Assembly: GCA_014728035.1 (NCBI GenBank)
Contig: WJMJ01000131.1
Coordinates: 32,001 to 96,000 of the forward strand
Length of the DNA: 64,000 bases
Direction: 5' to 3'
DNA from: Promethearchaeota archaeon
Lineage (GTDB): Archaea; Asgardarchaeota; Thorarchaeia; Thorarchaeales; Thorarchaeaceae
The translations under genes and the position numbers were made by a program. The notes under the pieces are model-generated. The model had not been told where the DNA came from. It saw only the letters and a list, made by a program, of their open reading frames with translations, and searched no databases. Below, in pieces: positions 1 to 64,000 of this stretch (positions are counted from its first letter, which is position 1; the number at the start of each line of letters is the position of its first letter).

Positions 1-217
1 GATTAGTTTCGTATCTTTGAATAATGTCAATATCTATGGAGATGTCCAGTTGCCCACTCGATAACTCAAACATGCAAACAACAACGATTTGTTCTAAGCT
101 TTTTTTAGGAACCTGCTCCAGTATATATTGAGTGACTTCATTTTCACACTCTTCAGCGAGTTTTTCTATTTCTGTATCAGATAGATTGGGTAGTCCAATC
201 TCCAATAAGGGGCTCAT
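1..217 (-). CDS. DUF3194-like protein, 3'-partial (runs off window start)
   Basis: Read manually: ATG at 217 gives MSPLLEIGLPNLSDTEIEKLAEECENEVTQYILEQVPKK..., open to position 1. It sits directly downstream of prefoldin beta, as in other archaeal exosome superoperons. Confidence 0.6.
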   Translation of the reverse strand, partial: MSPLLEIGLPNLSDTEIEKLAEECENEVTQYILEQVPKKSLEQIVVVCMFELSSGQLDISIDIDIIQRYETN

Positions 218-230
218 AGTGTTCACTGTA

Positions 231-593
231 TTATTGGCTACCTTGACCCAGAGATTGAATCTTCGTTGCGATTTTTGTTATTTCTTGTTTAGTTTCCTCA
301 AGTTTCTGTTCGAATCTTGGGACTGTTTCTTCAAGACGTTGCTTTTCTTTCTTCAAATCTTCTTGTGTCTTCACTTTATCAACTTGAAACATGACTTGCC
401 CAACAAACTTGTAGGTAGTAGTATCATCAGATTGTTTTTCCAATTCTTTAAGGGTTTCAGTTACTTCATGAAGCCGTTGTTTGAATGCTTGAAGATTTAC
501 AGATGTTTTCTCGTAACTTTGTGCAAGTTGCTCGTACTTCTGGCGATATTTCATCATCTCATGCTCGACTTCAGGAGGGTTGCGTTGTGCCAT
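231..593 (-). CDS. pfdB: Prefoldin beta subunit
   Basis: Coiled coil with central YKFVGQVMF hairpin motif; superoperon context. Start refined to the ATG at 593 (MAQRNPP). Confidence 0.9.
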   Translation of the reverse strand: MAQRNPPEVEHEMMKYRQKYEQLAQSYEKTSVNLQAFKQRLHEVTETLKELEKQSDDTTTYKFVGQVMFQVDKVKTQEDLKKEKQRLEETVPRFEQKLEETKQEITKIATKIQSLGQGSQ

Positions 594-650
594 CGTATTG
601 TAACTCCCTGTAATTATAACAGGTTTCACATTGCGCGACCTCTCTGGTGA

Positions 651-662
651 CTTAAGGCTTTT
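651..662 (-). promoter_or_regulatory. Putative BRE/TATA-like promoter AAAAGCCTTAAG upstream of pfdB
   Basis: The same AAAGCCTTAAG 11-mer recurs upstream of psmA (6321-6331), in the same orientation relative to its gene. Confidence 0.45.
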
Positions 663-687
663 GGCATATATGATTACAAGAACTCTG

Positions 688-987
688 TTATTGGGATAAT
701 GATTCTAGGATTTCGAATGTTTGTTGACAACTGGATGCCCAAGCAAGATATGAGTTCATTGATGCCCGTAGTGCAGTCAAATCTTCTGCATCAATATCAA
801 TGAAAAGAATTGGCCCCTCAACACGAAGTGATGCAGACGCACGATCTGATGAGATAGAAACACTCTCTGGAAGAAGAGCAGCAAAAGCTACTTTTGCTAG
901 ATCAGGGGTTCCAAAATCTAATTCAAGGTTTGCCTGACAAGCAACTATCGGGCTTTCATCCTGATTTGTCATAGATACTACATTCAC
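688..987 (-). CDS. pcc1: KEOPS complex subunit Pcc1
   Basis: ALLPE...RAS...IDAEDLTALRASMNSYL motif; canonical position in the superoperon. Confidence 0.88.
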   Translation of the reverse strand: MNVVSMTNQDESPIVACQANLELDFGTPDLAKVAFAALLPESVSISSDRASASLRVEGPILFIDIDAEDLTALRASMNSYLAWASSCQQTFEILESLSQ

Positions 988-1029
988 GTCCGAGAACTTG
1001 TTTGTTTTGATGGCGATATTAGATGAAAA

Positions 1030-1581
1030 TCATTGAATGGATTTGACACTAATACGAGGTCCAATTTCCATCCCGTCTGCAGAATGATAATGGGTCCAAA
1101 TTACACTCCCAGATTTAGGCGCATCAAGAACTATAGAACCCATATTACTATAATCAGATCCCAATGGCATAATTCCATCCGATTTGACAACAGGAACATC
1201 TGTTACTTCTGCAAGTATTGCTCCTAAACGAATCACGTCAGGGTTATCGGAGTTAAGAGAAACAATAGAATGAATCGAATTGATCCGAGGGGCTTTTCTC
1301 GATTGTACTTCACGCTTAAGTGCAGCACTCTTAGTCCGAATAGTGATGAACTCAACACCATTGGAATTGATGAATCGAATATCTCCAACATTTCCTCTAA
1401 ACATGGTAACAACTAGTGCTACTTTTGCGGTGCTTATTTGAATTCTAGCAGTAAGTTCGGAAAGGTTCATTCCTCCACGATTGAAACGCTCAGAACCAGG
1501 AAGTACAGACCATAAATCGCGAACGAAACTACGCACTCTGTTAGAGGTTCTACGTGAGGTGGTGATTAGAAACAAATCCAA
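1030..1581 (-). CDS. Brix/IMP4-domain ribosome biogenesis protein
   Basis: N-terminal ITTSRRTSNRVRSFVRDL...NRG and C-terminal GP motif; TTG start. Confidence 0.85.
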   Translation of the reverse strand: MDLFLITTSRRTSNRVRSFVRDLWSVLPGSERFNRGGMNLSELTARIQISTAKVALVVTMFRGNVGDIRFINSNGVEFITIRTKSAALKREVQSRKAPRINSIHSIVSLNSDNPDVIRLGAILAEVTDVPVVKSDGIMPLGSDYSNMGSIVLDAPKSGSVIWTHYHSADGMEIGPRISVKSIQ

Positions 1582-1595
1582 TCGAACCCTATGTT

Positions 1596-2063
1596 TCAGT
1601 CAAAAGACTCTGAATCGCCTATCTCTTCGTCCTCTACATCTTCAGGCAGTTCATAATCATCAGAAATGTCTTCGTATGCGTCAGATGCTTCAAGGACTAT
1701 TTCTTCTTCATCCAAATTTGGGAGAAACGAAGGCAGTTCTTCTGACTCGGTTGTTTCCCCAATTTCGATATCTTCAGTATCTTTGAGTGACAGAAGGTCA
1801 TCAGATACACGCTGGGCAATAGCACGACGAGCTGCTTTTCCTGCATCTGTATAGGGGACGTAAGCGCCACCAGCAAAGAGAATACCACATTTTCGGCATG
1901 TCCAGAGACCAGCAGCTTTTCTCTTCAGAGCTTTTGTTGCACAAGATGGACACCTATGCTCTTCCTTTCGACGTCGCTCGATATCGAGTACTCTACGACG
2001 TAGCTTAGAACCGTATCTTGCTCCAAAGCGACCAGTGCTACCAACTTTCTTTGTTCTTGCCAA
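1596..2063 (-). CDS. rpl37ae: 50S ribosomal protein eL43 (L37Ae) with long acidic C-terminal extension
   Basis: TKKVGSTGRFGARYG, CPSC...WTCRKC zinc finger and FAGGAY; TTG start. Confidence 0.95.
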   Translation of the reverse strand: MARTKKVGSTGRFGARYGSKLRRRVLDIERRRKEEHRCPSCATKALKRKAAGLWTCRKCGILFAGGAYVPYTDAGKAARRAIAQRVSDDLLSLKDTEDIEIGETTESEELPSFLPNLDEEEIVLEASDAYEDISDDYELPEDVEDEEIGDSESFD

Positions 2064-2178
2064 TTTAGTGGGCTCCTGTTAATTATAATGATTCCAATTA
2101 TTTCACAATAGGCGTGAGGAATCTATTAGTCGCCCATCGTGTCTACTTATTAGCGTATCTATTTGTCGAATGAAACCA

Positions 2179-2202
2179 GGAGGTTCCAGTAGCAGAACCT
2201 CC
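2179..2202 (-). terminator. GC-rich hairpin downstream of rrp42
   Basis: GGAGGTTC-N8-GAACCTCC perfect 8-bp inverted repeat just past the stop codon. Confidence 0.55.
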
Positions 2203-2217
2203 CAACATTTCGATTTC

Positions 2218-3048
2218 TTATTCTTTCTTGGATGCTACTGCATCTCGTATTGCCTTGCGAATCTCTTTGGACCTGGCAAGAGCAATATCCATTGCTTCGT
2301 CTATCTGAGAGAGAGGCATCGGTCCACTACCGCCGCCTTTCTGTAAAGCAGTGAATTTCTCATGGTCATCAATAGCCATGGTCAACCTACAGTCCTGAAC
2401 AAACTCTTCCTTCAGAACAGGATCAATAACAATATGGTCACCGATTTTTGACACGGTGTGTTCAATAGCCATATTCTGCACAGGTAATTTGAGTTTCTTT
2501 CCAGTTGGGACGACTTCGTCATCTTCTACTTTCAGTTCATCATACTCAGTAGTCAGCAATGCGGCATTGACTGCCATGGAACTTGCATCTATCAAGTTTC
2601 CATCATATTCTAACGTGTACACATCAGCAAATACCATGAAGACTTTCTTGCCTTCTTCAAGACAGAGCTGTTTAACATCTATGGTTTCTGATTCACGAAC
2701 ACCACGATCAACAACACGTGCTAGCTCAATGGCATTCTCACGTGGTGGACCCAGTTCAAATAATGGAGAGGCTATCGGAGCTAATTCTGCAGTCACCATA
2801 ACAACACCCTCATCAGGATTGTCAGGATATGGTTCACCAACAAGAACCTTCACTCCAGCAATGACAGTCGTACCACCCAATCTAATAATTGCTGAACCCT
2901 CTGCTTTTGCGTCAACAGGATTAAGCTCTATCTCTAGTGGACGATACATGTCAAACTTTCTGCCATCAACACGTTCTCCATTCTTGAGGAGATCATCGAT
3001 GTAATCTCGGTCAATGTGACTGATTGTTTCTGCACTATAGTCTCCCAT
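2218..3048 (-). CDS. rrp42: Exosome complex component Rrp42
   Basis: RVDGRKFDMYR, KAEGSA, PYPDNPDEG, ELARVVDRGVRES and DGNLIDA motifs. Confidence 0.96.
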   Translation of the reverse strand: MGDYSAETISHIDRDYIDDLLKNGERVDGRKFDMYRPLEIELNPVDAKAEGSAIIRLGGTTVIAGVKVLVGEPYPDNPDEGVVMVTAELAPIASPLFELGPPRENAIELARVVDRGVRESETIDVKQLCLEEGKKVFMVFADVYTLEYDGNLIDASSMAVNAALLTTEYDELKVEDDEVVPTGKKLKLPVQNMAIEHTVSKIGDHIVIDPVLKEEFVQDCRLTMAIDDHEKFTALQKGGGSGPMPLSQIDEAMDIALARSKEIRKAIRDAVASKKE

Positions 3049-3872
3049 TACTCTTCATCCTCCAAATCAGATTCTCCAAGGTCCGTTTCTAAATCGTCCT
3101 CGTAGTCATCATCGTCATCGTCATCGTCATCATCGTCATCTGTGGGGCGTCTCTTTGCATATGCCTGTTTTAGGGCTTCTTTCTGGAGCTCATGCATGTA
3201 TTTGCAGGCAGTGACACCCATCTCAATTGCCTCGAGCAATTCTTCTTTTGTGAAATGACCATCTTGCTGTAACAGTGTGATGTCATCCTTTGGGGGTAGC
3301 GTGGCTAATGGGATATCACCTTCTCCATATTTGTCCTCGGCATCTCCAAGATCAAGCAGAAGAGTGCCTTGTGCCTTTCCGACCGCAACTGAAGGTACCA
3401 ATGTACGCATTGGAATACCAGCATCTGCTAGAGCTAGGGATGCTGCATTGATTGATGCACAACGTGTACCGCCATCAGCCTGGATGACTTGAATGAAAAC
3501 GTCAACTACTGCTTTTGGAAATTCCTCCAAGAACAGTGCGGGTTCAAGAGCATTTGCTATAACCATTGAGATCTCTCTCTCGCGTCGAGATGGTGCGGGT
3601 CGTTTCCTATCCGGTACTGAGAAAGTTGCCATTCTGTAGACCACTCGGAGATAGGCACGATCATTCAATGTGAGATGTCTTGGATGTAGTTCACGAGGTC
3701 CATATACAGCAGCAAGGATGTATGTGTTTCCCTGTCTTATTGACGCGGATCCGTCTGCTTGTTTTAATACACCAACCTTCATCTCGACAGGACGGAGCTC
3801 ATCTGGGCGTCTCCCATCTATTCTGAGACCCTCTGCATTTATCAGATTGTCCGGCTTTTCTTCGGGACTCAT
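3048..3872 (-). CDS. rrp41: Exosome complex exonuclease Rrp41 with poly-Asp/Glu tail
   Basis: RIDGRRPDELRP, AAVYGPRE, ADGGTRCASINAASLALADAGIPM and EDKYGEGD motifs. Confidence 0.97.
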   Translation of the reverse strand: MSPEEKPDNLINAEGLRIDGRRPDELRPVEMKVGVLKQADGSASIRQGNTYILAAVYGPRELHPRHLTLNDRAYLRVVYRMATFSVPDRKRPAPSRREREISMVIANALEPALFLEEFPKAVVDVFIQVIQADGGTRCASINAASLALADAGIPMRTLVPSVAVGKAQGTLLLDLGDAEDKYGEGDIPLATLPPKDDITLLQQDGHFTKEELLEAIEMGVTACKYMHELQKEALKQAYAKRRPTDDDDDDDDDDDDYEDDLETDLGESDLEDEE

Positions 3873-4615
3873 TCTTCTTTATCCTCCATTTCTTCTTCTT
3901 TATCATCAGTTTCTTCTTCGGTCTCTTCTTCAAGCTTTGCCAACTCTTCTTCCAGCATGCCTTTCACGCGGTCCGTGAGTTTGGATGTGTGCGCTTGTTC
4001 CTCAATCATGCGAAATGCCTTGATTGCTAGACGTGTAGTGGTTATATCTTTTGCACGAACCCAGATACGACCGTTTTGTGCAACCACAACCTGGATTCCT
4101 AATAGGTCTTTGATCATGTTAATCATTGAACCTCTGCGTCCAATTATTCTGGGTACCTTTGCAGGGCTCACATGCATGATCATTCCACCTTCCAATTTGC
4201 GTAATCCACGACCTTTCATTGAAAGAAAGGGTCCGGTTACACGATCATAGGTGGAAATCTCTGCGACGATTACGTCTCCGATATCCATATAGTAGGAAAT
4301 ATCATCCTTATACGGACGACGTAAAGCATTGTTTGCGTGAAGTGATGCCCCATACGGACCTCCAATTTCAACACGCCAATTATTACCTACAACTTGTGTT
4401 ATTGTACCAATTACTAAATCGCCCTGCCGTGGAGCGTAAACTCCCTCTAGGGCTACAACTTTGACAGTATTCCCACGTAGCTCTGCTAAGCCCACTACTG
4501 CAGAGTAGACCTTTCCTTCTCTGTCAGCATATGTGCCATAAGACGGACGATATCGCCCCTCTGCTAGCAGCTGTCCGGGTACAACTATCTCGCGTTTATT
4601 AAAATAGACAGCCAA
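3869..4615 (-). CDS. rrp4: Exosome RNA-binding cap protein Rrp4
   Basis: VVPG N-terminus, S1 domain (YAPRQGDLVIG) and KH domain (KVPRIIGRRGSMI, NGRIW). Confidence 0.95.
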   Translation of the reverse strand: MAVYFNKREIVVPGQLLAEGRYRPSYGTYADREGKVYSAVVGLAELRGNTVKVVALEGVYAPRQGDLVIGTITQVVGNNWRVEIGGPYGASLHANNALRRPYKDDISYYMDIGDVIVAEISTYDRVTGPFLSMKGRGLRKLEGGMIMHVSPAKVPRIIGRRGSMINMIKDLLGIQVVVAQNGRIWVRAKDITTTRLAIKAFRMIEEQAHTSKLTDRVKGMLEEELAKLEEETEEETDDKEEEMEDKEE

Positions 4616-4670
4616 TTTTTATTCCTCTTTCTACTGTTATCTATCTATAAGTGATTATGCTATGAATGTT

Positions 4671-5396
4671 CTATCGTACTACTTCGATTCTGACTTGGCC
4701 TTTTGTTAGTTTGTTAAGAGTGTCATATAGCTCTTGGCGCTGTGCAGCAGGTAGCTCCACAACCCCAGTCCATGAACCATCTTTTTCCCAAGTTTCAGAT
4801 TTGATTACTCCCGTTTCTGCGACGAGATTATATCCCTTTCCGGTATGCGCAGCAGGAAGAGTGACTTTAAGTTTTACACTCTCAAAAGATATGGGGATAA
4901 TCACACGAAGGGCCTTTACAATTCCTGGAACTTGTTCTTCCACTTTGATGAAAGGGTCAACACGGACTTTTGCCTCTTCCATAGCTTGGGCTATTCGGTC
5001 AGGAGGGTGGGGGTGTCCTGTTTGAGGATTCATCGCACGCTTCGATATATTGTGAATGATATCAGCAGTCTTTTCCTCAACAAGATGTGTTCTTTGTTCG
5101 TGGGTTAATTTGAATTCACCATATTTGATTATTTCAGGAGCAATCTCGAAGATTTCAGCTGTGCCAAAGGTATCTTCAGCAAGGTCATCAGATGCTTTTT
5201 CTCCACGTCGGGCATCTTCATAAATCTCGTAGCTTTTCAGAATTTCTTCGAGTGGAATGTCCGTACCACGTCGATATTCAAATGCTAAATCGGGGTCAAC
5301 AAAGATTTCAAACCTAAGATGTCCCTTTTGAATGCCTATAACTACTGCATCAAGATCAAGCCATTTCTCACCAGATTTCTTGCCAGAACCCATCAT
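4671..5396 (-). CDS. Ribosome maturation factor SBDS/Sdo1
   Basis: FEIFVDP, NPQTGHPHPPDRIAQAMEEA and LNKLTKG motifs; superoperon position. Confidence 0.95.
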   Translation of the reverse strand: MMGSGKKSGEKWLDLDAVVIGIQKGHLRFEIFVDPDLAFEYRRGTDIPLEEILKSYEIYEDARRGEKASDDLAEDTFGTAEIFEIAPEIIKYGEFKLTHEQRTHLVEEKTADIIHNISKRAMNPQTGHPHPPDRIAQAMEEAKVRVDPFIKVEEQVPGIVKALRVIIPISFESVKLKVTLPAAHTGKGYNLVAETGVIKSETWEKDGSWTGVVELPAAQRQELYDTLNKLTKGQVRIEVVR

Positions 5397-5422
5397 TCTT
5401 CAAAGTCAACTCCAAGTGTTAG

Positions 5423-6175
5423 TTATTCCGTTCCAGATTCCAATAATGCCTTTATTTCATCATGGGTCAATCTTTCAAACTCTTTTGTCTTAACTGGAAT
5501 CTTTGCAATCTCAACATTTTCAGGAGTCAGTTCAGTGTTTCCAGTTTCTCGTAAAGCTGCAAGAGCCAGTTCAACTCCCTTAGACACGGTGACGGATGGT
5601 TTGTAATGTTCTTCTAAGTATGCACCTGCACGAGAACTACCACGACCAATAACCGTTGCCATATAACCCCAAGAAGTGCCTACTGGATCAGTGACTATCA
5701 GTTGAGGTGAATCATCAAAATCCACCGAACTGATTATCATAGCAACACCAAAGGGTCTTCCAGGTGGTAGTTGACTATAATCGGGCAGTTCCAATGCAAT
5801 GGATAAACGAGCTGCTTTCACCTCACAGATGAAATCAGCTAGTGCTTCTGCAGTTATTGGTTCATCATAGCTCAACCAGTAAGACTGAGTATGAGTCCGC
5901 GCTTCGCGAATAAGATATCTTGCATCGGCCATAAGACCTGATGTCGCAACAGCAATGTGTGAATCTATCTTTGAAATCTTTTCTACACTATCTGGTTCTT
6001 GTAGAGGCATGAGTTTCTTTTCGGCTAATAATACAACACCATCTTTACAAAGAATGCCGATTGATGTTGCACCTTGTTCTACTGCCTTCTTCGCATATTC
6101 GGCAGCAAATATACGCCCATCTGGGCTAAATACACTGGTGGACATGTCATATCCACGACCCGAGATTCCAAACAC
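5423..6175 (-). CDS. psmA: 20S proteasome alpha subunit (divergent, ~10-aa insertion before YSQ..RPFGV)
   Basis: GYD..VFSPDGR..EYAKKAV, SGLMADAR, RPFGV and DPVG motifs. Start refined to the GTG at 6175, which follows a GGAGG RBS. Confidence 0.93.
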   Translation of the reverse strand: MFGISGRGYDMSTSVFSPDGRIFAAEYAKKAVEQGATSIGILCKDGVVLLAEKKLMPLQEPDSVEKISKIDSHIAVATSGLMADARYLIREARTHTQSYWLSYDEPITAEALADFICEVKAARLSIALELPDYSQLPPGRPFGVAMIISSVDFDDSPQLIVTDPVGTSWGYMATVIGRGSSRAGAYLEEHYKPSVTVSKGVELALAALRETGNTELTPENVEIAKIPVKTKEFERLTHDEIKALLESGTE

Positions 6176-6320
6176 TGTATAGATTCCTCCATAAGTCATT
6201 AATTGCAAATCGAAAGTCAGAACCTCAAAGGGCGAATCCTGACAGTTCCGAATCATCCTAATGCCAGATGTGGCAGATATTGATTGCCCATAGCATTGAT
6301 AATTGCATTAGGCTCAAAAG

Positions 6321-6331
6321 CTTAAGGCTTT
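6321..6331 (-). promoter_or_regulatory. Putative BRE/TATA-like promoter of the psmA-exosome operon
   Basis: AAAGCCTTAAG, the same 11-mer found upstream of pfdB. Confidence 0.4.
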
Positions 6332-6394
6332 AAATAACTCATAAAGCTTCTGGTACTGCAAATAAATAAGGAGGGATTGGACTCGTAGTCCAAA

Positions 6395-6793
6395 TCACCT
6401 TTGAATCATATAGAAATACGAGAGAACACCGAGGGATGCGATGAACGTTGCTGCAGCCAATTCGGGACTGAACATGAGATAAGACATAGCTGTAACAATG
6501 ATTATGAGTACAATAATCTCGGTCCATCCTGCTCGGATACCACTAATCATTAGACGTAGGTTGAAAGCTGAAATCGAAGCAAAGAAGAAGAATCCAATCA
6601 TAACAAGGAGTTCGAGACCCCATAGAACCCAAGGATTAAGATCCTGAATAGCACCGACAGGACTGGTATCAATAACATCCGGGGAAGACCACGCCCATAA
6701 TGTCAGAGCGACCACTAATAATATGATGGACAACAATATAGTTACTACATTAGAACGCATTAGTTCACTTTTTTCAGGAGTATTACCGCTCAC
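6395..6793 (-). CDS. Small multi-pass membrane protein, unknown function
   Basis: Four hydrophobic segments; fills the gap between operons. Confidence 0.7.
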   Translation of the reverse strand: MSGNTPEKSELMRSNVVTILLSIILLVVALTLWAWSSPDVIDTSPVGAIQDLNPWVLWGLELLVMIGFFFFASISAFNLRLMISGIRAGWTEIIVLIIIVTAMSYLMFSPELAAATFIASLGVLSYFYMIQR

Positions 6794-6866
6794 TATGAGT
6801 CACACCGACCTTGATTCGCGAAACAAAGATATTCCCACTTAAAGATACCGACAGAGCTAGTATCGT

Positions 6867-7823
6867 CTAGTCATGGTTATGCTCGTGCTCATGGGCTTGT
6901 TCAGCAGATGCGGAGAGAGCTTCGTAGAAAGTGTCAGATAGGTCTTCTTCTTCGGGGAATTCAGTATCAAAATCAGCGTTCACTCTGTCACGGAACCGTT
7001 TGATTTGCATTGTAACGACATAGATTAGAGCAGCAATTATTCCAGCGATAGCGCTTGGAGATGCTTGTATTGTTAACGATGCAAAGAGCCCTACAACTTC
7101 CGAAACCAGTGCAAAGAAGAACACAGTGACCATAACACCACGTACTGAACGCATGACCTCATTCGAGGCAGCCGCTGGTGCAACCATAATGGCATAAACC
7201 AAAATAGCCCCGACTGCTTTTGTTGCAAAAGCAATCGCTAAAGCTGAAGTGATGAGCATAAGATAATGATATGCTCGGGCATTCAGCCCATGTGCGATAG
7301 AACCTTCCATATCAACACTGACATAGACATATTCCTTGTTGAAAAGTAATGCGATCAATACTAGGATAATTGCTGTGCCACCCAGTAATACGACATCCAA
7401 GTTATCCAGTAGAAGAATATCACCAACAAGATATCCCCAAACCTGAGGCACCTGCGTTGGAGGAATATAGTGTAATAAAAAGACTGCAATACTCATGGAT
7501 AGAGCAAAAGAAACCCCAACTGCAACCTCCATCTTTTGAGAGATGCCGCTTTCGCCAGCATAGCCAGTGACTACCGCGACTAACACACTGAATATAAGAG
7601 ATCCCAGAACGGGATCAAACCAAGGCAAGATGCCAGAATATTGTAAGAACATACCAAGCGCAGCGCCGCCTAATGCAGCATGAGCTACACCAGCGGTCAT
7701 AAAGGACAGGCCTCGAAACACTAGAAATGTTCCACTTGTCGATGCTACAACTGCAATAAGAATAGAGGCAATGAGAGCCCTTTGAAAAAAAGGAATAGCA
7801 AATAATTGTATTAGATCATTCAT
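6867..7823 (-). CDS. znuB: Zn/Mn ABC transporter permease with acidic/His-rich tail
   Basis: FFQRALIA, AHAALGG, YLVGDIL and VGAILV motifs. Start refined to the ATG at 7823, which overlaps the end of znuC. Confidence 0.9.
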   Translation of the reverse strand: MNDLIQLFAIPFFQRALIASILIAVVASTSGTFLVFRGLSFMTAGVAHAALGGAALGMFLQYSGILPWFDPVLGSLIFSVLVAVVTGYAGESGISQKMEVAVGVSFALSMSIAVFLLHYIPPTQVPQVWGYLVGDILLLDNLDVVLLGGTAIILVLIALLFNKEYVYVSVDMEGSIAHGLNARAYHYLMLITSALAIAFATKAVGAILVYAIMVAPAAASNEVMRSVRGVMVTVFFFALVSEVVGLFASLTIQASPSAIAGIIAALIYVVTMQIKRFRDRVNADFDTEFPEEEDLSDTFYEALSASAEQAHEHEHNHD

Positions 7824-8622
7824 GTCTATCAATTCCAGAATCATGTGTGACACAGTATCTATGGCCAGCATACTCGACTATTCGAGCAGTAGGCCCGTAT
7901 ACTTTAGTCAATAATTCTACATCCATGATTGAACAGGGAGCGCCAATTCCAATCACGGTTCGTTTTAGAAGCAACACACTTCGAACCATTTTATGAATAG
8001 GATTCAAGTCATGTGTGACCATAATTATACTCACATCATTATTCTGATGGTATTCTTCAAGTGCGTCGACAATCAATCGCTGGCTTTCAGCATCTGTTCC
8101 AGCTAGTGGCTCATCAAGAATGAGGATACTGCCTTTTCCTGCAAGGGCTCGTGCAACTAGCACTCTTTGTCTTTGCCCTCCAGAAAGTTCAGGAAAAGGC
8201 CGTTCCCACAACTCCAACATATCTACTTGTTTAAGAGCTTCTTTTGCAATCCGCTTGTCTTTAGATGATGCGAAACGTGGAGGTGATTTTTTCAATAACC
8301 GCCCCATAAGTGCAATATCTTTGACTTTCATAGGAATATTTAGACCAATTTGGTCGCGTTGGGGCACATAACGAACCATCCTCTGGATTTTATGGCTATC
8401 ACGTACCGAATCATACCCCATCATTTTGATGAATCCTCTAGTAGGTTGTATCAATCCCAAAGCGGCCTTGAGAAGAGTACTTTTCCCAGATCCGTTGGGA
8501 CCAATAATAGCCATGAAACTGGGAGATTCAACACTGAAATTCACATGATGAAGTGCATATTCCCCATTCGGATATCGTACAGCTAGGTCTTTGACATCAA
8601 ACAATAGGTTTGATTCACTCAC
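7816..8622 (-). CDS. znuC: Zn/Mn ABC transporter ATP-binding protein
   Basis: Walker A GPNGSGKS, YVPQ, LSGGQRQR, LDEP and VTHD motifs. Confidence 0.93.
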   Translation of the reverse strand: MSESNLLFDVKDLAVRYPNGEYALHHVNFSVESPSFMAIIGPNGSGKSTLLKAALGLIQPTRGFIKMMGYDSVRDSHKIQRMVRYVPQRDQIGLNIPMKVKDIALMGRLLKKSPPRFASSKDKRIAKEALKQVDMLELWERPFPELSGGQRQRVLVARALAGKGSILILDEPLAGTDAESQRLIVDALEEYHQNNDVSIIMVTHDLNPIHKMVRSVLLLKRTVIGIGAPCSIMDVELLTKVYGPTARIVEYAGHRYCVTHDSGIDRHE

Positions 8623-9020
8623 TCAACTTTGCCCCCGATGAGGGCCATATGTAATCGGGTCATATGAATTTCCCCTTTGATTTCTTTTACGAAAGCCTTC
8701 ACCTCTTCAGCATCACCTTTCACAATCATTATCTCGATATTCTCTCCGGTGTTCGATTTAGTGTGCATCACAGTTGACACTATCGAACCATAATTATCGA
8801 GAATTGATTTTGATTGAAATCCCTTTAGGGTCTTATTGTATACAGCAGTCGCTACTACTGTTACTTCTCCCTTAATCTTGTCAAGGTCTTGGTGGCGAGA
8901 AAGTAATATCTGAATTGCTTGTCGCACTACATCAGATCTACTGTTGAAACCACCCTCTTCCCTAAGAAATTCAAGTTCTTCTAAATCGGACTCGGGCATT
9001 GAAACAGCTACTATAGGCAT
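8619..9020 (-). CDS. NikR/CopG-family ribbon-helix-helix regulator
   Basis: MPIVAVSMPE...GFNSRSDVVRQAI RHH domain plus an ACT-like C-domain (EIMIVKG). Start refined to 9020. Confidence 0.85.
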   Translation of the reverse strand: MPIVAVSMPESDLEELEFLREEGGFNSRSDVVRQAIQILLSRHQDLDKIKGEVTVVATAVYNKTLKGFQSKSILDNYGSIVSTVMHTKSNTGENIEIMIVKGDAEEVKAFVKEIKGEIHMTRLHMALIGGKVE

Positions 9021-9158
9021 TACTATCATCTCTTTTGTGTTCTGTAACTTGCTCAGGCTATTTAGTAGAACATAAACCATTAATAACATTGCTGGAAAAA
9101 ACATTAGGATGCATTTATAGAAATAAAGTGCTGTCATTATCGAAAAGGTGTTGAGGTT

Positions 9159-10226
9159 TTGAAACAAAAAATCAGGATTACATTATTGATACTATTGTTA
9201 TTTTCAGGCGTGATTTGCTCCTTATTTCCATCTACTACAGCTCAAGAGAGTCCAGTTCTCAAAGTAGCTGTATCAGTTACTCCCTTGGCAGGGTTGGTAG
9301 AAGCAACAGGAGGGGACCTAGTCGAGATATTTACGCTATTACCAGAAGGGATAGAACCCCATGTCGCTCAACTTCCTCAAGATGCAATCAATGCAGCTGA
9401 AGAAGCAGATTTGTTAGTTTTCACAGGACATTTCCCATGGGAAGAAAGTCTGGCTGACACAGTCGATACACCATACATTGACCTTGAAGATTTCGAACAA
9501 TATGGTGCTGAACTTCTGCCATTTCCAGGCGAAGAACATGACCACGCACTTGCGCAGGATGAACATGATCATGAGGGGAATCCTCATGGATTTTGGTTGT
9601 TGCCAGATAATGCAATTGCAATTGCTAATGCCACCAGAGTAGCTTTTACTAGTCTGAATTCAACATATACAGAAACATGGAACGACAATTTTGCCCAGTT
9701 CGTTGAGCGGGTAGATTCGTTTCAAGGGTTAGTAGCTGCAATGGATTCCGAGTATGATTTCTCATCACTAACAGCAGTAGTTGTTTTTCCAGCTGAAGCA
9801 TATGTTGCAGAAACCTTCGGGATAGAGCCAATAGGTGTTCTTCAGGAGGGAGAAAATACCTTCATCTCAGGAGGAGAATTATTAGAGGTTCAAGAGGGTT
9901 TGAGAAACGGGAGTATTGACATGATTATCGGGTCTGAAGTCGCATTACTCCAAGCGGGAGGAGAATTTGCCACTCAATTATCACAAGATACAGACTCTTC
10001 TTTGGCATGGATTAGAACCCTGTCATTTCCAGAGATGAATGATTACATTTCACTAATGACATACAATCTTGGAGCCGTAATCAACAGTTTGAATCAAGCA
10101 GAAGCTTCAGCCGGAGAAGGAACCCTCACACTTGTACTAGTAGGGATTTCGGGGGGTTTAGCAGTTATTGCTATTCTTGAAGCAGTCATATTAATTCAAC
10201 GCGCCAGAACCGAAGAGGACTTCTAA
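9159..10226 (+). CDS. znuA: Zn/Mn ABC transporter substrate-binding protein with C-terminal membrane anchor
   Basis: Signal peptide, LPEGIEPH, His-rich loop, NPHGFWLLP and a C-terminal TM helix. Confidence 0.9.
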   Translation: MKQKIRITLLILLLFSGVICSLFPSTTAQESPVLKVAVSVTPLAGLVEATGGDLVEIFTLLPEGIEPHVAQLPQDAINAAEEADLLVFTGHFPWEESLADTVDTPYIDLEDFEQYGAELLPFPGEEHDHALAQDEHDHEGNPHGFWLLPDNAIAIANATRVAFTSLNSTYTETWNDNFAQFVERVDSFQGLVAAMDSEYDFSSLTAVVVFPAEAYVAETFGIEPIGVLQEGENTFISGGELLEVQEGLRNGSIDMIIGSEVALLQAGGEFATQLSQDTDSSLAWIRTLSFPEMNDYISLMTYNLGAVINSLNQAEASAGEGTLTLVLVGISGGLAVIAILEAVILIQRARTEEDF

Positions 10227-10237
10227 CAGACCAAATA

Positions 10238-10564
10238 TTAGGCATCAACCTTGGTGCCTAATCTCATATTATATACTTGGAATTCTAATTCTGTAAGTTC
10301 ATCTTGTAGTATACGATATTTTTCATCAAATTCCTCTGGACTAATAGTACCAGACTTCTTCTCACGAACTAGACTCTTGAGTTCTTTCTGACGTTTTTGA
10401 ATCTCAGCTTTGAGTTGTTCCCAACGTTCCTTGTTTGAAGACATGGAAGATGCCCAAGATTTGCTGGATTTTGCGTCTTGCTCAAGTTGTTCTACCATAT
10501 CATCAAGAGATTTCTTGATAGTTGCTGGATCGTTCTTCTTTTCTTTTTCACTCAAACCTGACAC
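10238..10564 (-). CDS. Hypothetical coiled-coil protein with SHOCT-like motif
   Basis: Charged helical sequence with GTISPEEFDEKY; probable GTG start at 10564. Confidence 0.65.
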   Translation of the reverse strand: MSGLSEKEKKNDPATIKKSLDDMVEQLEQDAKSSKSWASSMSSNKERWEQLKAEIQKRQKELKSLVREKKSGTISPEEFDEKYRILQDELTELEFQVYNMRLGTKVDA

Positions 10565-10610
10565 CTGCACAAGAGTAGAAGTCAGGAAATATATGCCTTC
10601 AGATAAGACG

Positions 10611-11546
10611 TTATGGGAAAATAACCGCAAAGAAAGGAATTACTGGTAACAGCAGCAAGGTTCCAATAGTTACGGCTGTGGCAGCAGTTTCATGGTCCAA
10701 ATCAAACCCTGCCGCCAGAATTACAGTAATCACTGCGGGAGGCATCATTGCTTGAAGTAACAACACCTGTGTAGTGACTTCAGACAATCCTGCAAAGAAA
10801 AGAACTAGTGCAATAAAGAAAGGCACAATAAGTTGTCTAATTCCGATCGCTTCCACAGCTGCTCGTAAATCACTCAAAAGGAATTTACTACCAACGCCAA
10901 TTCCAACCACAAATAGAGAGAGATATGTAGTAATCTGCCCGTTCCAGAAGAGCAGGGGTTCAAACACTAAAGGTATTGAAACACTAAATGCAAGCAACAC
11001 AATACCTAGCAGAACAGTCAAGAAAGGTGGAAAAGTGATTGCTTTTTTCACCTGTTCCTGCCATTTTACTTCGTTTCCACTGAAATGAGCTGCTATCAAA
11101 GGTCCCAAAGTTGTAATCAATGTCATCTGAGTGATTGAAAAAAATGCAACAACTGCAATTCCAGCATCCCCAATAAACATCAAGATGAGAGGAACAGGGA
11201 GAAATATCCCATTATTGAATCCAGCACATAATAGTAGAGCTCCTTTTTTGGGATTGGGTGTTTCAGTGGTCCTGAATCTTATCAGCATAAAGCCTATTCC
11301 GAGAATATGAATAAGAAGAGTTATCGAAATGATTGCAGGTACTTCAAGAACAGTACTTGTCGGTGCAGTAAGAAGTGTTTGTAAAACCAGAATCGGTAAC
11401 ATGATATTGAGCAATATTTTTGTCAAAATCTTGTTGATTGATTCTGCTTTCTGATACAGTTTCACAAAAAGATAGCCTATCAAAATAGGTATGTAGAACA
11501 AAGTAAGTTTGATAGTGAAATCCATGATTGCTTGAATCTGCAACAC
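10611..11546 (-). CDS. AEC (auxin efflux carrier) family transporter
   Basis: About 10 TM segments; FNNGIFLPVP, FPPFLT and LLLQAMMPPAV motifs. Confidence 0.88.
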   Translation of the reverse strand: MLQIQAIMDFTIKLTLFYIPILIGYLFVKLYQKAESINKILTKILLNIMLPILVLQTLLTAPTSTVLEVPAIISITLLIHILGIGFMLIRFRTTETPNPKKGALLLCAGFNNGIFLPVPLILMFIGDAGIAVVAFFSITQMTLITTLGPLIAAHFSGNEVKWQEQVKKAITFPPFLTVLLGIVLLAFSVSIPLVFEPLLFWNGQITTYLSLFVVGIGVGSKFLLSDLRAAVEAIGIRQLIVPFFIALVLFFAGLSEVTTQVLLLQAMMPPAVITVILAAGFDLDHETAATAVTIGTLLLLPVIPFFAVIFP

Positions 11547-11593
11547 CCAATTATTTCGAAATCAGTCATGTAAAAAGACAGTCGATATACGCA

Positions 11594-13384
11594 CTAGATT
11601 CCATCGAGTTGAAGATTCTTTAAAGCCTTCAAAGAGGGGATACCTGAAGCCCGGTCCCATTTACGATATCGATAATATTCATCCAATTGAGATTCAAGAT
11701 CAGGTACACTTTCTTCAATGATGCTATCTTTCAATGGTTGAAGTAGTGGTTTAGGTAATGTATCTTGTTTTGGTTTGAAACCAAGACGCAGATTGATTAG
11801 ACGTTTCAGAGTAACCCCTCTGGCACCAATATGGGGAATATCTTGAATAGAATAGTTTGAGCCAATTGCAAAATTAAGTAAATCAATCAGGTCAGCCAAT
11901 GGAAATATCGGAAAATGACAAACAATTACAGAATCACAAAATGCCCTGAAATCTTGAACTCGCGCTACTAGTTCCCCTTTGCCAGTATTGTCCAGTCGGT
12001 CTCCAGAATTTATTCCGAGCTCGGGGTATTCAACATCCATAGCCACTGCGAAAACATCACTCTCAGTATGTGCTGCACCTCGAGCTGCGATTGCATATGT
12101 AGTAGCCATTCCAACAAAAGCACGTGGATCGTGATAGGGGATATCAAGTCCCTTCACATGGAGAGCTTGGTCAAGAGAATCAATTTTTTGTGCAAATTGG
12201 ACGATTCCGTTGGCAAGACTATCTCCAAAACCTCTGCGATGGGAAATTTCTACTATCAAATCATAGACAAGCTGAGAATCACCCCATTGAAGATTATGGC
12301 CTGATGCCTTACTACTTAATCTACCACATTTGGTCATAGAAATGGCAAATCCGATAACACCACCCGTACTGATGGTATCAATTCCCATCTCATTGCATAG
12401 ATGATTCAATCTAGCAATATCAGGCAGATTATCAATTAGTAGATTTGTCCCAAAAGCAGCAATTGTTTGGAATTCAGGCCCCATAACAGCATCTTCAGAT
12501 ACAGCTAGCTCTACTTTGCGTCCACAGCCTATTGGACAGGAATAACAGGCATTTCTACCAACCAAGATATCCTTCATTGCATCTGCATTAATTCTGTCAA
12601 CATCGAACTCTGCATCTTGGAAGTACCGAATTGGCATGTCATTGTGCAACATACCCCGGGTAACATACATAGCAGTCCCTTGCTTTGATAACATCTCATG
12701 ATTTCTTCGTAGTGATTTTCCGACTTTTCGAGCTAATTCTTTGAACTTGTGTGGATACGCCAGCAATATTGGCTGAGAACCTTGCACTGCAAGTGCTTTT
12801 AGATTCTTAGAGCCCATTACAGCCCCAAGCCCACATCGTGCAGCAACACGCCCATCATGATTGATACCCGCAAAATGAACCAAATTTTCACCGGCAGGCC
12901 CAATTGTGGCAACTTCACATCTGCCAACTTCTTCTCTAATACTCTGTTGAGTCTCGCTAGTGGTCATTCCCCATAAGCTCTCGGCGGATCTAATTTCGAT
13001 TTGTTGTTCAGTTATGTGAAGATAACACGGATTTTCAGATTGGCCAATTACAAGCACCCCATCCAGACCAGCGAACTTCAATTCCGCACCAAATCTACCA
13101 CCAACATGAGATTCACCCCAAAGGCCAGTAAGGGGTGACCTTCCACACACAACATGTCTACCTGAGCATGGAGCTGATGTGCCAGTAAGAGGACCCGTCA
13201 TGAATAATAATGGACTGGAGGGGGAAAGGGGGTCAGATGAGGTTGTAGAAAAATCATATAAAATACGAGCAGCAAGACCACTACCACCAAGAAATTGGTC
13301 TAAGAAAGATCTGCGGGGTTTTACTACCTGTGTCATCTTCTTTGTTAGATCGGCTACTAGAATTCTATCACAATGTCCATTCAT
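11594..13384 (-). CDS. aor: Tungsten-dependent aldehyde:ferredoxin oxidoreductase family protein
   Basis: FLGGSGLA, SPLTG, IGPAGEN, AARCGLGAVMGSKNLKA, CYSCPIGC, GPEFQT and DTIS motifs. Confidence 0.95.
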   Translation of the reverse strand: MNGHCDRILVADLTKKMTQVVKPRRSFLDQFLGGSGLAARILYDFSTTSSDPLSPSSPLLFMTGPLTGTSAPCSGRHVVCGRSPLTGLWGESHVGGRFGAELKFAGLDGVLVIGQSENPCYLHITEQQIEIRSAESLWGMTTSETQQSIREEVGRCEVATIGPAGENLVHFAGINHDGRVAARCGLGAVMGSKNLKALAVQGSQPILLAYPHKFKELARKVGKSLRRNHEMLSKQGTAMYVTRGMLHNDMPIRYFQDAEFDVDRINADAMKDILVGRNACYSCPIGCGRKVELAVSEDAVMGPEFQTIAAFGTNLLIDNLPDIARLNHLCNEMGIDTISTGGVIGFAISMTKCGRLSSKASGHNLQWGDSQLVYDLIVEISHRRGFGDSLANGIVQFAQKIDSLDQALHVKGLDIPYHDPRAFVGMATTYAIAARGAAHTESDVFAVAMDVEYPELGINSGDRLDNTGKGELVARVQDFRAFCDSVIVCHFPIFPLADLIDLLNFAIGSNYSIQDIPHIGARGVTLKRLINLRLGFKPKQDTLPKPLLQPLKDSIIEESVPDLESQLDEYYRYRKWDRASGIPSLKALKNLQLDGI

Positions 13385-13584
13385 CGCAATACCTCACAAT
13401 TCTACTTTTGCTAGAGAAGCAAATCCTTGATGGATATGCAATCTATCTTATTACATATAGGTGATAAAAGGTGTCTGAATCTTCGTGAATAACGGATACA
13501 CTTGTATAAAATTAGATTCTATGACAGAAATAAACAAGTAACTAGCGCAGGTCAATTATTGAACACACAAGATGAAAAAGAAAA

Positions 13585-13606
13585 GCCCTGAGCACATTCT
13601 CAGGGC
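13585..13606 (-). terminator. Hairpin plus U-tract terminator of the CPBP protease gene
   Basis: GCCCTGAG-N6-CTCAGGGC, followed on the minus strand by TTTTCTTTTT. Confidence 0.7.
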
Positions 13607-13630
13607 GTCAATTTACTACTTTGTAGTTTG

Positions 13631-14548
13631 TTATGATGAATTCTCCTGACCGGTAAGAGTTTCACTCCCATAGTGTCTAAGAAGGGGAATTGCAATAGCC
13701 CATGGCAATATACCAACAACAAACGCTAAAGCAACAGGAATTATTGCCATTAGAAACAAACTGACGATATTGTTAATGGCATGGAATATGATGCAGATGA
13801 ATACACTCTCAGTATTGTTGTACAACCAAGTGTAAATCACAGCAATCCCAACCATCGTTAACACATTGAAGAATAACACCTGAATTATTGACACGATTGC
13901 AACAATCAGAAATCCTTCAGCGGGGATATCTGCAGGAAGGTTTGTAATTGTATTAAAGATCAGAAAAGGCCAATGCCAAATGCTCCAAACAACACCTAAC
14001 TTGTAACTAGCTTTCTCAGCTGTCATATTACTCATCATTTCTGGCAATGCGAATCCTCGCCATCCTGGTTCCTCAAATCCACTAGTGAATATCTGATAAA
14101 TAATAAGTGGTAGAAGATATTGTATGGGAACAGCTAATTCCAATGGAGTCGGAAGAGGTATATCAGCAACCAATGCAATCATCAAAGCTGGTACTGTAAG
14201 AATAAAGGGGATGATGAAAATTGCAAGATAGTACCTTTTGTCAACTTTCCATTTCTTCATTCTAGAGAATAAATCTGACAGGCCTTCTCGACCATTTGTT
14301 GTTAACAGAACTGTAATAGCAGCAATCAAAGGACCATACACACCAATTGCGAATACAATAGAAATGATGGCATGTTCTGAGTTTACAAAACCAGTCTGGA
14401 TAATCTGCCCAAATGTACTATGATTAAGAAGACTATAACCATTCAAATATGCAATAATTGATGTGGGAATCCAGCATAGAGCAGTGAATATAATTGCTAT
14501 CGCGAAATAGGAGTTTAGTGGTTTCTTTTTTATAAGCGCGGTTACCAT
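13631..14548 (-). CDS. CPBP/Abi (CAAX protease family) intramembrane metalloprotease
   Basis: EEPGWRG, WSIWHWP and HAINN motifs in a multi-pass membrane protein. Confidence 0.92.
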   Translation of the reverse strand: MVTALIKKKPLNSYFAIAIIFTALCWIPTSIIAYLNGYSLLNHSTFGQIIQTGFVNSEHAIISIVFAIGVYGPLIAAITVLLTTNGREGLSDLFSRMKKWKVDKRYYLAIFIIPFILTVPALMIALVADIPLPTPLELAVPIQYLLPLIIYQIFTSGFEEPGWRGFALPEMMSNMTAEKASYKLGVVWSIWHWPFLIFNTITNLPADIPAEGFLIVAIVSIIQVLFFNVLTMVGIAVIYTWLYNNTESVFICIIFHAINNIVSLFLMAIIPVALAFVVGILPWAIAIPLLRHYGSETLTGQENSS

Positions 14549-14662
14549 GGTAATCGAAACAACGCAAAAAACGACCCCTTAGTAAGAGTTTCTAAATGAA
14601 TCATAAAACTGACAACTTATTACTTGCTTTCGAAGTTCAAAGAGGATGAGGAATTTAGTACG

Positions 14663-15754
14663 ATGTCGGAGAGCGAGCAAGTTCAGGACATAAAAGAGAG
14701 TGAACCAAAGAATGGTTCTTCAAGTCAAGATGATTCACCGAAAGCGGTCTATGCATGGATTGGCGGATTGATATTTGCTATAGGATTTACCATGTTGATC
14801 TGGGCTTTAGGACCCCTTCTTGATGGGTATTCACACTTGCCAGATCAAGGTGCTACTTGGTACTATTGGCAACTTCCAGTTCGGGACGATATACTCATGT
14901 TGCTTACATGGATATTTTACCTGTCACATCAGTTTGCCATTTGGGGCGCAATATACTGGGCTCAAAAGAATTTGAAAGAGCTCAGGGCAAGACCAACAAA
15001 AGGATTGACAAAATATAATTTCATGGCAATCTTCATCAATGTAGCATTTGTAATTCTGCATCTGATTCAGACTCACTTGTGGTATGATGGGCTAGCCCAA
15101 GACGTTCCAATCTGGACATCACAAGGTTCAGTAATAGTTATGCTTGCAGTCATTCTTGCTATCGAGAATCCAAGACGTGGTTTCATTCTGGGTAAGAAAA
15201 TGGGCAAACCAATGACCGCTAGAGTTACTGGCTTCTTCAGAAGAGCTCATACATACATCTTCGCATGGGCCCTTGTCTATACATTTTGGTTTCATCCAAT
15301 GGATGCAGACCCCCAGTTGTTAACAGGTTTCTTCTACATGTTCTTGCTGTTCACACAGATATCACTAGCATATACTACAGTTCATGTGGATAAACGTTGG
15401 ATAGTCATCTTGGAGTATAATGTGGCGTTTCATGGAGCGATTGTAGCAGTGTTCAATACAGCATTCTTCAATAGTGCTGAGATGTGGCCAATGTTCTTTA
15501 GTGGTTTCACATTCATGTTTGTATTCACGTACATGTACGCATTCGATATCAAGCGAGAGATTCGCTGGCTAGTCATGCTGCTTTACTTTGGATTCTTAGC
15601 TTGGTTATACTTGCCAGCGCCTCTAGGATTTGGTCGAGATCCAATGCGACTGATGATGCTAGAATTTCTCTGGATTCCAATAGTACTCTATGGGCTATCA
15701 ATAGCACTTGCAGGACTAGTTTTTCTGTATTATAAAGTACGAAATAGAGAATAA
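14663..15754 (+). CDS. Multi-pass membrane protein with several intramembrane His residues, unknown function
   Basis: About 10 TM segments; WYYWQL, HLIQTHLWYDGLAQD and TFWFHPM motifs. Start refined to the ATG at 14663. Confidence 0.75.
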   Translation: MSESEQVQDIKESEPKNGSSSQDDSPKAVYAWIGGLIFAIGFTMLIWALGPLLDGYSHLPDQGATWYYWQLPVRDDILMLLTWIFYLSHQFAIWGAIYWAQKNLKELRARPTKGLTKYNFMAIFINVAFVILHLIQTHLWYDGLAQDVPIWTSQGSVIVMLAVILAIENPRRGFILGKKMGKPMTARVTGFFRRAHTYIFAWALVYTFWFHPMDADPQLLTGFFYMFLLFTQISLAYTTVHVDKRWIVILEYNVAFHGAIVAVFNTAFFNSAEMWPMFFSGFTFMFVFTYMYAFDIKREIRWLVMLLYFGFLAWLYLPAPLGFGRDPMRLMMLEFLWIPIVLYGLSIALAGLVFLYYKVRNRE

Positions 15755-15760
15755 AATAGA

Positions 15761-15790
15761 AAGAGGTGGGGGCTATCCCCCCAACCTTCT
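15761..15790. terminator. Bidirectional hairpin between convergent genes
   Basis: AGAGGT-GGGGG-CTAT-CCCCC-AACCTTCT between two stop codons. Confidence 0.6.
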
Positions 15791-17121
15791 TACTGAACAT
15801 CAGCAACATGAACACTACAAGAAACACAGGGATCGTATGAACGTACAACGGTCTCAAGTTTTTGTCCGATTATCTTTTTGTCAGACACACCTTGCTCAGA
15901 GAGTGCAGATGCCATCCTTTTTAGATCATCCTCAACAATAGGCAGAAACATCGCAGTAGGGGTAACGATGTCAGTTTCAGACACCTTGCCACTCTTATCA
16001 ACCCTTATCGTATAAGCAAGAAGTCCACGAGGTGCTTCTGTCATGGATACCCCTGTACCGGCCTTGGTTATCTTGGGCTTGATACGTTTCTCATACGGTT
16101 TGAGTTCTTCCGATAAAGTTTCAGCAATTTGTTCAGCTCTGTGTACAAAGTGTACAAGTTCTACTGCTTGTGCAAAATTATTCGACATAGGATTGTTAGG
16201 GTCAAGGTGTGACTCGTACATTGTTGCTAGCTCTTTTGCTCGTGAGCTCAACCCCTCACCAAAGAGAGTATATCGTGATAAAGCTCCGGTCATGAAACAT
16301 TGTTCGTTATATGTGCCATGTTTAGCAAAAGAATGTCTAACAACAGATTCGTTAATCCGAATCTTATATGCGTCAGCCTTGAATTTGTCACCATCAGATG
16401 CAAAGACGGTATCACCTAACATTGTGTAGGACCCGTCATACGGTTGTAAAGCAAGATGGACTCGTTCAGCATCAACCTCAGGCCAGTTACGATAACTTAC
16501 CAAATTCTCTAAAGCTTCTTCTGAAGCGTTGTAGAGACGTGTAAGTCGAGCAGCAAGGGTCTCAAGACTTTTCTTTGTTGGGAGCTTGCCAAACCCACCG
16601 ATTAGTGCGTTCTCCTGATGGATGTACCTTGAACCAATAGTTGTCTGAATATCGGCACCGATATCTTTCAATTGAAGCCCCGCTTTCACTATATCTTTGT
16701 GGTCTTGACTCATTTGGAATGCATCAGGATAGCCAAGATAGTCCGGAAGAGCTAATAAGAAAAGATGCAAAGCATGACTCTCAATGAAATCACCTAAATA
16801 CATCAGTTCTCGTAACTTGATAGTCTGCTCTGTTGGAGTTAGACCAATTGCATTCTCTGCAGCTTGTACTGCTGTTATTTTATGAGCCGCTGCACAGAAT
16901 GAACATACTCTTGGAAAGACTGCAACAGCCTCTTCGACGGGTTTTCCAATCGTGATAGCTTCAAAATATCTTGGCCCTTCATAGACATTCATCTTGACAA
17001 TCTTAACTTCAGCGCCATCATATTCAACTTCAATTCCAGCTTTCCCCTCAATTCGAGCTATGTGGTCAATAGAGAGAGGATGCTTTAGAGATTTCGATGA
17101 TGATTTCTTTGACTTTGTCAT
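15790..17121 (-). CDS. hydA: Group 3b [NiFe] hydrogenase (sulfhydrogenase) large/alpha subunit
   Basis: RIEGK, L1 PRVCSFC, EAPRG and L2 DPCVSCSVH motifs. Confidence 0.95.
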   Translation of the reverse strand: MTKSKKSSSKSLKHPLSIDHIARIEGKAGIEVEYDGAEVKIVKMNVYEGPRYFEAITIGKPVEEAVAVFPRVCSFCAAAHKITAVQAAENAIGLTPTEQTIKLRELMYLGDFIESHALHLFLLALPDYLGYPDAFQMSQDHKDIVKAGLQLKDIGADIQTTIGSRYIHQENALIGGFGKLPTKKSLETLAARLTRLYNASEEALENLVSYRNWPEVDAERVHLALQPYDGSYTMLGDTVFASDGDKFKADAYKIRINESVVRHSFAKHGTYNEQCFMTGALSRYTLFGEGLSSRAKELATMYESHLDPNNPMSNNFAQAVELVHFVHRAEQIAETLSEELKPYEKRIKPKITKAGTGVSMTEAPRGLLAYTIRVDKSGKVSETDIVTPTAMFLPIVEDDLKRMASALSEQGVSDKKIIGQKLETVVRSYDPCVSCSVHVADVQ

Positions 17122-17936
17122 TATTCTGCACCTCCATAAATCCGATCCAACATATCTTCTAGACGAGGTTCATGTGCGCCAAAAATACGCATTCTATCCC
17201 GAACATGTTCCTTGGAGAGTCCCTTTTTCTTGAAAGTCATTGCTAGCGAGTCAAACCACGCAGTATCAAAGGGAACAGGTCCACGACATCCAACACAAGG
17301 GGTGTCAAAAGTGATACACCGTGCATCACAACCAGCAGTTGTAACCGGGCCCAGGCAAGGAGCGCCACGTTCGATAAGAATACAAGGATTGCCCTTTAGT
17401 CTGCATTCAGCACAAACCGGATAATCAATACGTTCGGGAAACGTGCCAAACAGAAAGGTCGATATTGAATACATGAGCTCATCTTCCTCAGGAGGGCAGC
17501 CAGGAATGTAGTAATCAATTTCCACATGATGATCGACGGGAGTTGCTTGAAGAGGCTTCATGTCAATCTCATCTTCACCATACACTGCCTTGTGTAGTTC
17601 ATCACAATTCTTCTCATCCTCAGACCAGCTTTGTACCCCACCATTGACAGCACATGCTCCTAATGCAACGACAATACGAGAGTGTTTTCGGATTTCCATC
17701 AATTCCTCCAAATCTTTCTCTGTAGAAACTGACCCCTCAACAAATGCAATATCTACATCTGCTGGCATCTTACTATCACTAGATAACATGTAGAAACTCT
17801 CGAAGCTAACACTCTTTGCAATATCAAGTATTTTTTGAACCGTCGCCAACATTAGCTGACAACCATAACAAGAGGTGAGAGCGTAAACTCCGATTTTGGG
17901 TTTGCAGTCGCCAAGACATTCAGATAGTGTAACCAT
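17121..17936 (-). CDS. hydD: Sulfhydrogenase small/delta subunit
   Basis: TSCYGC, VEGSV, GACAVNGG, PGCPP, VCAEC, CLGPVT and CVGCRG motifs. Confidence 0.93.
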   Translation of the reverse strand: MVTLSECLGDCKPKIGVYALTSCYGCQLMLATVQKILDIAKSVSFESFYMLSSDSKMPADVDIAFVEGSVSTEKDLEELMEIRKHSRIVVALGACAVNGGVQSWSEDEKNCDELHKAVYGEDEIDMKPLQATPVDHHVEIDYYIPGCPPEEDELMYSISTFLFGTFPERIDYPVCAECRLKGNPCILIERGAPCLGPVTTAGCDARCITFDTPCVGCRGPVPFDTAWFDSLAMTFKKKGLSKEHVRDRMRIFGAHEPRLEDMLDRIYGGAE

Positions 17937-18796
17937 TAAATCAACCCCGGTATACTGGTAATTGCGTAGTAATCAAAGACAGGACCGTCCTTGCACGCAT
18001 ATTTCCACGAAGTAGCTGTACCTATGTTGCAATGACCGCATTTGCCCACTCCGCATTTCATCCTTCTTTCCAAAGTCACAAAGATATATCGTGGGTCATA
18101 TCCTTTTTCTACAAGATAGTCAAACATTCCACGGTACATAGCTGGGGGACCACACATTGCCACTGCGCAATTTTTCGGATCCACATTAGCTTTATCCATA
18201 TGAACAGTAGCTCGACCATGAAGTCCTTCAAAATCAGGATCCCGTGTCGCAGTCTGAACAATTGAGATATTTTCTGCGGTTGCGATATCTTTCATTGCCT
18301 CCAGTTCTTTTTGGAAGAGCAATTCATTTCCATATTTTGCACTGTTAATGATCGTAATATTTCCAAATAACCATCGGTTATCTAGAGCATAGAGAAATAC
18401 CGAACGCAATGGGGCCATTCCCAGACCCGCAGCAACACACAACAAATCGCGCCCATGAAATTGCTCCATCGGAAAACCATTTCCATAAGGACCACGAATT
18501 CCGACCAGAGCACCAGGCTGTAATTCGTGAATTGCGGATGTGACTCGCCCAGCATTGCGAATACATAGTTCAAAAAATCCAACTCTTCTAGCTGAGGAGC
18601 AAATTGAGATAGGAACTTCACCCAGACCGAGAAGTGATACTTCTACAAATTGACCTGGCATGAATCTCCAATCTTGAGCAACTTCAGAATCTTCAAACCT
18701 AAAGAGGAACAATGATTCGAGCTCTGTTAGCTTGTACTTTCTCAAAAGTCTACATTTGTGAGTCTCATAGATACTTGGTTCTTGTTCTTTGGTCAT
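17936..18796 (-). CDS. hydG: Sulfhydrogenase gamma subunit (FAD/NAD(P)-binding, 2Fe-2S)
   Basis: [27 protein letters not shown] and [14 protein letters not shown] motifs. Confidence 0.93.
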
Positions 18797-19833
18797 TTCT
18801 CCACCTCCGGATATCCTCCAATCTCCATCAGATTACTTCTGAATTGAATTTCAGCAGGACAGAAATAGGTACATCTGCCACAGCCAACACAATAGGCAGT
18901 AGTGGTTTCGGGACAGTAAGCATTCTTACATTGATATCGATTATAAAATCGGTCTTTCTTGGTTTCTCGGAAATTGTGTCCACCAGCAACTAGTCCGTGA
19001 GTTCGGAATTGGCAAGAGTCCCAGAAACGGATACGTTCACCAGTTCTACCATCAATACTAGGTTTATCCTTTACATCATAACAGCGGCAAGTTGGACAAG
19101 TGAGTGTACAGTTTCCGCACCCGAGACATTTGTCAGCCTCGCGTTCGTACATCTTGTGATCCATTCTCAATTCTAGAAGATACCGCAAATCATCCCAATT
19201 ACCCTGTACCTTGAACTGTTTTGCCTTCTTTCGCTCGAACTCTGATACATTATCAACGTCTTTCTTTGAAACTTCAGAAAATAGATCCATATTTGGATCG
19301 ATAAGTTTGTGGCCTGTGACAGTCCCTACCCGGACCATAAATCCATCAGGGAGTTCGTGGAAAAATAGGTCAAACCCAGCATCAACAAACTCAATCCTTC
19401 GTACATTACAGAAACAGTATTCATCAGGAAGGCAAGATAGACCAATAATTATCCCATTTTGCCGACGAATCTGATAATAGGGATCAGGTTGTTCATCGAG
19501 AAATTCTGCATCCATAATCCGCAGACCGACAATGTCACAATTGTGAACACCAAACAAAATCACTCGTTCTTTCCTAGGCAGTTTTTCCTGTAATTCGACC
19601 TTGTGGGTATCAAATGTAAACATGGTTTCCTCTACAGGATAAAAAAATCGCCTCGGAGGACGAATCGTTCGATGATAGTCGAACTCCACCTGTTTTACAT
19701 CTTCAACCTCTTTGAAATCGTAGAACTTCTCAGAGATTTTTGAGGGCGCATACAGCGTCCCCATACCTTTGAGCCGATTCAGGAACTCATACGTGTTCTC
19801 ATGGGATATCTTCACATATCGCATTTCCGGCAC
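18793..19833 (-). CDS. hydB: Sulfhydrogenase beta subunit (4Fe-4S)
   Basis: [20 protein letters not shown] and [12 protein letters not shown] motifs. Confidence 0.93.
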
Positions 19834-19968
19834 CTCATGGGGTAAATCAGCGGATGTGTTTGTTCAAACGATGAGCTCTAATAAAATGAAGCATGTGTAC
19901 TTGATGCTGAAAGTTTAAGTCAAAAAAAACTAATATAAATCAAAATATAGAGAAGGAATGGAATACTT

Positions 19969-21069
19969 TTGTATGCTCTGAAGCCCTATTTCAGATTCTG
20001 GTCAATACTGCTATTCTTGTCAATATTGCTTGCATCACTAACACCATTTATGATTCGATTTCCCCAGTACGATAGAGTTGAGTATACAGATATCAATGAA
20101 AACATATTCTTGAGCGCCACCAACTCCACATATAATATCGAATTGCCAGAGGAGGTATATCAAGTTGATATTAGACAACTGGTCACAAATGGTTCGAAGG
20201 TCGATATTACATCATTCAATTCAAGTACAACCTTTTTCAAAATGTTAAACATAACGGAAATAGACGACATTCCAATCAGTATAGAATCTCAGTTCGATAG
20301 GTGGAATCAGTGGGAAAGCTGGAACATTACAATTTCTCGAGTAGATTCAGATGTATCAGTATTCCTTGATATCAGAATAGGAAAACTGACCCAGATATTA
20401 GTTGATTACGCACCGCTGCAAAATTTTGGTGTTTTTGGAATCGTTTTTGCAGGCATTGGACTCTATTGGTTTGTATCCAGTGAGAGAGAATATAGGAAAA
20501 GACTTGGCAATGATGAGAGATTCGAGAATACAATTAGTCCAATGAAGATTGCGTCTCTAATCATCATAGCTGGATTGTTATTTGCACCATCGGCAATATC
20601 ATTATACCAAAGTCAAACAATGACCGAACTAAACGAGTCGGTTGAAAAGAAATCAGTAAATTTGTCACTGAATTCAACACATCCATCATTATCAGTGAAC
20701 CTTGGCGATATTTCAAATGAAGATGCAATTGAAGCACATGCAAAAATTACGATGTCCACAGGGCAAAATGCCTCGTTTATTGTTCAATTGGAAGATTATG
20801 AAAGTGTTGTAAGATATCAAATTCAGTACCAAGAATTAGTTTCTGAGCAGAGCTGGCATCTCCACATTGGAAATATTACTAGATTCTCATCAGTTACTGT
20901 AGAACGTCTTGATCAGGATGTAGATGTGTTGATTGAAGTAGCAATATATCTCACGGTTCGCACTACAAAGCAGAATCCTATGATTTTAGCAATTCTCGCA
21001 GTGTTTGGAAGTATTCCACTGGTATATGCAATGATGAATTCACACAGATTTGACAATGAAGTAACATAA
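19969..21069 (+). CDS. Hypothetical membrane protein with two extracytoplasmic beta-rich domains
   Basis: Alternating TM and N-x-S/T-rich domains; the internally repeated motifs ITISRVDSDVSV and VTVERLDQDVDV. Confidence 0.65.
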   Translation: MYALKPYFRFWSILLFLSILLASLTPFMIRFPQYDRVEYTDINENIFLSATNSTYNIELPEEVYQVDIRQLVTNGSKVDITSFNSSTTFFKMLNITEIDDIPISIESQFDRWNQWESWNITISRVDSDVSVFLDIRIGKLTQILVDYAPLQNFGVFGIVFAGIGLYWFVSSEREYRKRLGNDERFENTISPMKIASLIIIAGLLFAPSAISLYQSQTMTELNESVEKKSVNLSLNSTHPSLSVNLGDISNEDAIEAHAKITMSTGQNASFIVQLEDYESVVRYQIQYQELVSEQSWHLHIGNITRFSSVTVERLDQDVDVLIEVAIYLTVRTTKQNPMILAILAVFGSIPLVYAMMNSHRFDNEVT

Positions 21070-21169
21070 TTATTGTACAATCAATCATTCTACACGGTCA
21101 TGACACAACTGTTATATCCCGAGATAGAAACTTGTCCAAATTGTATCACTAGACTGGAGACTCAAGTCT

Positions 21170-24100
21170 ATGGGCAAATCCTCATCAAAAAAGGGTAAGT
21201 CAAAAACGAAACCCACAGATGTTCTTGTTATTGGATCAGGGATGGCAGGCATTAATGCCGCTCTTGATCTTGCTAATGGTGGCTATCAAGTACACCTAAT
21301 TGAAAAAACCGTGAACATAGGCGGGAACTATGTTGCAATATACAAGATATTTCCCATGCTAGAATGTTCTGCGTGTGTTATGACACCACTCACCTCGTTT
21401 GTGGGTAAGCATCCTAATATCAAAATTCATGCGCTCACACAGGTGGAGAAGGTCAAAGGAAGAGCAGGTAACTTCACAGTTACCCTTCGCAAAGAAGCAC
21501 GGTATGTTGACGAAGAAAAATGTACAGGGTGTGGACTCTGTATCAGTGCATGTCCAGTAGAGGTTCCCAATGAATATGATAGGGGATTATCCTTGCGAAA
21601 AGCAGCATACATGAATTTCCCTCAACAAATACCACTAATCTCATGTATTGACAGAGAAGCATGTATTGGATGCGGCACTTGTGCTGCGGTCTGTCCACAG
21701 GATTGCATTAATTACGAAGATGAGGACAAAATATACGATTTAGATGTGGGAGGGATAATTGTTGCAACAGGATTTGATGAATACCAGCCAGTAGATTATG
21801 GTGAATATGGGTACGGAATCTATCCCAATGTTGTGACAAGCCTGGAATACGATAGACAGACACACCCCACAGGGCCAACTGATGCTCATATGGTACGCCC
21901 TTCAGACGGAAAAGAACCTGAAAGAATACTTTTCGTTAACTGTGTTGGGAGTAGAGATGTTAGAGAGCATATTCAAGGATATAGTCAACATTGTAACAAA
22001 GTATGCTGTTCTTTTGGTCTCAAATTGGCTCAAGTTACAAGAATGCATTATCCAGAAGACCATTGTGAAATTATTTACACCTATATGGATTTGAGAACCG
22101 CAGGAAAAGCTCTTGAAGAATTCCTTTGGGATTCACAACACAATCAAGGAATCGATTTCATTCGTGGTAGAGTATCAGAAATACAAGAGAATCCAGATAC
22201 ACATGACCTGTACGTGAAAATGGAGAATACAGATACAGGAGAGATTATTGAGCTCGAGGACATATCAATGGTTGTGCTTAATGCAAGTTTCAGACCCCAT
22301 CCGGAAATGGAAGAACTTGCAAAAACATTGAATATTGAACTGACCGAAGAAGGTTGGGTTAAAGAAGCACATCCAAATACAGGTACACTGGATACAACAC
22401 GACCAGGAGTCTTTGTGGCAGGTTGTGCACACGGACCTCGTGATGGGACTGATACCGTCAACGAAGGAAAAGGTGCAGCTCTAGCTGTTCATTCACTAAT
22501 GCCACTGCCTCCGAAACGGGAAGTTGAGGAAATACCACCTGCTGAAATAACTGACGAACCACGCGTTGGTGTATTCATCTGTCATTGTGGAGGGATCATT
22601 GGAAATGTCATTGACTCACCAGGACTTGCAGAATGGGCAAAAGACATTCCTAATGTAGCATATTCAACAGATTATATTTTCATGTGTAGTGATCCTGGAC
22701 AACAGCTCGTAACTGATGCAATCAGAGAACACAAACTCAATCGAGTTGTTGTTGGATCATGTTCACCGTTACAACACGAGGCAACTTTCAGAAGTGCATT
22801 AGTAAGAGCTGGTCTCTCACCATATTATCTAGTAGGGCCAGTTGGACTTCGTGAACACTTAGCACTGGTAAATGCAAATGCACCCCCAGAAGAAAGACAA
22901 GAGAAAGCTCAAGACCTAATCCGAAGTGCTGTGGCAAAAGCGGTAAACAATGAAGATATCCCTCTCAAACAGGTTGAAGTCGAACGAACTTCAATGGTTA
23001 TTGGTGGGGGTGTTGCAGGAATGACTGCAGCACTCGACATTGCAAAGAAAGGCTTTGATGTTATTTTGGTAGAGAAAACAGACAAGCTAGGTGGAAGGCT
23101 TAACGACTTGTACAGATTATTTCCAAAAATGGAATCTGCTGAAGAGATCATTACGGACCTTATCTCACGAGTTGAAAAGGAAAAACGTATCAAAGTTCTT
23201 CTAAGCAGCAAAGTAACCAATCGAGATGGAGCATATGGAAACTATCAGATAACCATTAGAAATCACGAAACGGAAGAAGAAACTATCTATAACATCGGTT
23301 CAATTGCGATCACAATTGGTTCAGATACATATGACCCAGAAGTTGGTGAATATGGTTGGGGAGAAGTTCCTGGTGTCATATCAAGTTTAGACTTGGAACG
23401 AAAGCTAAGAAATGGAGATATCAAACAAGCACCAAAAAATCCAATCTTTATCCATTGTGTGGGTTCAAGACAGACTCCAGGTGAAGGCAACAAATACTGC
23501 TCAAGAGTCTGTTGTTCAGCTGTTATCACTATGCAATACGAATTGAATGAGATGTTTCCAGACATCAAAATATTTTCTGCATACAAGGAACACATTCGAC
23601 CAGTTGCATCAGGAATGGAAGAAATGTGGCGGGAGAATCGCCAAAATGGTGTTACCTACCTTAGATGGATTCGTGAGCGTCCAATCACTGTAGAAGAAAA
23701 TCCTGATGGAGATGGGGCTATTGTAACAGTCTATGATACTCTATCTCAACAAGAATTCAAGATTGAATCGGATATGGTCGTCTTGGCACTCGGATTGGAG
23801 GCACCAAAGGATGTGGGAGAACTAACCAAAGCACTAGGTATTACTGTAGGACAAGATGGTTTCCTACGAGAGATGCACATGAAATTCAGACCAGTAGAAA
23901 CCACTGTACCAGGTGTATTTACAGGCACCACCTATGCTAAAAATGTGGCTGATTCGGTGGCACAAGGAAGAGGAGCAGCAAGTGAGGCAACGATACCTCT
24001 AAACCTGGGAACTGTTGAAATCGAATTACTGGTTGCTGATGTTGACCAAGACCTTTGTGTTGGATGTGATCTTTGTCATTATTCAGAGATTTGTCCATAC

Positions 24101-24274
24101 GATGCTGTTTCAATGATTGAGACATCTCCTGGCGTGAAAAAGAGTGTAACTGATGAGTTGCGTTGTGAGGGATGCGGTGCATGTGCGGCAATATGTCCAA
24201 CAGGTGCCCGGGATCTACGTTGGTGGAGAGAGAAAAGTTTCCTTAACCAAGTAGAAGAGATGCTAAGAGAGTGA
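21170..24274 (+). CDS. hdrA: Heterodisulfide reductase subunit A-like flavoprotein (tandem/duplicated type)
   Basis: Two FAD-binding GxGxxG motifs (IGSGMAG, IGGGVAG), ferredoxin CxxCxxC motifs, CVGSR twice and RVGVFICHCG. Confidence 0.92.
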   Translation: MGKSSSKKGKSKTKPTDVLVIGSGMAGINAALDLANGGYQVHLIEKTVNIGGNYVAIYKIFPMLECSACVMTPLTSFVGKHPNIKIHALTQVEKVKGRAGNFTVTLRKEARYVDEEKCTGCGLCISACPVEVPNEYDRGLSLRKAAYMNFPQQIPLISCIDREACIGCGTCAAVCPQDCINYEDEDKIYDLDVGGIIVATGFDEYQPVDYGEYGYGIYPNVVTSLEYDRQTHPTGPTDAHMVRPSDGKEPERILFVNCVGSRDVREHIQGYSQHCNKVCCSFGLKLAQVTRMHYPEDHCEIIYTYMDLRTAGKALEEFLWDSQHNQGIDFIRGRVSEIQENPDTHDLYVKMENTDTGEIIELEDISMVVLNASFRPHPEMEELAKTLNIELTEEGWVKEAHPNTGTLDTTRPGVFVAGCAHGPRDGTDTVNEGKGAALAVHSLMPLPPKREVEEIPPAEITDEPRVGVFICHCGGIIGNVIDSPGLAEWAKDIPNVAYSTDYIFMCSDPGQQLVTDAIREHKLNRVVVGSCSPLQHEATFRSALVRAGLSPYYLVGPVGLREHLALVNANAPPEERQEKAQDLIRSAVAKAVNNEDIPLKQVEVERTSMVIGGGVAGMTAALDIAKKGFDVILVEKTDKLGGRLNDLYRLFPKMESAEEIITDLISRVEKEKRIKVLLSSKVTNRDGAYGNYQITIRNHETEEETIYNIGSIAITIGSDTYDPEVGEYGWGEVPGVISSLDLERKLRNGDIKQAPKNPIFIHCVGSRQTPGEGNKYCSRVCCSAVITMQYELNEMFPDIKIFSAYKEHIRPVASGMEEMWRENRQNGVTYLRWIRERPITVEENPDGDGAIVTVYDTLSQQEFKIESDMVVLALGLEAPKDVGELTKALGITVGQDGFLREMHMKFRPVETTVPGVFTGTTYAKNVADSVAQGRGAASEATIPLNLGTVEIELLVADVDQDLCVGCDLCHYSEICPYDAVSMIETSPGVKKSVTDELRCEGCGACAAICPTGARDLRWWREKSFLNQVEEMLRE

Positions 24275-24278
24275 TAGA

Positions 24279-24848
24279 ATGATCTCTATTAACGGATTAC
24301 GAGCAGGCTGGATGATTCTCAACGAGTTATTGGGAGAACTCAGCAAAATGGATGTATTCATCCCGGATTTGACCTATGCAGACCTTCGAAATTCAAAAAT
24401 GGTTATAGAATATCTGAGTTCCTATGAAGAAGAGATTAGAGAAGCAGACCCCCAAGATGATCAGTTACGTGAAGAAACGGAAATCAAGATTCAGGATCTC
24501 AGAGATGTCCTTATGACATGGATTGAAAAGGAAAAAGGCGTTGATGTCCGAAAAACTTGGGATGAACGGTTTATGCGTGCTATAAATGAGGATGGCGAAG
24601 TAGAATTACCTGAACAGCCAACACCCATTTCGGATATTCCTAGAGAGAAAGATGTTGGATTCTTCAGAATACGATTGCCTGAAGATATACCAGTAGAGAT
24701 TGTTTCTGAAATTGCTGAAGATTGCGAGGTCTTAGTTTCTCTTGATGGTGATAGACATCTCCAAGTAAGTGGGAAAAAAGATTGCGTGAGAGCTGCAATG
24801 AAAAGACTCGGTAAAGTGTTCTATGGCGAAAGTAAAATGGAGAAGTAA
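24279..24848 (+). CDS. DUF2096-like archaeal protein
   Basis: W.ILNELL.EL...IP...DLR and RIRLPE.I..EIAE patterns; directly follows hdrA. Confidence 0.6.
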   Translation: MISINGLRAGWMILNELLGELSKMDVFIPDLTYADLRNSKMVIEYLSSYEEEIREADPQDDQLREETEIKIQDLRDVLMTWIEKEKGVDVRKTWDERFMRAINEDGEVELPEQPTPISDIPREKDVGFFRIRLPEDIPVEIVSEIAEDCEVLVSLDGDRHLQVSGKKDCVRAAMKRLGKVFYGESKMEK

Positions 24849-27800
24849 TTATTTCGCAATTTTTAGAGTAATCTTGAATGATGCCCCACTTTCGGATCGG
24901 ATGTATTCGATTGTTCCATCATAGACCGCAAGTATCTGTTTTGCAAGATAAAGACCAAATCCGCCATCTTTAGTTGAAACTCCTTTCTCAAAAAGGCGAG
25001 GAATGATATCTGAAGACACTCCAGGACCATCATCTGACAGGAGTACTTCTATCCAATCATCAGTTTTTGTGATATTAATCTCAACAGTGGCATTTTCACC
25101 TGCATGTTGAGCTGAATTCCTTAGAAGATTTTCAAAGACCATTGGAAGAAGACGGCTTCCAAACACACGTATCTTTTTAGTACCGCGTTTTGGTTTGACT
25201 AGGACAGTCATACCAGAATGCACTTCCTCCGCATTTTTGGCAACGGATTCAATTAAAGGAATGATCCGATTCTCTGCTTCAACAGGTCTTCCAAGAACCT
25301 GCAAAAGATGACCCATTCGCTCAGCGGATGCCTTTGCGGAATCTACCATGCATAGATAAGATGTAGATTCAGGAGTTTCTAATAATTCCAATGCTTGGAT
25401 AGATGTCATTAGAACCTGCAAATCATTACTTAGGTCATGATGTAGAAGGCTTGCATATAGTTCGAGTTCTCTGTTTTGGAGAGTTCTCTCCTCAGCAATT
25501 TTCTTTTCTTCTGTGATATCTCTTACAATCGCCAGCATTCTTATCGGTTCATCATTTTCATCTAACACAAGCCAAACACGTAGACGAATAGGAATGGTTG
25601 ACCCATCCTTGCGAATGTATTCCTTTTCATATGGGTCAGAATAACCTCTACCCAGGACTTGATTCTGAACAATTTCATCCTCAAATTCTTTCCAGCGGGA
25701 CGGTGTAAATTGTTCGTAAGGAATTTCACCGAGTTCCTCTAAGGTGTATCCAACCATCTCTAAAAACGAAGAGTTAGCATCTACTACGTATCCATCTAAA
25801 TCAGTAATAGCAATTCCATCACGACTAGATTCGAATAAGCTTCTATATCGTTCCTCAGACTCCCGTAGAGCCACTTCTGCCTGAGCTCGAGCAATAAACC
25901 CACTAACCAAAGTAGAGAGCGATTCAAGTGCATTCTTAACAGCGTCTGGAAATCGCTTCAATTTGAGCGATGAAACTGTAAGAGCAGCAATCACTTCATC
26001 CTCATGCAAAAGGGGGATTATACATGAAGCATGCATTCCTCGTTCGAAGTGTGCTTCAAAAATATCATCAAATTCTTCGATATAACTTGGTTCTTTATCA
26101 GAGATGTATTGTACCATCTTAGGATGCAGTTTCTGAAGATGTGAAAGAAGTTCTTCTGGAACGCTGTGTTGTGCACGGAGTTCGTATATATTATCAGATG
26201 TTGGAAAATGAAGCAGAGCATAATCAATTCCAGGAATTCTAATTACAGCCTTCAAAATTTCATTAAATCCTCTATCAAGTCCAATTCCTGAACTAAGAAT
26301 GAAACCTAAATCTTTCTGAATTCGAAATAATGCTTCGCGCTGATGGCGTTCTGTTACATCAACAACGTACTCTATCAGACGTTTGACATCACCATTTTCA
26401 GAGAAAATCGGATGACCATGAATCTCATATACTTGTAGAAGTCCATCATCGCCAACACGTTCATGAACCACAGTGACCGGAGATTTTGTCTGCTTTATTT
26501 GTTTTATTGGACAATCCAGGCCGATTTCGAAACAAGGTTTTGATTCACCTAGAAGTTGATAGCAACAAGGTTCTTCAAATCTATCAGAATTAGTTAGCTT
26601 GTTTGCAATACTTAAGCTCAGATCTTCTGTATTCACAACGTAGAATGGAAGAGCTAAAGAGTCAATCACAGCTTTGAAGAAGTCTCGTTGATAGGCAATA
26701 AGGTCTTTCGTTTCTTTCTCTGCGGTTATGTCAATAATCACAGTTTCAATAATATCGGTATTAGGGACGATGTGAGCATTCATGAGAGCCCAGAATGTTG
26801 AACCATCCTTTCGTTTCAGAAGAACCTCATAATCAGTAGCTTTTCCAGCAAACTGGATAATTTCTGCAAATCGAAGGCGGTCTTCGGGATTAACATAAGC
26901 GTCGTAAGCAGTACTCTCTGAAAGATATGCTTCACGACTCTCATAACCAAGCATGAGGGCTAATTTTTCATTGCATTCAACAATACTTCCGTCAGCTACT
27001 CTGCTACGTACAAGACCTGCAGGAGCTTTACTGTAAAGCTCTCTATATCGCTTTTCACTTGCTCTAAGTTCCTTCTCAACCTCAGCTCTGGCAACACTCT
27101 GTCTATCTCGCTCCAACCGAGTATGAAGAATTGGAGAGATTATCTCAGCTAAAGATTCCATGAGAGCAAGATCGCTTTTTTGATAAGGTGTATTCTTATT
27201 CGCAACCGTGATGACTCCAATTAGGGACTCGCCATAAACTAGTGGTACCACAAGAGACCTTACAATAGGCACGTGGCCATCTGGGACAACATTAGGCTCA
27301 TTCTTGATGTGTGACTTCTTTGTTAGCATTGCTTCTCCCCAGATGCCTTTCCAGCTTTCTTTTGGAAAAACAAGATCTTTCTCTGGAATTTCGCATTCTT
27401 CCCAAATCTCTGAAGTCATCGAAGCAGAAACCATTGCCCCGTCTTCTCGAATATATCCAAATATTCCATATTTGCTATCAGTTGCCTCCAGTAATATATT
27501 CAGTACTGCTGCGTAGATTTTCTTGTCTGTAATTTTAAGAAAAGTTTCGGAAATTCGATTTTTCAATGATAATTCAAGTTCAGTAGCTCTCAATGTGGTT
27601 TCGATCTGCTGAATATCGGTAATATCATACCCGTAGGATATTGATCCTTTAACAGATCCATCTTCATCAAACAAAATCTTTGTTCGCCAAGTAATTAGAC
27701 GAGTTTGACCATTCTTTGTTAGGACAGGATTGTATTGTCGTGGGTTGAATTCCTTTCTAATGGAACTATCCCTTTTTTGAATCATTTTTTTGTATGAATC

Positions 27801-28034
27801 AGTGAGTTTTTCCGCTACGTCAGCAGGAAGTATTGATTCAAACCAATTCTTCCCGACCAATTCCTCCTTTGAATACCCCAACAAGTCACAGCCGGAATGG
27901 CTTATATCGAGAATTTCACCTGTTCGAGAGAGGTATACCATTATTGTGCCTTTTGAACCAATTAAATCTTCAATATCATCTGGCATAAGATGGCCTAATA
28001 TTGAGTGAGGTTCGTCCGTCCTCTTCCTAGGCAT
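24849..28034 (-). CDS. Multi-PAS/GAF sensor histidine kinase
   Basis: Several PAS/PAC domains (RKDGS, DITE), GAF domains, H-box LLHHDLSNDL, NLLRNS, DDGPG and GFGLYL. Confidence 0.93.
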   Translation of the reverse strand: MPRKRTDEPHSILGHLMPDDIEDLIGSKGTIMVYLSRTGEILDISHSGCDLLGYSKEELVGKNWFESILPADVAEKLTDSYKKMIQKRDSSIRKEFNPRQYNPVLTKNGQTRLITWRTKILFDEDGSVKGSISYGYDITDIQQIETTLRATELELSLKNRISETFLKITDKKIYAAVLNILLEATDSKYGIFGYIREDGAMVSASMTSEIWEECEIPEKDLVFPKESWKGIWGEAMLTKKSHIKNEPNVVPDGHVPIVRSLVVPLVYGESLIGVITVANKNTPYQKSDLALMESLAEIISPILHTRLERDRQSVARAEVEKELRASEKRYRELYSKAPAGLVRSRVADGSIVECNEKLALMLGYESREAYLSESTAYDAYVNPEDRLRFAEIIQFAGKATDYEVLLKRKDGSTFWALMNAHIVPNTDIIETVIIDITAEKETKDLIAYQRDFFKAVIDSLALPFYVVNTEDLSLSIANKLTNSDRFEEPCCYQLLGESKPCFEIGLDCPIKQIKQTKSPVTVVHERVGDDGLLQVYEIHGHPIFSENGDVKRLIEYVVDVTERHQREALFRIQKDLGFILSSGIGLDRGFNEILKAVIRIPGIDYALLHFPTSDNIYELRAQHSVPEELLSHLQKLHPKMVQYISDKEPSYIEEFDDIFEAHFERGMHASCIIPLLHEDEVIAALTVSSLKLKRFPDAVKNALESLSTLVSGFIARAQAEVALRESEERYRSLFESSRDGIAITDLDGYVVDANSSFLEMVGYTLEELGEIPYEQFTPSRWKEFEDEIVQNQVLGRGYSDPYEKEYIRKDGSTIPIRLRVWLVLDENDEPIRMLAIVRDITEEKKIAEERTLQNRELELYASLLHHDLSNDLQVLMTSIQALELLETPESTSYLCMVDSAKASAERMGHLLQVLGRPVEAENRIIPLIESVAKNAEEVHSGMTVLVKPKRGTKKIRVFGSRLLPMVFENLLRNSAQHAGENATVEINITKTDDWIEVLLSDDGPGVSSDIIPRLFEKGVSTKDGGFGLYLAKQILAVYDGTIEYIRSESGASFKITLKIAK

Positions 28035-28210
28035 CGTAATCCACCAGAGTTAGCTGATATAATTTTCTTAACATAAAATGATTTCTAGAGTTCAACACCA
28101 GTATTATCCTTTAAGTCAGACTTCGCAATATTCAAGATATAATATAGCTGAAACTATTAAAAGATATTCGACATGTGCATTTTGTGTGCACATGCAGAGA
28201 AGAATACAGA

Positions 28211-29089
28211 CTATTGGATACCTAAAATGTCTGAAAGTGATTCTAATGATACTCGATTCAGTTCGAATCCAAGAGCTTCTTCATCTAACCCCATTGCAGC
28301 ACCTAGAATTTGTGTGATGAATAGAGCTGGCAGTTCTAATGATTCACCTTCATCGTTTTTCAACCCATATGCTTGTACATCAAACTGAGTATGGCATGCA
28401 GGACAATTAGTGACGATACAATTTGCTTGTGCTTCCTTTGCAGATTCCATTTTTTCGGTTAGAATCTCTGTTGCAACATCTTCACTTGCAATTAAAAGAG
28501 GGGATCCACAACATCGTAATTTCAAATTCCAAGCTACACTTTTTGCACCAGTCAGTTCTATTAGTTCATCAACTTTCCTTGGTAATTCTGGATCATCAAA
28601 TCCAGCAACATTGGAAGGTCTGAGAAGATGGCATCCAGGATGAAAAGCAACTCTAAGTCCATCAAGAGGATGTACTATATGTTTCTCTATCTCTTCACGA
28701 AGGTCATATAATACTTCGACAAAATGTCTTACCTTCGCCGTTCCCGTATATTCGAGGCCAATTTCTTTCAGAATATTGTTGACTTTTTCTCGTTCTTCCT
28801 CCATATCATGAAGAACATGAGCAGTATCTTTCAAAGAACCAAAGCATCCATTACAGGGAGTTACTACATCATGCCCCCGTTTTTCAGCGAGAGCAATATT
28901 TCTACCAGACATGGAAAGCCAACTAGTTTCATCAATAGATTTGAGAACAACCGTGCCACAACATGAGGCTCCTTCAAAATCAAGCAATTCGATTCCTAGT
29001 TTATCAGCAACAGCGCGCATTGAGGATTCATAATTATTGAAGCGATTGGGAATAGCACATCCAAGGAACACCTCGTAAGTATGAGTCAT
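28211..29089 (-). CDS. hdrB: Heterodisulfide reductase subunit B-like (CCG domains)
   Basis: FLGC, SCCG, PCNGC, HPGCH, RCCG and CPACH motifs. Confidence 0.92.
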   Translation of the reverse strand: MTHTYEVFLGCAIPNRFNNYESSMRAVADKLGIELLDFEGASCCGTVVLKSIDETSWLSMSGRNIALAEKRGHDVVTPCNGCFGSLKDTAHVLHDMEEEREKVNNILKEIGLEYTGTAKVRHFVEVLYDLREEIEKHIVHPLDGLRVAFHPGCHLLRPSNVAGFDDPELPRKVDELIELTGAKSVAWNLKLRCCGSPLLIASEDVATEILTEKMESAKEAQANCIVTNCPACHTQFDVQAYGLKNDEGESLELPALFITQILGAAMGLDEEALGFELNRVSLESLSDILGIQ

Positions 29090-29617
29090 CTATTCACCCT
29101 CCTTAAGCTTCATCAAATTAGTAGTGTCTAGCATCTTTTGGGTCTCACTCAGATCCAATTCGGGTACATCATCAAGTTCAAGGTCTTCTCGTTCCCAGTC
29201 TGTTGGCTCATACAGACGACCTTTGTCATAAAGTGACTGCCTGGCACTAGTATACCCAGAGGGAGTGATATTTTTTTGAAAAGCCATATTTTTTAGACCG
29301 AAAATGATATCGGTAATATCAATACCTTGTGGACAACGTTCTTGGCAAGTATAGCAAGTGGTACATAACCAAACCATATCGGTCTGCAGCACATCTTCAA
29401 GACCAAAGAGAAGCATTCTCATAAGCTCATGCACTTGGATATTCACTTTGTCACTCACTGGACAACCAGCACTGCACTTTGCACACTGGAAACAAGCAGT
29501 AAGGTCTTGACCACCCAGAAGCTTTGCAACTTTCTGTGTGAACTCTGCATCAAAGGTGTTGAACACCTTTCCTTCGAACGATTTTAATTGACCCCAGGTC
29601 TCGGTCATGATATTCAC
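29090..29617 (-). CDS. hdrC: Heterodisulfide reductase subunit C-like
   Basis: CFQCAKCSAGCP and WLCTTCYTCQERCP motifs. Confidence 0.92.
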   Translation of the reverse strand: MNIMTETWGQLKSFEGKVFNTFDAEFTQKVAKLLGGQDLTACFQCAKCSAGCPVSDKVNIQVHELMRMLLFGLEDVLQTDMVWLCTTCYTCQERCPQGIDITDIIFGLKNMAFQKNITPSGYTSARQSLYDKGRLYEPTDWEREDLELDDVPELDLSETQKMLDTTNLMKLKEGE

Positions 29618-30004
29618 CAGTAACCTTCGAAGCTCCTATCATGAATGAACCACTTATATCAATAGCGTCACGGCACTAAAACGGAAACAGCAAAAACAGT
29701 CACTTGAATAGGTGACTCTTCATTAGTGTCAGCATTATTCTTTACGAAGCGTTTGAAGTAATCATATATCCGTAATTCAGATAGCGGGATTAGAAATAGT
29801 ACCATAAATGAATAATAGAAAAATGAGCCACTAAATCAAATATTTAGTATATTATAGCTTCGTTATTTTAGATAGGAAATCGTATAGGATTCGAATTTCA
29901 AATGATATGGCGAGGCGTGTGTACAGTCAGCCATCTAGTACCTTGATTGTAAGCAGATCTCACTCAGGATAAATACCTCATAACTTTCTAGAGAGGTGAA
30001 ATAC

Positions 30005-30058
30005 ATGGCTAAGGACAAGAAGGGAAAAAAGGACAAGAAACCAAAACCAAAAAAATAA
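30005..30058 (+). CDS. Candidate 17-aa lysine-rich micro-protein MAKDKKGKKDKKPKPKK
   Basis: GAGGTGA Shine-Dalgarno (29993-29999) 5 nt before the ATG; TAA at 30056-30058; downstream hairpin; lies in a long intergenic gap. Confidence 0.55.
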   Translation: MAKDKKGKKDKKPKPKK

Positions 30059-30084
30059 CCTGTGAATGGTAATGGAATATAAAA

Positions 30085-30109
30085 TGGGAAGGTACAGCTT
30101 TCCTTCCCA
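30085..30109. terminator. Hairpin between the micro-ORF and the convergent hdrA-mvhD gene
   Basis: TGGGAAGG-N9-CCTTCCCA perfect 8-bp inverted repeat. Confidence 0.65.
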
Positions 30110-30130
30110 ACAGATTCAATTGGTTAATAT

Positions 30131-33100
30131 CTAGTCCTTCCTTAGGGGACTAGGCCCTAATTTCTCTGCAAGATCCGATAATTTCTTGACAGTATCAGCC
30201 CAGATTGGGCCTTCACTTGCACTAATCTGAGTGAACTGAAGACGGTCGGGTTCAAGACCTGCTTTTTCTATGATTTTCTTGGCGATTGCATATCGGCGTT
30301 CAAAGGAAACATTTCCATCCACATAATGACAGTCTCCAAAATGACAACCTGAAATCCACACCATATCTGCACCCAATCTAAAAGCTTCAAGAATGTGAGT
30401 TACGCTGACCCGTCCCGTACACATCACTCGTATATCTCGAACGGTTGTAGGTTGTTGAAATCTCGATACACCAGCACTATCCGCCCCAGCATAGCTACAC
30501 CAATTGCAAAGAATGGTAAGAATTCGTGGCTGGCTAGCGGGCATATCCTTCAACGCTGACCGCACCTGTGCAAGAATTTGGTCATCAGTGAAATGTTTCA
30601 TTGTAATTGCACCAGCTGGACACCCAGCTGCACATTTTCCACAACCTTGACAAAGAACAGGATTAGGAACAGCATAATCATGGCTTCCATCTCCAGGAAC
30701 AACTTCAATTGCATTGTATGCACAGTTTATCTCACAAGTTCCACATCCCACACAGACTTCTGGATCAACAACAGAAACAATTGCTTCGGCTCTTCGTATA
30801 CCCCTTGCAAGAGGAATTAGAGCTCTTGCAGCAGCTCCTCGTCCTTGAGCAATCGCCTCATCAATTCCTTTGGGAGCGGTAGCTGTTCCTGCAACATAGA
30901 CCCCATCAGTTTGGAAATCAACAGGACGTAGTTTAGGATGAGCTTCCATAAAGAATCCCGACATGTTAAGTGGAACTTTGAATAATTCAGATAATTCTTT
31001 GTTCTTATCTCGAGGAATCATAGCAGTTGCAAGAACAACATGGTCTACATCCAGATTCAACTGAGCACCAAGAATTTGATCCTCCACTTCAATGTGAACA
31101 GCCTTATCTTTCCCTTTCTTAACCACTGGAGGAGTATCACCATCAAAACGAATGAATACGATTCCCCTCTTTCGCGCCTCACGGTATTTATCCTCAACTG
31201 CATAGGGTACACGAAGATCCCGGTAGAGATGAAATATTCGTGAATTAGGATACTTCTCAAGAAGTTCTAGTGAATGCCCGATAGCTACTGAGCAGCAGAT
31301 TCCTGAACACCATGTCCGAGAACCTTCGAGGGATTCTTTCTCACGAGAGCCAGCACAATGAATGACAGCGAAAGTTTCACCATCTTTGATGTCGTCGCCT
31401 GTTGCAACTCGATTATTAAGTTCGACTTCAGTCATAACCTCTGGAATCTTCTTGAGGCCATACAGACCTTCCTCTTCTAGCTGAGTAGCTCCAGTTGCAA
31501 CAATTACAACTCCAACTTTCAATTCATGCTTTTCTTTTCCGGTTTCTACAACAATATCAAAGTCACCAATAGAACCCTTTGCCTCAACCACTTCAGAGGA
31601 GAGATATAGCTCGATGTTCTCATTTTTCTTTATCAGCTCATCATACTGATTTATTATTTCTGAGGTTGAACGAAAGTCAAAATTGACTGTATGTAAGTCA
31701 TTCAATAATCCGCCAATTTGGTCTTCTTTCTCAACTAGATGGACTTTGTATCCTTTATCAGCAATAAGATTAGCAGCAGTCATTCCTGAGACTCCAGCTC
31801 CAATGACAAGAACAGCTGGTTCAATCTCCGTCACAGCTTCTTCTTGAGGTTCTAATAACCGTGAACGTGCAACAGCCATTCGTACAAGATCCATAGCCTT
31901 GGAAGTTGCCTCGTCTTTAGCACCCTGATGTACCCACGAACAATGCTCACGGATGTTTGCCATCTCAAATAGATACTTGTTTAATCCAGCTTCCTCAATA
32001 GTCGCACGGAAAAGCGGTTCATGTGTTCGAGGAGTACACGATGCGACAACAACACGGTTAAGCTTGTGTTCTTTAATTGCTTCCTTAATCACAACTTGAG
32101 CATCTGATGAGCAGGAATAAAGAAGATTATCTGAATGCACGACATCAGGTAAGGCTCCAGCATATTCTGTAACCTCAGCAACATCCACTGTACCTGCAAT
32201 ATTGATTCCACAAGAACAAATGAATACTCCTACCCGCGGTTCAGCGGTCATTAGTTCTAAATCACTTTCTGTGAGTGCTTCGGTCTCACTCTTGGGTATT
32301 ATAATGTCAAGAGTTGCAAGAGCTGCTGCAGCACTACCTTGAGCGACAGAATCAGGAATATCTTTTGGGCGATTTACGGCTCCACACATCTGGATACCCG
32401 CTACGCCTGTTGACACACTGTCGATTGATTCAGGACCTGATACAAAGCCATAATCATCAACCTCAATCCCGAGTGTTTCTAACAATTCATTATTCTCATT
32501 AGGAATCATTGCTGGACAAAGAACCACCAAATCGTATCTGTCTTCAAGTACATCATGGCCCTTTGCATCACTATGGCGAATCAGTAAATCACGACTCACA
32601 GGATCTTCAAAAATCTCGCTGGGCAATCCCTTGAGATAATTGATACCGTATTCATCCTCACCCCGTACAAGAAACTCCTCAAACCCTTTTCCAAAAGCAC
32701 GCATATCATTGTAAAGAATATCTATCTCAACCTCGGGAGTATGTTCCTTAGTAATTATTGCCTCTTTTGTAGCATAAGTACAACATATCCGAGAGCAGTA
32801 AGCACAATGATTGACATCTCGACTTCCAACACATTGTATGAATGCAATTCTTTGAGGTTCCCTGCCATCAGAGGGACGCATAACAATTCCACCGGTGGGT
32901 CCACTTGCAGACACCATGCGCTCGTATTCTAATGCAGATACAACATTGGGAAATCGGCCATAGCCATATTCTGGAACTGTAGAAGCATCAAGAAGTTTGT
33001 AGCCTGTTGCCAATATTATAGAACCAGCATTAATCTCGACGGTTTCATCAGGCAAGTCGAAATTGATTGCTTCAGCTTTACATGACTTCACACAGGTCAT

Positions 33101-33577
33101 ACACTGAATACAGCTCTCAATGTCAATTGTAGCGATATTTGGTACAGCCTGTGGAAATGGGATGTATGTTGCTTTTCTCATCTTGAGACCCATATCATAC
33201 TCATTGGGCACCTCAATGGGACAGACCCGTTCACAATCGCCACATCCAGTACATTTGTCAGGATTAACACGGCGAGTATGTTTGAGAACAGTGACGGTGA
33301 AATCGCCCTGTTTTCCTTTAACATCAGTAACTTCAGAATATGCTAAGATCTCTATATTTGGATGACGAGAGCAATCGACCATCCACGGACCCATGATACA
33401 CATGCTACAGTCTAATGTAGGAAAGGTCTTGTCAAGTTGTGCCATGTGGCCTCCAATGCTAGGCTCTTTCTCGACCATGTAGACTTTAACGCCCATATCA
33501 GCCAAATCTAGTGCTGCACGAATACCAGCTATTCCAGCACCGATTATGACAACGGGTTTTGCTGAGGCATCTGCCAT
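30131..33577 (-). CDS. hdrA: Tandem HdrA fused to a C-terminal MvhD domain
   Basis: GGHMAQLDKTFPTLDC, two GxGxxG motifs and NIREHCSWVH; C-terminal CNWCSYAGAD...RVMCTGR...GCHFGDCHY is MvhD. Start refined to 33577. Confidence 0.94.
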   Translation of the reverse strand: MADASAKPVVIIGAGIAGIRAALDLADMGVKVYMVEKEPSIGGHMAQLDKTFPTLDCSMCIMGPWMVDCSRHPNIEILAYSEVTDVKGKQGDFTVTVLKHTRRVNPDKCTGCGDCERVCPIEVPNEYDMGLKMRKATYIPFPQAVPNIATIDIESCIQCMTCVKSCKAEAINFDLPDETVEINAGSIILATGYKLLDASTVPEYGYGRFPNVVSALEYERMVSASGPTGGIVMRPSDGREPQRIAFIQCVGSRDVNHCAYCSRICCTYATKEAIITKEHTPEVEIDILYNDMRAFGKGFEEFLVRGEDEYGINYLKGLPSEIFEDPVSRDLLIRHSDAKGHDVLEDRYDLVVLCPAMIPNENNELLETLGIEVDDYGFVSGPESIDSVSTGVAGIQMCGAVNRPKDIPDSVAQGSAAAALATLDIIIPKSETEALTESDLELMTAEPRVGVFICSCGINIAGTVDVAEVTEYAGALPDVVHSDNLLYSCSSDAQVVIKEAIKEHKLNRVVVASCTPRTHEPLFRATIEEAGLNKYLFEMANIREHCSWVHQGAKDEATSKAMDLVRMAVARSRLLEPQEEAVTEIEPAVLVIGAGVSGMTAANLIADKGYKVHLVEKEDQIGGLLNDLHTVNFDFRSTSEIINQYDELIKKNENIELYLSSEVVEAKGSIGDFDIVVETGKEKHELKVGVVIVATGATQLEEEGLYGLKKIPEVMTEVELNNRVATGDDIKDGETFAVIHCAGSREKESLEGSRTWCSGICCSVAIGHSLELLEKYPNSRIFHLYRDLRVPYAVEDKYREARKRGIVFIRFDGDTPPVVKKGKDKAVHIEVEDQILGAQLNLDVDHVVLATAMIPRDKNKELSELFKVPLNMSGFFMEAHPKLRPVDFQTDGVYVAGTATAPKGIDEAIAQGRGAAARALIPLARGIRRAEAIVSVVDPEVCVGCGTCEINCAYNAIEVVPGDGSHDYAVPNPVLCQGCGKCAAGCPAGAITMKHFTDDQILAQVRSALKDMPASQPRILTILCNWCSYAGADSAGVSRFQQPTTVRDIRVMCTGRVSVTHILEAFRLGADMVWISGCHFGDCHYVDGNVSFERRYAIAKKIIEKAGLEPDRLQFTQISASEGPIWADTVKKLSDLAEKLGPSPLRKD

Positions 33578-33835
33578 ATTGCGTTCACTCCGGGTGATAT
33601 GGAGCAAAATCAAACTGAATGATAAAACGTTTGTTGTTCGACAATTTCATTGAGAAATCGGACACAATCAAACAAGCCGCCATTATGGAAATGTAAAACA
33701 GTTATGAGGTTAGAATGAATAATTTTGAAGCGTCTTAAATGATTTAGAAGTATTTAATGCGTTATTAATCGTTTAAAATATTCAGCAAATAACTATTTCT
33801 AATTGTCATTAAATATATTCTTGAGAAGCATATTC

Positions 33836-35131
33836 ATGGTGAAATATTTGAAAAGACCAAGCCACCTTGAAAAGAAACTCATGCTTGTTATGGTTTTACT
33901 ACTTCTAACTTCTGTGGTTTTCGTCGGAGCTCAGACAGATGATGATGACGATGATGAAACAGAAGAACAAGATGAGTATGAAGAAGAACACGAACCGGAA
34001 ATAGATAGAGATGATGACGGAACTGCCTGGATTCAAACTGATGTGATGACAGTGATGCTGGATTCAGAAGAACCATCCTATCAATTCTGGTATACAGGAG
34101 ATGCTAATGGCACACAATCCAGATTTCGAGTCAGTTATCTAGCAGTAGTTGAGTTCAATGACACTAATGGTGATGGTGTATTCCAAGCCAATGAGACTAT
34201 CGCATTTGTACCCCTTGAGGCATTCTCATGGAGCATTCAGACAGGATCTGTGACTGATGAACTAGGTCATACAACTGAAGTCTATGCAACCTACATAAAG
34301 GCTGGACTTACAGGAGAAGATTGGGATGATGATTGGTACGAAGATTGGTTACCAGGTTATTCCAATGATGATTTCGATGATGAAGACGATGATGATGATG
34401 ATAGTTATTCAGAAGAGGAAGATGGAGATCTCAACCTAACACAATACGAAGAGATGAATCTCCAATTCTATGCACACCTTTACCTTGAGAACTATTCTGG
34501 AACAGTAGAAGATGATGAAGGAGTCAAGGCAAACTATACAGTAACTGGAGGAGTAGAACTAAAAATTGACATAGAAATCGGAAACTTCCCCTTCCTCAGA
34601 AATGACTCCAAGATCGCAATCTTGAACTTCCTACAAGAAGATATTGCATCAGACGAGTCAAGAAATCATCGGTTTAGAATGCATGAAGACGATGACGACC
34701 ATGAATATGAATCCGAGGACGAATGGGATGATACGGACGAACTCGGAGAAGAGTTTGACGAGGTTGATGAAGATGAGGATTACGAGTCTGATGATGTTCA
34801 AGGTCTATCATTTGAAGAAGCCTCAACGAACGAAACCATGGCATTTTACAAATGGTTAGATAAAGCAGTAATGACCTTGCCAGATTCCTCAAAGCAATCT
34901 GTGGATGTTGGGGCATCATATTGGACAAATGGAGAAGGGCTTCTCCTCTTCTTCGCATATCCGAACTTCGATGGGGGTTCTTTACTTCATGACCCATCAA
35001 TCGTACTTAGAGACGATATTGCATCAAGGCTAACATTCAGCATTCCGATAAACATCCAAACTGTAGCAGTAATAGGAGTCACAGTAGTATCATTATCTGC
35101 AATTGCAGTTTTTCTGAAGAGAAGAAAATAA
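33836..35131 (+). CDS. Highly acidic secreted protein with C-terminal TM anchor
   Basis: Signal peptide, Asp/Glu tracts, a DTNGDG Ca-binding-like motif, and a TM followed by KRRK. Confidence 0.8.
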   Translation: MVKYLKRPSHLEKKLMLVMVLLLLTSVVFVGAQTDDDDDDETEEQDEYEEEHEPEIDRDDDGTAWIQTDVMTVMLDSEEPSYQFWYTGDANGTQSRFRVSYLAVVEFNDTNGDGVFQANETIAFVPLEAFSWSIQTGSVTDELGHTTEVYATYIKAGLTGEDWDDDWYEDWLPGYSNDDFDDEDDDDDDSYSEEEDGDLNLTQYEEMNLQFYAHLYLENYSGTVEDDEGVKANYTVTGGVELKIDIEIGNFPFLRNDSKIAILNFLQEDIASDESRNHRFRMHEDDDDHEYESEDEWDDTDELGEEFDEVDEDEDYESDDVQGLSFEEASTNETMAFYKWLDKAVMTLPDSSKQSVDVGASYWTNGEGLLLFFAYPNFDGGSLLHDPSIVLRDDIASRLTFSIPINIQTVAVIGVTVVSLSAIAVFLKRRK

Positions 35132-35138
35132 TCTAAAA

Positions 35139-35170
35139 GAGGGATTCAATATCCCTCCAATTCTTTTTTT
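35139..35170 (+). terminator. Hairpin plus T-tract
   Basis: GAGGGAT-TCAAT-ATCCCTC followed by a TTCTTTTTTT tract. Confidence 0.65.
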
Positions 35171-35202
35171 ACAGAAAAAGGTAAATGTAAAGAGGTAAGA
35201 CT

Positions 35203-36228
35203 ATGGCATCGAGTTCGAGAGCAAGATATGTACTATTGGTATTTTTCATATCTATCACTGTCATTAGCTCTTATAATCAACCTATCAATGCATATGCATC
35301 ATCAGATGTCAAGCTTAGCAATGTGGACATGGTAATTAAGAACTTGAATGATGGAGCTAGTTGGATAAATTATTCAGCTCATGCAACCAATGTACAACTT
35401 GATGCGATAGATAAGATAGATCTACGCTTTGACCTAAGAGATATCAATATGGTTGAAAGTACAATCCAAGGAAATCAAGTTGCTGCTACAACCACAATCA
35501 ACGAAAGATATAGCATAGTCACACTTACACTAGCTGATTCTTTGATTCATAATAATGCAGTTGAAATTAATCTGTATTTTAGTACTAATGAGATTCACGA
35601 ACAAATTGGAACAGATGAAGACAACTCGATTATACTTAACGAGGCAATCTATTACTTCAGACCAGGAGCTGCGGTGGAGAATCTTACTCTTTCAATGATT
35701 CTACCGGAGTATTCCCTGCTTAGTTGTAGTTGTGCTTCACCAGTATTTCCAAAACCTGATAAAAACTATACAGATGGCAGAAGGATCGCTTTTGTATGGA
35801 AGAAGAATCTCCTTCTACCAGGACAAGAAATAGCATATATTGTAAAATACAATACTCCAATATCCATAACATCTCAAGAAGAGTTGGTATTAATCAACTT
35901 GGTCTATCTTGGACTAGGAGGGATGATGGGAGTTATTTCGATGATTATTCTCCACCATTATGCGATCCTGCCATACCAAAAGAGTCGGGATTGTATTGAA
36001 AACACGGTAGTAGTTTCCAGTCATGAGAAAATGGTGTTGGACTATATCAGAAAGAGAGGTGGCTCATGTTCTCAACGAGATATCTATCGTGAACTGGGAC
36101 TCTCTCAATCCATGGCCAGTATGGTACTTACAAATCTTGAAGAACGAAAAATAGTAAAACGAATACGAAAAGGGAGAGAAAACAAAGTACATCTATTAGA
36201 CAATCTTGATGAGGGAATTACCAGGTGA
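35203..36228 (+). CDS. Membrane-tethered regulator: extracellular domain, TM and C-terminal MarR-like wHTH
   Basis: N-terminal signal, one TM, then EKMVLDYIRKRGG..QRDIYRELGLSQSMASMVLTNLEERKIV.R.RKGREN. Confidence 0.82.
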   Translation: MASSSRARYVLLVFFISITVISSYNQPINAYASSDVKLSNVDMVIKNLNDGASWINYSAHATNVQLDAIDKIDLRFDLRDINMVESTIQGNQVAATTTINERYSIVTLTLADSLIHNNAVEINLYFSTNEIHEQIGTDEDNSIILNEAIYYFRPGAAVENLTLSMILPEYSLLSCSCASPVFPKPDKNYTDGRRIAFVWKKNLLLPGQEIAYIVKYNTPISITSQEELVLINLVYLGLGGMMGVISMIILHHYAILPYQKSRDCIENTVVVSSHEKMVLDYIRKRGGSCSQRDIYRELGLSQSMASMVLTNLEERKIVKRIRKGRENKVHLLDNLDEGITR

Positions 36229-36398
36229 AGTTAAATATCACCAAACCACAAAATATAGAGAGAGAGGATGAAAGCGGTAAGACTGTTTACAAAGGCATAT
36301 CTAGCTAGAAATAAAACAAGAACAAATAATCGAGAGATTGAAGACTTCTCAGAAATAGAAGTTCAACCTCAAGATATCTCAAAGGAAAGATTGGATAC

Positions 36399-37322
36399 CT
36401 AACCTTCTGTTTTTATACCAAGCCGTTCCCAGTTTGGCTGGTTTTTCCGTATGGCATATTGGAGATGTGTAGTAAGACCAAATTCATCAGGTTCGTGACC
36501 AAAAGCAAGAGCAAGTAGTTCAACCACATGCAGTACATCAAAATGAAATTCCACATCGAAGTGTTTCTGAATTTCTACCTGACCCAAGTCTAGTTGTAGT
36601 TCACAGAATGGACAGGGAGTAACAATGATATCAGCACCGCCAGCATCCATTATGCTTTCGAATTTCTGCTTGGTAAAATCAAGTGCGACTTTTACATCTG
36701 CTGTCCGAACCGCACCACCTGCACCACAACAGATCAATTCATCTTTGTATGGAACATATTCAGCTCCAGCAGCTTCACATATTTCACGGAAGATATGTGG
36801 ATTTTCTGAATCGTCTTTCTTTTTGATGGCTTTTGGACGCATCCAGTGGCAACCGGGATGGAGAGCCATTCGTACACCTTTAAGAGGGCGTTCAACCCGC
36901 TTCTTGATTTTCTCGATACCAGCTGTGGAGTAGAGTGCATCAACATAATGAGTGACTTCAATAGTTCCTTTGAACTCACGACCAATCTCAGCTAGATTTT
37001 CATTTACTGCTGCTCTCAAAGCATCATCATGTTTGAGCTCATGATTGGCATCCCAAAGACTGGCAAAACATCCATTGCATCCAGTCGTAATAGGAACTCC
37101 TACAGCTTCAGCAATTGTAAGATTTCTTGCTGAAACACTTGCCCATGTGACTCTATCAAAAGAACCGAATACGCCAGGCGCAGGACAACAGGTTGCACCC
37201 TCCATATCTAGCAATTCCATGCCAAGATCTTCAAACACAATTTTAGCCGCGCTCTCAATACTGGGATACCGGTGAGGGATTATACAACCTAGAAAATGCA
37301 TGAATTGAGGTTTCTTTGCCAT
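36399..37322 (-). CDS. hdrB: Heterodisulfide reductase subunit B
   Basis: FLGCIIP.RYP, CCPAPG, GCNGC, HPGCH, CCGAGG and CPFC motifs. Confidence 0.94.
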   Translation of the reverse strand: MAKKPQFMHFLGCIIPHRYPSIESAAKIVFEDLGMELLDMEGATCCPAPGVFGSFDRVTWASVSARNLTIAEAVGVPITTGCNGCFASLWDANHELKHDDALRAAVNENLAEIGREFKGTIEVTHYVDALYSTAGIEKIKKRVERPLKGVRMALHPGCHWMRPKAIKKKDDSENPHIFREICEAAGAEYVPYKDELICCGAGGAVRTADVKVALDFTKQKFESIMDAGGADIIVTPCPFCELQLDLGQVEIQKHFDVEFHFDVLHVVELLALAFGHEPDEFGLTTHLQYAIRKNQPNWERLGIKTEG

Positions 37323-37325
37323 TGA

Positions 37326-37868
37326 TTACTCCTCCTTGTCCTCCACAAGCTTGTCAAAGCCACTTTTCTTTGCCATTTTCATAATCTCTTCTATGGCTTC
37401 GGGATGGCTACTAGCATTTGGAGGAATTGGTTCGAGACCTACTTTTTCTCGGAGCTTTTGCCAAGACTCCTTATCCAATGGAACAGCATGACCAGTTTCC
37501 AGAACTTTCACTGCGACTTTTTGGTGTGGGGTCAGCATATAACCCTCCTGAACAGCAATATTACGTATTGCCTTTATTACATCAGTAGGCTTAACATCTT
37601 GGGGACAGCGATCTGTACAAGTATAACAAGTTGTACAATACCACAACTCTGGTGCGGATATCACTTCTTCTTTCAAACCCATAAGGGCTTTTCTAATAAT
37701 ACCTCTAACAAGATAGTTCGTTCTGGCTCCAGCAGGACAGCTTCCACTGCACGTGCCACATTGATAGCACGACTGAATATTGGGACCTCCGGTCTGCTTA
37801 ATTAACTCGATAAATTCTTTATCAGGCTCGGAAATCACAACAGTAGGTTTTTCCTCAGTACTGGTCAA
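37326..37868 (-). CDS. hdrC: Heterodisulfide reductase subunit C
   Basis: CYQCGTCSGSCP, WYCTTCYTCTDRCP and TGHAVP motifs; TTG start. Confidence 0.94.
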   Translation of the reverse strand: MTSTEEKPTVVISEPDKEFIELIKQTGGPNIQSCYQCGTCSGSCPAGARTNYLVRGIIRKALMGLKEEVISAPELWYCTTCYTCTDRCPQDVKPTDVIKAIRNIAVQEGYMLTPHQKVAVKVLETGHAVPLDKESWQKLREKVGLEPIPPNASSHPEAIEEIMKMAKKSGFDKLVEDKEE

Positions 37869-38034
37869 TGTAATCCACCGATAGTTGAGCCATCAAATCC
37901 AGCACTTAAATCCGTTGCCAAATACACCAATTTTTCCAGAGAATTAGCAAAACAATCTAAATTGCCATAACTGAAACTATACATATAAATGAGCCAAATA
38001 ATCGTGAGTTATCAACGGACTCAGAGGTCTTCCA

Positions 38035-38589
38035 ATGACTGATTCAATCAGCAGAGAAACAATAGACTCAGAGGACATCGATCCAACTTTCGTAGACAAG
38101 ATTGTTGAAGCAGGTGCTGATAGAATACGTACCTGTATTCAGTGCGGAACATGTTCAAGTGTATGCCCAAGTGGCAGAAGAACCGCATTCCGTACTCGTG
38201 AACTGATGAGAAAGGCGCTACTTGGTCTCAAAGAAGAAGTATTGAGCAGCCCTGATCTCTGGCTTTGTGCCACTTGTCTTACATGTCTTGAGAGATGCCC
38301 ACGACAGATCAAAGTGACTGACGCAATTGTGATTATGCGTAACATGGCTGTGAAAGAGGGCTTTATGCTTCCTCAGCACAGAAAAGCTTCCAAAAAACTC
38401 ATTCAGACAGGACATGCTGTGCCTATAGATGAAGCAAACCAAGAGATGAGAAAGGAGCTTGGGCTTCAAGAAATACCACCCACAGTCCATTCACATAAAG
38501 ATGCTTTGCAAGATGTCAAGAGAATTATGGAAGAAACCGGGTTCAACGAACTCATTGAGGGTACTGAAAAGGAGATGGATTCAAAATGA
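38035..38589 (+). CDS. hdrC: Heterodisulfide reductase subunit C
   Basis: CIQCGTCSSVCPSGRRT, WLCATCLTCLERCPR and TGHAVP motifs. Confidence 0.94.
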   Translation: MTDSISRETIDSEDIDPTFVDKIVEAGADRIRTCIQCGTCSSVCPSGRRTAFRTRELMRKALLGLKEEVLSSPDLWLCATCLTCLERCPRQIKVTDAIVIMRNMAVKEGFMLPQHRKASKKLIQTGHAVPIDEANQEMRKELGLQEIPPTVHSHKDALQDVKRIMEETGFNELIEGTEKEMDSK

Positions 38590-39482
38590 CTGAATCAAAG
38601 AAGTATTCATTTTTCTTAGGTTGCGTGATGCCCAATAGATTCCCCAACGCCGAAAAATCCATCCGCACAGTTATGCCGGAGTTAGGTGTCCAGTTGGAAG
38701 ACCTTCAAGGGGCAAGCTGTTGTCCAGCACCAGGAGTAATCAGGTCATTCAATGAACCAACTTGGTTAGCATTAGCATCGAGAAACATAGCTCTTGCCGA
38801 GATGCAAGGCAACGATATCGTTACTGGCTGTAACGGTTGTTATGGAACATTCAAAGAGGCTCTTAATATCATTCGGGAGAATCCCGAGAAACTCAAGGAA
38901 GTACAAAGGATTCTAAAGAAATCTAAAATCAAGTACAAAGGAGAAGCTGAGGCAAAACATATTCTAGAACTTATCTTGGAAGTTCCTCCAGAAGAGTTTC
39001 AGAAGAAAGTGAAAAAACCACTAGAAGGACTTAGAGTGGCAGTCCATTATGGTTGTCATCTCCTCAAACCAAGTAAGTTACGACCGTGGGAGAAAACTCA
39101 GAGACATAAATTCCTTGATTCTCTAGTAGAACTGACGGGAGCTGAAAGTGTCAAATATAAAGACAAATACATGTGTTGTGGAGCTGGTGGCGGAGTTAGA
39201 GGAAGCAATGTACCAGTTTCAGTCGACATTGCCAAAGAAAAGCTCGACAATATGTTAGATGCCCAAGCTGATATCTTGATAAATGCGTGTTCATTCTGTC
39301 ATCTTCAATTTGAAGTTACCCAAGCACAGCTAAACAAAGAGCTGGGAGAGAAAAAGTATCAATTACCAGTATTCTATATCACTCAGCTTTTGGGTCTAGC
39401 AATGGGTATCGACCCAGATGAGCTAGGACTACACAAACATGTCGTAAGTACGCAAGAAATTATTGACCGTATTTTGGAATAA
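38586..39482 (+). CDS. hdrB: Heterodisulfide reductase subunit B
   Basis: FLGCVMPNRFP, CCPAPG, HYGCH, CCGAGGG and CSFCH motifs. Confidence 0.94.
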   Translation: MTESKKYSFFLGCVMPNRFPNAEKSIRTVMPELGVQLEDLQGASCCPAPGVIRSFNEPTWLALASRNIALAEMQGNDIVTGCNGCYGTFKEALNIIRENPEKLKEVQRILKKSKIKYKGEAEAKHILELILEVPPEEFQKKVKKPLEGLRVAVHYGCHLLKPSKLRPWEKTQRHKFLDSLVELTGAESVKYKDKYMCCGAGGGVRGSNVPVSVDIAKEKLDNMLDAQADILINACSFCHLQFEVTQAQLNKELGEKKYQLPVFYITQLLGLAMGIDPDELGLHKHVVSTQEIIDRILE

Positions 39483-39500
39483 TATTGGTATGAAAGTGGT

Positions 39501-40439
39501 TTAGAACCACTTTCTTGCCACATAATATACTACTATAGCCATGATTCCACTTGATATAATCGCTGCAACAATAAAAGCAGCAGTAATCACATCAGGAGAG
39601 GTAGTAGTTGGGGTTGTACTGGTTGTAGTAGTGGTTGTTTCCGTAGTAGTCGGGGTTATGATAACATCTCCAGCAATGAATGATTCAGAGGTGTCATAAT
39701 TGGAATAAATACCATCTGTAACGCGTACCCGGATTCTATATGTGTCATTCTTTATCAAGCCGGTGGTATTCCATTCAAGTGACATATTCGATAAATCCTG
39801 GGCAATTTCTTGATAGCTTTGACCAGAATCAGATGATAGAAAAACATCAAATGTGAGTGTTTCAGCAATATTTGGATCTGTTGCAGTCCAAGAGATGACG
39901 TTAACACCCGTCCATATCGAACTTCCAGTAGGAGTTAGTAAACTGACACTGGGTACAAAGAAATTTCCAATGAAAATGTCAGAGAACAATTCTGATATTG
40001 CAGTACCATTCGTTAACCAAGCGGTAACATTTACTACGCATGTAGCATTATTTCCTAAAGAACGAGTATCGATTGTTATGGATTCTGATAAGGATTCGTT
40101 GTTCAAAGTGATGGGTATGGCAGGAGCATGCACTTCTATACTAGTATTATCAATCAGAGCACTTGGGACCCATTCTGCAAGTAGTATTACGTGGTCACCA
40201 GAGATGTGTGCACCTGAAGAGATAGGGGTAGGTGTTGTGTTCCAAAGGGAGTAGTAAGATAATGTGACCTGAGGTTCGTCTGCAGCAAAGATATGAGTTG
40301 CATTCCGGGGAGAAAAAGAAGTAGCAGAAACGAATAGAGGCATCATACAGAGATATACTAAAAGTACAACTGAGAAGATTGTTTGAATGGAGATACACAT
40401 TTCGTGTCCATTTTTTATCCGTATACTTCTCGAATTCAT
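39501..40439 (-). CDS. Cell-surface protein (Ig/FN3-like domains, Thr-rich linker, C-terminal TM)
   Basis: Signal peptide, ISW..TD...WNTT...YRIRVRVTDG, a poly-Thr linker and a TM ending in RKWF. Confidence 0.8.
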   Translation of the reverse strand: MNSRSIRIKNGHEMCISIQTIFSVVLLVYLCMMPLFVSATSFSPRNATHIFAADEPQVTLSYYSLWNTTPTPISSGAHISGDHVILLAEWVPSALIDNTSIEVHAPAIPITLNNESLSESITIDTRSLGNNATCVVNVTAWLTNGTAISELFSDIFIGNFFVPSVSLLTPTGSSIWTGVNVISWTATDPNIAETLTFDVFLSSDSGQSYQEIAQDLSNMSLEWNTTGLIKNDTYRIRVRVTDGIYSNYDTSESFIAGDVIITPTTTETTTTTTSTTPTTTSPDVITAAFIVAAIISSGIMAIVVYYVARKWF

Positions 40440-40491
40440 TTTTTGTTCATCTTACCTTTGTTTTTTTTTACACATAGTTCTAGTCATAGAA

Positions 40492-40956
40492 CTACTCCTG
40501 ATCTTCAGGAAATGGTTGTTCGTTCCAAACTCTCAATGCTTCATACCAAAGAACGACATCCATAGAAATCAGGAGGAGTAGCAGGATAATTGAATACCAA
40601 TCAAGAAATATCCATAGCATTGTTGATAGTGCAGCTGTGACGGAGGTATAAAATGTCGCATATGTCAAATATCGAGGAACCATCATTCTCCCACGTCCAA
40701 CAAAGAGTTTCAACACTCCTACACGCACATCTCTCTTGATTGTATATTGTCCATGAACATCTTTATCCACAAGGCCTATTTCTTTGAGTTTCTCAAGATG
40801 GTGCATAGACAGAGATGGACTTGAGAGGTCAGTACCCCGTTGTATCTCACGGGCGGTCATTGGTTCAGGATGTCGCAACATGTACCAATATACACGGAGG
40901 GTCTTGCCTTTCAGTTGTTTTGCCAATTCGTCTTCTGAAAGATTCTCATCCGGCAA
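40492..40956 (-). CDS. ArsR-like wHTH regulator with two C-terminal TM helices
   Basis: LKGKTLRVYWY, REIQRGTDLSSPSLSMHHLEKL..GLV.K..G.Y, then two hydrophobic helices. Confidence 0.82.
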   Translation of the reverse strand: MPDENLSEDELAKQLKGKTLRVYWYMLRHPEPMTAREIQRGTDLSSPSLSMHHLEKLKEIGLVDKDVHGQYTIKRDVRVGVLKLFVGRGRMMVPRYLTYATFYTSVTAALSTMLWIFLDWYSIILLLLLISMDVVLWYEALRVWNEQPFPEDQE

Positions 40957-41163
40957 AGTCTAGACTTCCTCACTGATAGTCAATCTATTAAGAGACAGAC
41001 TCTTAACTGTGACTCTTTTGTACCTATCACATTGTCCCCCAAGGTAAGGGTTAAGTAGGTGCTTTGTTCGCACCTAATCAAGGCAAACTGAGTATGTCTC
41101 AGCAAACCCCCAAAATACAATCAGGCACACTAAGCATTGTACCCGGGAAAGGAGAAGCCATCG

Positions 41164-41502
41164 ATGTCAGCTGTACGCAAGCCAATAACACCTAAGCCGG
41201 CAAGAAAGCGAGAGAAAGTGCTAGTAATTTTGCAAGAGCAATGTAAACAATGTGGACTCTGTATTGAATTCTGTCCGAAGAATGTACTATGTCTTACAGA
41301 TATTTACAATCGCAAGGGATATCATCCTGTCACAGCATGCGACATAGATGCCTGCGTAAATTGTGAGTTCTGTGAGAGAATTTGTCCAGATATGGCAATA
41401 TTTCTAGCAGACCGAGAAGAAGCAAAGGAAGCTTACGAAAAGGGTGCCCTTCAAGAAGGTACGGTGATTCCAGAATTCGAAGCTGAAAAGGAGGAGAAAT
41501 AA
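41164..41502 (+). CDS. korD: 2-oxoacid:ferredoxin oxidoreductase delta subunit (2x4Fe-4S)
   Basis: CKQCGLCIEFCP..NRKGYHP..CVNCEFCERICPDMAI. Start refined to the ATG at 41164. Confidence 0.88.
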   Translation: MSAVRKPITPKPARKREKVLVILQEQCKQCGLCIEFCPKNVLCLTDIYNRKGYHPVTACDIDACVNCEFCERICPDMAIFLADREEAKEAYEKGALQEGTVIPEFEAEKEEK

Positions 41503-42638
41503 TGCCTGAAAAAATCATGTTTACCATGGGAGATATTGCTTGTGCAGAAGGAGCTCTTGCTGCAGGCTGTAAATATTTTGGCGGCTACCCAATTACTCCC
41601 GCAACTGAAATTGCTGAGTGGATGGCGCTAAAAATGCCAGAATATGGAGGAGCATATGTTCAATATGAAGATGAGATTGCCTCTATTACGAGCGTTATCG
41701 GTGCTTCATGGACTGGAACAAAATCAATGACAGCAACCTCCGGTCCTGGAGTGAGTCTTATGCTGGAAGCAATTGGTCTTGCAGTAATGACTGAAACACC
41801 ACTTGTTCTAGTAAATATCATGAGAGGTGGGCCCAGTACCGGGCAGCCAACTCGAGGGCAACAGGGAGACATCATGCAAGCCAAATGGGGTAGTCATGGG
41901 GACTATCAGATCATTGCCTTGACACCTGCCTCAGTACAGGAAATGTTTGACCAGACTGTTCAAGCATTCAATCTGGCAGAGAAATATCGCACTCCAGTAT
42001 TTGTCCTTGCTGATGAAACTGTTGGCCACATGCGGGAAAAACTTGTAATTCCAGACCCGAAAGATTTGAAACTAGTAACAAGAAAACAACCAACTGGAGA
42101 TCCCACAGATTATTTGCCATTCAAAGCAGATGATGATTTAGTACCACCTATGGCACTTCTCGGGTCTAAGTATCAGTTCTATGCAACCGGCTTGACTCAC
42201 GATGAGAGAGGATACCCCAGTGACAAGGAACACATTCAAATCGAACTCGTTACCAGACTGCAAGATAAAATTCTCAAGAATGCAGACGACATCATTGACC
42301 TTGAGAAATTCATGTTAGACGATGCCAAAATTGCAGTAATTGCATACGGTACTCCTTCACGAAGTGCAAAGAAAGCAATCAAAGATGCAAGAAAGAAAGG
42401 AATCAAGGTCGGTTTACTTCGTCTTAAGACCGTCTGGCCATTTCCAGAGGAAATCGTCGCAGACTTAGCATCAGAAGTCAAACACATCATCGTGCCTGAA
42501 CAAAACTTGGGTCAAGTGTTCCACATGGTGCGTTCTGCTGCAGCACCAACACCAGTACATCTGATGTCTAAACCTGCAGGGATGCCACAACTGCCACACG
42601 AGATTCTGGAAAAAATCAAAGAGATAGACTCGATTTAG
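41502..42638 (+). CDS. korA: 2-oxoacid:ferredoxin oxidoreductase alpha subunit
   Basis: GYPITPATEI, EDEIAS, TATSGPG and RGGPSTGQPT motifs. Confidence 0.94.
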   Translation: MPEKIMFTMGDIACAEGALAAGCKYFGGYPITPATEIAEWMALKMPEYGGAYVQYEDEIASITSVIGASWTGTKSMTATSGPGVSLMLEAIGLAVMTETPLVLVNIMRGGPSTGQPTRGQQGDIMQAKWGSHGDYQIIALTPASVQEMFDQTVQAFNLAEKYRTPVFVLADETVGHMREKLVIPDPKDLKLVTRKQPTGDPTDYLPFKADDDLVPPMALLGSKYQFYATGLTHDERGYPSDKEHIQIELVTRLQDKILKNADDIIDLEKFMLDDAKIAVIAYGTPSRSAKKAIKDARKKGIKVGLLRLKTVWPFPEEIVADLASEVKHIIVPEQNLGQVFHMVRSAAAPTPVHLMSKPAGMPQLPHEILEKIKEIDSI

Positions 42639-42645
42639 TACTTGG

Positions 42646-42672
42646 AAGGACCGAGATAATCGGTCCTTTTTT
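42646..42672 (+). terminator. Hairpin plus T-tract after korA
   Basis: AAGGACCGA-GATAA-TCGGTCCTT-TTTT. Confidence 0.75.
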
Positions 42673-42725
42673 GACTTCTTTTACGAACTATTTATGTCAA
42701 GTTAATGAGAGCTGTTTTGGACCAT

Positions 42726-43397
42726 TCACCGTTTCCCTTTGACTTTAGCAATGATGAGAATAACAGCACCAACCTCTACACCAATAACTATAGCAGAAAC
42801 TACAATCACGGGGTCAAAAGCGTTTCCACGAGAAACCTGAAGAAATAGTACCTCTGAGTTATCAGAACTATCGGTGATGATATACTCGAAAAGAGTATTT
42901 GCTCCATCTTCTTTTGAAAACACGAATATGGAATTATAGCGGTAGTTAGCTATCCAGCTCTGTTGTTCTACTCCCCATGTCCCTGCATCTTGGAAATAAG
43001 TGGTATCTTGTATGTCATATTCTTCAAAAATCGACTGAATATGAGTCCAATTTCCTACCGGCACAGCTGAAAACAATGGCGAAACGCTCAAAGATTGAAA
43101 TGAAGAGCCATTTTGAAAATAGATTTGAGCGCTAATAATTGGGAAATAGCTAGATGTCATGTCATTGGGAATGTTAGGAACATCCTCAAAAACCGCATAA
43201 AGATCAATTTCTAGTGATTGAGGGATATTTCTGCCAATAAACTGTCCTCCAGGATTCCGAATAATTAGATGGAATTCATAGCGAGTATTTTCTTCAATGC
43301 CCCATTCGATTCCCTGAAGGTTCTGAGCGCTACCGAAGATAGGAGCATAACTAAGAACTAGAAGAAAAAGCACCACTAAGATTTTTTGTCGGGTCAT
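42726..43397 (-). CDS. Secreted membrane-anchored hypothetical protein between korA and korB
   Basis: Signal peptide, WGIEE..Y and PVGNWT motifs, and a C-terminal TM with basic tail. Start refined to 43397. Confidence 0.75.
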   Translation of the reverse strand: MTRQKILVVLFLLVLSYAPIFGSAQNLQGIEWGIEENTRYEFHLIIRNPGGQFIGRNIPQSLEIDLYAVFEDVPNIPNDMTSSYFPIISAQIYFQNGSSFQSLSVSPLFSAVPVGNWTHIQSIFEEYDIQDTTYFQDAGTWGVEQQSWIANYRYNSIFVFSKEDGANTLFEYIITDSSDNSEVLFLQVSRGNAFDPVIVVSAIVIGVEVGAVILIIAKVKGKR

Positions 43398-43604
43398 AGC
43401 TCCTTCACTCAACCTTGACCAATAGCAATCGAACAAAATAACTCTTTTCACAAAATCCATTTGAACCGTATATTATGCCATGAAAGACTACCATCTGTTA
43501 CTCGTAGGATATCAAAGGGAGAGCATTCCTGAACTCGCCACATCAACAAGCCTTTTATCCATCTAATTCTCTCGAAACTTGTCCTCGAACATGAGGGATT
43601 GCCA

Positions 43605-44447
43605 ATGACTGAAACAGCCCCCGTCTTAAAACATCCCATGGCGAAATACATCCGAGAAGACCGCCAACCATGGATCTATTGTCCTGGTTGCTCTATCGGA
43701 ATTGCTACCAACATGATTGCTCGTGCCATCGATAATTTGGGCCTCGACATGAACAATGTCGTTGTTGTATCCGGTATCGGATGCACTGGCCGGGTCTCAG
43801 GTTATTTCAAGACTGGCACCTACCACACCACTCACGGTAGGGCTATCGCCTTCGCGGAAGGCGTGAAAGTTGCCAATCCTGACCTTGAAGTTATTGTTGT
43901 TTCCGGTGATGGCGACCTTGCCGCTATTGGCGGTAACCATCTCATTCATGCCTGTAGACGGAATATTGATATTACAGTCGTATGCCTGAACAACTTCAAT
44001 TATGGCATGACAGGAGGCCAGTTTGGACCCACAACCGAACACGAAAGGTATTCCCAGACAAGTCCGAGACCGATAGGGAACGTAGAACACCCATTCAACT
44101 TGGTGAAATTAGCAGCCTCATCAGGAGCAACCTTTGTAGCAAGATGGACAGCGATACAAGCTCGAAGGGCAACAAGGTCAATTCAGAAAGGAATCGCAAA
44201 AGAAGGATTTTCATTTATTGAGATAATAGGAGCTTGTCCAACTGCGTATGGAAGAATGAATCGGCTCGGAGATGGTGTTGGAATGCATAAGCATCTATTG
44301 GAGGTAGCTGAGATCCAAAATGGATTGCCGCCGCATGAAGCCGAGCTGATATACGATACGAGAATAGTGTGTGGCGAGTTTGTAGATATTGTAAAGCCTG
44401 AATACACTAGGGTTTTGAGAGAAAAAACATCAAAGATGAGGGGGTAA
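43605..44447 (+). CDS. korB: 2-oxoacid:ferredoxin oxidoreductase beta subunit (TPP-binding)
   Basis: YCPGC, SGIGC, HGRA, GDGD..IGGNH and NNFNYGMTGGQ motifs. Confidence 0.94.
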   Translation: MTETAPVLKHPMAKYIREDRQPWIYCPGCSIGIATNMIARAIDNLGLDMNNVVVVSGIGCTGRVSGYFKTGTYHTTHGRAIAFAEGVKVANPDLEVIVVSGDGDLAAIGGNHLIHACRRNIDITVVCLNNFNYGMTGGQFGPTTEHERYSQTSPRPIGNVEHPFNLVKLAASSGATFVARWTAIQARRATRSIQKGIAKEGFSFIEIIGACPTAYGRMNRLGDGVGMHKHLLEVAEIQNGLPPHEAELIYDTRIVCGEFVDIVKPEYTRVLREKTSKMRG

Positions 44448-44451
44448 AAAG

Positions 44452-45003
44452 ATGGGACGATTTGAAGTAAGAATTGGTGGATTTGGTGGACAAGGAGTAG
44501 TCACCATGGCAGTTGTCATGGGAGAAACCCTATCATTGCATGATAACAAGTTTTGTGTGCAGACACAGTCGTATGGACCTGAAGCGCGAGGAGGAGCCAG
44601 TAAGAGTGAGGTGGTCATCTCGGATGAAGAGATCGACTATCCAAAAGTACAAGAGCCCGATGTATTCATCGCGATGAGCCGAGCTGCATACTTGGAATAC
44701 ATAGATGGACTGAAAGAGGACGGCATTCTGATTATTGACCAAGACCTTGTAGACGTAGAGGGAAATCTCCCGGATGGTGTGACGGTGTACAAAGTGCCAG
44801 CGACAAGAATAGCAGATAAAGAAGTTGGAACAAAACTAGCGACCAACGTCGTGATGCTGGGGGCATTTGCCGCAATCACCGGCCAGATTTCTGTCGAGGG
44901 TCTTAAGGCACAGGTTGAAGACCGGTGGCCACGTTTTGCCAAGACAAACCTACTGGCTCTAGAACTTGGTATGAAGGCTGGCGAAAAGGCAAAATCTACA
45001 TAA
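44452..45003 (+). CDS. korC: 2-oxoacid:ferredoxin oxidoreductase gamma subunit
   Basis: GFGGQG, QSYGPEARGG and NVVMLGA motifs. Confidence 0.93.
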   Translation: MGRFEVRIGGFGGQGVVTMAVVMGETLSLHDNKFCVQTQSYGPEARGGASKSEVVISDEEIDYPKVQEPDVFIAMSRAAYLEYIDGLKEDGILIIDQDLVDVEGNLPDGVTVYKVPATRIADKEVGTKLATNVVMLGAFAAITGQISVEGLKAQVEDRWPRFAKTNLLALELGMKAGEKAKST

Positions 45004-45012
45004 TTTTATTTG

Positions 45013-45034
45013 GCCCTTCGAAACAGAGAAGGGC
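45013..45034 (+). terminator. Hairpin after the kor gamma gene
   Basis: GCCCTTC-N8-GAAGGGC just past the stop codon. Confidence 0.55.
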
Positions 45035-45294
45035 ACAAGGTATTTTACCTCAGATATGGCCTGTAATTGTAGTAAGCTTTTTGCTTGGTTTGTATTAGAT
45101 TTCACGCGCTCATTCATTCTGGGCAGTATGTTAAATATCATCTTGAATTCAAGTATTCTTCTCGCAGTGCTACCACCTATTTTGGCAAACCGAGAAGAGT
45201 TATTCAAAAAGATTGAGTAGCTGAGATAGGTTTGAATGGTCTCTATTACGCTAGGACGAAAAAGAGGTACAATCAATAAAAAATAGAATATGGA

Positions 45295-45321
45295 GTCGGG
45301 GGAACGTTTTCGATCCCCGAC
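45295..45321 (-). terminator. Hairpin terminator of the group 4 hydrogenase operon
   Basis: GTCGGGG...CCCCGAC stem; T-rich run follows on the minus strand. Confidence 0.65.
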
Positions 45322-45328
45322 AAAGATA

Positions 45329-45700
45329 CTAGTAAATGACCATGTCATCTCGACTGAGATATGCCATTTCAAACTCTGCGGAGAGCTCCAATACATCTCG
45401 AGGACAAGATTCAACACATTGGCCACACAGAAGACATCTATCAAAATGGCAGATTGGTCGAAAGCCAGTTTTTGTTTCGAAATCTTCTGGTCTGCACTCA
45501 ATCATTTCGATTGCATTGCTTGGACAAACACGGTCACAAATCTTGCAACCCGTGCAATTCTCTGGAACCTTATAGACCCAACGCCCACGAAGCCCATCTG
45601 GAACATTCAATCCTTCTTTTGTGAAAGGATAGATGACGGTAGCTTGTTTGGAACGTGCACTCTTCAAGAGTTCTCTTTCCATTTTTCCTAAACGTGTCAT
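45329..45700 (-). CDS. NuoI/HycF-like 2x4Fe-4S subunit
   Basis: ATVIYPF, RG, CTGCKICDRVCP and CLLCGQCVESCP motifs. Confidence 0.9.
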   Translation of the reverse strand: MTRLGKMERELLKSARSKQATVIYPFTKEGLNVPDGLRGRWVYKVPENCTGCKICDRVCPSNAIEMIECRPEDFETKTGFRPICHFDRCLLCGQCVESCPRDVLELSAEFEMAYLSRDDMVIY

Positions 45701-45703
45701 TTT

Positions 45704-46804
45704 CTATACAACTCCTATTGCTGGAAATACTAGACTCAGAACAACCTGAATCAACAACATATTCAATAGCGCAATTGGGACCATGACCTTCCATCCTGCC
45801 CGAACGATTTGGTCGATACGCCAGCGAGCAAATAGAGTTCTCATGTTTGCAAGAATGAGTACAATAAGAGCACTCTTGAACACAAATACTAGAGTGTAGT
45901 AAAGTGCTCCAAACCAATTGCCTGCCATAAATGCTCCAAAATCTTGAAAGATGGGTAGAGGAATCAACTCTAGTAAAAAGGGACCGCCAAGAAACATTGT
46001 GGTTGCCATTCCAGCTCCAAACACAAGGAGAATATCTTCAGCCATGTGAATCATTGCTAGCTTTTTACCACTGTATTCAACTTGCCAACCATGTACAATT
46101 TCAGTTTCAGCATGACTTACGTCAAAAGGAATCCTTTCCAACTCAGCTTGAAGGGATATGAGATAGACCACAAAGGGGATAATTAGCAGCCAGCCATATG
46201 CCAGTGAAAGCCCAGAGGCTCCGCCAGTACCCAACATAGTATTCATTATGGTCGATATACTAAGACTTCCAGTTAGAATTGCGGGAGTGATCAATGCAAG
46301 GATTAGAGGAATCTCAAAACTAATGAGAAGCATCCCTGTTCGAGCAGATCCAGTCTGCCCATAGGGACTTGATGAGAAGTATCCACCAAGTACAATAAGA
46401 ATCGCAATCAAAGTGGAGATAAACAGTACTATCAACAAGTCGCCCTCAAAACTAAGTATGCCTTGTACACCTGGTGCAGGATTGAGATCTACAATTGGCA
46501 AAAACATGCAGAGGATTATGCTGAAAATCAGCATTAAAACAGGGACTGCTGCAAAACTCTTCTTATCAGCACGCTTTGGAGTCAAGTCCTCCTTTCCTAA
46601 CAATTTCAAAAAGTCTGCAAGAGGTTGTAGAATCCCACGCCAGCCAGTATGAAGGGGACCCATACGATTCTGTAATCTTGCATAGACCTTTCTATCCATC
46701 CATTCCCAAAGTAAAGCTAAGAATGTGATGAAGAAAATTCCAGGGAATATCAGAATCCAGAAAACAGGATATACCAATTCAACAAGTAAATCAAGCTGCA
46801 TCAT
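45704..46804 (-). CDS. NuoH/HycD-like membrane subunit
   Basis: DRKVYARLQNRMGP, QPLADFLKLLGKE, RIPFD..AETEI..G..VEYSG and RWRIDQ motifs. Start overlaps the upstream stop (ATGA). Confidence 0.92.
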   Translation of the reverse strand: MMQLDLLVELVYPVFWILIFPGIFFITFLALLWEWMDRKVYARLQNRMGPLHTGWRGILQPLADFLKLLGKEDLTPKRADKKSFAAVPVLMLIFSIILCMFLPIVDLNPAPGVQGILSFEGDLLIVLFISTLIAILIVLGGYFSSSPYGQTGSARTGMLLISFEIPLILALITPAILTGSLSISTIMNTMLGTGGASGLSLAYGWLLIIPFVVYLISLQAELERIPFDVSHAETEIVHGWQVEYSGKKLAMIHMAEDILLVFGAGMATTMFLGGPFLLELIPLPIFQDFGAFMAGNWFGALYYTLVFVFKSALIVLILANMRTLFARWRIDQIVRAGWKVMVPIALLNMLLIQVVLSLVFPAIGVV

Positions 46805-48033
46805 GCAATCCTCCTTGGGTTTGCTGCATGCCACTTATTGGCTCGAATTCGGAATTCATCAAGAGTAATCAATTCCATAGATTCGTCTGCAGAGTCTACT
46901 AACGTAACACGATCAGTACAACTGAAACAAGGATCGATTGCTGCAAGTGTTATTGGCGCGTCGGCAATGTAACCACCACGAAGAGTATGAGCCATACTAA
47001 CCCAATTTGCATGTGTGGGGGCTCGAACCTTCAGACGGTCAGGTTTGGTAGTTCCATTTGTAACCAGATAGTGAATGACTTCTCCACGTGGTGCTTCATA
47101 TCTCGCAAGAACCTCATTGGGTTGAATGCGAGGTCTAACACGTTCACGAATGGGACCATCAGGTAAATTGTTTAGAAGCCAACGGCACATTTCAATGGAT
47201 TGAATTGTTTCGAGAACACGTACTATTGCACGCCCCGCAATATCGCATCGATCGGAGAGAATCATCTCAAATTCACCACTATCTCTAAGATGAACGTATG
47301 CCATTGTTGGGTCGTTGAATCGAACATCAACAGGAACATTACTACCCCGAGCAGTGGGACCCACAGCAGATGTCTTTTTAGCTATATCTGTTGGAAGTAT
47401 TCCAACACCATTAATACGATCCCAGAATGTCTTTTCGTAGATTGCAACATCTCTATAATATTCCATTCGCTCTTCAAGATGATCCAGACCCTTCAAAAGT
47501 CTCAGCTTCAACTCATCTGAAACATCCCTACGAACCCCACCAACTGTATTCATAGCATAATTTACTCGATTTCCACTAAGGTCTTCAAGCATGTCCATAA
47601 CAACTTCTCGGTCTCGCCAAGTGTACATGAAAGCAGTATCAAAACCTACCTCATGGAATGCTACACCTAACCAGAGAATGTGTGAATGAATACGTTCAAG
47701 TTCCCATGTTAGAGTCCTGATGAACTTGGCTCGATCGGAGATGTCAACTTCAGCAGCAAACTCGGAGGCTTGAGCAAAATTGCCATTATGAGTTGCTGAA
47801 CAAATACCACAAATACGTTCAACTAAATAGAGAATCTGTGTGAAGGTTTTCTGTTCTGTTAATTTTTCGATTCCTCGATGATTGTATCCAATATTGACCT
47901 CGGCGTCAATTATTCGTTCCCCTTCAACAGTAAGCTTGAACATGCCTGGCTCTTTTAGAGCTGGATGTTGGGGACCAATCGGGATGGATACACGGGGAGG
48001 AGTAATTGTTTTTCTATCATCAGATGAAGTCAT
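46801..48033 (-). CDS. Group 4 [NiFe] hydrogenase large subunit (NuoD-like)
   Basis: GPQHP, HRGIEK, L1 ERICGIC, EAPRGE and L2 DPCFSCTDR plus a C-terminal extension. Start refined to 48033. Confidence 0.92.
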   Translation of the reverse strand: MTSSDDRKTITPPRVSIPIGPQHPALKEPGMFKLTVEGERIIDAEVNIGYNHRGIEKLTEQKTFTQILYLVERICGICSATHNGNFAQASEFAAEVDISDRAKFIRTLTWELERIHSHILWLGVAFHEVGFDTAFMYTWRDREVVMDMLEDLSGNRVNYAMNTVGGVRRDVSDELKLRLLKGLDHLEERMEYYRDVAIYEKTFWDRINGVGILPTDIAKKTSAVGPTARGSNVPVDVRFNDPTMAYVHLRDSGEFEMILSDRCDIAGRAIVRVLETIQSIEMCRWLLNNLPDGPIRERVRPRIQPNEVLARYEAPRGEVIHYLVTNGTTKPDRLKVRAPTHANWVSMAHTLRGGYIADAPITLAAIDPCFSCTDRVTLVDSADESMELITLDEFRIRANKWHAANPRRIA

Positions 48034-48034
48034 T

Positions 48035-48595
48035 TTATAGTTCCTCCTTTGGTTTTGGGCCGGTGGTCTTCGATCGTTCCATGAGCCCTCGTGGGTCTTC
48101 CCAGTCTTTTCGTAGTGGGAACTCATTCTCAGGCCAATTTTCAGGTAATTCACATCTTCTCGGATTAGGATGTCCAACTGGAACGATACCATATAATTCT
48201 CTAATCTCATTCTCAACAAATTCAGCCGCTGGAACGAGGTCAGTTATAGATGGATATTCGGGATGTTCTCGAGAAACATTGAGTTTGAATGTAATTGCTA
48301 TCTTTCTGTCATTTAGGAAGAAGTGATAACATGCCTGTAACTCATCTCCAAGGTCACGACCAGATAAAGTCGATAATTGCCACATATCATATTCATCTAA
48401 CATGTACTGAACAACATCGCGAATATTTTCAGTCTTGACTTGTAGAAATAGTCTGCGAGGTTGAACATGCACATAAGATTCAGAAGGTATTACATAATCT
48501 GATAGCTCCTGAAGAAGACTATCAAAGAGGGCATATTCTTCTTGGTATCCAGACTCTCGTGGAGCTGGTCTCATTTCTTTTTCTGCATCACTCAT
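48035..48595 (-). CDS. NuoC-like 30-kDa subunit
   Basis: PSIT..PAAEFVENEIRELYG...GHPNPRR and FPLRKD motifs. Confidence 0.9.
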   Translation of the reverse strand: MSDAEKEMRPAPRESGYQEEYALFDSLLQELSDYVIPSESYVHVQPRRLFLQVKTENIRDVVQYMLDEYDMWQLSTLSGRDLGDELQACYHFFLNDRKIAITFKLNVSREHPEYPSITDLVPAAEFVENEIRELYGIVPVGHPNPRRCELPENWPENEFPLRKDWEDPRGLMERSKTTGPKPKEEL

Positions 48596-49107
48596 ACTTC
48601 AACGACCTCCTCAGCTTTTGCTTCAACTGGCTTGGGTACTTCTGCTATCTCTTTCTTTGGAGGAGCTACACCCAATGTTTCCGCTAAAATCTCAAGTAGT
48701 TTATACGCTCCAAATGTAATTGCGGATGGTTTTGGTGGGCAACCAGGAATATATGCGGTTACCGGAATTGCTTGGTCAACGCCACCTAGTACATTATATC
48801 CGCCTCGAAACACTCCACCGCTACAAGCACAGGACCCGATAGCTACCACAAACTTGGGTTCTGCCATCTGTTCATAGATTCTTTGAAGTCGTTCTTTGAT
48901 CTGCTCAGTAACAGGGCCCGTAACAAGCATGATGTCAGCATGTCGGGGACTGCCTACGAGCTTCATTCCAAATCGCTCAATGTCAATTCTTGGCATAAGT
49001 GCAGCCACTATCTCTATGTCACATCCATTGCAACTTCCACTGTTGAAATGAAAAACATAAGGTGACTTCAACCGCGCCTTGTTAATTAATCGTTTAAGAA
49101 ATCCCAT
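48592..49107 (-). CDS. Group 4 hydrogenase small subunit (NuoB-like)
   Basis: GSCNGCDIE, SPRHAD, GSCACSGG and PGCPP motifs. Confidence 0.93.
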   Translation of the reverse strand: MGFLKRLINKARLKSPYVFHFNSGSCNGCDIEIVAALMPRIDIERFGMKLVGSPRHADIMLVTGPVTEQIKERLQRIYEQMAEPKFVVAIGSCACSGGVFRGGYNVLGGVDQAIPVTAYIPGCPPKPSAITFGAYKLLEILAETLGVAPPKKEIAEVPKPVEAKAEEVVEV

Positions 49108-49119
49108 TGTTCATACCTC

Positions 49120-49461
49120 CTAATCCATGCTCCCTGGAGCCACTGACAGATATGCAGCCGCAACAAGCGTAATGGCAAGATACCCTATGATAACGATGCC
49201 CGTGTTGGCCCATGCAATAAATAGCATGAAACCAATAATATCGAATAACATAAAGTACAGAGCAAAATTGAACAATTCGAGATTGAATTGTACTTTGCCG
49301 CCTAAGAACGCAGGTTCGCCGCAAGCATAAGCGTCAACTGCCGGTCCAGAGGTTCGGGCTTTTGGAGCAACAGCTCTACCAAGGAGGGCAATGACTCCTG
49401 CAAAAAGCAGGCTTAGTACGATTACTAATGTAAATGAAATTATGATGTCCATTTGGGCCAC
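49120..49461 (-). CDS. NuoA-like membrane subunit
   Basis: Three TM segments; YACGE loop and FALYFMLFD. Confidence 0.85.
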   Translation of the reverse strand: MAQMDIIISFTLVIVLSLLFAGVIALLGRAVAPKARTSGPAVDAYACGEPAFLGGKVQFNLELFNFALYFMLFDIIGFMLFIAWANTGIVIIGYLAITLVAAAYLSVAPGSMD

Positions 49462-49671
49462 CTATACACCTGCAGATATCAAGTTCGAGCCCTTCAAGGT
49501 CCACTAATAGCCTTAATGGTTGCACACTAATTTCTTAGAGTATGCATCCCATAATAAGGACAAATAATGGGCTCATTTGGGTAGACTTGAGTACTTTGGT
49601 TCAAGTTCACGTTAAAGTATTGTAGAACTCTAATGAACTCTGGTATATCGGACATGATTTTTTTCTGCCGC

Positions 49672-50475
49672 TTAGACCTTTTCTCGAGCAAGGTGGCCGA
49701 GTACAGCTGCTCCTAAAGCACCAGTATATTGTGGAGTATCAGGAATCCAGAGAGAATGCTCCAGACTCAGTTCAAGGTAATGCTTGAATGCAGGATTTAG
49801 TGCTACTCCCCCAGTAAGAGCAATGGGAGGTACGATTCCCACTCGACGTGCAAGAGACCCAACTTTTGATGCCATCGATAGATGAATTCCAGCTGCAATA
49901 TCAGGTGGTTCTTTGCCAGACCCGATATGGCCAATCACTTCACTTTCAGCAAACACTGTACAAGTGCTGCTAATTGTGCAGGGGTTATCGGATTCAAGCG
50001 CAATTTGCCCTAGTTCATCTAGAGACACACCAAGAACCCTTGCCATAACTTCAAGAAATCTGCCTGTACCAGCACTACACTTATCATTCAGTTCAAAATC
50101 ATGTGGTCTTCCGTTTTCACTAACTCTAATCACCTTCGAGTCCTGTCCACCAATATCAATCACCAATCTGATTCCAGAATTGATATAGTGGACACCTACA
50201 CAGTGACAGGTGATTTCAGTTATCACATCAGATGCAAAGTCAACCTGCCGTCGACCATACCCAGTACTGACAACATAAACCTCTGAAAGATTCAAATCTG
50301 AATCAGCAGCTAACGTGTGAAGAATTCCACTGGCAGCTTTTGAGGCGGAAGACCCAGTTACACAAAGATGTTTGGAAATTACTTCGCCCTTGTCAGATAG
50401 TAGAATGCCCTTTGTTGTTGTGGATCCCACATCGATGCCAATAGTTAGTGGGTTGTCATCAGGCATCAAAGTCAC
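49672..50475 (-). CDS. 2-hydroxyacyl-CoA dehydratase activase (HgdC/BcrAD-type ATPase)
   Basis: GIDVGSTTTK, TGYGR, DIGGQDSK, NDKCSAGTGRFLE and SSTCTVFAESE motifs. Confidence 0.93.
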   Translation of the reverse strand: MTLMPDDNPLTIGIDVGSTTTKGILLSDKGEVISKHLCVTGSSASKAASGILHTLAADSDLNLSEVYVVSTGYGRRQVDFASDVITEITCHCVGVHYINSGIRLVIDIGGQDSKVIRVSENGRPHDFELNDKCSAGTGRFLEVMARVLGVSLDELGQIALESDNPCTISSTCTVFAESEVIGHIGSGKEPPDIAAGIHLSMASKVGSLARRVGIVPPIALTGGVALNPAFKHYLELSLEHSLWIPDTPQYTGALGAAVLGHLAREKV

Positions 50476-51687
50476 CTATGTGAACATCTCAAGCAAAGCG
50501 TCTACACGTGTCTGAATTTGCGCATCATTGAACAACCTTGAGTCAACCATATCACCCTCAATGATAATTCCAGGCACTCCGGTTTCTTCAGTAACAAGCT
50601 CCTTAGAAACTAGCTGGCCTAGCGAGTATCGCTTGCAAGAACGTACAGAGAACATTATGAATCCATCAAGATCATAGTCACGAATTAGCTGACACATCTT
50701 CTCAACTTTTGCATCGAGCCCTTTGTTAAGATACACATTGCTATACAATTCAGCCACATTTCGATACAAATCAGCACCTTCGATTGAACCTTGCCATGCA
50801 TGAGTGTATGTATCAGCAGGAAACACCACTCCACGTTTTGCAAGGCCGTTAAAGAATCGGAAAATTTGAAACCAAGGTGGTATGTTATCCCACAATAGAC
50901 GAACCCGTTCATCTCGAATGGCACCTAATCCGTTCTGGACACGGTCTTCGACCTCATCATACAAGGCCTGATAAAAATCAATGATGTAATCAGTACCACG
51001 AAGGGCAACTACAGGAGCCATAGTGAGAAATCGGTCAGCACAATTCAAGGGGCTTGGTTTATTTTTGCAAGCCTGCAAAGACTTCGTCCAGAGATCTATT
51101 GCTTTTGTAGAGTTATGAGCCACCTCTTGTAAACGCTCTTGCTCCATGGAGGTGCCAAAGGTTGTAGATAGAAATTGTATTAGACGTTCTATGCCCCGTT
51201 GTACATAATTGATGTGATGTGGTGTTTGCTCAGCATCAAGAGGGGGAGTATCCAAAAGGAAAACGGGTGCGTGAGTCATTACTGATATTGCATCATACCA
51301 CCGAAGCACCGTACCACAGATATTATTACAAGCCAGAAGAGCCTGAGGTCTAGGGAGTCCTTCCATTGGACTATTTTGAGGTTTGTAAGTAGACCCAATA
51401 CTTGACCTTGCGTATGAGCATAGCTCTTGAGAGTACCCCAATTCCTCCGCATACCCACATAGCTCGGGGCCTACTTTCTGAGAACCTACAACAGCACCAT
51501 ATTGTTCTGGATAGGATGGAGTAATTCCCATTGCGAGGGGTATCTCTACCGGGAATCCAGAGGTTACCCATGCAAGTTTTCCCTCTTCACTAGCATGTTG
51601 TCCTTCAAGCATATATCGAAACATTACTTGTTGAAGATGAGTTTGAGCATTCAGTGCACGATATGCTTTTTCTTTCTTATCAGACAT
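50476..51687 (-). CDS. 2-hydroxyacyl-CoA dehydratase / benzoyl-CoA reductase family subunit (HgdA-like)
   Basis: YPEQ, ELCSY, NNIC, RSCK and IEGDMVD..Q.QTRVDAL motifs. Start refined to 51687. Confidence 0.88.
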   Translation of the reverse strand: MSDKKEKAYRALNAQTHLQQVMFRYMLEGQHASEEGKLAWVTSGFPVEIPLAMGITPSYPEQYGAVVGSQKVGPELCGYAEELGYSQELCSYARSSIGSTYKPQNSPMEGLPRPQALLACNNICGTVLRWYDAISVMTHAPVFLLDTPPLDAEQTPHHINYVQRGIERLIQFLSTTFGTSMEQERLQEVAHNSTKAIDLWTKSLQACKNKPSPLNCADRFLTMAPVVALRGTDYIIDFYQALYDEVEDRVQNGLGAIRDERVRLLWDNIPPWFQIFRFFNGLAKRGVVFPADTYTHAWQGSIEGADLYRNVAELYSNVYLNKGLDAKVEKMCQLIRDYDLDGFIMFSVRSCKRYSLGQLVSKELVTEETGVPGIIIEGDMVDSRLFNDAQIQTRVDALLEMFT

Positions 51688-51688
51688 C

Positions 51689-52879
51689 TCAGATTCCTCC
51701 TTCAAGAGTTTCAAGAAAGCTTTGAATTCTTGTTAGAATACGTTGTTCATCAGATAATTCGGGATCCAAAGGAAGCCGAAGTGCCCTGATGCCAGCATCT
51801 TGCGTAACATGTTTCAGAGAAGGAGCTTCAAACTGGTCAGGATCACAGAAAGATTGCTCACATATGATTACACCATCTATACGAAAATTAGTGACAATCT
51901 GTTTCAAAAAATACATTCTCTCTTTGAGACCTTCTTGTGTTGGTTCAGAAGGAGCATTAAGTGTACTCCGAGCTAACTCTGAAAAAGGACTACCATCTGA
52001 TTGAGTTGGTGGTGTGAATACAGTCTTGAATCCAAGTGACAGCAAATCAAGAACAAGATTATGGGGATGCGATGTAGAAATTGAATCAAAAAGAGATGAT
52101 ATAGTAGAAGGAGAAATCATACCGCCAACAACTAAGATACGTGGATTTGTTTCGGTGAAATCAGAGGAAAAATCTTCAAAATTCTTAGTACTAAGACAAT
52201 TATGAACGCTATCGACCAAAGGAGAAGGTAAGTCTTGACCTATCTTTTCTGCTAATTTTTTGGCATCAACTGCTTTTTGATAGGTAGGAGCTCGAAGAAA
52301 ATCGGTTACCATTTCAGCAATACGACCATATGGCAACACATCCGGTTGAATGAGCCGGAATGAGTAAAGAAGCTGCATTCCATTTCGCCACAAATTTACG
52401 AGGTCTATTGCCTCAGAGAATTGTTCTTTGGGCGGATCTGTACCATACAAGTCATGCAGCTGCCTGTCAAGTTGTCTAATCTCGTATGTGAAAAATTCAA
52501 TAGCATCCTTATTGACAGGACCTGCAGGATAGGTTAACCGGAGCACTCGATCTTCAGGAAAACGATATTTCCAGACATCTCCAACATTTTGGAGCGAGTC
52601 ACATGTATTCCCTGGAAAAACTATGCCGACTATGTCATCTAAGTCACCAGCTGCCCGCTGAGCGAATATATTTCGAGAATAGGCACAGGAAAAGGTCTGC
52701 AGGCTTGATTCAAATCCACCAACAATGCCTTGTTTAGCAGTGATAAGAGATGGAATAAGGCCATGAGCTAAAAACAATTCAATCGGAGTGTGTTGGTAGA
52801 TATAACCAATTCTTTGCATATCCAAGCGATCCCGACCTTGTATGAGTTGAGTACATTCGGTAATTTGTCCATTACTCAC
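51689..52879 (-). CDS. 2-hydroxyacyl-CoA dehydratase family subunit (HgdB-like)
   Basis: TPIEL..AHG, CAYSR, NTCDS, FCDP and TRIQSFLE motifs. Confidence 0.85.
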   Translation of the reverse strand: MSNGQITECTQLIQGRDRLDMQRIGYIYQHTPIELFLAHGLIPSLITAKQGIVGGFESSLQTFSCAYSRNIFAQRAAGDLDDIVGIVFPGNTCDSLQNVGDVWKYRFPEDRVLRLTYPAGPVNKDAIEFFTYEIRQLDRQLHDLYGTDPPKEQFSEAIDLVNLWRNGMQLLYSFRLIQPDVLPYGRIAEMVTDFLRAPTYQKAVDAKKLAEKIGQDLPSPLVDSVHNCLSTKNFEDFSSDFTETNPRILVVGGMISPSTISSLFDSISTSHPHNLVLDLLSLGFKTVFTPPTQSDGSPFSELARSTLNAPSEPTQEGLKERMYFLKQIVTNFRIDGVIICEQSFCDPDQFEAPSLKHVTQDAGIRALRLPLDPELSDEQRILTRIQSFLETLEGGI

Positions 52880-53077
52880 AGATTCAACCTCTCTGAAGAT
52901 ATATGGCGTAACCTACAGATGCACATAATCGGTCTTATTTCTATCGAATATTAGCAGGTATTTTGCAAAATTTTCCAGTACTTATTTTATAGAAGGAAAT
53001 ATCAGGAAGAAATGCACATTATAGATATTCAGGTTTGAAAATGAAACCAAAAAAAGAGAGAAGTAGAGCGTGAAATA

Positions 53078-54820
53078 ATGGAAGAGATATGGCATAAACA
53101 CAAGTGGCCCGAGGATGTCGCAAAGACTATCGACTATCCCAAAAAACCCTTGTTTGAAATGTTAGATACAACCGCTACAAAAGATGGTGAACTGCCATTT
53201 ACAGTATACGATGGTCAATCATGGACCTTCAATGAGGTTAAGACTGATGCAGATCGTATTGCAAATTTCCTTACAAGTAAAGGAATAGGGAAAGGAGATA
53301 AGGTTGCAGTATTCCTCCCTAATGTACCTCATTATCCATCTGTATTTTTTGGAGTATTAAAAACAGGTGCAACAGTTGTAACGTGTAATCCCTCGTATCG
53401 TTCAAACGAACTTAACTTTCAATTACAAGACTCTGGAGCAAGTGTAGTGTTTGTTTTTGACCACCCTAAAATTACTCCTACCTGTTATGAAGCGGTCAAA
53501 AACACTGATGTTAACATGGTAATAGTCTGCAGTATCAAACGATATCTACCAAAAATAAAGGCCATTATCGGAGGTTTAGCAAAGAAGATTCCAAAGAGTC
53601 CGTACTATGAGGAGGATATAACATACTTCTATGATGATATCGTGGAAAAATACGAAGCAAAAGCTCCTCAAGTGGATATTGATTCTGAAGACCTGGCTTT
53701 GATACTCTATACAGGAGGGACAACTGGCACTCCAAAAGGTGCATCCCTCAAGCACAGTAATCTCTATTCAAATGTACTTCAGATTTATGAGTGGGTGAAT
53801 CTTTCACCAGAAGATATTGATGCTCCACAAAAAATCGTTTACGGAAAAGAGGTTTTTGTTGGTGCATTACCATGGTACCATAGTTATGGTCTTACTCTAA
53901 CCATGTTGATGTCCACGAAATATGCATGTCAGCTGGTATGCATTCCAGACCCGAGAGCTGGCGATCCACCCCTATCTGAATTGCTAAGAGACCTTGAGAA
54001 GTACAAAGGCACGGTTCTAAACTGTGTACCCGCACTCTATGCAGGAATTGTCAACCATCCCAATGTTGACAAATATGACTTGAGTTCCATCAAGATTTGT
54101 AGTTCTGGGGCAGCTCCATTACCCCCAGAGCTAGCAAAGAGTTTTGAAGATGTGACAGGTGCCATCCTCTTCGAAGGTTATGGACTATCTGAAACCTCAC
54201 CAGTAACACATATCAATCCGACTAACAAACGAAACAGAAAATTCGGTTCAATTGGTCTTCCAGTTCCAGATACAATAGCTAGGATAGTAGATATCGAAAC
54301 TGGAACGAAAATATTAGGAGTGGGAGAAACAGGAGAGATTGCAATTCATGGACCACAAGTAATGGAGGGTTATTGGAACAAACCAGAGGAAACAGACAAT
54401 GTAATGCGAAACATTGACGGACTTCGTTTCTTCCTTACAGGGGATATCGGTCATATGGATGAAGAAGGTTACTTCGTTATTAGTGACAGAAAGAAAGACA
54501 TGGTCAATGTAGGTGGCCTGAAGGCATATCCAAGAGAGATTGAGGATATATTCTATGAACACCCCAAGATTGCAATGGCTGCAGCAATTGGTGTGCCTCG
54601 AGAAGATGATCCAAGTAATGAGTTTGTCAAAGCTTTCATTGTTCTAAAAGAGGGTGTGACTGCCACTCCAGAGGAATTCATTGAGTGGGCTAGAGATAAG
54701 ATGGCAGGGTACAAGAGACCAAGAGAGGTTGAACTTGTTGATGAGTTACCCTTAAGCCAGGTCGGAAAAGTTCTACGACGTGAACTTAGAAGAATGGAAT
54801 TAGAAAAGCGAAATGTATAG
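53078..54820 (+). CDS. fadD: Long-chain acyl-CoA ligase (AMP-forming)
   Basis: YTGGTTGTPKG, EGYGLSETSP, TGDIG, DRKKD, YPREIE and GKVLRR motifs. Confidence 0.93.
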   Translation: MEEIWHKHKWPEDVAKTIDYPKKPLFEMLDTTATKDGELPFTVYDGQSWTFNEVKTDADRIANFLTSKGIGKGDKVAVFLPNVPHYPSVFFGVLKTGATVVTCNPSYRSNELNFQLQDSGASVVFVFDHPKITPTCYEAVKNTDVNMVIVCSIKRYLPKIKAIIGGLAKKIPKSPYYEEDITYFYDDIVEKYEAKAPQVDIDSEDLALILYTGGTTGTPKGASLKHSNLYSNVLQIYEWVNLSPEDIDAPQKIVYGKEVFVGALPWYHSYGLTLTMLMSTKYACQLVCIPDPRAGDPPLSELLRDLEKYKGTVLNCVPALYAGIVNHPNVDKYDLSSIKICSSGAAPLPPELAKSFEDVTGAILFEGYGLSETSPVTHINPTNKRNRKFGSIGLPVPDTIARIVDIETGTKILGVGETGEIAIHGPQVMEGYWNKPEETDNVMRNIDGLRFFLTGDIGHMDEEGYFVISDRKKDMVNVGGLKAYPREIEDIFYEHPKIAMAAAIGVPREDDPSNEFVKAFIVLKEGVTATPEEFIEWARDKMAGYKRPREVELVDELPLSQVGKVLRRELRRMELEKRNV

Positions 54821-54823
54821 TAC

Positions 54824-54854
54824 AAGCTCGGGAAATCCCCGAGCTTCCCTTTTT
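54824..54854 (+). terminator. Hairpin plus T-tract after the CoA ligase gene
   Basis: AAGCTCGGG-AAATC-CCCGAGCTT followed by CCCTTTTT. Confidence 0.72.
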
Positions 54855-54972
54855 GTAAATGTATCATTTGCTTAAGATTAAAAAAGAAAACATATCCGAC
54901 TTGAATGATACTACTGCGCGGTTTGATAGCTAACAAGTCAAATGAACACTCGAATGCTGAGATGATCAACTA

Positions 54973-56178
54973 GTGATTAATAGAACTGCAAATAGAATGG
55001 TCAGTAAATCTTTTGCATCCCTTGAATATGAATACTGTAAAATTGATTGGGATCATTTTACGACAAGAGAGATTGGAATATACATACATGTTCCATTCTG
55101 TCCTAGATTATGTGCATTTTGCCCATTTCATCGTGTATTGTACAACAGACAACAGAAGGATAGATATCTGAAGGCTTTACTAAAGGAAATCGATTTGAGA
55201 GGAATATATGGAGAGGTTGAATGGGTCTATATTGGGGGAGGAACACCAAACCTATTGAAGCCCGATGAAATCTGTATGATTCTAGACAAACTCAAAGAAC
55301 ATGTGAATATAGAAGACATCACAATAGAAGGGAAACCACGATACTTCACTAGAGAATATCTCGAACAATTATACGCTTGTGAAATAAGTAAGCTAAGTAT
55401 TGGTGTTGAATCTTTGAAAGAAGAAAGTCTTGATATCGTGGAACGAGATAAAACAGGGGTCTCATTGATAGAAGAAATTGTCAATGATGCGCATGATTTA
55501 GGAATGGTAGTTAATGCTGATCTTATGGTAGGTCTCCCGAAACAATATAGCAAAGATGTTATCAGAGATGTGAAAAAATTGGCTGATTTGGAGTTGGATC
55601 AGATGTCCACATATCCATTTACAAAAGCACCAGGTGCTAAGAATAGAAGACGGACCACATCAAAACATATCTTTGAAATGATCGAGAAGGCTGCAGATGT
55701 GATTGAAGAAACAGGATATGTAAGGGAGAATGTCTGGGTGTTTTCAAGGCCAAAGCTAGCAACCAAATCTCTTACTGAAGATCCAAAAGAATACATCGGG
55801 TATGGCCCTTCAGCGTTCAGTGTTGTTGGCAATCTACAGGTAGTAAATCCCCACATTGAGAACTATATTGATGCAATCCTCCATGGTAGAACGATGGGAT
55901 TCAAAATTGATTTTGATGAGGGATTTAATGCTTGGCGACGATTTGCTCATCGACTTTATGATTTGCGTATCAGTGATGACTTTATCAAAAGTATGCCAAG
56001 AAGTATAAGGTGGGTGTCAAATATGTTGAAATTAATGGGATATATAAAAGATGAAAGAGTTACACGAAAAGGTCGATATTTCATTCATGATTTGACCACA
56101 ACAGTAATTGAGAAACTGCCATTTCCATTGGGCAATCCGGTATCTCGCGGAGTAGCTTGCATGAATATTTTCTTCTGA
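54973..56178 (+). CDS. HemN/HemW-like radical SAM protein
   Basis: YIHVPFCPRLCAFCPF, YIGGGTP, SIGVES and DLMVGLP motifs. Confidence 0.88.
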   Translation: MINRTANRMVSKSFASLEYEYCKIDWDHFTTREIGIYIHVPFCPRLCAFCPFHRVLYNRQQKDRYLKALLKEIDLRGIYGEVEWVYIGGGTPNLLKPDEICMILDKLKEHVNIEDITIEGKPRYFTREYLEQLYACEISKLSIGVESLKEESLDIVERDKTGVSLIEEIVNDAHDLGMVVNADLMVGLPKQYSKDVIRDVKKLADLELDQMSTYPFTKAPGAKNRRRTTSKHIFEMIEKAADVIEETGYVRENVWVFSRPKLATKSLTEDPKEYIGYGPSAFSVVGNLQVVNPHIENYIDAILHGRTMGFKIDFDEGFNAWRRFAHRLYDLRISDDFIKSMPRSIRWVSNMLKLMGYIKDERVTRKGRYFIHDLTTTVIEKLPFPLGNPVSRGVACMNIFF

Positions 56179-56237
56179 ACAGCAATCTACGAGGAGTTCT
56201 TTAGGAAGAGTACAGGATATTTCTCAGTCAAATTCAG

Positions 56238-58001
56238 GTGATTCTAATGACAATCCGAACCAGATATCTCTCACTTATTGTACTTACAGGAATAGTTGTA
56301 GTTTCTCTATTTGTTGCAGGCGCCGGAGAGAGAGCCTTTGGCGAGATAACAGTGGAGAGAACACAGATAACAAGAGAGAATGGTCGTATAGTGCATTTTT
56401 CAGTGTATAAGTCAAGGGCACCAAATTACGGAGAACCAATGCCTGCGATTCTAACAATACATGGTATATCTGGTTCTCGTGAGGCTATGGAAGCATACAA
56501 TATAGAACTAGCTAGAAGAAATTTCACTGTAGTATCAGTAGATATTGCTGGACATGGAGTATCCGTTGAGAGGTTCGGATTTTCAACATTTATGGAAGCA
56601 ATTACAGATGCATATGAGGCAGTCCGCCATGTTCAGATGTCTGATCCTTTTACTAACGAAAATATCTATGGAGTTGTGGGACATTCCTTGGGAGCAGGAA
56701 TGGCTTTGCTCTTTCAAGAGATGCCAATACTACCAAATGCAACAGTAATCATTGGAGGGGGAATGGGAAGTGAATTTGGTGGAATTCTATTACCACTTAA
56801 CCAGACAAATCCTGCCAACCTTCTAATCGCATCTGGTGTCTATGATGAATTGGTAGACCCAGAAGTTGCATTCGATACATTGAGAATTGCAACTGGACAA
56901 GAAAATGTAGAAACGAACATTATCTATGGAAGTTTTCAGAATGGAACAGCTAGAAAACTAGTTCTCAGCAATACGAACCATCTATTTGAAATAACAGATC
57001 ATCTTCTGGTAACTAATACCATTGATTGGATGGAACGTGCACTTCAAGAAAACAAGTATTCAATGAATCGATATCCCCCAGATATACATCTGTATCAGTA
57101 TAGGGGATTTTCGAATTTCATAGCAATTGCGGGAATTGTTCTCTCCATCATTCCAATTATCCTAATTACATATTCGAACCTTCCAAAACAATTCAAACCA
57201 AAACAACAAGTCATACGAGAATTCCCCATCAATCGAAACGAGTCAGTCAGACTAAGTTTGTTACTGAGTATAATGGGAGGTGTTGTTTTGCTCAGCGTAG
57301 TATTCGTTGGTTTTGGACTCGATTTCAGTGGAATCTCATTGCTCCCAATTTCATTTGGTACTACAATCATCCTCTATTCAGTTATTATGTTTCTCTTGAA
57401 CAAATTTGTACTGAAAAGGGAATTGGGTGATGATTTGGATCTCTATCAAGGCACAAGAGGAAACAACCTATCATATTTGAAAGAGAATTTGCCAAGAAGT
57501 ATTATGCTAATTACACCAATTATTGTTTGGATAATTTCTTGGTCATTATTATCTACATATGTAGTTAAAACAAGACTGCCACTGATGTGGCCTGTTGAGG
57601 GAATCTCAGCTGTATTTCGCTCAATCTACCTATTCATATTACTATTGGCATTAGTACCACTCTTCTATAGTGAGAAGATTTGGTTCAATGTAACAATAGG
57701 GGCAAATAAAGAATGGAGAGGTTTCAAAGACTTTGGGAAAGACGTATTGGAATCGTTACTATACCGACTTGGTGGATTTGTCATTTTGCTCCTAATACTA
57801 TATGGTCCATTCATGGTAGGCATCAGATTTGGTTTCATCATGTTCGTTGCGCTACTGATGCTACCATTTACTTTGATAATCGGAATATCAGCAGTAATGA
57901 ATCTCTGGACGGGAAGAGTCACGAAGAACGACTTCACATCAGCAATTGTAGCTTCGTTGCTACTTGCATTGGTAATTGCAGGAACCTTTCAGTTGCTATA
58001 G
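56238..58001 (+). CDS. Membrane-bound alpha/beta hydrolase
   Basis: HG oxyanion motif, GHSLG nucleophile elbow, DELV and NH catalytic residues, and a multi-TM C-terminal half. Confidence 0.85.
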   Translation: MILMTIRTRYLSLIVLTGIVVVSLFVAGAGERAFGEITVERTQITRENGRIVHFSVYKSRAPNYGEPMPAILTIHGISGSREAMEAYNIELARRNFTVVSVDIAGHGVSVERFGFSTFMEAITDAYEAVRHVQMSDPFTNENIYGVVGHSLGAGMALLFQEMPILPNATVIIGGGMGSEFGGILLPLNQTNPANLLIASGVYDELVDPEVAFDTLRIATGQENVETNIIYGSFQNGTARKLVLSNTNHLFEITDHLLVTNTIDWMERALQENKYSMNRYPPDIHLYQYRGFSNFIAIAGIVLSIIPIILITYSNLPKQFKPKQQVIREFPINRNESVRLSLLLSIMGGVVLLSVVFVGFGLDFSGISLLPISFGTTIILYSVIMFLLNKFVLKRELGDDLDLYQGTRGNNLSYLKENLPRSIMLITPIIVWIISWSLLSTYVVKTRLPLMWPVEGISAVFRSIYLFILLLALVPLFYSEKIWFNVTIGANKEWRGFKDFGKDVLESLLYRLGGFVILLLILYGPFMVGIRFGFIMFVALLMLPFTLIIGISAVMNLWTGRVTKNDFTSAIVASLLLALVIAGTFQLL

Positions 58002-58011
58002 GGACAGCATT

Positions 58012-58530
58012 TCATCTATCGGATTCAGCCTTGTGCTGTCGTCCTAACTCAATGTATAGTTCAGCGTTGCTCTTGAACGAATCACGAAGAGTTTCAGGAA
58101 CTTCTTTGACAACTTTTCCAGGGATTCCAAGAACCAAAGAGTTTGATGGAATTTCCGCACGTTCAGTAACTACAGCTCCAGCACCAATCACACTACCCGA
58201 CCCAACTTTTGCTCCAGATAACACAATAGAGCCAATTCCTACAACTGCATAATCACCAATCTCAGCACCATGAATGACACTGTTATGTCCTGCTGTCACA
58301 TAATCACCGATTACAGAAGGATTCATGAAGTCTGTGTGTACTGTAGCATTATCCTGAATCGAAGTGCCTTTTCCAATACGAATGTAATTCATATCTGCAC
58401 GTAATACTGCAAATTCCCAAACACTAGAATCTGGACCAATCTCAATATCTCCAATCAAAGATGCCCTAGGAGAAACATAAGCTTCAGAGTCGATTTTTGG
58501 TAGTTTTCCTTCAAATGGATGCAATCCCAC
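58012..58530 (-). CDS. Gamma carbonic anhydrase family (YrdA-like) protein
   Basis: Hexapeptide repeats; LRAD, IQDNATVH, GHNSVIHG and GIPGK motifs. Confidence 0.9.
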   Translation of the reverse strand: MGLHPFEGKLPKIDSEAYVSPRASLIGDIEIGPDSSVWEFAVLRADMNYIRIGKGTSIQDNATVHTDFMNPSVIGDYVTAGHNSVIHGAEIGDYAVVGIGSIVLSGAKVGSGSVIGAGAVVTERAEIPSNSLVLGIPGKVVKEVPETLRDSFKSNAELYIELGRQHKAESDR

Positions 58531-58589
58531 GTTTCACACCATGTGTACTTCTAGCTTGTCAGACTATAAGCCTATTGACAACTAACCAA

Positions 58590-59630
58590 CTAGAAAAATG
58601 TAGACACAACTCTTTGAAAGATCAAAGGAAATTCTTTAGAAACTTGATGAATCTCTTCTGTTAATTTGGGACTAGCTCCAGAGAGACCACATTGAGTTGA
58701 AACCATACAATTTCGTGCTAACAAATTTCCAGACACCCCACTTGAAATAAGACTTGACAAAGTCGTGGTCAGTCCTCTCTCTAATGTGTCCATTATTGAT
58801 GTCTGAAATCCAGCATCAACATTTGGAAGAATACCTAATGCAAGTCCACCGCCAGACTCAAGAAACTTGTTGAGCTTTTCAGCCTGACCAGAATCAACTG
58901 ATGCTTCATATCTAGCGCAATCAATGTGGGCTAGCTTTGGTAATGTTTCCCATAGTAGATGTTGACCATCATACTCTAATTCTCGCCAATCATCGCAGTA
59001 ATGATATGCGGGTATTATTTCATTGGGATAAATCTGATTAATTGAACGAAGAATCTGTTTCACTTCAAGACCACCAGTCTTGCCCTGTTCGATCGAGTTG
59101 ATTACGAAACGAACTGCAGGATCATCCTGGCTTAGGATAAGTTCTGTACAGAAAGGAGAGAGATGATTGACAAGTCCTTTTGCAACACGTTCCATCAGAG
59201 AAGTGAAAAATCGAAGCATCTGCTCAGATACCAATTGACGACCATCAGATCCACGAATACTGAAACACATCGTTGCAGGAGCAGTTTGTTGGGTCTTCAG
59301 AACATCATAGGGCCCATGTTTTGGTAGAAGGTAAAGACTATGTGCGTGAAACTCATCTGGAAGAAGAGGACCGTCATTGGACACAATGTCGTGATAGGTA
59401 TACATATCAACATCAAGTATAAAATCACCATCTTCTTCAAAACCATCAATGATACTAGCAAACTGGCGAACCATGTCTTCCTCACGTAATTTTGGGACTT
59501 GATAGGTATATGGCAGTTGAAGGCTAGTCACATAGTCTAAGGGGGTATCTGGTTCTTCTGTTCCTACACTGCCAACAGCGAAAAAAGCACCAACCAAGTG
59601 TTCGGGTAATAAAGACTTCACTTCTTTCAT
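58590..59630 (-). CDS. Core (single-barrel) MetE-like methionine synthase family protein
   Basis: N-terminal GS, P...QVP...EDMVRQ, QDDP, H-x-C zinc ligands (HYC), LALGILP and C-terminal TQCGL. Lies near ahcY. Start refined to the ATG at 59630 after AGGAG. Confidence 0.65.
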   Translation of the reverse strand: MKEVKSLLPEHLVGAFFAVGSVGTEEPDTPLDYVTSLQLPYTYQVPKLREEDMVRQFASIIDGFEEDGDFILDVDMYTYHDIVSNDGPLLPDEFHAHSLYLLPKHGPYDVLKTQQTAPATMCFSIRGSDGRQLVSEQMLRFFTSLMERVAKGLVNHLSPFCTELILSQDDPAVRFVINSIEQGKTGGLEVKQILRSINQIYPNEIIPAYHYCDDWRELEYDGQHLLWETLPKLAHIDCARYEASVDSGQAEKLNKFLESGGGLALGILPNVDAGFQTSIMDTLERGLTTTLSSLISSGVSGNLLARNCMVSTQCGLSGASPKLTEEIHQVSKEFPLIFQRVVSTFF

Positions 59631-59693
59631 ACTCCTATTGTCCAAGACTGATTCTCTAAATTCATACTAATGTAGATGCCTATTGGATATGTT

Positions 59694-60641
59694 TCACAAA
59701 CGAGGGGCTGGAATGTACCATTCTTCAAGAGATATCTGTGATTGTGTGTCGAGAATATCTTGATTCCCATATACCGAACGAATGAATTCGTTGTACTCTC
59801 GTACACTTGAAACACGTACAGTGGCAAATAAGCTGAATTCTTCTCCAACTCTATGAAGATCCCACACCTCATCCAGGGATACTATCTGTTGAGCAACCTG
59901 TGATACTTTTCCAGGCCTTGGACGAATCCTCAAAAAGAATTTGATAGGTAAATCAACATACGAAAAATCGATGTCAATAGAGTATCCAATGATGCATTTC
60001 TGTCGCTCTAATCGTTTCATCCCCTTTGAAATAGCAGGCTGACTTAGAGGAACTGATAGAGACTCACCAATCTCCTGCTGAGTTGGAGGATATGGCCTCT
60101 CTGGAGTGGGTGCAGTTCGACGGAGCGTATTTAATAAATCCCAGTCGTTTTGAGATATAATAGGTGTACCTACCTTTATAGGAGGTACTATTAACCCATG
60201 TGTCTTGTAAGTTGCTAAGACTTGAACGATATTGTATGTTTGTGAAAGCGACTTAGCAGTAACAGTGTCCACTACGTCAAGAAACTTCTCAAATGCATGA
60301 GCATCTCTAAAACGAAAAAGTCCAATGAGAGAATGGTCACCAGTCAACCCATCCAGCCACTCTAAGTCAGGCATGGCAATCAAGGCCTTGCTTATGTCAA
60401 TCTCACGAGGATTGGTCTTTAATAACAAAAGACTACTCCGTTCTGCATACACATATGCAGGATTCAGGATTGCTAGATATGAACGAATAATACCCCATTT
60501 TACTAATTTCTTGATCGTTCTTGAAACCCAATTCCTTCCCTTTTTCTTTTCCATCTTCTTTCCAAGTGATGAAATGCTAGTACGGGAGTCGGTAAGAAGT
60601 AAAAAAAGTAAGTTCTTTTGACTATCAGTAATTTTTTGCAT
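59694..60641 (-). CDS. Tandem Lrp/AsnC-family transcriptional regulator
   Basis: Two HTH plus RAM repeats (LLTDSRTSIS..GII, TGDHSL; QQEIG..LSQPAIS, VGEEFSL). Confidence 0.85.
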   Translation of the reverse strand: MQKITDSQKNLLFLLLTDSRTSISSLGKKMEKKKGRNWVSRTIKKLVKWGIIRSYLAILNPAYVYAERSSLLLLKTNPREIDISKALIAMPDLEWLDGLTGDHSLIGLFRFRDAHAFEKFLDVVDTVTAKSLSQTYNIVQVLATYKTHGLIVPPIKVGTPIISQNDWDLLNTLRRTAPTPERPYPPTQQEIGESLSVPLSQPAISKGMKRLERQKCIIGYSIDIDFSYVDLPIKFFLRIRPRPGKVSQVAQQIVSLDEVWDLHRVGEEFSLFATVRVSSVREYNEFIRSVYGNQDILDTQSQISLEEWYIPAPRL

Positions 60642-60728
60642 ATAATACTAAATGAATTAATGCAAAATATTATTTACGGTGATGGAGGATTGATATAGAC
60701 GCATAGCAACGATTGTTTTGTGATTACA

Positions 60729-61776
60729 ATGGCAGATTACAAAGTCAAAGACATCGACCTTGCTGAAGAAGGAAGGATGTTAATTGAATATGCAGAGAAA
60801 CACATGCCAGTCCTCATGCATCTTAGAGAGAAATATTCCCAATCAAAACCTCTCAAGGGTATGAGAATAGCTGGGTGCCTCCATGTCACTAAAGAAACAG
60901 CTGTTCTTGTAGAAACACTCCAAGCAGTTGGAGCAGAAGTGGCTTGGTCAGGTTGTAACCCATTATCTACCAACGATAAAGTTGCAGCTGGATTAGCCGC
61001 GAATGACGTTCCGGTGTTTGCATGGCATGGACTGAATACAGAAGAATATTATTGGTGTATTGAAGAAACCCTGAAGAGAGAACCAACTCTTACTCTTGAT
61101 GATGGTGCGGATCTGATTTTCACATTGCACAACAAACATCAAGACCTTATCCCAAATTTGTACGGTGGCTCGGAAGAAACAACTACAGGTGTGATTCGTG
61201 TTAGAGCAATGGCAGAAGATGGTGCACTGAAGTACCCGATAATGGCAGTAAATGATGCGGACACAAAACACCTGTTTGATAACAGATATGGAACTGGACA
61301 GAGCGTCTTTGATGGGGTTCTTAGAGCATCAGCAATTCTGATTGCTGGAAAAACAGTGGTTATTGGAGGATATGGCTTCTGCGGCAGAGGTATGGCTGAA
61401 CGTGCAAGAGGCCTTGGTGCAAATGTCATCGTTACAGAGGTTGATCCTGTAAGAGGTTTACAGGCAAGAATGGACGGATACAGAGTCATGAAAATGGATG
61501 AGGCAGCTTCTGAAGGTGATTTGTTTCTAACAGCAACTGGAATGAAGGATGTCATAACTGGCGAGCATATGAAAGTCATGAAAGATGGTGCATTGATGGG
61601 AAATGCAGGACACTATAATGTAGAAATTAACGAACCGCACCTGATTGAGCTAAGTACAGGTAAACGCCGTGTTCGACACGCTCTTGACGAGTACAAGATG
61701 AAAGATGGCCGACGCCTCTATCTACTAGGCGAAGGTCGACTAGTCAATCTTGCGGCTGCCGAGGGTCATCCTAGTG
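60729..61776 (+). CDS. ahcY: Adenosylhomocysteinase (SAH hydrolase), exon 1
   Basis: MPVL, GCLHVT, CNPLST, DDGADL, EETTTG, KHLFDNRYGTGQS, GYGFCGRG and GRLVNLAAAEGHPS motifs. Confidence 0.95.
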
Positions 61777-61807
61777 AGAGGCAAGCATTTGGTGCTGCTT
61801 CCTAGAA
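61777..61807 (+). other. Putative 31-nt bulge-helix-bulge (archaeal endonuclease-type) intron in the ahcY mRNA
   Basis: CTAG-TGA...CTAG-AAA central helix and bulges with an internal hairpin. Excision after the second nucleotide of each bulge gives CAT CCT AGT GAA GTG ATG (HPSEVM) in frame. Confidence 0.82.
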
Positions 61808-62016
61808 AAGTGATGGACCTCTCGTTCGCAGGACAACTCAATGCAATGATCTGGATGGCAAAACACGGTAAAGACCTGAAACCAGCTGTCTATGAGTTTC
61901 CAGAAGAATTAGACAAGCAGACTGCAATGGCAAAACTTGAAACCATGGGAATCAAAATCGACAAGTGGACTCCAGAACAAGAAGCATATGCTAAAGCCTA
62001 TGCAGAAGGAACTTGA
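61808..62016 (+). CDS. ahcY: Adenosylhomocysteinase, exon 2
   Basis: VMDLSFAGQ...PEELD..A.AKL..MGIKID..TPEQ.AY...GT is the conserved AhcY C-terminus, in a different frame from exon 1. Confidence 0.93.
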
Positions 62017-62067
62017 TAGATGAGTTCCAAGCGGCAGAGTCTAGCCAAATCCGGTACAGGAGTGCCC

Positions 62068-62367
62068 TTAAGCTCTCCTGTACTCTTTTACTTTCATCAT
62101 AATTTTGTAACCATCAATTCCCATAGCACGAAGATATGCATCCAAAGGAAGAATATCTCCTTCATCAGAACGGATACCAACAAGGTATTCTGCTACCACC
62201 TGTGTTACTTCACGAATCAACCGTTTCTCTTTTCCAAATAATTTTGCAAAGAATCCCCAATCAAATATTCGCATATGCTTCTTCATCGCAGATGGGTCTT
62301 GTTTAATTTTTTTCTGAACTTCCTTGACAACATAGTCAACGAGTTCCTGTCGAGAGGATTTTGTCAA
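62068..62367 (-). CDS. Hypothetical protein
   Basis: 99-aa ORF filling the intergenic gap; protein-like composition. Confidence 0.6.
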   Translation of the reverse strand: MTKSSRQELVDYVVKEVQKKIKQDPSAMKKHMRIFDWGFFAKLFGKEKRLIREVTQVVAEYLVGIRSDEGDILPLDAYLRAMGIDGYKIMMKVKEYRRA

Positions 62368-62566
62368 AGGATATCACTGAAAGAATGTGCTTTCAAGAGA
62401 ATATAAGGAATCGTTGTTCAGAAGAAGTCGAAAGATGGAAAATAAATCAATGAGAACTTATTGTCAAGCAAACTTACCGAAATGTAACTTCAAGCATTCA
62501 AGAGAAAACAGATAACAAAGGACTTTTCAGGAATGAAAATGAAATATAGTTAATGAGGTTAGAAAT

Positions 62567-62818
62567 TTGGACGATAAAAAGATAGGTGAAATTTCACAAT
62601 ATTTCCACAACATCAGTGTAGCCGCAATCATGCTTAGTGACGAACTCAAAGAAGGAGACCAAATACACATCAAAGGTGCAACCACCGACTTTAAACAAAA
62701 GGTCAAGTCCATGGAGATAGAACGCGAGTCTGTTGAAAAAGGAGAAAAAGGACAGGAAATTGCAATCAAAGTCAAAGATCGTGTAAGAGAGAATGATGAA
62801 GTCTTCCTAGTCGAATAA
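62567..62818 (+). CDS. Translation elongation factor-like beta-barrel protein (peptidase U32 C-terminal-like)
   Basis: IGEISQYF..ISVA, LKEGD.IHIKG.TTDF.Q.VKSMEI and RVRENDEVF motifs; TTG start after GAGG. Confidence 0.85.
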   Translation: MDDKKIGEISQYFHNISVAAIMLSDELKEGDQIHIKGATTDFKQKVKSMEIERESVEKGEKGQEIAIKVKDRVRENDEVFLVE

Positions 62819-62843
62819 CATTACAAACTTATTCTGATTGTCA

Positions 62844-62871
62844 GGAGAGGGAAGGATTTCTTCCCTACTCC
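62844..62871. terminator. Bidirectional hairpin between convergent genes
   Basis: GGAG-AGGGAAG-GATTT-CTTCCCT-A-CTCC. Confidence 0.65.
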
Positions 62872-62875
62872 AGTT

Positions 62876-64000
62876 CTAAAACATAGCAAATAGAACACCT
62901 TGCGGGAGCACTAACAGCTGTAAGAGAAAAGCTTGGAATACAGCAGTCAAGATAGTTCGATTCCCCAATCTCTGGATAATGTTACCACCGACCATTACCA
63001 AAGCTAGAATCAACAGACCTTGAAGAGACCCAATCATTCCAGATGTTGATCCAAGAGCGTACCATAATCCGGTCAAAAAGAAGAAGGGAAGGAATCCTAT
63101 CAAGGTGTTCCATATCAACAGACGAGAGCCTTCAACCTCTCGTTTCAAGGCAATCTGAAATTCAACTTGACCAACATAGAACCCAATTGTGGTAAATATT
63201 GTAAAGATAATCAACCACACAAAACGCTCATTCAGAGGGAAAATGAAGTATATACCAGACCTACCAAATATCGCAGACCAGAGTATGATAGCCGATGCAA
63301 CAACAAGTGCTAGAAGGAATTTTGAATTGGTCAAAGAAGAGATATCGAATTGCATATCCAACTTGAAGTTTCCTTTAGTTCCTCCTACTTTTCCCTGCCA
63401 ATAGAGAATCATGAAGAGAATTCCATAGCTGCCTATGAAACCAACATATACTATATTGAATACAGGAATACCGATAGGAATCATGAAAAAGACCATTGCA
63501 AGTAAAATGAATATGGGAATCGCACCTAGCCACAGAACTAATTTTCGCGTGAGGAACTTTCGTTCATCAACTATTTCAATTCCATACTCCCCGCGTCCGG
63601 AATCATAAGTGCTCATAAGGGGATCAGCAAATCCAAGCAGCAAGAAGATACCGATTATCCCTGTTAGCCAGAGTGCTTTTCGAACAACTGCAGTATTTGG
63701 ATAACTTGGAGGAGATATGGAAAATGTGTCAGCGATAAAATTCTTTGAGATATCTATTGCCTCGGGATTGTAAACCTCATAGTTATGAAACAGCCACGGA
63801 AGAATAACTAATTCTCGTGAATAAGTAGATGTGCCACCTTCTGTGAGATTATTGAGAAGCAGTTGTGCAGATTCAGGTGGTAAGATATCATCGAATTCTC
63901 CAATTAGTAGAAGTATGTCTGTGGACGGAGTGGAACCGTTCAAAGACTGTACCCATTCAAGATTTGCATCTTGCACACCAGTAAAGAACTCAGATTGTAC
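62876..64000 (-). CDS. Membrane-bound alpha/beta hydrolase-like protein, 5'-partial
   Basis: Frame is open to the window end. LLLIGEFDDIL and FHNYE, followed by many TMs, match the architecture of 56238-58001. Confidence 0.72.
   Translation of the reverse strand, partial: VQSEFFTGVQDANLEWVQSLNGSTPSTDILLLIGEFDDILPPESAQLLLNNLTEGGTSTYSRELVILPWLFHNYEVYNPEAIDISKNFIADTFSISPPSYPNTAVVRKALWLTGIIGIFLLLGFADPLMSTYDSGRGEYGIEIVDERKFLTRKLVLWLGAIPIFILLAMVFFMIPIGIPVFNIVYVGFIGSYGILFMILYWQGKVGGTKGNFKLDMQFDISSLTNSKFLLALVVASAIILWSAIFGRSGIYFIFPLNERFVWLIIFTIFTTIGFYVGQVEFQIALKREVEGSRLLIWNTLIGFLPFFFLTGLWYALGSTSGMIGSLQGLLILALVMVGGNIIQRLGNRTILTAVFQAFLLQLLVLPQGVLFAMF

What the first reader, a model, noticed from the sequence alone, without database searches (positions are those of the whole stretch)
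61761..61823. ahcY is split by a 31-nt bulge-helix-bulge intron: candidate tRNA-endonuclease-spliced mRNA intron in a metabolic gene
Seen in sequence: AhcY reads ...NLAAAEGHPS, then a non-homologous insert, then resumes in another frame as VMDLSFA. The RNA folds as 5'-GAGGGUCAUC [CUAG][UG^A] GAGGCAAGCA-UUUGG-UGCUGCUUC [CUAG][AA^A] AGUGAUGGACCUCUC-3'. The central helix is CUAG/CUAG (61771-74 with 61802-05), with purine-rich 3-nt bulges UGA and AAA. The intron hairpin has 9 bp (one bulged A, two of the pairs counted include a G-U). The exon-exon helix is imperfect (GGUCAUC with GAUGGACC), so the motif is a relaxed BHB/BHL. Established: archaeal splicing endonuclease (EndA) cuts after the second nucleotide of each bulge and RtcB ligates. 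Applying that rule removes 61777-61807 and gives CAT CCT AGT GAA GTG ATG GAC = HPSEVMD, the conserved AhcY motif, in a 418-aa full-length protein. The archaeal protein-gene introns of this type that I know of are essentially the cbf5 introns of crenarchaea and relatives. Inference: this lineage splices a housekeeping metabolic mRNA with its tRNA-splicing machinery. More such introns could be hidden genome-wide as apparent frameshifts, which matters for intron evolution in the relatives of eukaryotes.
Basis: partly seen in the sequence, partly recalled or inferred. Interest (0 to 1): 0.95.

Follow-up and report, generated by a model that had tools for sequence, protein, structure and literature searches.

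The report
tRNA-type mini-intron splitting Asgard ahcY
The only S-adenosylhomocysteine hydrolase gene of this Thorarchaeota (Asgard) archaeon is broken by a 31-base insert shaped like a tRNA intron and kept, with matching base changes, in many relatives, so the enzyme can almost certainly be made only after the mRNA is cut and re-joined; in the papers I could search this is confirmed inside an archaeal coding sequence for one other gene only (cbf5).

Summary
ahcY (window 60729-62016, +) reads ...AAAEGHPS, then 31 nt (61777-61807) that end in an in-frame TAG, then resumes in another frame as VMDLSFA.

Comparative evidence is strong.
- 23 distinct ahcY alleles carry an insert at this exact codon. 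They come from Thorarchaeota MAGs, metagenomes, an Atabeyarchaeia complete chromosome and an "LC30" MAG.
- Insert lengths are 28, 31, 32, 33 or 34 nt. In every allele, cutting 2 nt 3' of each central-helix strand restores the Glu codon of HPSEVMD.
- The structure covaries. The third base of the exon's Pro codon changes together with its intron partner (C-G 13, U-A 9, 1 break).
- Exon 2 is under strong purifying selection.
- ahcY is single-copy in this genome.
- The genome encodes a two-subunit EndA with the broad-specificity loop, and RtcB.
- An actin gene on the same contig has a 30-nt intron of the same build.

No RNA or read data could be obtained, so splicing itself is inferred. The papers I could search report only cbf5 (coding sequence) and a Haloferax 5'UTR intron. 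This scan has already found ahcY and other mRNA BHB introns in other Asgard genomes. Verdict: a real feature and a new member of a known kind.

The parts
60729..61776 (+). ahcY exon 1 (Met1 ... His-Pro-Ser plus the first base G of the Glu codon). An alternative GTG start lies at 60720.
   Evidence: ORF list; Pfam AdoHcyase and AdoHcyase_NAD; aligns to PDB 7r39 residues 24-371.
61777..61807 (+). 31-nt bulge-helix-bulge intron: A + 24-nt hairpin + CUAG + AA.
   Evidence: Removing it restores GAA-GUG-AUG-GAC (E-V-M-D). Homologous inserts of 28-34 nt occur in 22 other alleles. My motif scan recovered it at exactly these coordinates.
61808..62016 (+). ahcY exon 2: the last two bases (AA) of the Glu codon, then VMDLSFAGQ...AEGT and the stop codon.
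   Evidence: Pfam AdoHcyase positions 225-291 of 299. PDB chains align from the residue that follows the end of exon 1. dN is 0.04-0.2 with saturated synonymous sites among intron carriers.
61771..61774 (+). Central helix, 5' strand (exon CUAG: third base of the Pro codon... strictly the last two bases of the Pro codon plus AG of the Ser codon).
   Evidence: Paired with 61802-61805 in the minimum-energy fold. The pair at alignment columns 12-48 covaries: C-G 13, U-A 9.
61775..61777 (+). 5' bulge UGA; inferred cut between 61776 and 61777.
   Evidence: Unpaired in the minimum-energy fold. The cut position is required to restore the frame in all alleles.
61778..61801 (+). Intron hairpin (GAGGCA-A-GCA / loop / UGC-UGCUUC).
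   Evidence: Compensatory changes at alignment pairs 20-41, 25-38 and 28-34.
61802..61805 (+). Central helix, 3' strand (intron CUAG). It contains the in-frame TAG that ends the unspliced ORF.
61806..61808 (+). 3' bulge AAA; inferred cut between 61807 and 61808.
   Evidence: In this allele it is followed by a C.A mismatch, so the bulge is relaxed to 4-6 nt.
61764..61770 (+). Outer (exon-exon) helix, 5' strand.
   Evidence: Pairs with 61809-61819, imperfectly. In 21 of 23 alleles the pair next to the 3' bulge is C-G.
61809..61819 (+). Outer (exon-exon) helix, 3' strand.

Best explanation
The 31 nt at 61777-61807 are an archaeal bulge-helix-bulge (BHB) intron inside the ahcY coding sequence.

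Inferred mechanism:
1. The pre-mRNA folds so that exon bases CUAG pair with intron bases CUAG. This presents two 3-nt bulges (UGA, AAA) on opposite strands.
2. The (alpha-beta)2 splicing endonuclease EndA cuts after the second base of each bulge.
3. RtcB joins the exons and probably circularises the intron.
4. The result is ...CAU CCU AGU GAA GUG AUG GAC... and a 418-aa S-adenosylhomocysteine hydrolase.
5. Unspliced mRNA would give a protein truncated at the intron's TAG, lacking the C-terminal 68 residues.

Shown here: the structure, its conservation and covariation, the frame logic, selection on both exons, and the presence of the enzymes. Inferred: the cleavage and ligation themselves.
For: 1. 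Both halves are AhcY and abut exactly.

2. The same codon is interrupted in 6 of the 22 genomes of the family where the site could be read. It is also interrupted in an Atabeyarchaeia chromosome, further Thorarchaeota MAGs and metagenome contigs. That makes 23 distinct alleles with inserts of 28, 31, 32, 33 and 34 nt. These are independent assemblies, so an assembly error is excluded.

3. In every allele only G|insert|AR restores the Glu codon. Those cuts lie 2 nt 3' of each 4-nt central-helix strand, which is the canonical EndA rule.

4. Covariation: 85.6% of cells are paired against 17-39% in slid controls, and 0 of 500 shuffles reach the observed score. The exon Pro-codon wobble base covaries with the intron (C-G 13, U-A 9, 1 break). 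There are compensatory changes in three hairpin pairs. This allele's own three differences from its nearest relatives all preserve pairing or fall in the bulged base.

5. The minimum-energy fold contains at least 3 of the 4 central-helix pairs in 20 of 23 alleles.

6. Exon 2 is under purifying selection among carriers: 8.5 non-synonymous against 36.5 synonymous differences between this genome and L006, with synonymous sites saturated.

7. ahcY is single-copy in this genome.

8. The enzymes are present.
- The EndA alpha subunit has the Tyr/His/Lys catalytic residues and aligns end to end with A. pernix alpha, including the Crenarchaea-specific loop (RKPK against EKPR, K44/R46).
- A His-less beta subunit is present.
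- RtcB is present.
- PMC5829648 reports the (alpha-beta)2 type with this loop for Asgard archaea.

9. An actin gene on the same contig carries a 30-nt intron with the same '1 nt + hairpin + 4 nt + 2 nt' build.
Against: - No RNA-level or read-level evidence: no sequencing run was listed for this DNA.
- This allele's own motif is relaxed. There is a C.A mismatch next to the 3' bulge, the minimum-energy fold draws a 6-nt bulge, and the fold z-score is only -2.1.
- Three of the 23 alleles do not show the central helix in their minimum-energy fold.
- One allele (G015, L004) has a G.A mismatch in the central helix.
- The 32-nt class has a G.A in place of the fourth central pair.
- Exon 2 begins GUG AUG, so separate translation of a C-terminal peptide cannot be excluded from sequence alone.
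Confidence: 0.86

Rival explanations
1. Split gene. The insert is a short spacer. The 358-aa N-terminal part and a 67/68-aa C-terminal peptide, started at the GUG/AUG of VMD, are translated separately and assemble without a covalent link.
For: Exon 2 begins with GUG AUG. Gene callers annotate the truncated 357-359-aa form in many MAGs.
Against: The V-M-D motif is equally present in intron-less ahcY, so the AUG is not an adaptation. This model does not explain several things: the exon-intron covariation; the invariant 'AR' just before GUN that completes a Glu codon; or the fact that the 32-34-nt classes encode Val instead of the universal Glu after HPS unless the insert is removed. No Shine-Dalgarno-like sequence lies close to the AUG.
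Confidence: 0.05
2. Translational recoding: programmed frameshifting or ribosomal bypassing (hopping) across the insert.
For: A stable hairpin lies in the gap, as in T4 gene 60. The cbf5 introns were once mistaken for frameshift sites (PMC2738675).
Against: Insert lengths of 28, 31, 32, 33 and 34 nt would need different shifts. The exon-1 frame hits a stop at the end of the insert. Reading through would add about 9 residues inside the conserved HPSEVMD motif. There are no matching take-off and landing codons that give the right frame: the repeated AGUGA of this allele would land out of frame and is absent in relatives.
Confidence: 0.03
3. Decaying pseudogene or assembly artefact.
For: The frame is broken. 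The MAG has 8.5% estimated contamination.
Against: Homologous inserts occur in at least 23 independent assemblies. There are no other lesions in either exon. Both exons are under purifying selection, and this is the only ahcY in the genome.
Confidence: 0.02

Closest known systems
BHB intron in the cbf5 (pseudouridine synthase) pre-mRNA of Crenarchaeota (Watanabe 2002; Yoshinari 2006; Yokobori 2009, PMC2738675)
   Same: - A short intron inside a coding sequence.
- A relaxed BHB at the exon-intron borders, with predicted cuts between the second and third bulge bases.
- A host with hetero-oligomeric EndA.
- Patchy gain and loss among relatives.
- Gene callers mis-annotate the gene as truncated or frameshifted.
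   Different: A different gene (a metabolic enzyme, ahcY) and a different phylum (Asgard: Thorarchaeia, Atabeyarchaeia). Splicing of cbf5 was shown by cDNA and in vitro cleavage; here it is inferred only. This genome also has at least one further protein gene (actin) with such an intron.
Non-canonical tRNA introns of Asgard and Thermoproteales archaea (PMC11291895; bioRxiv 10.64898/2026.10.13.758758; PMC3241643)
   Same: The same size range (about 30 nt), the same BHB geometry, and the same enzymes (EndA with the Crenarchaea-specific loop, RtcB). Intron-rich lineages.
   Different: The host RNA is an mRNA and the exon part of the motif is built from codons (His-Pro-Ser | Val-Met-Asp). The exon sequence is therefore constrained by both protein and RNA structure.
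BHB intron in the 5' UTR of Haloferax volcanii HVO_1309 (Schwarz 2020, PMC7714728)
   Same: An mRNA substrate of the archaeal splicing endonuclease, shown by circRNA-seq and in vitro cleavage.
   Different: It lies in the untranslated leader, so splicing does not rebuild a reading frame. The host has a homodimeric, narrow-specificity EndA.
Ire1-dependent unconventional splicing of HAC1/XBP1 mRNA in eukaryotes (RtcB or Trl1 ligation; from general knowledge and PMC13586215)
   Same: Works alike: protein-only endonuclease cuts at two RNA structural motifs, tRNA-ligase joining, and a frame change that yields the active protein.
   Different: The nuclease (Ire1) and the motif (two 7-nt loops) differ, and the event is stress-regulated. 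Not a member.

Membership tests
Archaeal BHB intron (EndA/RtcB-spliced) | A 4-bp central helix flanked by two 3-nt bulges on opposite strands. | tested here: met
   CUAG 61771-74 pairs with CUAG 61802-05, with bulges UGA and AAA. At least 3 of the 4 central pairs appear in the minimum-energy fold of 20 of 23 alleles.
Archaeal BHB intron (EndA/RtcB-spliced) | Strict hBHBh' form: both flanking helices intact right next to the bulges. | tested here: not met
   The inner helix is intact. The outer helix of this allele starts with a C.A mismatch, and the minimum-energy fold gives a 6-nt 3' bulge. The motif is therefore of the relaxed kind. 21 of 23 alleles have C-G at that position.
Archaeal BHB intron (EndA/RtcB-spliced) | Cleavage after the second base of each bulge yields the functional mature sequence. 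| tested here: met
   Restores the GAR Glu codon and the HPSEVMD motif in all 23 alleles, across five insert lengths. The exons abut on solved AhcY structures.
Archaeal BHB intron (EndA/RtcB-spliced) | Structure conserved with compensatory changes in homologues. | tested here: met
   85.6% of cells paired against 17-39% in slid controls. Four pairs change on both sides, including one exon-intron pair. 0 of 500 shuffles reach the observed score.
Archaeal BHB intron (EndA/RtcB-spliced) | The host encodes a splicing endonuclease able to cut relaxed motifs, and an RtcB ligase. | tested here: met
   EndA alpha (catalytic, with the loop containing the K44/R46 equivalents), EndA beta and RtcB were all found. 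Their activity was not tested.
Archaeal BHB intron (EndA/RtcB-spliced) | A spliced RNA junction and/or an excised (circular) intron is observed. | not testable with these tools
   No sequencing run was listed for this DNA. No full-length database protein is identical to a conceptual spliced allele.
cbf5 pre-mRNA intron family | Located in cbf5 at the catalytic Asp codon, in Desulfurococcales/Sulfolobales. | tested here: not met
   The host gene is ahcY and the organism is a Thorarchaeota archaeon. The intron works like the cbf5 intron but is not a member of that family.

The most novel reading that the evidence does not exclude
Endonuclease-mediated mRNA splicing is a regular part of gene expression in several Asgard classes. 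The ahcY intron at the HPS|E codon would then be old: one origin before Thorarchaeia and Atabeyarchaeia diverged, followed by many precise losses or allele replacements. On this reading, the closest archaeal relatives of eukaryotes already carried and maintained protein-gene introns removed by the tRNA-splicing machinery, possibly with a role in regulation.
Probability: 0.3. Interest if true: 0.85.

Novelty: new member of a known kind. Interest (0 to 1): 0.68.

Why it matters
In the papers I could search, cbf5 of Crenarchaeota is the only confirmed archaeal case in which a coding sequence must be spliced to be read. Finding the same mechanism in a central metabolic gene would extend protein-gene introns to the archaeal lineage nearest to eukaryotes. 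The same genome also has such an intron in actin and, according to an earlier follow-up of this scan that I did not test, in the largest RNA polymerase subunit.

The case offers a natural system with presence/absence variation between sister genomes for studying how such introns are gained and lost.

It also has a practical consequence. Public annotations truncate AhcY to 357-359 aa in many Thorarchaeota MAGs, which can bias metabolic reconstructions and completeness estimates.

Tried and rejected
- **Sequencing runs.** None was listed, and no RNA holder was listed, so neither reads nor RNA could be laid on the site.
- **RNA-derived spliced contigs through the protein database.** No full-length protein was identical to a conceptual spliced allele. 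The nearest intron-less relatives are 96-98% identical and sit on long genomic contigs.
- **Genome-wide census by a BHB motif plus joined-ORF scan.**
  - It recovers ahcY at exactly 61777-61807.
  - The number of candidates (about 1200, or 108 under tighter filters) equals that of frame-shifted controls, so it gives no usable count.
  - It also missed the actin intron, whose second exon is shorter than the cut-off I set.
  - A homology-based census is needed.
- **BLAST of the 101 nt around the intron against the genome.** It matched only itself, so there is no sign of a repeated mobile element.
- **ARAGORN on the window.** No tRNA genes were found, so I could not compare with local tRNA introns.
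- **Rejected readings.** Bypassing, frameshifting, pseudogene and artefact; see the rival explanations.

Full report
**What is in the sequence**

- The window carries one ahcY gene on the + strand. From ATG 60729 the frame reads a normal S-adenosylhomocysteine hydrolase up to ...NLAAAEGHPS. It then continues ERQAFGAAS and stops at TAG 61803-61805.
- A second frame reads (K)VMDLSFAGQ...AEGT up to the stop at 62014-62016.
- Both parts hit Pfam AdoHcyase.
- Exon 1 aligns to solved archaeal AhcY chains up to ...AAEGHPSE, and exon 2 aligns from the very next residue (7r37: 26-374 and 374-441).

**The fold**

RNAfold of 61756-61826 gives the following:
- an outer exon-exon helix;
- CUAG 61771-74 paired with CUAG 61802-05;
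- an unpaired UGA at 61775-77;
- a 10-bp hairpin with one bulged A.

On the 3' side the fold has a 6-nt bulge. The canonical alternative is the 3-nt bulge AAA, then a C.A mismatch, then G.U, U-A, G-C, A-U and U.G. The energy is only modestly better than shuffles (z -2.1). A single sequence therefore does not prove anything.

**Comparative evidence**

- The genome is a Thorarchaeota (Asgard) MAG, judging from the record titles of close relatives.
- I searched 40 related genomes with exon 1 and located both exons in each locus.
  - An insert sits at exactly this codon in 6 of the 22 family genomes where the site could be read, counting this one.
  - It also sits there in one genome of another family, which the later scan identifies as the Atabeyarchaeia-1 complete chromosome.
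  - A same-genus genome lacks the insert and has a plain GAA codon.
- A degenerate pattern for the two exon borders was run over the GTDB species genomes and over JGI metagenome contigs and added more carriers.
- In total there are 23 distinct alleles, with inserts of 28, 31, 32, 33 and 34 nt.
- In all of them only the excision G|insert|AR restores a Glu codon between HPS and VMD. In the 32-34-nt classes no other cut works, because the base after AGUG is U.
- Those cuts lie 2 nt 3' of each 4-nt strand of the central helix, which is the canonical EndA rule. The central helix is:
  - CUAG/CUAG in the 28- and 31-nt classes;
  - CCAG/CUGG in the Atabeyarchaeia type and one Thorarchaeota allele;
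  - CCAG/AUGG, with a G.A, in most 32-nt alleles.

**Covariation**

- On the MAFFT alignment A1, the 16 pairs common to all classes are formed in 85.6% of cells. With the partner slid by 1-3 columns the figure is 17-39%. No shuffle out of 500 reaches the observed covariation score.
- The most telling pair joins the third base of the exon's Pro codon to an intron base: C-G in 13 alleles, U-A in 9 and broken in 1. A synonymous exon position thus changes together with the intron.
- Three hairpin pairs show compensatory changes.
- This allele's own three differences from its nearest relatives either preserve pairing (A-U to G.U, U.G to C-G) or fall in the bulged base.
- The minimum-energy fold holds at least 3 of the 4 central pairs in 20 of 23 alleles.

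**The gene is alive**

- ahcY is single-copy in this genome.
- Among intron carriers, exon 2 differs mostly at synonymous sites. For example, there are 36.5 synonymous against 8.5 non-synonymous differences between this genome and L006. dN is 0.04-0.2 and synonymous sites are saturated.
- This excludes a pseudogene. It also shows that the frame that needs the excision is the translated one.

**The machinery**

- The genome has two EndA genes.
  - One (188 aa) carries the Tyr/His/Lys catalytic residues. It aligns end to end with the A. pernix alpha subunit, including the Crenarchaea-specific loop and its two basic residues (RKPK against EKPR, K44/R46).
  - PMC3241643 shows that this loop confers broad substrate specificity.
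  - The other (200 aa) lacks the His and matches the structural repeat and beta models.
- RtcB is present.
- PMC5829648 reports this (alpha-beta)2 type with the loop for Asgard archaea.

**Distribution**

- On an AhcY tree the intron state needs 7 changes, and well-supported branches force at least 5.
- Two pairs of sister genomes from the same genus differ in state.
- Carriers always have an AGY serine codon, whose AG belongs to the central helix. Most intron-less sisters have TCN. This hints at allele replacement rather than simple loss in place.

**Other introns in the genome**

- Following a first-reader note of this scan, I read the actin gene on the same contig (C103:1054-2184, minus strand; Pfam Actin positions 5-390 of 410).
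- A 30-nt insert at C103:1052-1081 has CCAG/CUGG, bulges AAU and UAA, and a 9-bp hairpin (z -3.76).
- Its removal joins ...LKTFQ-K-MWVSRKEFEE.
- My own motif-plus-ORF scan of the genome gave no excess over controls, so it cannot count such introns.

**Rivals**

- Separate translation of the C-terminal 68 residues, frameshifting or bypassing, pseudogene and artefact all fail to explain two observations together: the exon-intron covariation, and the exact restoration of the Glu codon over five insert lengths.
- Together I give these rivals about 0.1. The remaining few hundredths cover readings I have not thought of.

**What is known**

- The papers I could search report confirmed BHB splicing inside an archaeal coding sequence only for cbf5. 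They also report one 5'UTR intron in Haloferax. Other cases were merely 'predicted'.
- The same papers describe very many tRNA introns in Asgard archaea, but no mRNA introns.
- No paper linking ahcY to such an intron was found.
- Notes of this scan describe ahcY BHB introns in other Asgard genomes, including a 32-nt Thorarchaeota case and a 34-nt case. They also describe RNA-level support for other genes elsewhere. I treated these as leads only.

**Verdict**

It is a new member of a known kind. The missing piece is direct RNA evidence.

Noticed in passing
L068:153-182 (minus strand) = G000:C103:1052-1081, about 30.9 kb upstream of the window: The actin gene (Pfam Actin 5-390 of 410) is interrupted by a 30-nt BHB intron: CCAG/CUGG central helix, bulges AAU and UAA, 9-bp hairpin, fold z -3.76. 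Removing it joins ...LKTFQ-K-MWVSRKEFEE.
   Followed up: yes
window 61773-61775 and the same codon in L003, L005, L008, L019: The serine codon before the intron is always AGY in carriers, and its AG is part of the central helix. It is TCN in most intron-less sisters, even within a genus (AGT against TCA; AGT against TCG). This suggests that alleles were replaced by recombination rather than the intron simply being lost in place.
   Followed up: partly
L052, L038, L046 (32-nt class) compared with L037 (31-nt class): The 32-nt introns look derived from the 31-nt type. The old CUAG/CUAA partner now pairs with a new UUAG at the intron's 5' end, and an added AUGG pairs with the exon CCA(G). The exon-intron border structure seems to have been remodelled after the Pro codon changed from CCU to CCC.
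   Followed up: partly
Proteins P0005, P0008, P0037, P0038, P0050, P0055, P0073, P0074, P0093: Public gene calls for Thorarchaeota AhcY end at GHPS plus an intron-encoded tail (357-359 aa). The enzyme is therefore annotated as truncated in many MAGs. P0022 and P0103 have longer tails that hint at larger inserts at the same site.
   Followed up: partly
L047:2819-2862: A MAG titled Desulfurococcales has a run of masked N at exactly this ahcY site. Whether it carries an insert cannot be read.
   Followed up: no
window 59694-60641 (minus strand): A divergently oriented 315-aa ORF lies directly upstream of ahcY. I did not examine it.
   Followed up: no
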